Shown: positions 1 through 64,000 of the stretch, in pieces
Position numbering within the stretch: position 1 is the first letter of the stretch
Layout: each line of letters opens with the position of its first letter
From: Rhodosorus marinus CCMP1338
Taxonomy: Eukaryota; Plantae; Rhodophyta
Direction: 5' to 3'
Assembly: GCA_029953675.1 (NCBI GenBank)
Contig: JAMWBK010000003.1
Coordinates: 2,666,001 to 2,730,000 of the forward strand
Length of the DNA: 64,000 nucleotides
Program-made: the position numbers and the translations under genes
Notes under the pieces: model-generated
Databases searched by the model: none
What the model was told of the DNA's origin: nothing
The model's input: only the letters and a program-made list of their open reading frames with translations

Positions 1-1263
1 GCTGAGACGCGCTAAGGTACGTATTTATCCGCTACTGCCGAAGATTGTGACGCGTCCTACCTTGAAAATATTACTTAGCGGTCCCTTGGTCATTTCCGCT
101 GCTTGGTGATAAAGGTGCTCCATGGCAAGTGGCGCACAAACTTCTGGACCAATGAACTCACGGATTGCCTCAACCATCTTGGTGCAGCGTTTCGCAACTA
201 CCAAGTCCCTCTCTAGTGGATCAGAATTCGTTCCAGGAGCGTCCATATCTGAGATCGCCCCTCGAACCCTCTCGTTGCATACGTTTACCAGAACGCTTTT
301 CTGCTTTTCTGTCATGCTGAAGCGAGCTTTTGAACCAGCGTGCGTTGCCTCAGCGGAAGCGTCAACGTCCGAGCTCACCATAACCTACAAATTGCAATAG
401 TCGAATTTCAGGCTACAGAACTCGCCACTTATGAATTGGCGTGGATCTCTCCAGCGAAGCTCCCTACCTGCACAGCGTACACTCGCAGCAACGCGACCGT
501 CGTGTCGAGTTGGTCGAAGCTTATGTCCGCGCTCCAAGCCCCTGGAACGCCAATTCTCGAAGCAAATTCTGGCTTCTCTACACGCCACTCCAACACTCTC
601 ACATTTCCCGGCAAAGGTAGGCAGAACCTTAGCGCATGTCTCGTCAGCTGCCCAAGGCTTCTCTTCGCTCCGGACTCTCCTGATCGCGTGGAAAACAGAA
701 AACCTCAGTTCAAGTATACGGTGGACGCAGAAGAGCTGCAATCCCAGCATATAGAAGATCAAAGAGTTCATCCGCTGTGCTAGGTTTTGAGACATATGCA
801 TACCTCCAGACAAAGGTTCGGGAATATTAATAGACCGAGAAATAGCTTTCGGCATGCAATCCAATTCACCAGAGACGAGAATTTCCGTTGCGCCTCCGAC
901 CAACTTCGCTCCGCTTTCGGCCCCGACAGATGTGTTTCGTACGAAGAACAAGGTATCGGCTGCACCCGAATACGATTGCGCTCTCTGGTTTGCTAAAAAC
1001 ACAACCGCGTTTGACTGCTCCATTTTCAGAGCGTAATCCATCGCCCATCTTACCGAAACGAGGATCCTCAGCACTCTATGTCGCGTCCGTTGAGCATAGT
1101 CTAGCACCAGCTCTTTTCTCTCCGTACTAGACTTCTCCGGAAGAGAGTCAATTAGCTGGTGCAGCTCTCGATAAGCGTTCTGACATGAATCGTGTACCAG
1201 AGAACCTAGCTGAACGGGAGGTCGACCCACCCCAGAAGGATCTGGCGGCAGATTCGCCGCCAT
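1..1263 (-). CDS. MED14: Mediator of RNA polymerase II transcription subunit 14, multi-exon, 3' part runs off the window
   Basis: N-terminus LGSLVHDSCQNAYRELHQLIDSLPEKSSTERKELVLDYAQRTRHRVLRILVSVRWA matches the Med14 N-terminal pattern. GT-AG introns at about 803-680 and 467-385 join the LPGNVRVLEW...RIGVPGAW exon and the 25..381 frame. Confidence 0.8.
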
Positions 1264-3346
1264 ATCTCTTTCAACACAATCCGAAGACAATCAGTCCTCA
1301 AGTTGTGGCAAATCTTAACCTCACTCGGAGACAACACCGAACCCAAGGAAGCCCTCTATACAGCAACAGAAAACCCCACATATATAGAATAAAATAGCTG
1401 TCATAAATATGTACAAAACAGTTCCGGCAACACACGCCAGTTGACGAAGACCTCAAAAATCACAAAAGCAAACACCACCAACTACAAAAGGAATCACACC
1501 GGCGTCCCACCAGAAAAACCTCCTCGATGGAGCGAATACAAAAGTAAACTCACTCCATTATCGATCAAGCGGGTGGCATGCATTGTTTATATTTCCATCT
1601 GCATTCTCAAAATTCTCCACCCTCAATATCCTCCACCTTCTCCGACCTCCCTCTACATGTGCGAGCTAAGAACTATCCCATCCACCCCTTTCTTTCCCTT
1701 GTGAAGCGAAAGTCGCGGTTCACCTTAAAAAAAACACGAAAAGAATCTGACTTAATTAAGAATTATCTAGAAATTCAACGTCGCATTGTTTCCTTAAATT
1801 TATATTTTGTATGTTTGCATCATAGTTTAGATCTGTTCGTTACAGATTCAGGAAGTTTAGGATAAGAGGAGCCGTAAGCTTTGTACGTCTTGAAAAGGGG
1901 AAGCGCAATGATCGGAACGGGTTTGGACAGGGAGAATCTCGTGGCACATTCGCTGCTGTCTTTGATGTCTGGCCCGCAGATTTACATCGGATATAAGTTT
2001 TCAAAATTGGAAGGTTCAGGAGATCGCCCTGGAGATGCGTGTATCATCGGCCACTCCTGAGTGTGGATCTTGGACCGCAGAGTTTTTGTACAAAAATGGA
2101 AGTGCTGGGTCGCGAAGAAGAAGACGACGTAACGGGATATGGGATCATCTCTGACGCACTTGAAGTGAAGTTTTTAAATGTATACAATGGATTGCTTACG
2201 ATCTGTCGAGCTTTGGACAGGTAAGCTCGTTCACAATGGCTCCGGCGGACCGGGTGGGACTGAAAATCCGGAACGACTTCCTACGTCAAGGGCTGCTCAG
2301 AGGTCTGGACCTTCTTCGTAGCCGTGATCCGACTGCTAGAACTCTGGATCTCGAGCTAGAGCGCCAGCTTCGGAGCGAGCTGAGAGAGCGGATAGCGGTT
2401 TTTGCTTGGCTGGTAAAAGAGAGAGAGTGATATACCGAGACATTTTAAGAGTCTTAGAGCAGCGTCCCTGACATACGTGGCCCTCTGTTATGGTGCGCAT
2501 CAGGATAAGGGTACAGTTCGTCTAGAGGAAGCTACGAACGCTCCCAGGAGTAAAGATCCAGAGTCCGCAGGAATTCTTGAAGAGGACGGCAACAGGGAGG
2601 CTGTAGATCTCCAACTCACAATCCTAGTGCGGGTACTGGATCAGAGCAGAAGTGTGGTCATCAGAAATGTCTAACAATAGCCTTTCGGGTTTGGCCTTCA
2701 CAGGAAGAGCCTTTAGTTTGTTCAGAGGAAGCTGCAGATGTTGCCAGTGCCAGCGAGCAGGAGCCTGCAGGGCACCTGCAGGATTGCACTTTTCACAAGG
2801 AAGATCTCCGTGCCATGAAGGAAGTATGTAGAATGACTTAGAGCCGAGAATATCGTCTGACATTTGTCTAATGTTCCTAATTCCCCCGGTAAGCTCTGCC
2901 TCCTTAACGGGAAGTTGTCAAAGATATACGAGAATCTGTCGAATCTTCACAAAAGGTTACAGAGCTCTAGCAAAGGAGAAGAGGAGCTGACTACGCCGAA
3001 AATTTCTCCTGTCTCTGAGCCGCGGGACCTGGAAACCACGGTACTATTTGCTCCACTGCATGCTGTACAGTTTAATAGTGGCAACACCGCCTGCTAACGT
3101 TTGCTATGTCCGGTCGTCATTGACCAATAATTACCCAAGTCCGGTACACCTTCTACTACGGTCAACGCCCATCAAGTTCCTGTTCGCAATTTGATTCAGA
3201 GGTTTGATGAGGTTTCGGTCTCAAGCAAGATGGACCGTCTCTTGACCCGCTTTGTTCAAAGCCAAGAACATTAGAGGCGATCTGTTCCGGGGGTTGTTCA
3301 AACTGGGGGCACAAGAACAAAACACGAGCCCCCCATTGGCAAATTA

Positions 3347-4167
3347 TCAACCCCCTTGCATCGTGCTTTCCATCCCTGCCTGGACTTCTTCCCCTTCCCG
3401 ATCAGCAATGATTTGTTCCAAGACTTCTTTCATTTCTGGTAAGGAAGCAACGGTATAGTCGGGGATGGTCAAAGAGTGATCTCTGTGCTCATCACCAGGT
3501 ATGATTTGATCCAATATTTGAATGGTCATAGCACCCGCACTCCGTCCACATTGTATGTCGTCGCTAAGCAAAAAGGGAATACACAACAATCGGAGTTAGT
3601 CCTTGGGAAGGACCCTCAACCTAGCTCACCACGGCGGAGAGGATGATTACCTGTGATCGCCTATCATGACAACGTTCTCTGGTCTAGTCTGCCATCTATT
3701 GCAAATCTCCAATAACGCCGCTGGCGATGGTTCGGTGGCTCAAAACTCCTATCAAAAGCTTCGTGAAAGTATTTCTCTGAAAGACTCAAGAACTGATCTA
3801 TAGCAAGATGAGTGTTCCTCGTCAACAATGCCCTTCGTAAATGATTCTTGTCCAGAAAATCAAAGAGCTCATCCAGACCGTCCCTAAGCTCCATGCGTTG
3901 AATACCCTCAGCCTCGACCTCCAGTACTGCCGCCATTGATCGGGAACTCTCCTCTGCTGGTAAGGAAGCAATGTGCTTCAAAATATCTGCTTTGGGTGGT
4001 ATCTGAGCCCGTCGCCGCATCTCAGCGAAGTCAATTGCGCCCTGCTTGGTCAGACAACCATCCATGTCAAACACTATCCCGGCAATCACACTTGAAGATT
4101 CAGCCGTCATTGACGCTACTCTCCGCTTTGAGCTGCGAACCAATCCAGCGAGCGATACAAAGGCCAT
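3347..4167 (-). CDS. HAD-superfamily hydrolase, plastid-transit-like N-terminus, apparent 1-nt frameshift at about 3731
   Basis: Motif I VFDMDG and motif II LLTRN are present. Motif III KPSP and motif IV MIGDH-SDD appear only after a one-base frame change. An intron (gtaatc...actaac...cttag) precedes SDDIQCGRSAGA. The protein begins MAFVS. Confidence 0.85.
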
Positions 4168-7100
4168 CCAGTATTCTCCAACTTATCCTCGGAGAGAACG
4201 ACTCACTCTCCTTGCCGATGAAGTCAGTCTGTCCAGCGCTCAGTGCTTCAAAGACGTTCAGCGATAACACAGTGCTTGTGCAATTGAGCAGAAAACCGAG
4301 TTCAGCAAATTTCAATTGCGGGAGGAGAAGTCCTGGCCGTTATTTGCTGAGGTCATTTCTGAAGTCATTTCTTCACTTATGATAAAGTTTAAGAGGGGTA
4401 TGCTGATCGAAGGGGAACCTGGAAATACACAATCGACTGGTTGTAGGGAACATTGCCAATAGTGACTAATCGTCCAGCGGTCAGAAGAGCAACCCTTACC
4501 GAGTGGTCTGGATATACTGCTCAACTGCGGTGAACGGTGACTTAACATTTCCCCCTGAACTGCTGGATCGCACACTGTTTGCTCTTGGCTTTCACTTCAA
4601 ACCGATTGTTGGGTTGGATAAACTGGGATTCGTCCTTCCGCTTGAAGATGGATGGGGACGGTGGCAGCGATGCTGAGAGCTTGTATTTCTGACAGCTTCC
4701 TCCCTACAATTTACTGGGTGGAACTCTTACCCACATTTTACAGAGGCCTAATGCAATTCCCGAGAAAGAACCTGAAATGGACAACCCCATGCGAAGAGGT
4801 AGTCGACAACAGCAAGCCAAGACGGTTCATCCAGATTAAGAACATAGCAGATTAAATTTGGATATATATTCTAAAATATTCATTCACAAGAATTATTCGA
4901 TCTTGAAGTTCATAATTACAGTATAGTACGATCATTACCGTCCAATCGGGAGAGAAGTTGATGTTGTGTCCAATTGTTGAAGCAGTTCGAGAAGCTACCG
5001 GAACGTTGTGGTTGTTGATGAGAAGGGTAGGGATAGTTGGTGGTAGGGGATTAGCTGTTCCGTGAACCAAGGAGCCGGCTATTAAATTACGTGTTTTGGA
5101 GTGATCAAGATTTGGAATACGTCATGTCCAAAGGACAGGCTGTGTATTGCTTCGGGTTGTCCGTGTCGGTAAGTGTATCCTGTCATTCGGTTGTTTCTGT
5201 TGCCCAGGTTTGATCGTTCAGCAAGCTGGTTTGGGGGCCGCTGGAAATTCTGTTGACTATGAACCTGGTTATAACCTAGAAACTGAATGAAAACTCCATT
5301 TTCTCTCCACGATAGGGCGCGATCGCAATGGTTTGCTTTGGCGCAGCTTTTGCAAAGCACTATCCCTACTTTGGCTATGAGGGTGACATGGTAGGTCCTG
5401 TACAGGCAAGGACATGGCTTTACTAGCTCTGCTTTTCCTAATGTCCATTCCCCGGCATTTCTCAAATACTAGGATGAAGCCGCTGGTGCATGCTTCCGCA
5501 CTGCGATCGCGTTTGGAATATTGGGAGGTTTATCCGTAGTGTTGTTCATGTACGCAGCTGCAAAGCAGAGAATGGCACCGACCAACGTTCGAGGCCGGTA
5601 CGAAGCGGTTTAGAGATAACTTAAAAAAATCCATGGCTTCAAGTAGTCGAAACACTTAGGGGCTGGATGCGCCGACCACCGAGTCTAAATATGAGCTCTA
5701 CGATGGAGAAAAGCGTACTTTTGGAGTTTCTTATTTTCCCACAGATTCTTTATAACAGTATCAATACAAATGAAGAATGCGTAAGAAGGCTTGCCCGTTA
5801 GCGTCCATGGCCGCTCGCAGTCTGGACAGCCTGAAGCAAGGCCTTGGGATAGCATCGTTGAATTCGTTTTTATGACTCCAAAGGCCTTGGTCTTAGATGC
5901 TCGGGTGAAGTTAGCTAGACATCCTCATGGTAAACAGTCCTTGTCGACACTGAACAGGAGAACTCGGCACGAAATCTACATCTTGTTGCTGTCCGAAAGA
6001 CGGAAATGTGATCGATCAACGATGTTTCCAAAGCAGCTGGGAGCAAAGGGAATGCCGAAATACTACAAGTCGCGGCAGGAGTGGACAGTAGGCCTGAAAC
6101 CCCTGCTCTTCTTAGTCTCCGACCTTGAAATAGTAGTACCTATGTCCATTCTCCGCTGAAATCCCTAACTTTGCCCTGGCTGCACATGGCAACCGCTGTG
6201 CGAAGGCCGTGGCATTTCTCATGAACTCACAGCCAATACCACAAGGAAAGCAGAGCGGCCTGACAAATAATCAAGAGAAGAGGAATGTCAGGAAAAGCAA
6301 ATCGCATCTTCTCTCCACTGCAACGCAGCTGGCTTTGGATTGTACCATCAACTTCAACCCGACCACTTTCCGTCGTCATAAAAGTCCTCCTTCCCAGTCA
6401 TACTGCTTAGGATTTCATACTGTCTACCCTACATAGTACTTAAGGTGGAGCTTACAAGAGCCACTGCCGGTCATGTGAACGGAAGCATAAACGTTAAGAG
6501 TCAATGCAGAAGCCTTGACCATGCTATGGAAGAAGTTTGTTAAATGCTCATGGTCTCTGGGCAATCGCGATCCCCTGTTTGCGACGTCTATTGCAGCTAT
6601 TCGGCTGAGCTAGTTTTCCGGAGCTGCCTCGTCCTCCTACGCCCCGTCTCGCTGTCCTTCTAACCAGCAGTTGTCCAATCGCTTTGCAGACCCCAGTTAT
6701 CCAGACCGTTTGAAAGCAATTGTCATTTGATGGAATCACGAACATCAGCTCACAAGCCCGTAATCTGCGTACTTCGACATTATGATATATAGTTCTTCCA
6801 TGTACAGCACGCTACTGAACAAACCGCGGCGGCAAGGAAAGAAAGCCAGAGCCATCGACCAATCTGTGGCCACAAAGCGAGGGAGAATTACTGAGCTCAG
6901 ACCTCGTGAGCGCACTTGATCACGGCTACATTGCCACTCCGCAGTACTGTAATCTAGAACCCCAACACCAACCTCTAAGGACTACACCTGGAGCCAGTTT
7001 AAGTATCCACAGTAAACGGCTGCATGTGGATTCAGCAGATGGGAAAAGCGCCATTGCCCTGTCAGTGCTCCTAAAGCATATGGACTGAGCACTCAGTCAT

Positions 7101-9002
7101 CCATCAAGGGCAAAAGCCCATACGGAACGAACAGTGATAACCAGAGCATCAAAATCTGCCTACGAAAACTCTTCAGTAAGCAGCTCGCTCTCATCCATCG
7201 AGAGGCGGCAGTATGCCCTCCCATCCTTCCCAACGCTTAACGGAAACGGTCTTTGGTTTATGGAAGCCAATTGCACTCCAAGAGTCCCAACTGGCAGGAC
7301 GGAATTCAATGAATAAACGTTCTACTTTCACTGGTGTGGACAGCTGTCTACATTTGGGTCACCAATGAGCCTTTTCCTTTCAACTTCTGGAAGGACGTTT
7401 TCTCCTCGAGCAAACAAATCGATTGAGGATGATCGCTTCCGATAAATTTCTCCCGAATTTTGAAATCCTGGCGAGGTTGACGGCCTTCGATTTCAGATCA
7501 GTACTTTAAATCATTAGTCAATATACGATTCTGTTTTCCCGCTTCAAAAATGTATGCACTCCTGTCCTTGTCATGGACCCCCACTTCATTTTTACGGTTC
7601 GTGCCGTACCCGTAATATGGAAAAGGAATGGAAGTTTCATATTTGTTTAGTAGAAAAAAGAAGCAGCCGTACGAATGTTCATTTCTGCATGTAGGGGGGG
7701 GATCTTTTCGTTGTTTGGCCAAACCCATCCATTAGGACAACTGATATGGTCTCGGGGTCTGGGGAGAACTTTATTATTAAGATTTTGAAGAAATGGAATA
7801 ATATTTTACTATATTTCATAAATCTCCAAGTTTAGAGGCCGGAAAATCCTCTTCTCCAGGATCTTTTTTGTTTACGAGTACGCGTGTATCTCCCCTTCTC
7901 ATCCGCCCCCCTGCCGAGACCTCATTAACCCCCGCCGTCTCCCGGGAACCATCGAAATTTGATCTTTTTTTGTGAAGGAAGGTTGAGTGCCATTCTCAAC
8001 TTTCGCTAAAGCCCCTTTTTGGAATTGAACATTGCTTCGTCTTCCATAAGAGCGCACATCAAGACGTCGCGCGTGGATCAGAGGGCTAGCGGGTAGAACA
8101 GAAACTTGGGAAAGCTGTGTGATATTTTCATTTTTTCTAGAATAGGTCTCTAACATATTGCAAGATCCAGAGGGGGGGAAGGGTGTGTCACATGGTCTGC
8201 TATTTTTTCTTCTACAAAAGCAGTTGATGGTGAGAAAGTATCCAAAAAGTTCTCACCCCCCCTCTCTTTGATCATGTCGTCGTCATGTGGACGCTGTTGT
8301 GAGCAGGCCAATTACGTATTTCGTATATGGATAGATGTACTTCAAACAGGCGCTTACTGGAACCCTAGGACTCCGATTTCAACGACCTCCCCCCCCCCCG
8401 CCCAACCCTATCCCTCCTTTTTTAAAGGTACCGCACCCTACAACATGGTGAAACCGGAGATTTCGTAATTTCAAAAAATCTTAGGTAGAGGATTTTTTTT
8501 GATGTTTTGGTGTGAAATACAAAGCAAAACAGAAACAAATAGCTTCAGGTGTCCACAATTGACGTGACTCACCTTCGCAACAACCTAACCCTCCTACAAA
8601 AAATAGGGGTAAAACAAAAACATCGTTCAGATATAGTGCTGCATAAATATTATTTTATCGTAGATTTATCGGCAGCCAGCGGATATTGGTCATTACGTTG
8701 ACAAATACAAACAGGGGGAGGGGGGGTAGAGTTTTTTTTTTGTACGAGACGACCCATTGTCCACTGGCCATTGAGCCTTTTCATGAGCTTTCGTTAAGTG
8801 GGGCCGGTATTTACCCCCCTGCAAATATTTTCCCGGTATATATTCTTCTGTTTATTATTTTAAGAGGGTTATAAATTTCTGTGCGCAGAGTTCCCACCGG
8901 CTTGTTTTCGGATAAAAAGTTAGGATCGAGGAGGCCAGATGCAGCTGAAAGCCATCGAGGCGTAATCTTTTTACTTGTTTCATAATGAATATATATAACG
9001 AT

Positions 9003-9110
9003 GGGTTTGGGAGGGTGCGACAGTGTGGATGGGGGGAGAGCGGGTTGGGGGGTGTGGGCTGGGTGGTTGTGGTGGTGGTGGTGGTGGGGGATGGGGGAAG
9101 CCCGGGGAGG
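9003..9110 (+). repeat. G-rich low-complexity tract with (GGT)n, potential G-quadruplex upstream of the MYB gene
   Basis: More than 8 runs of GGG or longer plus a ggtggtggtggtggt repeat, 170-280 nt upstream of the MYB ATG. Confidence 0.6.
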
Positions 9111-9281
9111 AGAAGGAATAAACAGTCGACTGGACTGATATTGTAAGGAATAATGTTTCTGTTCTCGTTTTCGAGGGAGCTGGGTTTGTGGGGGCTGAGG
9201 GGAGTGTTTTTCCGGTAAGGGAGAGTTTGTTTGGGGGAGGGGGGGGACGGTTGGGTTTGGACAGAGATGGGGTTAGTGGAT

Positions 9282-9896
9282 ATGGAGATTTTGTCTCCGT
9301 TATCGGATGAGACGTCAGTAGATGATGGAACGGCTCAGCCTGGGTTGGCGCTGCTTTGTTTGGCGGTTGAGGCTCAGTGCGGGAAGAAGGAGGAATCGAG
9401 CTCGACGGAGGATTACAGAAAAAATAACAAGGTGAAGCGCGCTTGGTTGGCGGAAGAGGATGAACTGCTTGAAAGGATGGTTGACATACATGGACCACGT
9501 CATTGGACGCTAATTGCCGAGAAGATTCCTGGTCGGACCGGGAAACAGGCCAGGGAAAGATGGCTAAACCAGCTAAATCCGGACCTGAGGAAGAAGGGTT
9601 GGACGCCGGAGGAGGATCGAATAATTCTGCAAGAGCATGCAAGGCTCGGTAATAGGTGGAGCTTGATATCCAAGAAACTCAACGGACGGACGGATAATTC
9701 CGTTAAGAATAGGTTTAATTCTACTCTCAAGCGAATGACGCTCAACGGCCAGAATAAATCAGATGAGGAGGCCACGGACGTGTCATTCGAACCCGCGGAA
9801 GGAAAGCGGAACAAGGGAGAGCGTCTGAATGCCCAAGGGAAGAGGCGAAGGACTGGAAAGGACTCACGGACTTTGAAACGAAAAACTATGTTTTAG
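9282..9896 (+). CDS. R2R3-type MYB transcription factor, intronless
   Basis: Two MYB repeats: WLAEEDELL...WTLIAEKIPGRTGKQARERWLNQL and WTPEEDRIILQEHARLGNRWSLISKKLNGRTDNSVKNRFN. Confidence 0.93.
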   Translation: MEILSPLSDETSVDDGTAQPGLALLCLAVEAQCGKKEESSSTEDYRKNNKVKRAWLAEEDELLERMVDIHGPRHWTLIAEKIPGRTGKQARERWLNQLNPDLRKKGWTPEEDRIILQEHARLGNRWSLISKKLNGRTDNSVKNRFNSTLKRMTLNGQNKSDEEATDVSFEPAEGKRNKGERLNAQGKRRRTGKDSRTLKRKTMF

Positions 9897-10174
9897 GGAC
9901 GATGTCCGTACAACTGTGGATGTGTGAAAAGTGAGCTTCAACTGTGTTCCCGTGTTGCTTTTTGTTTGTGTTTGTGTATGTGTTGTTGTGAGTAAATGTG
10001 GGCATATCAATGTGCTGGCCATTCGAGAAGACGACATGTGCATTGTTTTATGTATGTGTGTGTGTGTTTGTGTTTTTGTGTTTTTGTGTTGACTATGTAT
10101 CTGTTTCAACTTAGGTAACTCTTATAAGTGAGTTTGTTTTCGAGCGCAGCTTGCGTTGCAAAAAAGTATTATGT

Positions 10175-10525
10175 TTATGTGTTCGTTTGCCCGGTGGTGG
10201 CTAGGTTTAACTTTGTGATAAAGATCAATTGTAATTGTTTCAAGATGAAGAACAACTGTGCGGATGGTCCAACTTGTGTGATAAAAAAGGAAAGTCCCGC
10301 TTGGAACGAGAGGCCTTCGATCTGCGAAGCGAGTTCCGCTTCAACGAACATGAACTTGAAACCGTGCTCAGGTCCAGCACGGAGCAGACAGGTCAGCATG
10401 CATGCAGTCCAAAGCACCTGCATCGATTCCGAGCACTCTAAATAAGGGTGGTAGTACGAGCTTGGGTATCGTGCCAAATTGCCCAATCCAAGTTGTGGCA
10501 TTGGCAAAACGACGAATTTGCAGTA
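10175..10525 (-). pseudogene. Possible decayed aldo-keto reductase fragment
   Basis: KFVVLPMPQLGLGNL resembles the AKR MPxLGLGT start, with loosely matching AGPEHG and FFITQV segments. The catalytic Asp and Tyr are not recognisable. Confidence 0.3.
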
Positions 10526-10784
10526 TTCTGTTCGGAGTACTGTAGCTCCGAGCCCGACAGTAGAAGAGCATCAAGGGAACGTCATGAGCCCGGCATAGGC
10601 TGTGTCAACTATCGAACAATTGCAAGGAGCCTTAGTCTGGGTTGGGGATGAGGATGCGCCAAGTAGGAGGGTCCAGAATGTAAAGAAATTAAATAATGCT
10701 TTTATACATCTTTTTTTGAAGTAGTTTAAAATAATTTGCATTATTTTGTACATATGTGCATTCCGCCATCGGATGGACGTCTAA

Positions 10785-11762
10785 TCAGTTGCCTGCCAAT
10801 TTGACCGCAATGGCATCAACGACCTTACCAAAAAGGTTTTGCTCTTGCTTAATTTCTCCGCATCTGACCACGTTCTCAGCAACGCTATCGTCATTCGACA
10901 CTTCGGAGGCAGAATCAGTCCACGTGTCCGTGGAGGATATTATGTGCTGTACTTTTCTAAGAGCAGCAGCAGCATCTGGTCGCTGACTTCCTTGCTTAGA
11001 GAGGAGCGTAGAAATAAGCCCTTTCATTGCAGGAGTTACTGACTCCCAGACGGGGTCACTGAACTCAACCTGTTTGTGAACAATGTCCTTCGCGATGAGC
11101 TTCTTCTCTGTGTGGAGGAACGGAAGCTTCCTAGCAAGGAGAGCATAGAGAAGCACGCCCAAACCCCACATATCAACGTGAGCTGGATTGTAGGACTTCT
11201 TGATGCAGATCTCCGGAGCACAGTACTGGAGGGTTCCGCAAAAGTCCGTGCAATTGTCCCCGAATGTCAGGTCGCTTGCTCTGTGCGCAAGTCCGAAGTC
11301 AATCAACTTGACCGAGTCGAGATTGCCATTTGCTATCATGACGTTCTCCAGCTTAATATCCCTATGTGCAATACCGCGCTTGTGCAAGTAGACCAGCGAA
11401 GTAAGAATCCTTTCCGCGACGGTCAAAGCTTCAGCCTCGCACAGACCCTCTTTTCTCTCCTTCAACACAGAGTATAAATCGCCTCCGGAAATGAGCTCCA
11501 AAACAATGTATATGTACTTGCCATCCTCGATCAGGTCGTGAAACCCGACAACGCCGTCATGGTTGCAATCCATCAGAATCTGGACTTCCCTCACCAGAGC
11601 TCTCCTAGAGGACCCAGTGGACGTCTTGTGCTTGGGGATAACCTTAACGGCAAACTCCTTCTCATCGCTAAGCCTCGCCACCCTCAAAACCACCCCACAT
11701 CCACCCTTGCCCAGGTACCCGATGAGCTCATATCCATTTTCAAGACCAGGAAAACCTTTCAT
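10785..11762 (-). CDS. Ser/Thr protein kinase, CAMK group, intronless
   Basis: GKGGCG loop, FAVK, HRDIKLEN, DFG, GTLQYCAPE and DMWGLG motifs are all intact. Confidence 0.95.
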   Translation of the reverse strand: MKGFPGLENGYELIGYLGKGGCGVVLRVARLSDEKEFAVKVIPKHKTSTGSSRRALVREVQILMDCNHDGVVGFHDLIEDGKYIYIVLELISGGDLYSVLKERKEGLCEAEALTVAERILTSLVYLHKRGIAHRDIKLENVMIANGNLDSVKLIDFGLAHRASDLTFGDNCTDFCGTLQYCAPEICIKKSYNPAHVDMWGLGVLLYALLARKLPFLHTEKKLIAKDIVHKQVEFSDPVWESVTPAMKGLISTLLSKQGSQRPDAAAALRKVQHIISSTDTWTDSASEVSNDDSVAENVVRCGEIKQEQNLFGKVVDAIAVKLAGN

Positions 11763-13599
11763 GGTTCAAAATCAGTTTCTTAACCCTTAGATCATACTAT
11801 CCTATTCCTTAATCACTATCATCCACCATCTCCCAATTCTCTCTCCACAAACCTTCCTCCTCCTGTACTGCGCCCAGTCTCTCCCTTTAAAAGGCCATCC
11901 ATGTATACATCCCCCATCTCAAAACCCCTAAATCACCCTCTCCCAAACCCAATCGTCAGCCAACAAAAAAAAAGTATGCAAAAGAGCTGATCAAGTCCAA
12001 TAATAATTTAAAAATGTACTTTCGAAAAAGTCCTCAAAATTATAAACTAAATTCAAATCGACAATTTCCCCTACTGTCCGAAAATCCCGTAGCAGAAAAT
12101 GAAAGAACTAAAAGCGGAGTGTCGTCAAAAGCCGATTGCAAAGCGCGGGCTGCTGAACCCCTGGAAATCTCTGTCACACCGGCCCCTTTCCCGTATTTTC
12201 AAAAGAAATTTGTTTTCTCGTCAATGAATAGAGAAGAAATGCCCGCTTAGTGGTTGTTCTTTTTTGGGGGGGTGGGGGGTTTGACGTTCCGCGGGAATAC
12301 GTTGTGTTTTTATAAGAAAATTGGGGTTAGGTATGTAAATTGGAAAAGAGAGAGAGAGCGCTATCATGATCTATTTAGTCAAACTGTCAGGAGGACATAA
12401 TTAAGAATAGTTATTCGTGTTTTGAAGTCATGAAGTCACATGGAATTTTGAGTTCGTGTCCGGGGCGGGGGGGGGAGGGGGCTTTGCTTTGCTTGGAAGG
12501 ATTCTTACTGGTTTCTGATCAGTCTCGTTGAGCAGTTTGACAATAAATCGTTTTTGGTCCATTAATATGGAGGGTTTTAAAACTCTTGTAAGGTAGAAAA
12601 GGGTAGAAAAATGGAGAACCATCTAGACATCTACACAGATCTAGTACAGAATGGAACTTGATTTAGACAATGCTTTCAGGTTAGCCCCAGTCGACTCTGT
12701 CGGCGACGGTAAGGTCTTGTTTTTACATGAAAAATGGAACAAAAAGGACAGAAACGATTGGTAGACGACTTGGAAACGCCGCCACCCTTTGGCCTGATGT
12801 CTGTTTCGTGGCTCGCGCGATACCCCATAAAATTTATTAAAACATGTATCTTACTCGAGCTTTTTTTAATAAAACAATGTGTAATTTTTGTTGATCTTTA
12901 TGGGGTGAGGGGGCCTTACAGTGCTCGTGCAAAGCAAGATTTGAAACATGAAAGCTTTTCTCGCGCTCTGAATAGCAAATTAATATGATTGGTTGATGGA
13001 ACGATCTATAGCCAATTATGGTATGTGAATTCCGTCACAGCTCATTGTATTTTGTGAAAAATAATGTAGGTTGGGCAAAAGCATTGTTGTTTCAATCATA
13101 ATTTTGGGGAAGCTCATAGCGCTCCCAGTTTACACTTTGGGCTATTTTGGTAATCTACGATATGATGAGGACATGATGCGGTTCATGGGCGAAGGGGAGA
13201 TTCAAAGTGTCAGGACTATTGAGGAGGGTGAAGCAGTGTTCGATGCAGCGTTCGAATGCTGCTTTGTTCTTGGACGCACGTCGTCGGCGTCTCCCTTTCC
13301 ACTCCTCCGGGTAAATGGGCGAGGCAAGATCTTGTTTTCCACTTGGACGGCTCTGTTCTGAGGACCTCCATAGTTTCGCATCCGACAATGTTATCTTGGA
13401 GGTTACTCTGTCAAGCCCATAATGTTTTAATCGACGTATGAAATCGAGTTCGTTGAGGAGTTTCCCTACGCTTATTTTTTTGATTGTGAACATAGGGCTA
13501 TCGAATTAGTTGTAGTTGACAGCGTCCTGAATGAGGAACATCCCGACAGTTTGGTTCTTGTCCAGCGGGCAGTTCAACAGTTGCTAGGGCTGCTCTCTC

Positions 13600-13760
13600 A
13601 ATTGTCCCGAGCAGTTCTCGCTGGATGCGAAACCGTGTCTTACGCTCAGTGAGCAGCTAGCCCCGCGTGAAGAAGGCCCTTTCCACGTCGCAGCCCTTGA
13701 CACGGCAAAGAGTTTTCCGGGCTAGAACGAGAAACTCATTTCGAAGTGAACAACCGCCTG
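13600..13760 (-). mobile_element. Degenerate hAT-family transposase C-terminal dimerisation-domain remnant
   Basis: Manual translation gives LVLARKTLCRVKGCDVERAFFTRG*LLTERKTRF, close to the hAT consensus LARxxLSxPATSxxxERxFSxxGxxxTxRRxRL, with an in-frame stop. Confidence 0.5.
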
Positions 13761-14454
13761 TCGCCGGATTGCACCTTTCGGTGAATGTAGATGTGTTTTC
13801 GAGGAGAATCTTCTCACGCCACGATTCTGGCTACATTTGCTGTGGATCTTGCAGGGCTTGTATGCTTGGTGGTGTTGCACCACGATTGGTGACAACCAGA
13901 GAAGATTCGCGCCGACGAATCGTTTTCTGATATGTGTGAACGGAGAGAAGGTGGAATTTCTGGCATTGTGTAAACCGTCACTGTCTGAGAATGGCTTTTA
14001 AAAGTACTCAGTGCTACAACAGCAAGTTTATTCCGTGAGCGAAAGCTAGCAACGGAGTCCGTAACCTTCGCGGCCTTACTCAGCCGTTCAGCCGGCATGA
14101 CCGGAGGTATTTGATGAAGACATTGCACCATTTTCCTATATGAGACTCGAGCACTTATTCTGAAGTGCTGAGAGTCGAACTAAACTGAGAATGCTTGCTG
14201 GAATGCAATATATCCACTGTCTCAATCTGCACGACCCAATCAAGTACAGAAGCTGGTGGGCAACAAGCGGGAAACTAGACTGTTCGGAACCATCCTGAAG
14301 GGTGATGTGAATAAGATTCGACTGGAATTGATACGGGATTGAGCGAGAAGTCAGTGTATGCTTTTCATCAAGGCGATTTCTCTTATCCTTCATCTGCGGA
14401 TCGACTCCAATGCCTATGATCAAAACGAGTTATTAAATTTACAGAGAAGTGGTC

Positions 14455-16076
14455 CTACAGCGGACTGGAAAAAGCGAGAGGTGGCGGGCCAGTTCTGCCG
14501 CCTAGTGCATCGACTATTACTCTAGTGTTGTATGCCATCATTCTTTGATAAGTTTCTGCCCCGCTCCCTGTGGTCATCCGTGCAATCGAAAACAGATATC
14601 ATGAGCAAACTGGTCCCGGTTTAAGCAATCCAAAGACTTAATCATACCTTCAGGACCAATAGAGTCAGAGTACAGACTTTCATCGCAGAGGTCAACATTT
14701 GCATCCTCCGCAACTGCTCGTATCAAGGTTGGGCTCACAGTCTTCTCAAAAAATACGACTGGTGGTTTTGCTAATCGTATTTCAGATATTAACTCCGACA
14801 TCATCTTCGCCGAGGGCTGTTCCTCTGTGTTGATTCCCATCAAAGTACCCAAAATCGTCAACCCATAAGCACGGGCGTAGTACTGAAACGCATCGTGAGT
14901 GGTCACAAGCATTCTCTTAGATTCCGGTACTGACTGAATGGATTTCTTGATCCACTGGTCCTAAAATGATCAAAACAGGATCGCAGTACTGTTCTTGAGC
15001 GAATGGTTGAACTTGAAGCGTGGAACGCGAACAAGGTCCATCGTGACATGCTCTTACCAGCTCTACGAGCTCCTTGTTCATTCTTCTTGCTCTCTTCAAG
15101 TAAATCTTGCCGTGTTCAGGATCGCACTCAGAAAAAGCGTCCGAGATTGCGTTCACCTGTTCATGGAATGTATGTTAGATCAAGGAGGTACTTGCTCGTA
15201 AGACTGAAGACCTCCGACTTTCCGGGACCGTACCATGCAGGCTGCATTCCTTGCGTCGTTCCACACGTGAGGATCTGGAGTGTCGGTTGATTCGCATGAT
15301 GGCATGGGCTCTACGCTTTCACCAACGGCGAACTGCTTGCATTGCTGCGTCGCATTATTTATCAGCGGCATGAGATTCATTTCTAGGTCAAATCCGTTAT
15401 ACAAGATGATATCGGCCTTTTCAATGCGTATCTGTCCGTAGGTTCATCAACATTCCCCGTCAGAGCTTTTCCAGGTTGCCGCACTTTGGACTTCCAGCCA
15501 CTTACCGAGTCAGTAGGAACGGGCTCGTACACGTGAGGATCATCTCCAGGTTGAATAATGCCAGTAATAGAAAGAAAATCTCCCGCGATACACTTTGCCA
15601 AGTCAGTAATTATCGATGTGGTTGTTATCACGTCCAACTAAACCAAGAATACATAGACAGAAAAAACCTTCTTAAGTTTTGAAAATCTCCAAATGGGGCT
15701 CTCGTCGTTCCGAAGGCACAAAATATAACTGGCGCCTATAGGCCCTAGCCGGTGGCACTTGTCCTCCAGGTTAATACTTAAAACTTTGCGCCTGCCTGCC
15801 TCTACTATCCCCAATATGGCAAGGATTTCGCATTCGCTGGGAGGGCTGGTGTACCTTTTTCGTCGGTTCGAGGGGAACGGCCGCCGGCAAGCGAAATACT
15901 TCATCTCCTCCAAAATACCCATCCCCGTCGCCTCTCCCTCTCCCAAAATTGTTCAGTCCTCCCCCACCTCCCCCACCCTCAGCACACAAACGATGAACCC
16001 TTTCCCTTTTTAAAGACCGTTGTTGCAGTGATCTGTTCCCCAAAACCCCACCCAACGCGAAACCAGGTAAAGACAT
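14455..16076 (-). CDS. TroA/MntC/ZnuA-family ABC metal (Mn/Zn) substrate-binding protein with plastid-transit-like N-terminus, 6 exons, about 358 aa
   Basis: Exons at about 16076-15855, 15637-15506, 15431-15234, 15156-15058, 14960-14648 and 14567-14455 join in frame at canonical splice sites. Motifs: VITTTSIITD, DPHVYEP, YNGFDLE, DPHVWND, VTTHDAFQYY, EEQPSAK, LYSDSIG, TYQRMMAYNT. Confidence 0.92.
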
Positions 16077-17899
16077 CGTAAAAGCGAGGAATCCCAACCA
16101 CAATACAGCCAAAAAAAAACACCAAAACAAGGAAAAGAACCTCAATAGATTAACACAAGCCGTCAAACCTCACGCATGCGTTCTCCAAGCCCTTTCAGCC
16201 CGAACAGGAAACAAACCTCAAAGAACCCAACGCACCCAGGCCCTAAAACCCAAGACTCTAGGCCCGAACAGAAAAAAAAAAGCCCCTCGACGAAACCCAA
16301 CGACACCCAAGCCCCACCCGAACATATACCAAAAGCCAAAATTTTCCTCCCTGCTCGAGCAAATTCAAGATGCTCTGGAAGAAGTACGTGATCTCTTCTT
16401 CAATACTGCGCTCTCGAAAAGCTACCCTCAAGCATCCCTACTATTCCCCGTCCCAGAACTCTGTGAAGCTGGCACCACTCTATTGCAGCATTTCATCCGT
16501 TGACACCGACCAATTTCGATCCCCTACATCAATCACATCGTCCATTGCAACACGCAAAAGACAATTAAGGACCAATCTCATAATTAAGCCAAAGTAATTT
16601 GCCCAGGGGTATTCTAAAATCAATACAATATTATTTCACTATAATAGAAAATTTTATGGACATGTCTTGCAGTCCATCCTTCCCCCCTGGAGCTCAATGA
16701 GTATCAGCCAAATCTTATTTTATAAAATAGCTTCATAATTATCGAAATATACCCCAAATTACGCCGGTTTTTGAGGTTTCGGGTTCCTAGAAGGGTTCCC
16801 TGAAGAGGAGCCACAGCTTTTTAGTTTTTCGATTTGTGAGGAACGGAGGTAATCATGACGAATACGAAGATTTTTTTAGTTTTTTACAAATACCAACGGG
16901 CCATGTCTCGGTTTCGAGGTAGAATGGGGCATGGAGAGAGTGGCGTTGAGCTCCGGGCCCGTTTTGTTTTTTAATTATATATGTCCTGCAAGGATCTTTT
17001 TCGTCTTCTAAACTGGGGGTGGGCTTTAGGAGGCTGGCACGAGAAAAGGAGCTAGAGCAATCAAAAAATGAGGTGGGGTAAGGGAAAAAGTAGAAATTCT
17101 TCTCCACCCGACGAAAATGCGTTTTGCGGCCACTTAATCTCAAATGAGTCAAAAGCAAAATCTCCTCTCTTTCCTCCAAAAAAAACGCCGGCTGCTTTCT
17201 CTCTACCTCTCGAGGAAGGAGTTAAAAATATCGTCCTTTGCTTTGCTCCGCATGATTTTCCTAGCCAGAGGATAGGCCATGAGATCTTCAAATTCACCTT
17301 TATGACCTCCCCCCTAGTTTGGATTTTAGTCCCTACAATTTTTTTTTGAAATGTAGTAACCTCAACCCGGTCCCCATGCTGCCGAGTTCTTCCAAGGGGT
17401 AGAGCTTGCCTTGTGGAACAGTTCTGAGCTAGTTCCTTCTAGTACGCGTCCTGGCAAAGAGGAGGACAGGGGTACGAATTGGGTGAAGATGTAATCCAAA
17501 ATATGTGTGCATAGGAAGTCTTCCTTGTTAGTTATGACATTTCAAGAGAATGCGCTTTTTTCTTCTTTTTTTTTCTCCAACCCACAATCGCTGGCGGATG
17601 GCGCAATGCTCTTTTTGCAATTTTTGCTGTCGAATTATAATAATAATTAAAAATATATTTGAACCAATGATGTATCGCATAGATATTCACGTTCTAAATT
17701 TCTATATATATATTTCAGGTACCCATTCTTTTTTTTGCATATTCTGATTTATAACGAATTAACACCTGCCGCGTGTCGAAGATCGAATCCATGAGCTCAA
17801 TTGATGTGGTTGTTGTATTGTCCAACCAATCCACAAACGTCACGAGCTTCCGAGTTGTTAGTCTTCTCCAAACATGAAAAAAAAAAAACTTCAGCAGGC

Positions 17900-19000
17900 T
17901 ATGGACCAATTAATGAACCGGTTAGCAGCAGTAGATTGGTTTCTGCAGCGCAAAAACTGAATGTCAACGGCCTCGGCTTTGCAGTCACACATTTTTGTTC
18001 TTGGTATGGCAGGCAGAGAAAGTCTTCGCCCTCGGACATAACGCACCAAACTGGACAGTTCAATCTGGGATGAAGTGCGTGAATTGTTGCACAAGGTTGC
18101 TTCAGCGGTAGGTCGGACGTGACTGTCCTTCCCACGCATTCATGCCGGGAAGTCGGAAAGGTCCGTGTATCTGAGGGTTAGCAATTCCACGGCGAGCGCT
18201 TCTCGATGATTGATTGAATGAAGACTGCAAAATTGATCGGCTTACGGCTCTCAACTCAGTCTCACATCTCCGTCTCTCTGCAGCTCACGTAAAAACGGTT
18301 TCCTTCAAGCACGCGCCGAGCAACGGATACTAGTGGTAAGCGAGGGCGTTTGCTTGTAGATGGTTCGAAAACCGCGTGCAAATATTTCAAGAACGGGGAC
18401 TGCGTCACTCAGCAAAGGCATTCTACTCCTCAAGAGTAAGTTTGATCAGCAGCGCTTTGCAATGAAGGGCTGGGTAGACTTGGTTCGGCGACAGGTCGTA
18501 TTTCGCCGAAATTGGAGGGACCGCATCCAGCGAAGGAAGCACTGACACCAATCGGACCAGGAATTGCAGCAAGAAGCCCTGAGAGACGTTGTCTGCGAGG
18601 GGGCACAATCCAAAAAAACACATCTGCACCCGGAGTGAGGTTTCATGAAACCATCGCAGGTCGACAATATAGTGCCGCTCGGCGATACGAGCTCGGAACC
18701 CTCTTGAACTACAGATCACAGTCTCCACGGCAGAGCAACAGTCAGCAGATCAGATATCTCCGCAGCCAGGACCATAGTCAGACCTTCAATTAGCCATCTT
18801 ACCAAGTCCGGCACCCTCGTGTATCCATTTACCGTGCCCGCCGACCGAGCCTTAATCAAGAAGCCATTTCTTCCTAAACATTTGAATTTCAAAATATCAG
18901 CAAAAGAACTTCAGGGTGACCTTCATGATAACGGTCGTCCCACCTAACCCCTATCCCCATTCTGTAATTCGTAAATCACTCTCCTGTGCTCCTAAAACAT
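17900..19000 (-). CDS. Possible unidentified multi-exon gene divergent from ftsZ
   Basis: Coding-like GC content, several gtaag donors and ctgac...ag acceptors, and open segments such as GRNGFLIKARSAGTVNGYTRVPDL and TVICSSRGFRARIAERHY. I could not build a unique gene model or recognise a family. Confidence 0.3.
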
Positions 19001-19454
19001 CCAATTCGTCGCCCATCTGCGCACTCTCCACCACGGTGGCAATATTGACCTAATGGTTCTTAGAGCGATTAGATACAGGCCCCCTTCTTTTGCGCCAATT
19101 TGCAAGGAGTTTGCAAACAAAAAAGGCTCTTTTTCTGTTTAGACAATTTTAGAAACCGGATTTTCTTAAACTAGTATTTGGCCAAGAACTAAATGGGAGT
19201 GCAGATTTTTTTGCGCGAAATTCTGCCAGAAAGAGTGTTTTGGGGTAGGGGGGGATTGTGATTTGGGATATCTGAGCTTGGGAAAATGTAATGGCGCGGA
19301 GTTTCGTGTTTTTTTTTTTGTCTTGTGTGGTTTGGTTGATGTAGAGGATGGAGCTGATGTGGGAGGCAAGGACGTGAGAGGTGACTTGTGGGGGGGAGAG
19401 GGATTTTTTGAGAAGCAAGTTTTATGACGGGGTTGTTTGGAAGGAACGAACGCA

Positions 19455-20704
19455 ATGGGATTTGTGCTTAGTGGGGTGTTCAGTCATCCTGGATTGAGCC
19501 GGAGATGCCGATCGTCGTCGAGTCGATCGGGCCCAGTTTTCATGACGCTTGAATCTCCGCCCTGTTCTATTAAGGTGATCGGGGTTGGAGGTGCAGGTGG
19601 GAACGCGGTGACGAGAATGCTGGAATCCGGCTTGGACTCCGTGGAGTTCCTCTGCGCAAACACCGACTTTCAGGCACTGTCCCTGTTCAAGGAAACCCCC
19701 GGGGTTGGAAAGCGTAGGGTCATTCAGCTCGGTGAGGATACGTGCCGAGGTCTAGGTGCGGGTGGCGAACCCGCAGTCGGAAAACAGGCGGCTGAGGAAT
19801 CCAAGTCAGATATTGCGAAATCTCTGTCTGGGGGTGATCTTGTTTTTATTACTGCGGGAATGGGCGGTGGCACTGGAACAGGCGCAGCCCCCGTAGTGGC
19901 CTCGGTGAGCGCGAATATCCTCTCCGGAGATCAGCCTTTCAGCTCGTCTTTGCTAGGGGTACGCATGCGTAGCCTTGGAATGCTGATCCGACCCTCTGGT
20001 CTATGACATTGCAGGTAGCAAAGGAACTTGGTTGTCTCACGGTTGGAGTCGTGACAAAGCCGTTCATGTTTGAGGGACGGAGGAGAATGTCACAGGGAAA
20101 CCGAGGCCTTGAAGATCTGAGAGACGCTGTTGATACGCTGATTGTCGTTTCAAATGATAAGCTATTGGAGACAATCCCAAAGAACACGCCTTTGTCTGAC
20201 GCGTTTTCAGTCGCGGATGATGTCTTGAGGCAAGGTGTCAGCGGTATTTCTGACATCATTCTTCGTCCGGGTCTAGTCAACGTCGATTTTGCAGACGTCA
20301 AGTCGGTTATGGAGGAAAAGGGATACGCACTGCTTGGTATCGGGTTCGGTACTGGGGACAGTAGAGCCAAGCAAGCAGCTACTAACGCTATTGCCAGTCC
20401 TCTTCTCGACTTCCCGCTTACGTCCGCAAAGGGAGCAGTCTTCAACGTGAAGGGCGGGAGTGACATGACCTTAGCTGAGGTAACGTTCGTTCCATTTATC
20501 TAACCTGCTTCAGGGGACGATGCTCCTGACGACATCGAGAACCAACCTCTGCGTGCTTTTTTTTGCATCACCTAGGTAAACGCTGCGGCGGAGGTAATCT
20601 ACGACAGTTTGGATGCGGACGCAAACATTATTTTCGGTGCACTGGTAGATAAAGAGTACGAAGGGACTATCAGTGTTACCGTGGTCGCAACTGGATTCCA
20701 GTAA
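19455..20704 (+). CDS. ftsZ: Plastid division protein FtsZ, 3 coding exons, lacking the C-terminal core peptide
   Basis: [21 protein letters not shown] tubulin signature and NVDFAD T7 loop. Introns 19905-20014 and 20480-20575. The last exon [25 protein letters not shown]...VTVVATGFQ* ends the protein. Transit peptide begins MGFVLS. Confidence 0.97.
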
Positions 20705-22573
20705 GCACTGTGGGGCAAAGAAAGTAAACTAACGATTTTCGACCAGCTAGAGACTGAGCGAGGACATTTTTTCGATTTAGTACCAACGAGTACATGTACT
20801 AATTTGCACTATCCCATGAAGAAAACCAATGGCTGCAGTCAGTTTGTCGATTTTGATTGATATCTGCTCTTTGCTTTTTGTGCTTATCCATAAGGAATTT
20901 CACAAAAACGAAAATATGGGACTTAGAGTCTTCTCGGGAATGTTTTGATAATATTTTTCCAAATGTTTTTTCTGCGGAGCAGAGGTGCCCATAAACTGTG
21001 AACGACACACCCCCTGAATTTCGATACTAAAAAAAACCGCGGGATTCCAACCTCACCTGGTCGGGAGGAGCACTAATTTTTTTCCTCTCCTGCGGGAAGC
21101 GAGAGCTGTGCGTTAAGCCAGCCCTCCCTCTTCGGCAGCCACAATTCTTTCCTGCAGCCCGCAAGACCCACTACCTCCACCTTCCAAGCCCCAAGGACTA
21201 CACACACAGACACACACACACGAGCAGGTTAGGTCTGGCCAAAACAAAACAAACGGAAGCTTCGTCGGTGTTTAAGTGCCCTAAAGCCCCGCCAAAAGTA
21301 ACTCCCTCAAAAAAATATAAAATGCCGCTCGGACTTTTTCCACAACCCCCGAAAAGCCTCTAAGCAATCCAACGAAGAAAAATTTTGTTTTTTAACGTTT
21401 CACGCCCCTCTACCCATACAGAAGGCGAGAAAGGCATCGAAACAACCCAAATGACTCGATACCATCTGACCGGACGGATAATGTTGAAACAAGTGGGTGG
21501 CACGTGAAATAAGGCGGGTAGGGCAATAATCAGTAAATATAGGTTTGATGCCATAAGTCTTTAAAAATACATTCTATGTTCGTCCAACCCACGTGTTTAC
21601 GAGGGGGGGTAGAGCATGCAAAATCAAATGAGTGAATCAAAATGTTTTTACGGGGACTGAAAACCAGTCACTTTAGAAATGCGGTCCACGTGCAGGGAAG
21701 GTTTTCTGGGACGTCCCCATTCTTAACTTAAGACCCCGAAGAGCTAAAGTGGCCCATCTATCAACGGATTTTACGCAGAAGATGTTCTAGAGCTTAATTT
21801 AGATCCTTTGGTGACGAAAGTTTTAACGTACAAATCATTTTTGAAGGCGAAGTTGTGGCACAAAACATCGCCGTTTTTGGTAGCAGTTTTCTAAATTAAA
21901 ACAGAAACTGTTCTTGATGGGTTTTTTGTAGTAAGTAGTTTCTAAATTTGGAACAACATCATTATTCCCCCTGCTAGACCCTTACCGTTGAGTCCCAATT
22001 CCCAAAAAATTGCCTTGAAATTAATGAAACCTGATTTGAGGTTGGCTTTGATTCTCGTTTTGTTAATACGTTTTATAGATGGCGAAGGGGAAGTAGGGCC
22101 CAACGCGAGCGGAAATGGATTCAGACGCGGAGCAAGAAAGGGTTGTTTATGCTTCAAGTTTGTGGTTTGACGATCTGCAAGCGAATGTCAATGTAGCTGA
22201 TGTGTTTTTTAAAGTGAATCTAGAGTCGGTTATTTAAGTAAGCTAAACTCTGGTAGAAACTGAGCTGCCAATATTTGTCTCAAAGAGGGGGCTGGAGGCT
22301 TGTGTGTTCACGGATTTTTGCGAAGTGGTCAGGCTCACGTTGCAGATGGGGGTCTAGGAAGAGGTCAGTCGGGGAGTTTTATTGGAAACGAAGAGCAAGT
22401 TCCAGCTCTTTTTCTGACTTGTGGTTGCTTTGTACCTCTACGTCTCCCTGCAGAATGGACCTGAGTTTTCAACGCGTTTAGATTCGGCGGGGACAATATG
22501 GGACCGGGTCGGGACTGAGTCTGAAAGGCTGATCAGGATTTTTTTTTGAGGGCTGAGAGAAGTCTCCAACGAA

Positions 22574-25500
22574 ATGGGGCAGAAAAAGAAGAAATCAAGG
22601 TCAAAGTCCAACAAGCATTCTTCACCGGTAAGTGAATAACTAGCCCAAGAGACCCACCACGCAGTTTGTCTCGGGATGGACTGAGGGTCGTGCCTCTTAT
22701 CGACTCGTGCTCCCTTTCTTTGCGATTAATTCGTTTAGGCCCACTCGCCGGAGAACAAATTGAAAAGTCCCGCTGGGACGAATGCAAAGGCGTCGAGGGA
22801 AGAGGTAAGAACTCAGAAGCGGTTGTATGCAACCTCTTAGTGACGTCCACTGAAATTTTTTTGATGCTCTCCGTTCTTTCCTCTAACCCGGAAAGGCGTC
22901 TACGGGAAATGGGGCAGATAGCCAGGCACAGCAGAGCGAAAAAGGAGAACAGAATAAGTTGGGGCCTCCTCCTAATTTGAAAACGACCGAAAAAGTTGTT
23001 CCAGAGCTGAAGAGCGCCAACAACAACTCTACCGACGTTCCGGTTAAGAAAGCTTCGAGCGAAGCGAAAAGCCCTGAGGGAAAGGAAGGAAACAAAACCC
23101 CACCCCCAGCACAGACCGGTTTCAATTTCCTGTTGAGTCTTTTAGGCCAACAACAAAAGGGTCCCCCTGCGGAGGAGGAAGCGGGTGTTTCAGAAACCCC
23201 CATTTCAAGGGAAGAAGATGAGACCCCAGATGGCCATGAAGTTCCGGATGTCGTCGTGGCCACGGATGAGCGGAATTCGCTTCAGGAGAATCAAGTGGAG
23301 CCCCAAGCTGCAGAACAAACGGAGGCAGGAGACGAGGAGAAAGTTTCCACTGACTTTTCCGAGAGGTCTTCTCCACAACCCGTGGGGAGCAACGCCTCTG
23401 GTGCGGAAACGGTACGTTTTTAAATTGTGGCGCTCTGAATTCTTCTGAAACCAGTTGCAAGTATTGATACGAAAATCGTTCGGATGTCTGTTGAAAGATT
23501 GAGGAGGTTTCTGACGCAAGCTTGAACAAGATAGCGGTTACAACCGCGAGCGGAATACACTCATTGGCAGTTGCTGACACTATGGAAGTGGCAGCAAGTC
23601 CAGTCTCAGAAGAAAGGACTCCTAGTCACAACCAAGAGGATCATGAACGTCGCGACGACATACCTTCGACAGCCTACCCTGAGTTAGGAGGCGACGATCG
23701 AGATGCCACCTTACAAATAGGGGCACAAACTGATTACGTAGCTGAAGCAAGTGACGGAGGTGTACCTCCCAGCGAGGAAGACTTAGTTACAGGCGCCAAA
23801 GACCAGGGTGCCGCGAAGGAGATGAACATAGGACAAGATGATCATGAAGCTGGTGCTAGTGAGGTATGTGCAAGTAGCTTGTACTGGTAGATGCGGATAG
23901 AAATTCTAAACGTTGCAATCGTTCATTTTTGTTGAACTTTCTATTAGGAGCAAAAGGATTCCGAGTCTTCGACGGCTAGGCCCACGTCTTGGTTGTATGG
24001 CGGTCACCACGCGGCCGGATATGGTGTTGAGGAGCCGCAAACTGAAATCCGCGGCTCCTCTTTTCTGGGAGCGATGAGAAACTCTGTTGCAGAGGTACTG
24101 TCAACTCTGCCCGCGGAAATGCTAGTCCCCTGTTTTGGTCTTCTGAATTCTTGACCCCGGTTGTGCAGGGTCCGCAGCCTCCGCCTCCTAGAAATGCTTG
24201 GGGGGGCTATGACGAATGGAATGATCCAGCTCAGGCTTACGGTAGCGAAGGGGCTTACGATGACGAAGCAGACGGGTCTGGCTTTGAAGATCGTGATAGA
24301 AGTGATCGTGCGAGTCCGTGGGCTGCAATGAAGACCGAGGAAGCAAAGCCTACGGTTTTCAGGGACAATGTCACTGAAGCTAGCGCGAAGCCGGGAGTTC
24401 CTTTGCCTGAGCTTGCTAAAACTGTGACTGGCTCAAACGGGCCAGTCAAGACCAAACCTCGGAAGCCAGCGCCAAGGGTCTCCTGGGATATGCCTATAGA
24501 AAGATTCCATGAGAAAGTCAATGGATCAGTTGATCCCGTGCGCTCGACCAAGGAACTGACAGCCTCATTACCGGCAGAACCATCCGAGAAAAAAGTTGGT
24601 CTCGCTGAGGTAGTTGAACCAATTGAGTCTAATGCGACCCCTGAGCCCGTAACTGTCAAAGCGACAGATCCAGTACAAGACAGTTTGTTGAATATGGGTG
24701 TGGATCATACAGCAAAGGACTCCGCGCCCACGGAGCGACCTTTGACAAATACTACTGCGGACAAGGACCGTACTGCAGTTAAGACGCACGAGGTTCAATC
24801 ACGGAATGTCGTCGATCATAGTAAAAAGGCGGCCTTGCCAGTGTCTAAGGTTGCAGACGACAAAAATACACTGTCGAAGGTGCAGCGCAAGACAACCAAT
24901 GTAGCTGCTTCTAATAGCGCTCCGAAACAAGTTGTGCCAGTGAAACGGCCGAAAAGCTCTGTTGCGCCCACAACCAAGAGCAAACCAAGTCAAAAGAGTA
25001 CGTTGGTCCCGTTTCGTCTCCGAGGAACCACTGTTTCACTAAATACGATATTGCTCTCGTCCGATTGTACTTTGCTAGAAGTGTCATTTGCGGACCCTGC
25101 GGAGGAGGCAGACCCGCTTGAATTCTCTCAGGCAGGCTCTACGATGAACGAGACGGAGCTCAAAAAGATATTGCGCATGGTTGACGTTGAGGAGCCTATC
25201 GAGTCGGTAAGTACAGAGTATAAACAAGACGAGGCTACTGTGTTGAAGAACCCGCGATAGCTCGAAGCTCATCGTTCTTCCGACTCCATTTAAACTCTAA
25301 AAGGATATGGAAGCTCTGGTGGGAATGGAAAATAGTCTCCGCGCTGCGCTCAAGAGACAAAGGGACCTGGGGGATGCAGCTGCAGCTAAAGATGACCTGA
25401 TTGAGGTTCGTAGGGATCGCTCCCACTTGACGGATGGCACGATAGCGCCTCGCCATGTCGTATAAATTATTCACGCCCGTATCGTCTACCCCTTTTTTTT

Positions 25501-28500
25501 GTTTTTCTCTTCGGTTCTACGTTTGTTCGGATAGACGCTCAGGGAGCAGCTGGAAATAGCTACGAATCGCTACGAATCAATGAGTGAACGCGTGACAAGG
25601 ACTGAGACAGAACTGAAGAATAGGGCGGAGGCCATGTCTCAAATGCAGAATCAGTTGAAGGAAAATGCTGCCGAGCTTTCAAAAGCGAAAAGAGGGGCGA
25701 TGATCTCGAAGGAAGAGTATACCAGCCTGCAGCAGAATGTCAAGAGACGTGGCGAGACGGTCGCTGAACTTGAGAGAGACATCGAGGTAAAGGAGGCGCT
25801 CCTCAAGTCGATGCGATTGGACCTTTCAATGCTGCAGAAGCAAAATGGTGAGGTAGGGACGAGATTAAGCACCAGAGAAACTGAGAAAGGAAGGCTGCAA
25901 TCCGAGCTCGCTGCAGAGAGACAGGAGGTGAAGAGGCTCGGGGGAATAATCGAAAATTTTGGCGAAATGAAAGCCACCATAGAAGCTTCTCAGAGAGAGT
26001 CTTGGAGAGCTGATCCCCAACTAGAATCGAAACTACGAGAGGCGCAGAAGACGAACGCCGCTATGCAGTGGGAGCTGAAAGTGCTGCGGTTCCAGATGCA
26101 GGCCACGCCCACCTCAAGTCGACGAGAACCCATGCTGCAGAAAATGCCTGCAGAGCAGCTCCAGTACTCATGGTCCACTGAGGAACTTGAGACTTTGCAA
26201 AGGCTGAAGGAGCGGCAGCTAAATCCAGGGTCTAAGGCGAAGGAGTCAGGCCTTGAAGAACCGTTCGTTTCCCACTCCGAAATGAGTAGGAGATGTTTCC
26301 CGGGTGATTCAGCGAAGTACTTAGAAGCATTTTCAAAGTTGTATCGGGTGGGGAGCATCGGAGATAAGCTCATTGACGATTTGAAAGGAGCTTGCATGGC
26401 GATCAACCCTGTGGACTGGGAGCGCATCTACCTCTCGTTCTTTATGGCCCTCGAGTCAATGGGGAAACAAACTTCTAGCGGAGAGCGGGAGAAACTCGAC
26501 GCGTTGTGGTACCAAAGACCTTGGCAGTCCGTCATCGCCGATGACCTGAGCAACTGCACAGAAACAACATTCCAGAACTGGACGGCTAGAATTTGGGGCC
26601 TCGGGTTCAGAAATATTTTGCTCTGGGGCGAGCCGAAAGAGAGTCTTATTGAACAGCTGACACAGAGTGGGTTCACTCTGTGCGTTGAAGGCACGTCCGT
26701 TGCTTCGACGAGCCAAGACAGCCCATTCTCAAAACTCGCGATGGAAGGAGATGACTTTGCTCGGTCGGTTTTGTTCGAGAACACTGATCAGTGGTCGGAA
26801 GTGGATACTGCTGTACGAAACGAAACTATTTTTAAATACTTTTGATTGGTTTCGCCTCGATCTGGTGTCTGACAAACCCGAACCATTCTTTGTCCTTTGT
26901 TAGCAGGGTGCATTTTTGAGGACAACCGGTCGGAAGTGCTTCGATCTGAACATGAGCACCTTCGGGGCATGGCAACAGTCATTTTCTACCGTAGTGGAGG
27001 AGCTGCGCAGCGGAAAAGTCATGGGTAAATGCATCTCGCTAGGAAACTTGAAGTTTGGGTCTGTGAACAGGACAGCTGCAGCTCCTGAGTGTGAGGCTCT
27101 TTGCTTCCTTCTGGGAACCCTTGCAGCGAGGAAGGGAGCAATAATAGTCGCCGATCTTCCAGTCTCACTACACAGTGAAAGCTTGAAATGGAGAAGCGCG
27201 GGCAACGTTCTTATTCTGTCCAGGCTCCTTCAGGTACATTGACAACATGCAAGACTATTTCCAATGAGCAGCTGGTTGACCTTCCATGGCTTTCCGTGTT
27301 TGATAACATAGGTTCAGACATTCAACTCGGTAATGGGAGGGAACGTGCATCCTCTTCTTCAGTGTCTCGCGGAACTGAGCAGAGCTCGTATTCCGTGGAT
27401 ATCTGGTTTGGAAGTACCGCTGGTTGAATCGAAGGACATACTACGGAACGAAGGATTTGTAAATAGACTGACTTTCGGCGATAAGACTAAGTTTGCAGCT
27501 ATCGTTGAGGGCGCAGAGGAGAAGAACGCTTGCGCGGCCTTTTTGACCATGCTCGTAGCCGGAATACCGATGATGCAATCTGGATCGGATCTCACGAGGG
27601 AAGCGAAATTTGTACAGTCAAGGACAAAACGTGAGAAGGAAGTCGGCTTTGGGAACGGGGACGAGCTTTTGAATTTGTTCCGAGTGGACTTTTCAGCCGC
27701 TGCTGATGAGCAATCAGAACCTGTGAAAAAGATCGTTGGAGACCTCAATGTTGCAGTGAAGAATATCTACGAGTCGTCCGAGGCGTTGCGCTTCGTTAAC
27801 GTATCGTAAGTTGTTCTACAGGGACTTGTTTCCTTGCCACCGTTAAGACTCGCTGCAGCAGTGAAGTGTTTGGCGTACAATACTGATATGCATAATAATC
27901 GGTGACTGTCCTTCGCATGTGCAGGGTTCAGGAGGTTGGAGAAGATCAGTCTATGGTCTGCTTTGTGAGAACAATGCCTCAAGCGTCCACTGAGCCAATA
28001 CCAGTAGTTGTTCTTGCCAATACCTCCGACCGCCCTGTTTCCGGGAGAATCGAAGCATCAGACATGCTGGTGAAACTCCAAGTGCCGAACGTCGCGTTCA
28101 AACTGGACCATCTATGCGAGCCAACCGAAGGAGCCAAATTTGATAGCAGCTTTGGAGTCTTGGCTGCTGAGCTACCTCCGTACGCGATCAGCTGCTTCCG
28201 TTTGAGAGTGGCTCAGACACCGCAGAGAACGAAGATGATGCTCTCTTCAACACTGTCCACGCCTGAATTGGTGAGCTAGCTCTTTGTGCACGCTTGCACT
28301 GTATGGAAGACGCGTTGGCTAATCAATTTTTTTGAATTGGACATGCAGAAGGCAAACACGGTACCAGTACTTTTCGATTGGAACGAAGGAGGGAACTCCG
28401 CGGTCGTCACGGGGTCTTTCCTCAATTGGAAACAGGTAGTTGCTCTCTTCCCTGTGAAGTCGAATCCGAGGAGGCACGTTGGCCTGCACTACATGCGCCC

Positions 28501-29053
28501 TGGAACATACGAAGCGAAATTCATTTCGGATGGGGTGTGGGTTTGCTCCCCAGGACTGCCACTGACAAACCCGAGCCTGACTCCAGCTGATCCTTCGGCG
28601 AACAATCAGCTCGTTGTGCAAACACCGAAACATGATACAGAGGTGAAATCTGTCACCGTTTATTTGTTGTTTCATCATTTTGAGAAAGGTTCTGACTTTG
28701 CATCGTCTTGGCATTTCTGATAGGTGGTCGAACTGCATAATCACTTTATGGCTGTTTCAAGGGCAAGACGGTTGCCGGTAGAGATGGGGAACATGCCTTG
28801 TCTGAGACCCGTCGTGATCGCATGGACAAGGGGCGGATCTTCTGTGTCCATGTCAGCATCATTTTCTGGCTGGAATGACGTGTACAAGATGTTCGCCCAT
28901 GAAGCTGGCCGATACCATTGGACAATCATCAATTTTCCCATTGGTTCGCACTATTACAGATTCTACGTGGACGGTCAATGGACTGTCGCCGAGGAGCATC
29001 CTATACAGGTGGACGACAAGGGTATTCGTAGTAACTTCATTCAGATTTCCTAG
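22574..29053 (+). CDS. Giant (about 1,700 aa) protein: disordered N-terminus, coiled coil, degenerate GH13 alpha-amylase-like domain, two C-terminal CBM48 (AMPK-beta-type) domains
   Basis: About 14 exons join at phase-compatible GT-AG sites, from MGQKKKKSRS to ...RSNFIQIS*. CBM48 patterns: VPVLFDWNEGGNSAVVTGSFLNWK...YEAKFISDGVW and VVIAWTRGGSSVSMSASFSGW...YRFYVDGQW. GH13-like segments: WGLGFRNILLW, AAFLTMLVAGIPMMQSG, VVVLANTS...LPPYAISCFRL. Heptad-rich region at 25540-26100. Confidence 0.8.
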
Positions 29054-29089
29054 AAGTGGTTGCATGAACCAGAACTATTGCAATGGTCA

Positions 29090-29990
29090 CCACTTGCACA
29101 CCCCGCGGGCGAGGACAGGCAGCGAGTCTTCCGCATCTTCCCTTCCCAGGCGGATGCGGGCCGCAGAGATGGCTGAATTGAGAACCGAACTTACCCCTTG
29201 CTCATCCGGACGTACGATTCCAGATTCTACGCTGAAGCCGATCGAACAGCTGAGCACGTTCCGTACTGGTTGACTTGAGGGTTCTGCGCACCGGAGGCCA
29301 TCCTTCTGAGCTTGGTGCACAAAATTGTAGAGGGCGGAATTGCGGAATAGGGGTTCCGTGCCATGTTTTGGTTGGCGGCACCCGTGCTGAAGAGGAAACG
29401 ACACTTCAAGTACTGGATTTACGGACCGCAGGGCCATTTCTTGCTCGCCCTGCTTGTTGTACGGTAAGGTGAGCAAAGTACTAGGAATGTGACTTTACCG
29501 GGACGAAGGAACAAATTGTTGGGGATTGTGTACGCAGTTCTGCGAGCATTAGGAAAAAGAATCCCCTCTGAGTTCGTACTCAGGATACTTACGGGCGAGG
29601 TAGCTAACACCTAATACAATACCAGAATGCAGACATGCGAAAGGACGAAGAAGCGAATTTATTAGTTTTTTTACATAAAGGTTACGAATTCAAGGCCACC
29701 GCGCCCCGCTTCATTCACATTGAGGCCGACGCTCGCCGCAGGCAGCAATTCCTTGCAGTGCACCTCACCGCCTGTGCTGACTGAGCAAAATAACGTTTGC
29801 TCACCTTATCCTGAGTTAGACCACATTCAAGGGTCTCAATCATTTTGTTATCCGTGGAATCAATCGCGTACTATTGTAGATGACCTACTCAATTCGGAGG
29901 GGGGCCCATTGTCCCCTTTCCATGTCAACCATGCATGCATCAGTCATTCAAATAGAATTGATTCAATAAACGCGCCATTCGCGCCTTTCA
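29090..29990 (-). CDS. Unidentified multi-exon hypothetical gene
   Basis: A 129-codon open frame (29087-29476) plus upstream short exons flanked by gtaagt/gtaaag donors and cag/aag acceptors. No family recognised. Confidence 0.35.
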
Positions 29991-32523
29991 TGGCTGTGTT
30001 GGCTGTGCCAGGGATCGGTTGAACGCAGCGGGGCAGTCAATTTAGATCCTCTAGCCCTTCAGGCAGTTTCCCTTAAAAGTGGTCTTATCATCTTGGTGAA
30101 AAACTCGAGGGGTGATAGCACTCGGGTAACTGCGCGAATGCTGGAGGGGGGGGGGGAGTTTGAGATTCTGAAACAAAAAATTCACCAGTCCTGAAGAAGC
30201 AGATTTGAATATCAAAAACGTGGGATATTTCTCCGGTAGAAACTCCTTTGTGCACGAGTAGAGCGTTTCCGAAAGCCCTGGTACCTTCAACCAAAAAAAA
30301 AAAAGAAGAAAGAAGCACAGCCATAGCTCGTCCTCGCTAGTTCTACAACTGATGCATCAATAAACCCTTGTGCTCTTTAAAATCCATTTACAACCAGAAA
30401 ATCCTTTCTGATGCGGTCTACGACATTGATTACCCAAACAGATAATAGAAAATCCCTCCCCCGGCCCCTCATCTCTCCGCGCTGACGGTCGACAATGTGT
30501 TTGACTCGAAGTAAGCAAGCAGAGACTTTTTTACCAGATTGATTGACTCCATCCGATTCAATCTTCTCGACATATTTTCTTCAAGAAAAAACCACCGCAG
30601 AATTTCCCCCCCCAAAATCAATATTTAACATTGCTCACCGTATGACCAACCTCAACCTCGACCCTCCCTTTTTAAAAAAATTTACAGTGTAAGGAATCCT
30701 CGAGCTTTCATTGTTTCGTTTAAAATAATGAGTCTATTTTATTACTACTATTCAATAGAGTTTTCTAGATTGGAGACTCTGGATGGGTGAGATTGGCGAG
30801 GCTTTTATTTGAGCAAGCCTCCTCAAAGTGCCCTGAAAACAGAGTTTGTTTTTCATATTTCAGCGCGAATGTCTAATTTTTTTCAATATATTCTAAATAA
30901 AGAAATAAATACGAACTCTAGCAACCAACGGTTGATGTTGCTTTTGAATAGTCGCGTTTTCTACGCCGTTGTAAGAGATATAATTGGATACTAAGGTTGG
31001 ATTAAACGAAATAGACGAACAGTATTGGTCTGTTACTTCAACACTGTAAGAAATGATATTATTGAATTTAGGGTTTTCTATTTGGAGGCGAATCCTTCGT
31101 TTCTCCGGAGAGGGCTTCAGGTGTAAGTTGATTTCCTTGATGAGTTTCAAAACGGACGAAAAACAACTCTCGTCCCGAGGGGGAGAAAGAAGAATATTCC
31201 TGGCTTTTTTCTAGTGTCCTGTTGTTCGGGAGAGAGAAAACAGGAGACGTCTACACCCCCCTCTCGCGCGCACGTTTTCTCTTTTCAGACGAAAATCCAG
31301 TCCCCGCATGGCAGGCAACAAAGGATCCATGCGGACCCCGCTGAAATTTGGTGGAGGAAAGGCGACCGTTTCCAGTTGTCCAAAAAATTGTTAACCTTTC
31401 TTTGGCATCCCCAGGTTTTCGACTAGTTGTAGTAATTGTCGAAGGGGCCTTCGGAAAGGCATTTGGTGCAACCCACAGACAAACCCTCACCCCCCTCCCC
31501 CCCTACGAGGAAGAAAGTCAAACTTTAAAGCAATTATGGAAGAGCATTCACGAATACAAATGAAGGCACCCCCCTTACGAATGTTCAAAGTCAATTTCCT
31601 TTTTTGAGAACATAATCCACGTAAACAAAATTTCATCCAATAGTTCGCACGAAAACCATCCATATCCTGAAAACAACTAAAAAACAATCTTGCATCGGGT
31701 TCCGAGTAGAATATTTGTTTTCCAAAATATTTACACCACTCTGCAAGAACCTGAACACTTGTCGAAACGAATTAAAAAGAAACTTTTTCAGTCGAGGATG
31801 TCAGGACCGGAGCTTCTTCTCTTTTGTTTTTGTTTTTTTTTAGGTGAAGAAGGATGAGGATAATTTTTCTTCGGGTTTTCTCATCCTTGTTGATGTACGT
31901 ATTTCATTGGCTAAAAATAGAATGAATTGTATTAATATTTAGATGGGAGTGAGGCAAGTGTCGGTTCAGTTTTCGAGGGCGAGAACTGCTATTATTTTTT
32001 GTTTTTTTCTTTATCTTGAGATGGGGGGAGGGAAGGTGGGGGTGGAATTGAGAAAACGATCGTTTTCTGCTCGGTTTTGGTTTGCCGATGTTGTCGGTAA
32101 GAATTGGGCTCGTGAAACGGGAGCGAAAACAAGAAAACCGGAGGGACAAGGAAAGCAGCAAACTCGCACGGTGAGGACTGTTCCTTTGTTCCTGTTTTGT
32201 TCTTTCTTTTTTCTCTCTTTTTTTTGGTAAGGGGGTTTTGCACTGAAAGTTGAAAAATTCATGGATTCGCAAGGTGAGCAATAGGAATTGATGATGAGGG
32301 CTAGGACGCCCGGAACACGGGGAAAGAAAAGTTTAGCACGGCAGATCTAGCGGCTTGGATTTTCTATTTCGCTACGGAGGTCGTCAGGGACTGGCTAGAG
32401 ATCGGATGAGTTTATATATGGAGCTCGGGATGGAGATGTTCTCTCGCCCCTTGTTTGGGTTCTCGTCAAGTCGGACATCAGGAAACGGAATTCAAGGAGC
32501 GCTTTGCAGGTTGAGAAGCAAAT

Positions 32524-33087
32524 ATGAGTATGGATATCCTTGTGTGGAGCGCTCCGGATTCGTTCGGACGGATGGGGAAGGTCGAAGAGGTATTCGCGGA
32601 GGACGTACCAAAGATGGGTGATTTTTACTTCGATGCAGCCGAAAAGCTGTTTCCTTGGAGCCTTGATCTCCTGGATATGGATCGGGACTTCGTTTTGAAG
32701 CAGAACGATAGCGTTGAGGAGGTGGAGATTGGATCTTGTTCAGCTCCAGAAACGTTCCAGCGGAGTTCGCTAACTGGCGACAGCTCTACTAGCAACACTG
32801 GAACATCCGGCGCAAGTTCCGCCCAGGGCGAAGAGAGCGCGAGCAAGTCAAAGAAAGCTGCTCATGAGAAGTCCGAATCGGATATCGAAGGATATAAAGG
32901 AAAGCAGAATATGCCCACCTGTCAGATTTGCAAGAGAAAATTCAGAAGAAAGTACGAAATGATCCGACACATCAAGGCGACGCATTGGAAAATCAAGCCG
33001 TTCTCCTGCGAGTTTTGCGGGAGGTGCTTCTCCAGAAGCGCACATTTGAAAGTACATATTCAACATGTCCATAGGGATCATTATTAA
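32524..33087 (+). CDS. C2H2 zinc-finger transcription factor (two fingers)
   Basis: CQICKRKFRRKYEMIRHIKATH and CEFCGRCFSRSAHLKVHIQHVH joined by a WKIKPFS linker, after an acidic/Ser-rich N-terminus. Confidence 0.92.
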   Translation: MSMDILVWSAPDSFGRMGKVEEVFAEDVPKMGDFYFDAAEKLFPWSLDLLDMDRDFVLKQNDSVEEVEIGSCSAPETFQRSSLTGDSSTSNTGTSGASSAQGEESASKSKKAAHEKSESDIEGYKGKQNMPTCQICKRKFRRKYEMIRHIKATHWKIKPFSCEFCGRCFSRSAHLKVHIQHVHRDHY

Positions 33088-35248
33088 CGTCTCTTCTGTT
33101 ATCTTGTAAATAGCCAGCTATGATGGGAATGCCAACTAAAGTAACCGATCGAATTTGAAAATCCAATGCCTTGTGACGGAGCAATTATCACGCTTGAGGA
33201 CCGCGTTAGAGCTCTCGCGAACTACTCTATCACGACAAGTGGGAGTCCCGCTGCAGCATGCTGCAATTGTTATCGAGGGTTCACACTACCTCCGGACGAA
33301 CATTCAGCAGGTCCTCCCAGAATCCTGCGAACTTGAACACCGACAGTCACATTGGCTGAGACTGAGGTATTTTTCATGAGTCTTTTCGTCTATCAGGCAA
33401 AACGCCATCTATTGCCGTGAACAGATCATTTTCCAACAGCACGCACAATCGTGGGCGACTATTGAACAGGATCCTTTGTAAGCGGATTCGGCCACCACCG
33501 TCTAACACCTGTACGCCCCCCAACTCTTAAACTTGGCATGTTCCTCAGCAGGTCCCCTATCTTATCTCATCTTTGCAACTCCCTTGAAACCTATCCAAAC
33601 CACAACAGCTACTCCTCCCCAAGCAATACCCAGTAAATATCTCTCTAACCCGATGCAACTCGGCTCGATCCGGGACGTCCACTCTGGAGGGGGACGAATT
33701 AAATTAAATAAAAATAATAGGTCATATCTTTTTTTTCTTCATAAATACCATAAAATGATATTCAGTTTTAGAAATAATAACGACGAATGGCAAAAAAAGT
33801 GTAAGATTGTATTATGGAAGTATTTTGTAAGGTGTAAGGGTTTTTTTTCTTATTTCTGTATTTTCAATGCAGTTTATGATTAAATATCTTTTCTATTTGA
33901 ATTTTTGGGCTAGGGCTACGGTTCGCCTTTGGGAAGCGCGATACGACTGAAAGTCATTCCTCTTGAGTTGGGTCGCCGTGGATAGATTTTATCTTTAAAC
34001 GAATCTTCACGATTGTGTTTCGTGTGTTTTCGGCAGCATCGTTTTTGGCTAGAAGAAAAGGTCTACGCCAACCCAACCCCCCCCCCGCCAGGATCATATA
34101 CAGCGAACCGCTTGATGATAGCACTCCCCGCGCGAGGAAAACCATTTAATCAGTCTAGACTCTTGTTCGCGATGGATATTATGAACAAAAAGCTCTTCCC
34201 CAGAAGATAACTCCATATCAATGCATAGCTCAGTTGAAACCTCCCCCTAACTCTCCTCAGCACCTGTCACATATGCACAAACTCAATAATTCTTATGAAC
34301 AACTCTCTGCGATACCCACACAGTCTCAAATGACAGCCTCAATCAACGTCGATCGTCACTATTTCCTCCAATTCTGGTCCACAAAATTTCAATCTACTCC
34401 AGGCTGACTGGAGATGGTACATGATCAATATCTACTTGTTTCTTCATCGAGCATGTTTTGACACAAGGAAGAAGGCCACGTTCAGTCGGAACAAAAAGAC
34501 GATCAGAATCTCTACTTATATTGCAAACCTGTGAGATGTACGGACCTCAGCTCAGAGAATATACCTAAGCCGATTTCACTCAAAAAAAAAAAAATAGCTA
34601 CTTCCGCTCTCACGACTGAGCGATGAAAAAGCCCGTCTTTCTTTGTTCCCGTATGCGGTTTTCGTTGGAACAAGTCGATAACAATCTGAAGACGGCGATC
34701 CTCGATGTTGGAGAGGTTGAACCCTATACATCCCGCATTGCGCTCACGAAATCCTTGATTCCTTCGTTGCACAACGGCATTTGAGAACAGATGAGAAATC
34801 TAGTACAATAAAAAGATTTATTTTCAAAACAATCTATCAATAGTACGATCAGTTAGTACTAACGTGAACACGGCCGGTGTCCTTCGGTGTGAACGCTGAG
34901 ATTTCATCTTTTGTAGGACGACAGGAGATGAAATTGGCATTCTGCCGATAAGCGCGGAAGGTTCTCTACTCCTTCGTAAGTGCAGTTTTTCGGGTGCCGG
35001 GGAGGGGGTCTATGCTGATCTTGCCATGGTATAGAAGAAAGGAACAGAATGTTTGGTATTGATCTGAAGGTTTGAGGTTGGCCGGCGTTGTGGGTGGAGC
35101 GATGTTTTTTTTTGGTATCTCATAGAGTTGGGAATTGGGTTTTGGAGTTAGAAAGTGTGTTTTGTTTTTTGGCTTCTGCTTTTTTGTCGTGCTGGTGTTG
35201 AAGGTGCCCTTGTTGTTTTCTTTCCCGATGCGATCGTATCGTGGTCGT

Positions 35249-37698
35249 ATGGGTTTTATTGCAAGTGGTTGGGTAGGAAGAAGTGGGCTTGGGAGAAAGC
35301 TGAGCAGTAGAAGGAGGCCGGTTGATTTTGAAGGTTTTCCGGAGCCGGAGTTGGAGGGTCTTCCTGACTCGGAGTTGACTCGTTTACGCTATTTTAGGCA
35401 AGCGCACAGTAGGAACTTCGAAGCGCATGTGATGAGGTAAGGCAATTGATGAGAGTATTTTCGTACGGAGGGGAACTATTTTTGATGTGGTCAAAGTCCG
35501 AACGAATAGCCTTTCATGGCTTTTTCTTTGTTTAGTATGTCGCTACCCCATACAAGGACGGAGACGGAGCCAATCGACATTGAAGACCTTCGTCCGAAAA
35601 GGAAGAAGCTGCGTCGAGGGGAGCAGGTCGAGGTGAATATCACTGAGTTAGCTTCGACAGGAGAAGGTAGACTATAAATACTCGTCACTGTTCAGGAACC
35701 AGAGTTGTAGGAACATAAAATTCTCAACAAGGACAGTGAATATTGTGTTTCTCTTCTGGCATTCAGGGGTAGCAAAACTCGACAGCGGAATGGTTGTTTT
35801 TGTTGAGCGAGGACATCCTGGATCACGGGTAGTCGCGGAAGTGTTCAACTCCAGAAAAGACCACGCTTACGCAAAAGTCATCTCGGTCGTTAATCCTTCA
35901 GAAAATACCATCAAACCGATATGCAAGCACTATCCCACGTGTCGCGGCTGCAAGTTCCAGGACCTCAAGTATTCTGCTCAGATGCACGAGAAACATAAGC
36001 AAGTTGAGAACCTCTTCCGAGAGTACACTGATATCCCAGTTTTTCCTATAATTGGGTAAGAACGAAAAACCGTGCGGAGAGGACGACGGAGCTCAAGGGC
36101 AGTGCGTCTCAAAAACTTTTGCTGGTGCTTTTGTCCATTCGTTAGGTCAGACAGTCCGTTTCAATACAGAAACAAGATGGAGTTTACGTACGGGACGAAA
36201 CGATATCATCCGGATGGACCACCAGCGGAACGACCGGCTGGAGATGAGTTCATCCTCGGAATGAATGCACCAAGGGCTTGGGACAAGGTCATTGAACTTG
36301 ACGAATGCCACCTGATGGTAATCATCGTCGCACCCCAACCAAAGATGGTCTTCTTTAGCGAGACAACGGCTAGGAGCCTCTTGTTGTTTCGAAGACAAAA
36401 ACCCCCTTCTCAAACGTCTTGTGGTTCCCGTTTTGCTCCGGTTTGGCTTGCTTTTCGTTTTGACTAGCCGGAGCCAGGAACTGAGATTTTTAACTTGGCG
36501 AGGGACTTGACGCGTGAAACAAAGTTCCCCGCATACGACAACTATGCGCATGAAGGCTTTTTTAGAAACCTCGTACTTCGGTTTGCTTCCAATGGAAAGG
36601 GAGAGACGGAGGTTATGGTCAATATCGTGACGTCGTTCACTGATGCCGAGCAGATGCTTAAACTGGTTGCCGAAAAGCTCGTTTCCAAGTTTCCTTGTAT
36701 CGTGTCTGTGATGCACAGTATGACGACAAGTAAAGGTGAGACCCACGCCCGAAGCTACATATATATATTTTGGTCATGGGTTAGCTGTTGCTGTTGCTTG
36801 GTGAGATTGACTTGAAGCATTGTGACTTCACGAATCCTCTGAAAACAAGGTGGGAGCACTGTGGCGGAGAAGCAGGTGTTACTTCATGGGCGGGCGTACA
36901 TTGAGCAACGGCTGAGAGGCCTTGTTTTTCGCATATCGTCGAGTTCATTTTTCCAACCCAACCCTGGAACAGCAGAGAAGCTCTACAAAGTGATCGAGGA
37001 TTTCGCGGAACTAACTCCGGAGCACACTGTTTTGGATCTATTTTGCGGGACTGGAACTATCGGACTCTCCTTGGCTGGAAGCTGCAAGTAAGTGCACCCC
37101 TCGGTAGTATTGAATACGAGCGACAATGAGGAGAAAATCCCTCGTTCCGTTGTTTGCTCTGTTTCTAAGGTTCTATCTTCACACTTTGATCGTAGACATG
37201 TTCATGGGCTTGAGCTGGTGGAGGCAGCTGTCCAGGATGCAGAGAACAATGCTACGAGGAACAGCATATTTAATGCAACGTTTAAACAAGCGAATTTGGA
37301 TTTGACCAAAATATCTCCGCATGAGCTGGACCTGCCGAAGTCGGATGTCATTGTCTTGGATCCCCCGCGGGCTGGGCTCCACCCAAGGCTTGTAAAGTAA
37401 GTCTCCACTGGGGAGGGATTCTTTCACCTCATTAAGATTGTTTTGAACGCATTCTTAGAAGTATTCACTGCGTCTCTTCAGGTGGTTGAAGCTGACGCTT
37501 CCTAAGCGTATCGTCTATGCAAGCTGCAACCCATCCACACAAGTGCGAGACGTGAACAGACTTTGTGAAGATAATGGACCTTATCGCTTGACGAAGATCC
37601 AACCCGTCGACCAGTTCCCTAACACACCTCATTGTGAATGCGTCGTCGCATTGGAGCTTCGCGAAGACTACAAACAACCATCAGAATTCTACGCGTAG
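35249..37698 (+). CDS. RlmD/RumA (TrmA-family) RNA m5U methyltransferase with TRAM domain, probably organelle-targeted, multi-exon
   Basis: TRAM segment GEQVEVNITELASTGEGVAK, Fe-S motif CKHYPTCRGC, YRNKMEF, LDLFCGTGTIG, LDPPRAG, YASCNPST and VDQFPNTPHCEC. N-terminus MGFIASG. Confidence 0.92.
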
Positions 37699-37953
37699 AT
37701 ACAATCCATTTCAGCGCAGGCTCTTCCAGGAGGGGACATCGAGGAAGCAAGGAATTGAAAGACTCGTAGGAAGCTAGGAGCGAGCCCTGTCTTTGTGGCA
37801 TAGCTGAAATGGTTGGGTGACGACTGATACTGCTTAGAAAGAACGAGTCGACTCAAGATTGATTTTACTACCTCCTCCTGGGAAAGATTCTTGGGAAGGA
37901 GTAGCAGAGGTTGCAGCGGGTTTTCTCCTTCTGTTCGCTTTCTATGTATGCCG

Positions 37954-39186
37954 TCACGACGGCTCTTTACTGTTATTTGTAAACTCTATGGTATTCATTA
38001 GCTTTTGTACTGCGTCATTTATCAGGCGCTCACCAGCCTCGGTACTGGCCTGCGTAGGGTCACCAACCACGCCGGACGCGTTCAGGTCTTCAGTTTTCCA
38101 GCCGAACATGACGTCATCTCCGTAGGGGCAGATCGGAGATTCAAGATAAGCGCTTTTGTGATCTGTCAACTTTTCGTTCTGAACATGTTCCGGCATGAGA
38201 TACATCATTGCAGATGTCTCAATCGCGCCAGCATGAATATCATACCTGAAATAGGTTTTTTACAGGGGTTGCCGGTAGATCGTACACGGACGGTTTGACC
38301 GAGTAGAAGTGAAGAAGAAGAGAGGACATTGTTAAGCGCAGAAGGTCATACGAAGCCGAAGGCAGCAGTCCGCTTGTTTTGTTGAACGTGGGGCTCATCG
38401 CATACTTCAATAGGCTCTCGCTGAAGAGCTCATTCGCATTCCATGCACGTTGCAGATGCAGACCTACAGCGAACATCTTCAGCTCAAAGCGAAGGCGACG
38501 GCATAGAATCTCAACGTTCTGGGTTTGTCCTAGGTGTGCGTTGAACGAGTAGCAGAAAATTTCTGAATGATTGCGAAATCAATCATAGTTGCCCATAAGC
38601 GCATGTGAAGGGCAAGGGCATACCTCCATGTCCGTTGAGAACAATCAGCCTTCGTAAGCCGCTTCTGCGGACGCTCTCACATACCTGAAACCACAGGTCG
38701 ATAAGCGTTGAGTCTGAGATAGTGAGCGTCCCGCAGAAACTGGAGTGCTCCGTGCTTGCGCCAATGCTAAGCGTCGGTAGCACCACTGCTCTCCGGACCT
38801 GAGTCGTGGACAGAGAAGAGGGTGCTAACCTGAGCTGGGTCCCACTGCGCCTCGCGTATAATCTGCGAAAATGGTGTGCAAGTATTTTCACGTACTTCAT
38901 CTTCTACGGCGTGCTGATCACGGAGAACTTTCAACACGCCGTCGACCAGGAAGGAATCAGTTCCAAGCGCAAGGTGGGATCCATGGGATTCAACCGCTCC
39001 GACGGGGAGAATTGCCGTCTTCAACCTCTCACCAACCTGTTTCAACGCACACGGGAACAAAGAAGGGCTTTCATCGCTCAGTTTGAAATCCAAAGCAGAG
39101 CTGATTTCTTGGGAGTGAAATCGGATCGGCTTAACTATGCTCTGCCGCAGATCTTCTGAGCTGAGATCTGACCATCTCACAGCCAT
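37954..39186 (-). CDS. Creatininase / creatinine amidohydrolase family protein, multi-exon
   Basis: Motifs PVGAVESHGSHLALGTD, GASTEH...GTL, LNGHGG, DIHAGAIETS and WKTEDLNASGVVGDP, joined by canonical introns. Confidence 0.9.
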
Positions 39187-39493
39187 GCCATATATTTAGA
39201 GATTCTACGGTTCCTATTCTTCGAACGAAAACGCAGTCTTCTTGCGTCAAAAACCTGTTCGATGAAGCAGGGTATTCGGGATGGACGTTTATCATAGTAA
39301 CCATCTCCAATCCGATTGGAGTCGAATGGTAGTCCGCAATCCCATCGTGGGGGCTAAGTAGGATTTCAATCCAAACGAGAAAGAACCAGAAATGATGCTC
39401 TTAAGCAACGTGAGGAGACATGTATCAGTAGATGAGTCAGAAGCAACCGCATGAAGTGAACCGTTAACGATCAGGGCTGCTTTGGGTCTCGTG

Positions 39494-42400
39494 ATGGAAG
39501 AAGCTCGGGAGGTTTTCCTTGGCTTTCGTGGCGTTCTTAAGGAAACCGAGGATCCTAGCTTGGCGTTGAAGAATGTCGTAATGGATTTGGAATCCATTGC
39601 GGGCACTGACCGAGGTGCAGATCGTGGAGGCTATGATAAGCAGACCCAGGTCGCTTTCATTCACAGGTACCTGGATGGGAGCATATCTCTGGTCCTGGAG
39701 CATTTGGTCGAAATCGAGGAAGGTGGGGTCCTCGAAGGGGATCTGGTGGCTCAAATTCAGATGCTTCTGTTCAATTTGCCCGCTCCGGCTTCGAGCTTCT
39801 ACATTTTGACGACCTTTCTGTGGACTAGCAAAGTACGACCAATACTACCCATCCCCGTTCTGTCGTTTCACAGAGCTCGTGTCTCGGAGAGAAAAACTAT
39901 GTAATTGCTAATCACGCTTCTTCTTGCACAGGACACGGGAGGCAGAAAAGCGCCTTTTGTGATTGTCGAGATCCTTGAACGCTACATAAGCAAATCTCAT
40001 CGTTTATCCCGAATTATTGAGGATCTGGATTGCAAAGATGAAGGTAAGCCGAACTCAAAACAAACGACCGGATTCTACTCGTGCAGACTTTCAGTCAGCA
40101 AAGGAAAGGCTCCAATATGATTCATTTTTTTACCCTCTATCCGTTGCGTCCTTGTACGAATTTTTTTGATTACCAGCGACGCGGAACAGGACGATCTCAG
40201 CGCTTGTCACGCTACCTGATCGCGTATCCAACGTACTAAGACAGGCTCCAGCGGTTGGGTCTCCACTTGGTGAGAACGAATACTGTCAGAAACTTGCAAA
40301 GGCTCTGTGGCGATCATTTCAGTTGAACACGCAGAGAAGCTGCGTCCCGACCATCATCAATAGAGTAGCTAGCTCAGGCGGAGGAAGGACCGCCAGTCTT
40401 CTCGTACGTGGTTTACTGCAGTCCGCTGAATCCACCAACGACCCCGGATCAGGAGCAACCCTGAAACTAGGAAAACTCCTTTCGGAGACTTCAACTCTAG
40501 CGTCGGAACTGATTCTTCGGTCGCTCATCGCAATTCACTCAAAGTTCATGGAGAAGGTAGGCCGTAGTTAATCATCGCAAGTCCTCGGATTCGTCTGCCT
40601 ACTTGGCTGAACAAGGCGTCTCCAACAAAGTTCCACTGAACCCTGAAACATTTGCTAGCTCTAAAACAATACTAAGATTCTCTTCTACCGAAAAACATCT
40701 TTTTCGCTCAGGTCCTGCTTGAGTTTCTGAAGGAGAGCGAAACTGCCCTTCACCTAGCTGGGGCTGGCCTAGTTTTAAAGCGACCGATTATCAAAGGTTC
40801 AGATGTGAACCTGTTTGTGTCCAGTGCGAGCAGAGCCTCGGAGTCGTCTAAAGTCTTGAACAAGAAATTCTTCCTCAGAAGCGTGATCCTGTCTTGGTCA
40901 CAGGCTGATGTTAGTTCGTTTGGAGACCTTCCGATGGAGCGACAGAGAACGAGGGTGGTGTTGCTATGGTTGAGAAGCTGCAGGAACGAAGACTTCGTCG
41001 CGGTGGAGGATCAAGGCCTTATTCTGGCGGATGGAATACAGCGCAGGTTTCAGAGCCCTGAAAAGAAGATAAGGTTCTTCGGGATGGTGGTTGGAGAGTG
41101 CTTCTCTAATGTCATTGAGCACCCTGAAAAGCTGCGTTTTGACTACGATTCGGATGCTCAGCTGGAGGAGGAGGACATTGAGTTACGGCGCCTGTCACGG
41201 TTGGGGGATGCAGAGGTCGTATCTGCGCCGGGAGCGTCGAACGATGAGAACCGCATGGCTGTGGAGGAACACCCTCAGCAGGATCGTGACGACGGTCGGA
41301 GCTTTGAAGACAGCGATATGGAAAGCTTGGAGGCGTACGATTTGAGCGATGACAGCGAACAGGAGTCGCTGTTGAAAAAGCAGGTTTACGCGACGTCTTC
41401 TATTTTTCGCCTGCTGAACCTGATTCGAGATTTTAATCGTGGAGAGGAAAACGCTACGGACCCGCAACTACTGCTGGAGGCGCTGAACAGTGTGGATAGA
41501 GAAGCGAAGAGGCGATCTCCCAGCGCAGTCCACTATTCCCCTGAGCTATCGCGATCCATACTGGCGGTTTCACCCGGAAAGTTCCCACCGGAAGAGGAGA
41601 AAATGGTATTGCAGCACCACCACTGCCGAGCAGCTAGTTAGATATTTAACACGGAGTCACCCATATTCCTGAATTCACAGATCGAGAAGGCTCGGAGCAG
41701 TTCGCTAGAAAACCTTGCACAGTTGGACATCGGTCGTGTGGGTGATATGTTAATAACTGTAGGTCCATGCCCCATTCACTTGTCTGAGTGTCAATTGATC
41801 CCTCGTCATGGTGAAGAGCGGAAGCATACCCCTCCGAATCCGATACCATGTCGAAAACAGCACGGAGCCATGCCTGCTGCGTCCTCGAGCCTTCGCCTCT
41901 TTTAGAGCCGATTGCCCAAGCTCAAAGGTTCTTAACGCTACTGCTGCTTCTACTCTATTCTTCTACTTGTTTTGCGCAGAAAATTATTTATGGGACTGGT
42001 TCTGTTCTTTCTCTGCGATCTGAAGCGCTTCGGTTGCTGTCACGAGGAGCGAGGCTCACCTGCGACAGATTCGAACGCGAAAGAGATGGAGGTGCTGACG
42101 TAGTAAGCATGGACATCAAGGGAGCCGCGGAAGGTGAGAAGAGAGCGGAGGAAGCAAGAGTAATCGGGAAGGTGATCCGCAGGAACGAAAGAGCTCTTGC
42201 GAAGGAGAAATCGCAACAGGCGAAAGTTCGGAATCGCTTTGCTGGTTCAGCGTGGGATTTATTTCAGAGTCTCTCTTGGGGCTTAAGAGGACACGGTGGA
42301 GTGCTGAAGGATGCTAAATCAGACTACAGGCTTCCTATACGCTTGGATGGTCAGGATACTTCGCTTCTGTCCCAGATCATAGCTACCCTCAGTGTCTTCA

Positions 42401-42861
42401 CTAGCTGCGCTGGTCCACAGTGCCTCGAGAGGGATAAGATGGCGGAGGAGCTTGCAATGATTGCTCTCTCCCGTCATGATGCCAAAGGTACTCGGTTCCG
42501 ACGTCCGGTTTTACGCTGCAACTGTCAGCACAGCTCGGTATGCTAATCAAGGATCGATGCTCTTCTGTTTCGGATCATCACGTGTTTAGAGGCGGTCATT
42601 CGCCGTGCAAGCATGCTCGCCCTCGGATCCGCCGTAGATGCTCTATCTTCCCACAATCTTTTGGACCTGCAGGTGCGACTCGCAAAAGACAATGTCGACA
42701 TATGGGAGCTTCTGCAAGTCAAGGCAGAATTCGACCCAGACGATGCTACCAGGAGATTTGCTGCGTCCTCATCTGCGCGGTGGGCATCCAAAGTATCAAC
42801 GGCCGAAGCACCACCGAGGAAAACCACAGAATTGAAGCTTCCTTGGCTTAATAGTCCGTGA
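39494..42861 (+). CDS. TELO2: Telomere length regulation protein TEL2 homolog (TTT complex), multi-exon
   Basis: LVTLPDRVSN, GIQRRFQSPEKKIRFFGMVVGE, acidic SLEAYDLSDD, GKVIRR...NRFAG, LLSQIIATL, AVIRRASMLAL and DPDDATRR follow the Tel2 motif order. Confidence 0.85.
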
Positions 42862-44853
42862 CATGGCTTCCCCTACGGATGAGCTTCTCTCTGATGACTC
42901 CCGCGAGGTGAAGTGAGCCAAGTACTAGAACGTATCCGTTGGTCTCCTTAGCTAACAGAACAGACCGTTCAATGGCGTCACTCGGGTCCTCAACCGCCTC
43001 CACCTTTGTGTCACAAGATTGACTGTCAAATGCCACTTTCATCTGAATCGACGAGAAACAGTTGCATAGAGGACCGGCCAAATAGCATGATATCAGATCG
43101 ATATAACGGTGGCTCTGACAGACCCGCCGATCACCGTGGTGACCGGAGGGTCCTCCCCGCTCCTAGGGAGGCTGGAAGAGAAGAGCCAGGCTAGCGACGT
43201 ATTTAAATGAACAGCGTTTACCTGTGCTGAAGAGGTGTATCTCGAACTCTTCCCAATCCGAGTGGTCACGATTCTATGGAAGGGTACTTGGGCCTCCAGT
43301 GCCTTGGAGGCGATGGCTTTCTCATCCTTGTCACTGCCAACTGCAATCTGAATTAAGCAACGGTTACGAGCGCGCAGAATTTGCAAAGCTAAGCCTTCTT
43401 GAACTGGCACGAAAGTTATTTGAAGTTTGTGCGAGCAGTCCCGCCGAAGGGGTTGCTTCTTACCAGGAGCACTTGGGGTCCGATCCCGTAGTTCTGAACG
43501 TGCGCTTCAGAGACAGCGGCTCTAACTGACTCGGGCACATGTGCGCCGTCAATGACAACCGGCACACCTTTGTATTCGAGCAGTTCCATCCTACCCTTGA
43601 GCACCTTCGACGCTCGATTGCGCAGATCGTTGTTGATCAGAGCTCCAGTGAGTGCTGCACCTGTTCGTTTCGATACAACCCCACGGTGTCCCATCTCTTC
43701 GAGTGTGCTCGCTGGCCGGTTCCGAAAGCAGCGAACAGTTCAGCTAGGCCAAATCGCTCAGGAAGCTTGGATAAAGAGGCTTCTTACCTGCGATCCTGGC
43801 ATTGACCTCCGTGAAGGATTCGCTGGGCTTCAAGGCGGGCACAAAGACAGGCTCTAGGGCCTGTGCATCAGCAGCACATTTCATGATTTGCTCAACGACC
43901 TCGCTGTCGGAGGGTTGGACGCCAATGATGACCGAGCATCCTCTTTTCCTTATGATTCCAGCCTTCTCGTAAGCAATTTCTCTGCGTCCTGGTCCGATGA
44001 TCGCCTGGTGTTCGAGCATAATATTGGTAATCACGCAAAACTCCGAGTCTAGGACGTTAGTCGAGTCCAGGCGTCCACCTAGACCGACTTCAACGATCGC
44101 CCAATCGACTTTCTCTTCAGCGAGCAGGGCGAGGCCAGCCGCAGCAAGAGAGTCGAACCAGGTGGATGAATGAAGCTCGTACTTGGCTCTGACATCCAGA
44201 ACGCTCTCGAGCGATTTCGCTAGTAAATCATCATCACACTGAAAGGCAGCGGTGAGTCGCGGGGCTTGGATCAGCAAGTGTTGGAGAAGGCGTCGATTGA
44301 TGGAGGGGGGCTCCTTACCTCGTCCAGATCAATCAAGACGCGTTCATTCACTCTGTTCACGTGGGGAGAACAGAAGCAACCCGTTCGAAATCCTTCTTGT
44401 TGAAGAGCTGAAGCGATCAACGCCACGACGGATCCCTTTCCTTTGGAGCCGGTTACGTGGACCGTTCGAAGCGTCTTTTGAGGACTGCCGAGTTTTTCCA
44501 GAAGATCTCGACACGGGGATGAGCTCACCCTCATCAGCCGGTTCTCACCCACAGATCGGTGGGACCTCTCCCAGTCCACAAGTTCGTCTAGGCGAGAGAG
44601 CGACTTCTCAAGCTTGGAGGAGTACTTGCTCCCATCTTTTGAAAAAGACGGAGAGGGCTTGCTTCGAGCAGCCAGCCTTCCAGCATCAACAACACAGGAA
44701 AACTTTTCTTAAGCATCCAGTGGAACCAAGAATCCATTACAGCAGGTTGGGTGCGCACTGATGTTTTGAACCCATGGCACGTACGTACTCCTTCTTCCAG
44801 GCACTACTTGATTGCCCCGAAAAGGAGCGTAAGATTCCATTCCGGATCACCAT
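42848..44853 (-). CDS. folC: Folylpolyglutamate/dihydrofolate synthase (FolC family), multi-exon
   Basis: VHVTGSKGKGS P-loop, SPH, EVGLGGRLDSTNV, IAYEKAGII, IDGAH and VLGSLHLAG. Likely first exon MVIRNGILRSFSGQSSSAWKK (organelle-presequence-like), spliced in phase 2. The start is less certain than the rest. Confidence 0.9.
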
Positions 44854-45199
44854 TCGAAACTGAAATCCACTGTCGAATGAAGCACAACCAAGATCACGAT
44901 TCTTCGTCGCGGGTTTTCACAACATTGCTACGTAAAGCGACTCTGAAGCACACCGTTCCGGTGCCCGCTTCGTGTTCGTCAATGGGACCGTCGTGGTTTG
45001 AGATTTGGAGTGCATGAATTTTTGTGTAGTTCACAAGTCAGCAGTCGCAACGAGCGGAGTGTTTCCCTTTCCTAGCACTCTGGACATGCGAAGGCCGAGG
45101 ACAAAGCTCGGTGGATGCTTGCGGATCTGATGAGGTGTTGGTCTGTGTGAAGCGATTCGCACTTTCTTATTTCTTCAGAGATCTAAAATGTGTCATAGC

Positions 45200-46020
45200 A
45201 ATGGGAACAGCGAAGCGCGCCCAGGTCATGCTTTTCTTGTGCAGTCATGCTCCTTTAGGTACTCAATAGGCGGAGGCTACTCTCCCCAGTCTGGAACCAG
45301 ACAGAGCATTTTCAAGCGAGATTGCTTGGTCTTCGCAATGCTGTTCCTGGACTGGCAGCATGAGGTTGATTGATCCTGGAAATCTTCATGCTTTGAATTA
45401 CAGAGCTCTTCACTTTTCAAGGATGGATCCCACAGCTCACAGTACAGTCGGATGCCCATTATCCAAAGTTGTTCTGAGAGACAGCGCTGTTTCCCACAAG
45501 TGCTCGTACTCGTCTTCATCAACAATACCGAGCCGTCCGCGATGTCCGGGAGCTCTGAATGATCACAAGCTGGGTTGCATTTCTGGCATTCCTAAGGAAG
45601 CTGAGGCTGGTCTCCACGTACTCGAACAGGATCATCAACATTAATCTCATCAACCTCACATCCAATGAAGTCGTGCTGCTTCTACCTGTCGTTGTGGTAA
45701 ATCATCGGCTGCAAAACAAGACGTAGTGACATGCCTAAAGACAGAACTCGAAAGCAAAATGAGTACCTATCAACAAGAGTTCTAGGGTACCTGCACGTTC
45801 CAAACGTCACTCTCAGTTCGCAAAGGAGGAGCTGCCGAAACCCGGGGCCAGCCCCCAAGACGACATTTCCAGCTCTCCAACGGGAGATCCAAGTCACAGC
45901 ATCAGAGCGGGGGGCACTGGACTGCGAACGACAAAAGGCCCAGAGACAGAATCCAGCCTGCCAGAGAAAATTCATGCCAAAACAGGAATGTGAAACGGCG
46001 CGACAGGTCGAAAAGCCATC
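45200..46020 (-). CDS. Unidentified multi-exon hypothetical gene
   Basis: Coding-like segments (APGHRGRLGIVDEDEYEHLWETALSL, EVDEINVDDPVR) lie between canonical splice signals. A consistent model could not be fixed. Confidence 0.35.
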
Positions 46021-48407
46021 TCTTCACTTCTGGAGAACTACTTTTTCCCGACGATGCGCAACTCTGGTGCGCAGCTCTTTCCGCTTTCTTCTGCATCATC
46101 AAATACGGTGTCGCTTCTCGTGAAAAGCAATCTTTGCAGACGATCTTCACGAACTGAACCGGAGAAAGGGAAGAAAAACAAACAAGAGGGAGCGCACTCT
46201 CCAAAATCGAAAGCACGTCTCTATTGCCACGCTCACAGGGCGCGCCCAAAGTCGATTTTCTTTTTTTGGGGCATCAAACAACACAGAGTGTGTTTAGAAA
46301 ATTCTCATCAAAACAATGGAAACCTTCAAGGAAAAAATGGAAAAAAAAAAGGTAATTTGTATCCGATGAAGTTCTTCTTTTTGATTCACAGTACGTGAAA
46401 TTGTACGAATCCTATTCAAGACCGTAGCATCGTCATCGAGTGAATTTCAAATAAAACAATAGGGTGGGGTAAGCTCAGGTATCTTCGGTAGAAAATACTG
46501 CCCAGCGGATTGGGGAAGGGGTAGACGTTTATTAGATAAATGGATATAGTATCCATTTTATTACATTAAATAGAACAATTGTTTTCGTTCGTGAGGGTGG
46601 GTAAAAATGCTAGTGTATTTGGATAAAGCTTTAATATGTGCCTTGTTATTTGTGGCGGGGTTTGAAATTCCACGTTGTCAATTTTTGCTAATTAATGAAA
46701 TATTTTGGTGGATCTGGCGATGATGAAAATCCCATGTTTGGGGGGGAAGGATGGTGAAGCGGCAGGGATTTTTTTGGCGAGACGGGATGATCGTGGGAAA
46801 GAAGGAAATTGATTGGATAATAATCCAATCAGTTATGTCAATTGTGCGGATCTTGATGGTAGATTGTGCTGTTTGGAAAATATCTGAACAGGTGGTCGCG
46901 ATACTGTCCAGTTGCATGTGGAGTGAATTGATTGGCTAAATATTCATATTCTCCTGACGTTGAGGGGTCGGCGCGGGCGCAAAACGCGAACGCACAAAAA
47001 CCGGCGCAAGCGACCTCGGTGGACTATAAACCGAGAGCGTTTCTCCAAATCTTCCTTCTGAGATCTATTTACCATGTTGTAATTGGCTACCGTGATCGTT
47101 TCTTCGATCATATCTTTTCTTGAATCTCCACTTTCTAGCCATTCAAGGTATTCCAAATATAATCTATTTTAGAATAAATTAGCCCCCTATGAATATCAAT
47201 CAGAAAAGATACAAATTTCACTCTCTCTTTGGCTGCTTTTGATAAATATATGAAAAACAATTTACACCTTGGCGATTTTTATTGGCCATCTCATCTTTCG
47301 CGCACCAAGAATCGACACCGGTCCTTCCAATTCGTTTTTTTCTCGTCCTTTCATGCATCACCCAAAGCAGCAGCAGCACGAAATCTAATCAAAACGGCTA
47401 TAGGCGTAAAAATATGAAAAACTCACATAAAAAGCACGAAGTTCTTTGCTCTGACGCCATGTACTCTACTCACCCCTTGGTCACTCGCCTTCCCCCCCCT
47501 TTAAAAGACTGCTTTGGAATCCGTTTTGCACTTAAATTGATTCCCAAAGCACTATATCCTAATTTACATCTGAGCCTTTTCCTGAAATTTCAGGGGGTTA
47601 TATCCCCCTGAGTTTTGCTTTTTGCAAGCAAAGTTACCCCCTCAGGAGAACAACTCGGAGTGATCGCTATCTTGCGCGAAACCCGTTTAGGGTTTTACTT
47701 AATGCCGTCCTCATAGAAACACAAGGGGTGGACCTCATCGCTTCCAAACTATGGAGTGGCAAGCTTTCCCTCCCTGCTTTGCTTTGTGGAACAATTCGAA
47801 TCCAATCAAATGATATTTCCGGGGGGTATACCGGAGAAACCAGCATCCAATTTTCAAAAAACCCAGTAGGGGGTTACTCAATTTTTCATCATTTGAAAAT
47901 AAAAAATAAATATATTGAAAACATATATTGAAGTAAGTGGAGGAGGACGAGGGATCGAGTAGTCTAGTATTGATGTACAATTCTGTCGTCACGGACCCAC
48001 CAGTTGCTGGTTTGAGGTTGTCACAACTGGAGAGTATCATACGGCTGAGCGGAGGGGTCGGCATTTTTTAGGCATCAGAAGTTTAGGAACTTCTCAAGGG
48101 TAGGAAACACGAGCAGGCTGGGTTGCCCGGTGGGAAAAAAAAAAGAGGGAGGGGGGGTTGGACAAGGGGAGGGTGGATCCTAGTTGTGTTTGTTTTTAGG
48201 GATGCACGCCATGGTTTCTGTTTGACAGAGTGCGAAGTGCTAGTATCTATATATATAGTAGGAGGCATACCATGTTGCCTTCTGCAAACTGCTGCCTTCT
48301 GCAAACGTTGAGGGGAGTCGGAACTGAACGTGAAGTGTCGTATTGAGAGTGTTCGTGGTTTCTGTGTTTGTTTTCGATTCTGTGAGTACTCGCGGTTTTT
48401 GGATAAG

Positions 48408-49076
48408 ATGGGATACGGAAAGCTTGAGGACATGTTTTTTGATGACATCCATGTCGGGGTGAAGGATACCCGTACTGAAGATGAACTCCTGTGGGGCCTG
48501 CAGGGTGACCTCAAGAGTGAATGGGACGGCGCGCTGGATGACGATAATTTCGGCGATGCTGTTGTTCCAACGATGGCCCAAGAGGCAGACGCTGCCGAGA
48601 AGATGGATGCCCTAGTGGATGCAGAGCAGTCTTTCAGCCCTATTTCGTCACTTGACTACTCTGCAGAGTTCCTCAACGCAAGTGAGACAACAGATCACGC
48701 CATGGAGGTCATGAAGCCCCTGGCGCCCAGCCTTCCGAAGGAGAAACCAATGTCACCTGTTACCCCTGCGCCGTCTCAGGCGGTACCACCTACTCCCGTG
48801 AAGCAAGAATTACTTGCAGAAGCGAAGCCAGAAATGCACCGGGCCTATTCAACACCAGCTCTGTGTAAGAACGATCTCGCAGTCACACCATGGAACAGAC
48901 AGGAGGCTCTTGAGAGATATCGCAGAAAGAAGGCCAACCGATGCTTCAAGAAGAAGATCCGCTACCAGTGCAGGAAGAGGATCGCGTCGGACCGACCGAG
49001 AGTCGGCGGACGTTTCGCTAGAATTGGCGAAAAGGTTGACAGTTGTATCTCTTTGGATACATGGGCGAGCAGCTAA
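48408..49076 (+). CDS. CCT-domain protein (CONSTANS/CO-like/TOC1 motif), no B-box or receiver domain seen
   Basis: C-terminal RQEALERYRRKKANRCFKKKIRYQCRKRIASDRPRVGGRFAR is a canonical CCT motif. Confidence 0.92.
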   Translation: MGYGKLEDMFFDDIHVGVKDTRTEDELLWGLQGDLKSEWDGALDDDNFGDAVVPTMAQEADAAEKMDALVDAEQSFSPISSLDYSAEFLNASETTDHAMEVMKPLAPSLPKEKPMSPVTPAPSQAVPPTPVKQELLAEAKPEMHRAYSTPALCKNDLAVTPWNRQEALERYRRKKANRCFKKKIRYQCRKRIASDRPRVGGRFARIGEKVDSCISLDTWASS

Positions 49077-49798
49077 ACAGCCTCGGAGTTCGATGGATTA
49101 TCTTAACATCACGTGGCCGCTAGCATTTGGCGAGTCTCCAAACATGCTCAGCGCGCTTGGACAACTTGCCTACCATCCGTTGAGCGGAGTATTTAAAGCG
49201 TTGGAAAACCCATGGGATCGATAGAGTGGTCGTAGGACGTTTCGCTTAATAATGAAACCAGGCGAAGATAGACCAACGTTCCTCCCTTGGGGAGACACGC
49301 AAGAAGCGATACTAACTGTCGGTCCAGTATAAACCGACGCGGAAAAGACACCCTCCTTCAGCCTCCAGCCTGTTTCTTGTGAGCCATGACGGGAGCAAAC
49401 AGCTCCTCGAGGATCACTTTCACTGAGGATGGAAGGTTGGAGGAGAAAGTATGGGGGTGGATTTAAATTCGTTCAAAAAAATATTTTAATAAAAGTTATT
49501 CTCATTCTAAATACTTGTGCCGTAACTCCGTCGTCAGAAAATTCTCGAAGCAAGGAGTAACACGAACTGAGAGAAAGATAATAGAAACTCTATGTGCAAA
49601 ATCAAAAGCTTTCCGTTGCAACCCCAAACGCGGCAGTCTATATACCGGCGGCATTTGCTTGCATTCTACAAGCAAACAGGGTGAAGATTCCCCCGCTGTG
49701 GAATGCGCTCTTCCAATGGCCGTGTTCCAGGGCGTTGTAGCAGAAAATGCTTTCAACAACTTCACAGACACGCACAAGCGCTCACTTCGATTCGGCAC

Positions 49799-50982
49799 CT
49801 ATACCAATACGATATCTTCATCTGTCCCAAACGCCGTACGAGCTTTGTGCAGGACAGTTCTTTCTACAAGGCAGTATGCTGATCACCGGAAGAGCCGCAA
49901 GAGAGCAGAGAGATACAGAGAAAGATGAGAAAACAGGTAGGTCCAAAAATAAACATTGGAAGACTTCAGTCGTTTGTATTCTGCTAATCGACCTTACATC
50001 GATTGCTTGAAGGATCCTTGATCACAAAGACTTCGGTCTGGGGGTCATACCCACAGATCACCACATAGTGACCAGAAAACTGCTTACAAGGAACAGATGA
50101 GGAGGATTCCTGTCGTGAACTGTCTGTCCTATCACACTCCAGACACCTAATGGTCGTCATCCAGGACACCGATCTCCTTAATTTTTCCAGTCCCTTCTGT
50201 GTGGGGGTGCATAGGCCCGGAATGATAAACACACACCTCAGGACGTGACAGTTCACAAGCACAATCGCCAGCATTTTGTTTTCTTCTATTTGAGCCTCCA
50301 GAACCTGTGCTCTCATGGATTGGTTATGAACCCTCACGCCGTGTCTCCTCGCCTCCCTAAATTTTCTCTCAACCTAAGTTTGCGGAGATAAGCAGCCAAC
50401 TCATTTTGTCAGAGCTGAAGGAATCCTGACATTTGCAACTAAGCAGTCCGTCTCGTGCTTTGTGCATCCTCTAACCCTCTCTCTGTCATCGTCAAGCACG
50501 CGGTTGTAAAAATCGAGAGCGACATAATCTGGGTGAATTCCAGTCGTTGTCGTCCAATACGAGACATCGAGCCCAAAGCTCTGGAGCACGTATGCCAGGT
50601 CAATACTCCATACGCTGCTGCTTTCAAGGCGTTCGGTGAGGTCTTTGTGTCCAATCTTAGTACCACAAGACATTTAGAAAGAAAGCAAGGATGAAGAAGG
50701 GGGGTCGATTTAGCTCAGCAGAAATTCTCAGCGTACACGTCTCCCGCGTTCTCCAGAGGACCCTCCTGAGCAAACTCTTAGTGTTTCCTTACGTACATTT
50801 GGCAGTTTTCTCCTCAACAGCATTGCTGCACAAGTCAAGCCGCAGTCCCAGTTATATATCTGCTTCATATGTGGGACAAGGTTTGAACACTTTCGTCCAA
50901 AAGCAATGATTCTTGCCCATCTCTGGTCTTCCTCACTTTCCGTTATATCTTCAAATTCCACATCATTCATTGTCCTCTCCAT
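49799..50982 (-). CDS. GUCD1: GUCD1-like protein (C39-like peptidase fold), 4 exons
   Basis: HMKQIYNWDCGL, SVWSIDLAYVL, GHYVVICGYD, KDPSS, and a last exon ARTAFGTDEDIVLV*. Confidence 0.88.
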
Positions 50983-51099
50983 TGAGATAAACAAACGAAC
51001 GCTCTCAGTCCCTTTCACTGGAAGCGCAAGGAAAAACAGATTCGAAGTAGTCCCTCTTCTTCATCTAGTTTTACAATTGGCATTGGCAGTCCCTGAAAC

Positions 51100-51620
51100 T
51101 TAGAAGCATTGGACTGACTCCAATTGAGGGAGATGGGACACAGCTTGTCTAAGGCTTGGCCTCAGATTCTAGAGAGACGAATTCGTTCGTTCACAAGACG
51201 CAAAAAAAGGATAGCCATGCAAGCTGAGCTTATGTTGATTCGGGTTCCGCTTCTTCATCGCAGTCCTCAGTTTGGACAGCTTCTTCAATGGCTCTAATTG
51301 CGAAGAACCGGCTTGAGCTAGGCACAGGGCTTCAGCATCTAGAGGAAGTCCTCATTCACAATAACACCACTGAAAACTATTATGAGGTCTATTGATCTGA
51401 CTTCTTCAACGCCTGCCCACTTCAGGCAAGTGCTCCAATGGCTATGTGGGAGATCAGGAATATGGGACACTGGGCTTCAACGGCTAGAGAGGAAGTTCTA
51501 ACCAGGTCTATTCCCTTGTAGCCATCCTGTGCTTCCAATCGTTGTCGCGATATCCGATATCTTTACGTTTAGCAGCACGACAACCAGGCAGTCTGCCTTT
51601 TTTGTACTGTCCTTCACCTC
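51100..51620 (-). pseudogene. Possible decayed leucine-rich-repeat relic with a degenerate ~145-150 nt duplication
   Basis: Two imperfect copies on + of caatggct...gggcttca..ctagag(a)ggaagt.ct (about 51286-51350 and 51436-51500). Minus-strand fragments SQLEPLKKLSKL, PLEHLPEV and LNVKISDI, broken by stops. Confidence 0.3.
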
Positions 51621-52380
51621 TCTTGAAAGTCAAGCCTTGCTTGGTTTCAAACGGAAGCTCTGGACGGAGCTAGCCCTCCGCGAGATTCTAGTCTTGTAAG
51701 GATTAACGAATCTGCCTCTGTCATGGAATCGGTGGCTTCACGTTCCACAAAACTAGCGAAAAGCTGCCTTTAAGAAGGGGCGTTCATCGGCCTCAACGAG
51801 TGCGAGCGGGTGATTGCGCCCAGTCTAACCGGAGATCGGAACGACCTCGCGCGGGAGGGGGGACGGGAGGGGAGGAAAGACGCAAAACCTACCTCGACAC
51901 ATATGAAATCTCTTCTCAGTTATATTATGCATCCAAGTCCATCTTTTGAATTCGTACCGACAAAGTTCCTGAGGTTTTAAGACGGCAGATGACCAAAAAA
52001 AAATCAATCTCCCCAAATGACAGGACAGAAACAGTCAAGCATTCGGGACGAGTTAGACCATTTCAGATAAAAACGGTGGCAGCTCTAGTCTGTATCATAG
52101 AGCTTCAACTCGGCCAGGAGTTGCTGCTTCTTCCTCGCCAGAAGACACAGCTATCCCAGTTCAGGAAGGATTCCAAACCCTGCGCGGGAAGAGAATTTGA
52201 TATAGAAAACTTTGCTTTCGCGGGGCTACAAGTTCCTCGGAGGTTGATGGAAGCAGCAGAAGTCGGAAGCGATCTGCTTTAAGACGGAGCCTTCAGTTTG
52301 AATTCTTCTAAATGGTCGTTTGTATATTGCGTTGAACGAAATATAGACGATTTCTGCATTCGTTTTTTCATCACCAAAAG

Positions 52381-53576
52381 ATGATGGGCTTTGTAGAAGG
52401 TTCAGTCTGCAACTGGCGGGTTTCGAGAAGACCAAAGTCGCGGGTCTGTGATCGAGTGCACGATGAGGACAGCCGCTCAACGAGGCGTGTTAAGCTGGTG
52501 CACTGGACGGATGTGCATTTCTTCGTTCCCGATGGCGTCAAGGTGCTTCCGGAGCGGAAGGAGTTATTGGGTCTGCTGAATCTGTATGTCATGGGGAGGG
52601 AGAAGGAGTTCAATCCTGAGAAGCTGGTTTCTAGACTGGTTGACGATGTGGCTGCTCTGAATCCAGATGTTGTCGTGTTCAGTGGTGATATGTCGGCCAT
52701 GGGTACATCCGTGGAGTTTGAGACCGCTTTGAGGGTTATAAAGCCCATGCTGGCAGCTTTCCCATCAGTGCTCATTGCCGGAAATCACGATCGATACACT
52801 CAGCAGGGCCGTGACAGGATGGAGACGTACTTTGGGCAGTGGATGGCCGGTGGAATCGCGGAGGGAGCATTGTGGAGCAATTTTGAGACTGCGGACGAAT
52901 CGTGGCCTGGATTGTTTAAGCTGCAGAATGGGTTGAGGATAATCACACTCGACCAGGCTAGACCCAGCGTTGCATCCAACGGAGCCCACTCTAGAGGTCA
53001 GATATCTCGCCTTCGTTCAACGCTCCAAAGGGAGGGCCCGCAGAATTGTATAATCGTTGGCCATTACCCGATTCTTGATCCCTGGCTTAGTTCAGGACGC
53101 CAGCCGAGGAACGGTAGCGTTCCCCTTTACGATCGACTGGGGCGAAGTCTAAAGGATGTCAACGAGCTTCATGCCGCCCTTCTAGCTCATCCTCCGCTTG
53201 CGTACCTTTGTGGTCATCATCACGCTCAGTCAATCGTCAGATCTTCACAGGGAAATAGTGATCGTTCATTACTCCAAATTTGCTGCGGAAGCTCTGCGTA
53301 CGTCGGCCACAAAGACAAAAACTGGGCAGGGTTTTATGAGATTGATCTCGAGCCTTCTTCTGGGGGCTTTGAAATTGCGGATATCCATAGACATGTAAGG
53401 TCCACCTCCGTCACACTACTTGCTCAGTTGAGAAAGCCTCAGGCGATAGGGCTTCTAACGTAAAACACTCATGTGCGCAGGTGTGGAGCAACCAGACGCA
53501 GAGATTCCTCAGACAAACCAGCTCTGAGGCTGACTTGCACTCAGTACTGACAATTGCTCCTGAAACTCAGGGCTGA
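52381..53576 (+). CDS. Calcineurin-like metallophosphoesterase (CpdA/Icc-like), plastid-transit-like N-terminus, 2 exons
   Basis: Metal motifs TDVH, SGD, GNHD, GH and CGHHH. Intron 53395-53480. N-terminus MMGFVEGSVCNWRVSRRPKSR. Confidence 0.9.
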
Positions 53577-55480
53577 GCATTACTACTGGCAGAGGACTGC
53601 CCCCAACGGTACAACTTGGACGGAAGAGAAGTCTAGGAGCCGCGTTTTCAGAAGAGACAACAAGCTCAACTCTTCTTCTGTTCGCCAAGCCTCATCAAGC
53701 GCGGAAGCGCTTAGTTCCCTGCTCCCCGACGTCAGGAGTAAGCCATTTGAGCAAGGCAATTGCGAAAAGACAAAACGATCTAAAAAATATTATTCATTTT
53801 TATAAGATTGAAAATATCAAATAAATAGTAGATAAACGACACCACTTCTGAAAACATTATTTATTCGAAAGATTTTATATTAATTAGAAAATATAATTGA
53901 TTTGTTATAGTGATTTAAATGTTTGCTATATTTGAAAATATATGTGAAATATTGGCTTGTGTATCAAAGCGGCAGATTTTATTGCTATTCTTTATGTGGG
54001 TGGTAATATGATACTGAACAAATCGAGGGCACGATCTATTCGGATTACGAGGCTATGAGCGCCGGTGGGAGCGAAGCTCAAGAGAGCATAGCAGCATAAA
54101 TCTGTAAGAGCAAATATGCTCTGTTCTGATAAGCAAGGTGTGTAACACACTCCCGATAGGTTGAATCACTGCGCAGATCATTCCACAGCAGCTCCCGGTT
54201 TCCCTCGTATTCTCCTCGGTTTGCTAAGCTGGAGCCGGCAATGGCTTCACGCCGCAGCGTTCATGACACCCACAGAAACCCAGCGAATAAGCCGTCTCGT
54301 CTGCTTTGATGCGTTGTCTGGTGTCGGCTTGGGTCCTCATCGTCCGTACTCCCCGCCCGCACCATAACTGGCCGATTGTGTTTTTGCTAGCCCTTCGCAA
54401 GAAAGACATTGTCATCCGCGATAATACAATCTTCGGTTCAACTGTACACAAGAAATCTTGTGATCTCGTCTGCTTCCAGAAGTTTGCTACATCTGCCTGC
54501 CTAGGGAAACGTTGATGTATGCTTTCTTGGAATAGCTGCAGTAGAATTCAAAGCTTAAATGAATTCGTTCCAGTTCTTTCACAGTCTAACCAACGATCTC
54601 AGTCTCTGCATGGGTGGAGAAATCTTAAACCGTTCAACAAGCTCACCAATCCGACCTTCCATGCGATTATCCATGTCCGGATACTTGTCTACGTCTGGAA
54701 CGCATCGTCGCCTGGTTTCTCTTAGTATACCAACTTCTCAACCTTGCCGGACATGCTGCATTTCGCTTCGACAGAGTGAAGGGCATCGAAGAGAAGCCTG
54801 CTTCTAAAACAGTGCTCGAGGTTAGCGCGGAAAAATGCTCTTAGCATCGTGTCTGAAAAATGGCGATCAACCCCAGCGCGCGTGCAAATAGTTGAAGACG
54901 CCGCGCTTGGAGTCTAGCGCACAATCTTGTCAGTACGAAATCTAACGCTCGTTGGCAGCTTCAATGGATCGCTTTCACCGGACTTGAAAGGAAAGTTCGA
55001 AGGTCGAAGCGGATCCGTTTGCATGCTAACAGTGCTTTGGAGGTCCAGACAGATGATGACAACTCAGTGCCTAACTTAGGCCATTAAATCTGTGCTCGGT
55101 AAGAACGACTTAGGCCAGCCCGGCTCGTCCAAACTCCGACCTGCCCTAAGATAGCCTATTTTAAAGTAAACGTTCTAATAAAACCCAAATGTAGACTAAC
55201 AAATAGGCATTGTATTTCGTATCCTCAGATATATTTTAACAAAATAAGAAGATGCACACGGGGTCTTAATGAGTGGCATAAATTTGGTTCAAAAATGGAT
55301 GAGGCTGTGAAGCTGTTGAAGAGTTGTGCAGGTGTTCGGGAGTGGTTGTACTGCTGTCGTAGCTACAACGATCCTTGTATCCCGTCTGTGATTCTTATCT
55401 GTGGGTTGCGAAGACCATCGATGGAGCTTAGACGATCCTGAAACTCGCTTGATCGAATTTGCTCTTGTGGTGGTTCCGGT

Positions 55481-56836
55481 ATGTCGGAAGGATATAGAAC
55501 CGAGGAGAGCGACCTACTGAGAGTAACCGAATGGACGAGCCGAGAGATGCTTATGCCATGTCTGGATGGATCAAACCTGGTTCATGTTTCTCGAGCGATT
55601 GCTTCGGTCTGTGGAGTGCCTGATTTACTCTTTAAGCCTTTGGAATGCAGTCGTGACAAGGAATGTACGGAAGAGATTTCTCAGCTCATCGGTGATCCCA
55701 AACATCTGGTGCTCCTTCTCCTCGATGGCTTGGGAGTTAACGCCATGGAGTTGCATCTACCGCCGGATTCATTTCTTCGGCGACACGTTAAGAGGGAGAT
55801 AAGGTCAGTCTTCCCCGCTACAACCTCGGCGGCCGTGACGTCTGTGCTCTCTGGGAGGTACCCTAGCGATCATGGTCTCTTAGGCTGGACTATCCATGAA
55901 AAGGACGATCTGCTTGTTTACCCACTCCCGTTTGCAGTCGCACCTCACTATGACCCTGCAAAGGACCACGGGGTCAATAGCAAAGACTTCTACGCATCCC
56001 TTCGGCCTGGAACTATTGGTCTAGTCCCCAGAAGGAAGCGGGTCATTTCCGCCTACGCCAATAGTGACTTCACAATGGCACTCTGTAGCTCGCTTGAGCA
56101 AGTTCCAGCGCATTCTTTCGAAGAGTGTCTATCCAAGCTCGAGGAGTCATGGAGGATGGAAGGAACTAATCCGTCGTTTGCTTACGTCTATTACAACGAG
56201 CCCGATCGCCAGGAACATAAGTACGGCCACGAGGATGAGATAGTGAAAAAGACAATCATCTCAATCAACGATAAACTTGAAGACTTCTGGAGGCGAAATG
56301 AGGACATCAAGGACAAGAAAATCATCATCACAGCAGATCACGGTCACCTCGTGGTTTCCGCGGACAACAAGCTCATCATTGACCAGGAAGCCGATTCTGA
56401 GCTTCTCGAGTGCTTAAAGCACAGACCAACAGTAGAGCCACGTTCGCCATGTTTTCACGTCAAAACTGGATGCCGAGAAATCTTCGCCGAGAGATTCAGA
56501 AAAAGCCGGTTCGCCTCGAAGACCACTTCCAAGCCCACAGCCTGGTCTTGTCTTTTCAATTAACTTTCCCGCTGAATCCAGTCGCCATCCTGTGCCCACC
56601 CGACCGAAAATAGGTTCAGCTCCAGGTTCGCTCTACTATCAGCACAGGCAGCTGAGGATTCTGAACTGTTCGGACCGAAACCGCTGTCAAATAGGGCAAG
56701 ACAATCCTTGGGAGACTTCGTTGCCCTGACGACAGACCGTGTAGCACTCTTTCAAGACCACCCGGATGCCTTCGTTGGGTTTCATGGTGGTATGACTCCG
56801 TCCGAGATGAGGATACCATTGATCGTCCTCGATTAA
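55481..56836 (+). CDS. Alkaline phosphatase superfamily protein (type I phosphodiesterase/nucleotide pyrophosphatase-like), 2 exons
   Basis: LLLLDGLG, SVFPATTSAA (Thr nucleophile), YYNEPDRQEH, ITADHG, and C-terminal GFHGGMTPSEMRIPL after intron 56509-56613. Confidence 0.9.
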
Positions 56837-57023
56837 CAGATGGAGAAGTTGTGGCGGTACCACTTGCTTGATAAATCGGCAAATGCAATCACCACTCATC
56901 GGCCCAGAGGTCTTCCTGTCGCTCACCTCGCCCTGGCGCGTTTTGTCCACTGGATTTACAAAATTTTTATTCTTCGTATAAGTTCTTCATTTTCGTTTTC
57001 TTGTGTGTGTGCGGGTGTGTTTA

Positions 57024-58088
57024 CTACAGCTTGAGATCAAAGCTCAGCATACGCTCAGCAATGTTCAGCTGGGTCTTGGTTAGCTTCGCGAGGTAAACCA
57101 CCATGAGGAGATCTCTCATGGAGTCTCCGTACGCCTTTTCAAATAGTTCTACATCGATGGTAGGAACGCCAGCCAACGACTCGGTTAGGTACCTCCCTAC
57201 GCTGGCGTCGCCCTCTGTCTCACCGGAGATGACGGAGTCCACTTGCGTTCCGATAGATTTCAATAGCTCCAAAAGAGCCTCCAGACTTGCTTCCAAATTC
57301 TCAATCTAAGCGGACAATTGAAGAACAAAACAAATCGTGAGACGAGAAAACTATTGAAAAGCGGACTGAGAGCGGGTTCGAACCTCGTTCTCTTCTCTGG
57401 AAACCTCTTTTTCAACTCGCTCGGACTCGGGGAGTGGTTCGACAGTCCTCCTAAATAGGGCCTCCAGGCCAGTTTTGTCCGCCTTCGTTGCTTGTACGTG
57501 GACTGGTACGGTACGGAACTCGGAGCGCAGATCTTGAGCATCAATTTTGTATGCTGTTGAGATGAAGCATCTACGGAAAACGAGCGAGATGAGAGCATGA
57601 GCGAGGCTGGGGTTAGCTTGATTGCCGGTTCTGTGCAAATAGGAGCTGGTAGGCTTAAGGGCTCACTTCAACTGAGTCATGTCGGTGAAGAGCTCTGCGT
57701 CAATCAGTAGATGCACAGGATTCGCACAGGTTTGTCCATAGAACTCATGAATAAGTACAGAGTTCGCATCCGGCGCATCTCCAGTGGCATACCATCCAAC
57801 AACTTCCTCTCCAGGCTCCACGCTCTTCTGCAGCTCAAACATAGACTTGTGGTATACCACATCCACTCCAACCTCCCCTCCACTCTCAGAATGCGGAACC
57901 GGAAAAGAGGACACCACTTCCACAGAGTTCTCCCCGGTCACTCTGCCAAGCAGCGTCCCAATGACCCTCGTGCTACCCGCAGCTCTTCTCAAATAATGAT
58001 CCAGAACATTAAAAAGTACCATCGGAGACACCTGCACCTGTTTTACCCCATACTCTTGACCAGCCACAAACACGTCTAGAGACGTCAT
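57024..58088 (-). CDS. EIF3F: Eukaryotic translation initiation factor 3 subunit F (MPN domain), 3 exons
   Basis: VSPMVLFNVLDHYLRR...RVIGTLLG...SFPVPHSE...VVGWYATG and C-terminal DLLMVVYLAKLTKTQL. Confidence 0.93.
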
Positions 58089-58619
58089 CTTGCCCTCCAG
58101 AGAAACTTAAACAGCCTATTCCACGAGCCAAACAATCAGTCCCAAATCGCAATACTCCTAATCCACCCTCAGATCTCCCTCAACACCACTTCGACGATTA
58201 GCCAAACCCCCAGGGCTTTTCACGCATCCAACCACTCCAACAAAACTCAACAAAAAAAAAAGACAAGCCGCGTTTCACTGATTCAATATATACCTGTTTT
58301 TACACGAACCCATCAGCTCATAAGCTCTGAACCAGCCCCACTCCCCGCCTTCAACCAGTCCTCTAAATGTTCTCATTGAGAGTGGAAAAGCGGGCTTCCC
58401 ACACCATCATGTGCACATAAAATCGCCGTCGTCAACTACATAATCTTCTCCACGTGAGAAGTCTATTTCTAAGAGCTATTTCTTAATTTAAGAACAAACG
58501 CTCTTTAAATATGCCCTCATCTTCTGAATTATTTTCTATTATTTTTATTTATTGGTGACATAGCATAATCTAAACGCGTTTGGGTAGGCCCTGCCGAGTT
58601 CCGGAATGGGTTGAAGAGT

Positions 58620-59204
58620 ATTAGGGCTCAAGGGATGCTGTTCTGATGCTGGCTAGTTGAGCCTTTCCCTGTATCGGTATAGATAGTAGATACCTACCTG
58701 GGTTCGGTGTTCTGGATGATGGTGGTTTGCGGGAGGGCTACTTTCCCTTCCTGATCCCGGCCCCTCCTCTGTTGGTTCAGCTTGTACAATGGAGTTCCTG
58801 GTCATCACAGTTTCACGCAGAACGCTTGAAGGCGTTCTGCTGCCCGCGAAGGGAACCTCATCTATGGCTGACCCTGTAGGTACGTCAAGATTCTAGCAGC
58901 ATCGTAACATCGTGTCGACGATTCGGAAGACTCCGGTCTGAACGGATCGTCGCTCCCCGTCTACAGCGATCTGCATCGAACCAGACAATGCTGGCCTTAC
59001 CCCCACGGCTCACCGATACCGTTCTTGCAAACTCTGCTCCGCGTGCTTGCACTCGAAATAAAAAGCTAAAAAAATTTGGCTCAGTCTGACGAGCGCCTGC
59101 AGCGAGCAACCTAATCCGCGCTGAGTTTTGGCCTGCAAAAGTTCTTCCAAGGCGGACGGCAAGCGGATCTGTACTGTAGCAATTCTTGAAGACAATCATA
59201 GTCT
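58620..59204 (-). CDS. Spliced hypothetical ORF immediately downstream of SARAF, possibly part of the same gene
   Basis: Open frame ETMIVFKNCYST...VSRG is joined by a phase-1 intron (59000-58874) to GSAIDEVPFAGSRTPSS...EHRTQ. Confidence 0.5.
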
Positions 59205-59343
59205 CTGATGGAAACGACATTCAGGTATATCGTGTTTACTCAATTGTGGACGTGGACATGATACGCATGGTGCTCTAGGCTAGTGGAAAGCTGTTTGCAA
59301 CAATGCTTGGTTATCGGTTACCGACATCCGTGTATTGAGAGTT

Positions 59344-60033
59344 TCAGATCACGGGCACCGCAGCGCGCTGCCTTGAACCGGAAACGAATCTTCGAACGTT
59401 GAAAAGGCAGGCGATTGCCACGACCAAGCCCAAGGGCAGCAGAACTCGTGTCATGAAAAAGTGCTCCGAATTCCCTTTGTGGCGTTGTTCTCGTGAATCG
59501 ACTGTAGTCATACCTCCAGCTGATCGTCCCTGTCCGAACTCTAGCTTGTACTCGAGGTAGCAACTGTCCCTTACAATGAATTTGTCAGTGGGCCCCGAGA
59601 ATCCTTCGCAATGAACGACTATATAGTCGATATATACATTTTTGTCCATGAGAGCTTCACATTCCCACTGAATGTCCCGTCCAGAACTTGGCCTCCCACG
59701 GTTTACACATCTTTCCATGCAAAAGTAAAATCACGAAGACTTCAGGATCCAAAGCAGTACATTGAAAGCCCGGCGCGGGGGCGATTTCATGTCATACCTC
59801 ACAAGGTGGGGGTGCTCGCCTCCCTTCTCGGCGCTCCCTCCAACGCACTCCAATTGCGGCCGTGGTCGCTCACGCCTACCTTTCGTGTACAATCCTTCTG
59901 CGAATGATAGCGCGGAGATACTATCTATCAAGACCCTCTGTGGGTCATCCGCCCGGCACAGTGAAGATACGGTGAGGATGCACAAAAGCAGCATCCATGT
60001 TCTACAAACCCACTTCATCTGCAGCCGCTCCAC
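59344..60033 (-). CDS. SARAF: SARAF/TMEM66 homolog (signal peptide, Cys-rich luminal domain, one TM helix), 2 exons
   Basis: ISALSFAEGLYTKGRR...PQLECVGG, DIQWECEA, VHCEGFSGPTD, SCYLEYKL, then the hydrophobic VLLPLGLVVAIACLF. Confidence 0.88.
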
Positions 60034-62295
60034 GTCATTCCCACTAAAATTCTAGTAGATCCCCTTCCACATCTTCCCACATTCTAACTCCAGCAACGCA
60101 ACTAAAGCCATTTCCATCTAAGGAATACGCTCTTGGAAGAGCTCCAATTCTCTTTGAGTATCCTTAAACCCAGAGCTTCAGCCGTGGTTGTAAGTTCAGC
60201 TCCTTTTGTCTTGAGGTAATCTAGTATCCTCGGTTGTCCAAAACGACAGTATGAGGTTCTTCAAGAGGCAGATGCGCTTGTAATCCAACCTCAAGGTACT
60301 CAAGTACGGCATAGCCATCGCGACGAGAACCGACTAGGAAAGCAAACGGACGTTTTCACTGTTTTGCGATGGGACCGTCTTACCAAAAGACGGTGAGACA
60401 TCTGCGTAAGAGCTTGGAAATCGAATACATGAGGTCAAAGTAGCAGCCAGTTCCAAAATTCCCGGCCAACCGGGATGTGGGCGGGCTAGCCCAGAGCCGC
60501 CCAGAGGCGCGGGGGTGAGGGAGCAATACATCACAACGCGGATGACACTCAGTCTAAGCAAACAGTCTTTTTCAACTTCCCCGAGTGAAGATTGAGGCAT
60601 TTTTATTACACAGCAGCAGGAGTAACGAATTCGATTCCTGATGGCCGGCCGGCTCCCTCTCTCTTCCCACAATGTCAAGCAGGACAAGGCCTGCCAGCAT
60701 GCGACATACTGGTGGTGTGTAAGAGTTATGGAAGTTCCCTAAAAAAATGTGCAAGTCCAGATTGAACCCTGTGGAAGCAGAACTGTCGATAGAACGTAAA
60801 CAATAGCAAAGCCAACGAAATTTAGGGGGAAAAAGCTGTGGAAAGCTTACGGTAAAATAGGTTAATAAGTTTTCATAATATCTAAAAAGCAAGACTGAAT
60901 ACTATGTCTAGAGAATAAACCATAATAAAATACTGTATGATTCTTTTCTTTTTTTGGCCAAATAGTTCTTAAAAATCCCCCAGAAAAGGATTTAGGGAGG
61001 AGAGTCGTTTATTATAGATGACCAATCTAAAATTCTTTTTTCTCTAAATCACTTAAATATTGGAAAGTATGATTACCAATTAGATCATTAAGTACGCTAA
61101 AATAGAGTAGACGTCTATTCTAAGTTCATGTTTCCAACTAGACTATTTTAAGAAGACCCTGAGGTTACAATCCGAAGGGCAACCGTGGTTCGTCTTGGAA
61201 AACCGGAAAATTTTCAGAACGACCACCGTTGTTTTTTGAATTTCCCGAAAAAAAATAGGTTGATGAGTGGAGTCCTCTATCTTAGGATCGACGCCAGCGA
61301 TTGGATCGTGCCGTAAACTCTAATTTGATGAAATTGTTTTGACCAAGGAGAAAATGGGGCGTGGATTTTTCCTTTCTTGCGTTCATTGCCGCAGCCCCAG
61401 GGGAAGAGGGAGGGGGGAAGAGAACAAGGACTGATTGGACTCGATAGGAGGGTGGTGGGGGGTTGGGGCGAAAGAGCCAAAGTGGTTGCCGAAAGACCTC
61501 TCAGAAGGTATTCTTTTAGGATCAGTCAGGGGGGGTAGGAGGTGAACGGAGAAGCTCCAACTGAAATTGATAGCTGAGTTGAAAACGGGTATCAATAGAA
61601 CTTACCGAGGGGGCATCATATTGAATAAAAGAAATAAAAAAGCCATCGGATATTTGTTTTGACTCACCCTTCGGGGGGCCATAGTTTTTGGTAGGGGTAC
61701 TTTTGTCACGCTCTTTTGATTCTCTATCCTCGTGTATGTCAAGCAATGGAAAGGAAATAAACATATTGGATTTATGTATATTTCAAGTGCTCAGGGGCCT
61801 TTTCCTTGAATGACGCTTTTCTTGGGGGGGGGGGTGTGGGTTTGTCACAGTTGTATGAAAAGTTAAGGGGGGTTTGATCATGGGAAGTTGCCAAGTCCTA
61901 GGGTGGGGTTTGTGCAGGGTTTGGTTGCGAAGGCTAAGTGAGGAATGATTTCATCTTGCCCCCCAACCTCTACATGTGCCATCCTTACGTTTTCTCGGTA
62001 TTGATGTAGGAGGTGAAATTGTTACTTTGAGGGGGTCCTTAGGCAGTAGAATGCTTATTTTTTATGTTTTGATGGGATTGGAAATTCTTCTTTCTTTTTT
62101 ACGCGGCTGTGAATGAGATATGCGTTCCTTGGAAAGAGACTTTTCCTTCAATAGTATGATGTGTATTTAGTGTCGGCTCGTCGCGTGTGGTGGATGGATG
62201 GGGGGATGGGGTGGGAGCTAAGGATGTGAGATGACAGAAGGAGAGTTGGTTGATGAAGAACGGGGCTTTGAGGTTTGTTTGGAACTGGAGTTAAG

Positions 62296-63330
62296 ATGAT
62301 GGAGTTTGAAGCTGGGGTGCATAAAGTGGAGCATTGCAGGGTGCGCCATCGAAGAACTGGGATGAATGGTACTGGGAGAGGCCGGCGGAAGCTGAAGGCG
62401 ACGAAGAGGAATACGCACACGAGCCATCTTCTGGAGTACGAAATTTGGCCAGTTAAGAATGTTAGTATGCATAAACAGAAACGTTGCTCGATGAGCAAAA
62501 TGTTCGAACTGAGCTGTACGCTGATCAATTGAGGGGATCGGACATCAGTTGGTCTTGTACATACTGCTGCTGCCATAAGAGTGATGTATCTATGAATCTG
62601 ATAATCTAATGTGTATAATGGGTTCACCCTGCAAATAAACGACCGGATTATATTTCTGATTACAATTTAAGCGGAAGAAGCGCACAACTCAAACGAACTA
62701 CGCTGTCCTACGGATGCATGTCCTACAGAAAGCAGGGATATCCCTGTCTGGTGAGGTTGGCAGTCACTTGGAAAAGCACCTCGACACCCGAGACTAGAGT
62801 TCACCACTGATCGTAGACAACAATGTTGAGACTGGACCGCATAACAGTAGACGAAACTACTCTCACCAACTTGAGCAGATGAGACAATACCAGAGAAAAC
62901 AGGAACTGCTCATTTCAAACATATTCATAGCTATCATGGCGAAAGGCATGCCAAGCGACTTTGCTCATGGATTGAACGCTGCTGGTAGTTGAGGAACAAG
63001 TCGCAGCGTGCACGGAAGCGGGTAAAGGGAACAGCCTCCACGGGTGCGCTCGCGAGCGCACAATTCCAATCTTCTGCCTCACCCTTTTCTACATCTTGTA
63101 TACTGGGAGCTGCGCATCCTGGCGGAACGCAAGGGCTTCCTCTGGCTGAAGGTGTATCTATCCCACAGAGCATCCAGCCCAAGGCGCAGAACCTCGTTTG
63201 CAATGACTTTCGACCTTTGGTTTACTGGCCTATCAAGGCCGCGCTATTGTTCGATTCGCGGACCCAGTGCGATTCGAGTACCTGCAATCTTCTCGGAGAA
63301 GGAAAGGGGAAAAGAGGCACGCTTCTAGAT
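62296..63330 (+). pseudogene. Possible decayed protein kinase gene
   Basis: N-lobe-like MMEFEAGVHKVEHCRVRHRRTG...LKATKR...LLEYEIWPVKNVSMH, then SNIFI...SDF and YWELRIL fragments in kinase order, with stops and frameshifts. Preceded by a G/T-rich flank like those of live genes. Confidence 0.35.
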
Positions 63331-64000
63331 AATTCACCGCCAATAACGAACTTGTTAAAGACCGACCCTCCATCCAATCCCTTCAAACCCCTAAGAAAAG
63401 AAATACACTCCCGAATGAAGACCTAGCCATTTTTAAAATTAAATGATTGCAAGCCATTGGAAAGGTTTCCACAAAGTACCACCAACCCCCCCGCCAAAAA
63501 AAAATCCATGATCGTCCCCTTGCCTTGTTGTCATAAGAAACTAATCAACAACAGAAAACTCGGAGAAAAAAGAAGAAAAAGAGACCCCCCCCCCAAGGGT
63601 CATCCACACAAGCTCTCTCAATTGCGCAGAACTTGAGATGTTTCGGGATTGACGTCTGTCCTTACGACCAAAAGCTTCTGAAATTCAACTTCACGAACTA
63701 CCTAAAGGAGTCCTAAATAAGGTAAGTACCCCAAATCTATCCTTGTACTTGCTTACTTTTTGCACCTTTAGAGCTAAACCCCGACGTGCGCTCCGCTTAT
63801 AAACGTGTCTTGTCAGGACCTGAGAGTGGTTTGGACAACCTGTCGGAATTCTGCACAAGGACAAACTGTCCCCTTTCACCATACGAACGGCCTGTTCATC
63901 ACATAAAATTGATTGCGATATTGACTGAATATTACGAAGTTCAATTATTGCTGACCCATTGCGACGAGGTTCTCGTCCGATAGCTCGTGGAGTGCACGAG

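Follow-up and report, generated by a model that had tools for sequence, protein, structure and literature searches.

ABC importers that depend on a binding protein are commonly regarded as a speciality of prokaryotes, and manganese import into plant plastids is attributed to UPF0016 proteins. In green algae, a chloroplast sulfate ABC transporter (SulP/SulP2/Sabc/Sbp) is known, with cysA/cysT plastid-encoded in some lineages. It resembles the system considered here in being a cyanobacterial binding-protein-dependent envelope importer with subunit genes divided between plastid and nucleus, but it belongs to the type I sulfate family, employs another class of binding protein and is found in the green lineage.

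Components of a metal importer have been reported from further plastomes. Those of Cyanophora contain mntA and mntB (PMC6330054), that of Porphyridium purpureum contains mntA with an intron (PMC4476101), and ABC-3 permeases are encoded in "several glaucophyte and rhodophyte" plastomes, none of which encodes a binding protein (Neville et al. 2021, PMC8346216). These reports bear out the presence of mntA/mntB genes in plastomes, which the first-pass annotation of the present locus had mentioned tentatively. Neville et al. 2021 (PMC8346216), who dealt with 12 plastid ABC-3 sequences, were puzzled by the missing plastid-encoded binding protein and suggested that the mechanism might differ. Here we describe a nuclear gene of Rhodosorus marinus that probably represents the subunit reported missing from the ABC transporter still encoded by some red-algal plastomes. 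The gene is already present in GenBank and UniProt and belongs to a well-understood protein family; the observation owes its value to a link between two genomes, not to a new kind of molecule.

The gene, a member of the ZnuA/TroA family, lies in a 64-kb stretch of R. marinus DNA (the window), on the minus strand, as do all its features given below. Its coding sequence occupies positions 14455-16076, exactly the limits between which a complete six-exon gene had been proposed. The model, rebuilt by hand and by script, comprises six exons (1077 nt, encoding 358 amino acids plus stop) and five introns of 217, 74, 77, 97 and 80 nt, each GT..AG. The predicted product is identical to P0242, i.e. KAJ8907064.1, "hypothetical protein NDN08_003547 [Rhodosorus marinus]", and positions 13455-17076 are 100% identical to GCA_029953675.1 JAMWBK010000003.1:2679455-2683076. 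All five junctions are confirmed by two full-length MMETSP transcripts of 358 amino acids from other R. marinus strains (P0245 and P0249, about 92% identity), and spliced transcripts are present in three strains.

Exon 1 (15855-16076, residues 1-74) carries the entire N-terminal extension up to the Lys-Lys preceding the mature domain, both in the gene model and in transcripts P0245 and P0249. Intron 1 (15638-15854, 217 nt, GT..AG), situated between the presequence exon and the binding domain, is removed in all transcripts, so that exon 1 is indeed joined to the binding domain, as had been assumed. The mature domain begins with exon 2 (15506-15637, residues 75-118) and continues through exon 3 (15234-15431, residues 119-184), exon 4 (15058-15156, residues 185-217), which according to the gene model and the AF2 model encodes the first part of a long inter-lobe helix, and exon 5 (14648-14960, residues 218-322, phase 1 at its 3' end). 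Exon 6 (14455-14567, residues 322-358 and stop) encodes the last helix and a C-terminal PxPLAF tail; its junction is found in P0245, P0249, P0002 and P0004-P0008. Since neighbouring genes are eukaryotic (Med14, protein kinase, FtsZ, AMPK-beta CBM, C2H2, TELO2, CCT and JAB/MPN genes), the window represents eukaryotic nuclear DNA. The R. marinus gene for this cyanobacterium-derived metal-binding protein is genuine, nuclear and expressed.

The product contains a complete cluster A-I metal-binding domain (residues 75-345). The Pfam profile ZnuA (PF01297) is matched by residues 77-342 over its whole length (1-263 of 263, E=5.1e-77). In the AF2 model, pLDDT of the domain is mostly 85-97, and helices 178-195 and 197-226 link two beta-alpha lobes. 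Foldseek comparison of this model with MntC, TroA and AztC gave target-normalised TM-scores of 0.90-0.93. Sequence matches in PDB reach E of about 4e-45; MntC of Synechocystis sp. PCC 6803, the cyanobacterial A-I protein of the MntCAB manganese importer, is the top match by sequence and by fold.

Metal-site residues, two from each lobe, are His109 (motif DPHVY; codon 15535-15533, exon 2), His173 (DPHVW; 15269-15267, exon 3), His239 (THDAF; 14897-14895, exon 5) and Asp316 (YSDS; 14666-14664, exon 5). All four motifs had been pointed out in the first-pass annotation. Residues and motifs are invariant across 14 aligned red-algal and cyanobacterial sequences, and the residues line up with ligand motifs of MntC, TroA and PsaA. 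The lobe-tip motifs NGxxLE (exon 3) and TEEQPSA (exon 5) are likewise invariant in red-algal and cyanobacterial relatives, while Cys309 (exon 5) and the PxPLAF tail are specific to red algae in the alignment. Mean column identity of red-algal mature domains is 78%, which indicates purifying selection.

Judged by this alignment, the ligand set is of TroA/AztC type (His3Asp), not the His/His/Glu/Asp set of Synechocystis MntC. TroA of Treponema pallidum and AztC of Paracoccus denitrificans share the fold with the R. marinus protein, have a histidine at the third ligand position (TroA HDAF and SD align with THDAF and YSDS) and possess no long His-rich loop. AztC also provides the best NCBIfam model (NF040870). 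On the other hand, identity to TroA and AztC is only 32-34%, and the AztC score of 230.1 bits is below the equivalog cut-off of 350, so that the protein is not an AztC equivalog. Further differences are that the R. marinus gene is eukaryotic, nuclear and intron-containing, encodes a plastid-type presequence rather than a signal peptide and lacks adjoining transporter genes. ZnuA proper was rejected as well. Residues 140-172, between the lobes, contain no histidine ahead of the ligand His173, hence no His/acid-rich loop of ZnuA type, and the score for the NCBIfam ZnuA model (NF007091) is 69.6 bits, the cut-off being 268, with a match in the C-lobe only.

Red-algal orthologues were found in only a few algae, Rhodosorus, Porphyridium, Compsopogon and relatives (among them P0252, P0004 and P0006), together covering three red-algal classes; all named non-eukaryotic top matches are cyanobacterial. 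A neighbour-joining tree, of limited sampling, displays red-algal sequences as monophyletic (200/200) and groups them with a cyanobacterial clade (also 200/200), with Synechocystis MntC (33% identity) outside. The binding protein is of cyanobacterial ancestry and its sister clade in cyanobacteria is separate from MntC and uncharacterised. In four of four cyanobacterial loci of this clade (Acaryochloris, Sphaerospermopsis, Desertifilum, Gloeocapsopsis), the orthologue divergently adjoins genes for an ABC ATPase and an ABC-3 permease, whereas mntCAB is a co-directional operon. MntC further differs in having glutamate in place of His239 and, next to it, the cysteine of a redox disulfide (SCEGAF versus TTHDAF). 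Orthology to Synechocystis MntC, the model behind the importer proposed at first, is rejected on account of the ligand set and of the position of MntC as a distant outgroup in the tree. Because the gene belongs to a separate cyanobacterial clade with a His3Asp site, manganese is not established as the transported metal, and zinc is at least as likely.

A profile search with red-algal mature domains retrieved no orthologue from glaucophytes, green algae or secondary-plastid algae. This includes Cyanophora, for which no orthologue of the binding protein was found, yet whose plastome carries mntA/mntB.

On balance, we lean towards the view that the protein serves as the soluble substrate-binding subunit of a cyanobacterium-inherited Zn2+ and/or Mn2+ ABC importer, the genes of which are split between plastid and nucleus. 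The binding-protein gene would have been transferred to the nucleus, where it acquired spliceosomal introns and, in place of its lipoprotein signal, a Phe-type plastid presequence. In Porphyridium at least, the genes for the ATPase (mntA) and the ABC-3 permease (mntB) would never have left the plastid. Because a plastid-made ATPase must face the stroma, a working binding protein would have to reside on the other side of the membrane, most likely in the envelope intermembrane space, the counterpart of the former periplasm. Metal would be captured at His109, His173, His239 and Asp316, passed to the permease and imported into the stroma at the expense of ATP. A Gly-rich, acidic tract behind the transit peptide may halt full translocation into the stroma. 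Plastid targeting, partnership with mntA/mntB, residence in the intermembrane space and identity of the metal are all elements that we infer.

Presumed partners are the plastid mntA/mntB products (ABC-3, PF00950) of Cyanophora and of rhodophytes such as Porphyridium purpureum. They belong to the same kind of cyanobacterial system, but their genes stayed in the organelle, whereas the R. marinus binding-protein gene is nuclear. When the ABC-3 permease and ATPase of Acaryochloris served as tblastn queries against the 64-kb window, nothing was detected at E<0.9. In a comparison of a cyanobacterial permease with a 5.8-billion-protein database, the 120 matches listed all share at least 72% identity, and every named one among them is cyanobacterial. 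In an exhaustive HMMER search with this permease against a library of representatives at 50% identity, the top-scoring clusters that we inspected yielded no eukaryotic ABC-3 protein; in such a library, any plastid permease sharing over 50% identity with a cyanobacterial representative would be concealed in the cluster of the latter. Inspection concerned N-terminally extended, long-fusion, AT-rich-looking and truncated sequences. Names were sought for 20 of them, and those nameable are all bacterial (Prochlorococcus, Timaviella, Anthocerotibacter, Verrucomicrobiota and permease-DtxR fusions). Our literature search found no paper tying a ZnuA/MntC-type binding protein to red algae.

The lack of permease and ATPase genes in the window and of eukaryotic ABC-3 proteins among the inspected clusters would suit an orphan binding protein, i.e. 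one that has lost its docking to an ABC permease and works in soluble form, in the plastid (stroma) or elsewhere, as a metal chaperone, buffer or sensor. There is a precedent in diatom FBP1, a bacterial FhuD-like binding protein working without an ABC partner. We nevertheless regard this explanation as unlikely. Plastid ABC-3 and mntA are on record for the red-algal group that has the binding protein, and nothing else there could supply one. Moreover, NGxxLE and TEEQPSA, common to the partnered cyanobacterial proteins, are strictly conserved. Since rhodophyte plastomes, including that of Porphyridium, are reported to encode mntA and ABC-3 genes yet no binding protein, the nuclear gene is the obvious candidate for the latter. 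A conserved, expressed and presequence-bearing nuclear orthologue thus offers a simple answer to the puzzle of Neville et al. 2021 (PMC8346216), which thereby becomes a testable question.

We turn to the N-terminal part of the protein. Transit peptides of rhodophytes and glaucophytes carry a phenylalanine among the very first residues and, behind it, a basic, hydroxylated region that is not hydrophobic. In the R. marinus protein, an extension of 73 amino acids stands in place of the bacterial lipoprotein signal; it is non-hydrophobic and has no lipobox cysteine, while cyanobacterial relatives carry L-x-x-C lipoboxes. Tree and alignment thus uphold the original proposal of a nucleus-relocated, intron-bearing protein of cyanobacterial origin in which a lipoprotein signal was replaced by a transit-peptide-like extension. 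The extension has phenylalanine at position 6, a basic start, a run of seven glycines and a Gly/Asp-rich tract including GRGRGDGDG, and is predicted to be disordered (AF2 pLDDT <50 over residues 1-70). Phenylalanine at position 4-7 is found in seven of eight orthologues, the exception being Porphyridium, whose start seems to be mis-called. Over the first 30 residues, net charge ranges from 0 to +8 among the orthologues and lies between +4 and +7 in the Rhodosorus sequences, three in number. The extension fits the pattern of Phe-type plastid transit peptides, from which we infer plastid targeting.

The polyglycine run, Gly34-Gly40 (15957-15977), reads GGGGGGG as quoted in the first-pass annotation. 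It is encoded by GGT GGG GGA GGT GGG GGA GGA, i.e. two copies of a 9-nt unit and GGA, and is the sole run of at least five glycines among six-frame ORFs of at least 80 amino acids in the window. A stretch of this kind is present in the presequence of land-plant Toc75, which consists of an n75 transit peptide and a Plsp1-cleaved c75 part with a hydrophobic domain and polyglycine. The role of the latter in envelope sorting, which had been invoked for R. marinus, is documented: it acts as a stromal "rejection signal", and in pea chloroplasts even a soluble passenger was kept out of the stroma and left in the intermembrane space (PMC5147994). This function is known solely for land-plant Toc75 (pea, Arabidopsis), and the authors call polyglycine apparently unique to Toc75.

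Both presequences have a transit-peptide-like start followed by polyglycine. In contrast to Toc75, R. marinus polyglycine precedes a weak hydrophobic patch, comprises 7 glycines instead of about 10-20 and does not occur in all orthologues. Its length varies even among R. marinus strains (G7 versus CCGGGGG). Rhodosorus sequences have G7 or G5, those of P0252, P0004 and Porphyridium have G4, and P0006 and Compsopogon have none, P0006 displaying poly-Asn where others have polyglycine. The run is thus real in R. marinus but is not a conserved feature of the protein. It is conceivable, though in our opinion doubtful, that red algae of the group of Rhodosorus, Porphyridium and Compsopogon retain, in the plastid envelope, a complete cyanobacterial metal ABC importer of the binding-protein-dependent kind with split genes, the soluble subunit of which is retained in the intermembrane space by a Toc75-like Gly-rich "rejection" segment. 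Neither a red alga nor a native soluble protein has so far been demonstrated to use the Toc75 mechanism; if the idea is true, a native soluble protein and a non-green lineage would for the first time be shown to rely on this way of sorting. The protein is also a natural candidate cargo for studying delivery of soluble proteins to the intermembrane space of primary plastids, a process with few known examples.

Ahead of the mature domain, several orthologues possess a stretch of moderate hydrophobicity, after which comes an AxA-like site. In a MAFFT alignment, such stretches of P0004 (MFMWITLFTW...ARA/EE), P0005 (AWMLLPAFAAA/GG) and P0006 (YFLPILLPIVAPSPSNA/S) align with the h-region of cyanobacterial signal peptides, and the AxA-like sites come after them. 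This would fit sorting to the thylakoid lumen by a bipartite presequence, composed of a transit peptide and a degenerate cyanobacterial signal peptide, with the protein buffering or delivering metal there (e.g. manganese for photosystem II) or serving a thylakoid transporter. The stretch, however, is weak in Rhodosorus, where it contains Arg and Pro, and absent from Compsopogon; the 11-residue Kyte-Doolittle mean is 0.8-2.0 in the former and 0.2 in the latter, compared with 2.25-3.0 in cyanobacterial signals, and the region ahead of the stretch is acidic, not basic as in Sec or Tat signals. An importer with a stroma-facing ATPase would also drain metal from the lumen, which makes poor sense for photosystem II supply. 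We consider lumenal location rather improbable.

Mild hydrophobicity of the first 13 residues (MSLPGFALGGVLG) raises the question whether the N-terminus could be a weak secretory or mitochondrial signal of a protein scavenging metal at the cell surface or elsewhere. Its hydrophobicity is nonetheless far under that of real signal peptides. Phenylalanine at position 4-7 with a basic Ser/Arg-rich continuation corresponds to the rhodophyte/glaucophyte pattern, and the N-terminus resembles that of the plastid-division protein FtsZ encoded in the same window (MGFVLSGVF). A location outside the plastid is thus very unlikely. Bacterial contamination, or very recent horizontal transfer without an organellar role, would explain a typically bacterial domain but is practically inconceivable: five spliceosomal GT..AG introns and a 3.35-Mb contig with eukaryotic genes around rule contamination out, and spliced transcripts in three strains and a single orthologue clade spanning three red-algal classes contradict both.

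Two observations concern the split-gene importer that we favour. Porphyridium purpureum has both plastid mntA (PMC4476101) and a nuclear orthologue of the binding protein (P0005), the latter sitting among ordinary nuclear genes; it is for Porphyridium that the link to plastid mntA/mntB is taken from the literature. Finally, the His3Asp site is at odds with the "mnt" (manganese) label of the plastid genes.

The minus-strand gene was rebuilt by reading of the sequence and by script as six exons (16076-15855, 15637-15506, 15431-15234, 15156-15058, 14960-14648 and 14567-14455), separated by five introns of 217, 74, 77, 97 and 80 nt, all with GT..AG borders. Its coding sequence (1077 nt, 358 aa) specifies a product, P0242, that matches letter for letter GenBank KAJ8907064.1, "hypothetical protein NDN08_003547 [Rhodosorus marinus]"; the UniRef cluster is named "Zinc ABC transporter substrate-binding protein". 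Window positions 13455-17076 are 100% identical to JAMWBK010000003.1:2679455-2683076 of GCA_029953675.1. All splice junctions, including the joining of exon 1 to the binding domain, are confirmed by MMETSP transcripts P0245 and P0249, which come from other strains of R. marinus and encode the full 358 aa. The gene observation of the first-pass annotation, a six-exon gene at 14455-16076, was thus right in every detail. The R. marinus transcript cluster has 12 members, many of them short fragments. Isoform P0001 reads into intron 5 (14568-14647; ...GPEGMIMSMDCLCA), and isoform P0003 reads into intron 4 (14961-15057; ...LVELVRDFRDEP...). The gene thus seems often to retain introns or to be spliced incompletely.

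Other genes of the window are eukaryotic nuclear ones: Med14, Ser/Thr kinase, FtsZ, AMPK-beta CBM, C2H2 finger, TELO2, CCT-motif protein, phosphoesterases and JAB/MPN protein. GC content is 42-53% across the window without a compositional island around the gene, which argues against recent foreign insertion. ARAGORN found no tRNA genes in 1-64000, and a tandem-repeat search of 12000-19000 was likewise empty. The Porphyridium orthologue is intronless and neighbours genes for a kinase, a PI3/4-kinase and EFTUD2. The nuclear FtsZ gene (19428-20500, plus strand; Tubulin/FtsZ GTPase and FtsZ_C domains), with at least two exons split around 20000, lies 3.5 kb from the binding-protein gene and likewise descends from a cyanobacterial gene.

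Homologues were sought among 5.8 billion proteins by single-sequence and profile searches, both giving the same picture. Seven or eight eukaryotic clusters stand well clear of all other matches (486-574 bits, profile): R. marinus strains, an MMETSP relative (P0002/P0252, 81% identical), Porphyridium purpureum (P0005), Compsopogon caeruleus (P0008) and transcriptome sequences P0004, P0006 and P0007. After a drop of over 100 bits come hundreds of cyanobacterial proteins of about 50% identity, and all named matches there are cyanobacterial. These searches revealed no orthologues in glaucophytes, the green lineage, secondary-plastid algae, bangiophytes, florideophytes or cyanidiophytes. In a bootstrapped NJ tree (295 columns; 9 red-algal, 26 cyanobacterial and 4 outgroup sequences), red-algal sequences are monophyletic (200/200), as is the group they form with cyanobacteria (200/200). 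Their sister group is the sampled cyanobacteria (194/200), and Synechocystis MntC is a distant outgroup. Searches and tree together fit one ancient acquisition from a cyanobacterium, either by transfer from the plastid ancestor with loss elsewhere or by later transfer, routes that would look alike under present sampling. Nuclear relocation and cyanobacterial ancestry, as first proposed, are borne out. The 3.2-kb contig carrying P0004 (JGI 3300016707 Ga0186417_100994) has a second ORF of 544 aa on the opposite strand (1598-3232, minus), so it represents genomic DNA or else a chimeric transcript.

Pfam ZnuA (PF01297) covers residues 77-342 end to end (E=5e-77). The best solved relatives, Synechocystis MntC, PsaA, MtsA, AztC, TroA and YfeA, share about 30-34% identity (E 1e-37 to 1e-45). 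The AlphaFold2 model (14 sequences) confidently predicts a domain of two lobes joined by a long helix, pLDDT being <50 for residues 1-70; Foldseek gave target-normalised TM-scores of 0.90-0.93 to MntC, TroA and AztC. By alignment, the metal is bound by His109, His173, His239 and Asp316. TroA, too, has His as third ligand, and TroA "HDAF" and "SD" align with THDAF and YSDS of our protein; in contrast, MntC and PsaA have Glu at the position of His239. None of the NCBIfam models reached its own cut-off, the top one being AztC (230 bits against 350). Unlike ZnuA, the protein lacks a His-rich loop. In the cluster A-I family, sites of His/His/Glu/Asp type are associated with Mn or Fe, and His3Asp sites occur in TroA (binding Zn and Mn) and AztC (Zn). 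Zn is at least as likely as Mn to be the metal bound here. Assignment as a manganese protein of MntC type is not established: the protein belongs to another clade than MntC and its site is TroA-type. Two features are common to all red-algal orthologues: an invariant single Cys309 (14685-14687) in L-C-(D/E)-E-S, where cyanobacterial relatives have Ala, and a C-terminal tail P-x-P-L-A-(F/W) (14458-14484), which these relatives lack. Both might point to new binding partners or new control within the plastid.

Cyanobacterial orthologues carry a lipoprotein signal with L-x-x-C lipobox, and in all four loci, from distant cyanobacteria (Acaryochloris, Sphaerospermopsis, Desertifilum, Gloeocapsopsis), the gene divergently adjoins genes for an ABC ATPase and, next in order, an ABC-3 (PF00950) permease. 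The donor protein must hence have served a canonical three-part importer as its periplasmic subunit. The system is distinct from Synechocystis mntCAB, a co-directional operon. In the divergent promoters (L003 5827-6000, L005 3911-4000, L006 3916-4000, L007 3814-4000), a direct repeat AATGAAA-N4/5-(A/T)ATGAAAA is conserved, as a rule present twice at a distance of about 30 bp. Because direct repeats are spaced at about one helical turn, the arrangement suggests a response-regulator operator, perhaps ManR-like, and not a Fur/Zur box, which is palindromic. An operator of this kind would bear on the metal handled by the cyanobacterial system.

No permease or ATPase gene was found within the 64-kb window, and in database searches for a red-algal permease, matches were swamped by cyanobacteria. 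The mntA/mntB genes envisaged earlier are nevertheless on record: Cyanophora plastomes contain both (PMC6330054), and in every strain of P. purpureum a group II intron interrupts plastid mntA (PMC4476101). According to Neville et al. (PMC8346216), several glaucophyte and rhodophyte plastomes encode ABC-3 permeases but lack a gene for a binding protein. P. purpureum combines plastid transporter genes, known from literature, with a nuclear orthologue of our gene; most simply read, its binding protein would have moved to the nucleus and not been lost. We infer the same split in R. marinus. The gene itself is already in public databases and its protein family is a well-known one; new here is the link drawn between it and the binding protein "missing" from ABC-3 transporters encoded in plastids, of which no published statement was found in the searchable literature.

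The lipoprotein signal is replaced by a predicted disordered extension (73 aa in Rhodosorus, 78-109 aa in other orthologues). Seven of eight extensions have Phe at position 4-7, and their first 30 residues are basic. Next comes a low-complexity tract rich in Gly/Asp/Arg or in Asn (GRGRGDGDG in Rhodosorus, GRGSGRGDGDGGGGD in Porphyridium) and, directly before the mature domain, a short hydrophobic patch, weak to moderate. Transit peptides of rhodophytes and glaucophytes are characteristically marked by an N-terminal Phe; plastid targeting is thus likely, and the extension is transit-peptide-like as previously claimed. The Porphyridium exception probably reflects a mis-called start, perhaps with a 5' exon missed, because the frame upstream of the annotated ATG (VRMN01000007.1, L004 9900-10000) resembles other presequences: ...GVGFVGNAGCGLAG... 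is similar to MSLPGFALGGVLG, and ...GGVGFVGNAGCGLAGVG... to the starts of Rhodosorus and P0252, with no ATG preceding. FtsZ of the same window begins MGFVLSGVF... and so shares the Phe type of transit peptide with the binding protein.

The pea Toc75 presequence consists of transit peptide, hydrophobic domain and polyGly segment. The last excludes Toc75 from the stroma and, when fused to Rubisco small subunit as a soluble passenger, holds this passenger at the intermembrane space (PMC5147994). In Rhodosorus, Gly7 (15957-15977, minus) directly follows the transit-peptide-like part. A polyGly mechanism with intermembrane-space residence would be a reasonable hypothesis. Independently of it, topology favours a non-stromal binding protein: if the protein works with a plastid-made ATPase facing the stroma, it must lie across the membrane, in intermembrane space or thylakoid lumen; for import into the stroma, the envelope would be the more sensible site. 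Residence in the lumen is possible, as three other orthologues have a stronger hydrophobic patch followed by AxA-like sites, but the Rhodosorus patch is too weak for a lumen signal (Kyte-Doolittle 0.8-2.0 versus 2.25-3.0 in real signals). The Gly run differs among R. marinus strains (G7, G7, CCGGGGG); Gly4 runs occur in three other lineages and two have no run. Rather than polyGly itself, these sequences conserve a flexible spacer rich in Gly/Asp or in Asn. Gly7 is encoded by two copies of a 9-nt unit, GGTGGGGGA, plus GGA, and looks like a product of replication slippage.
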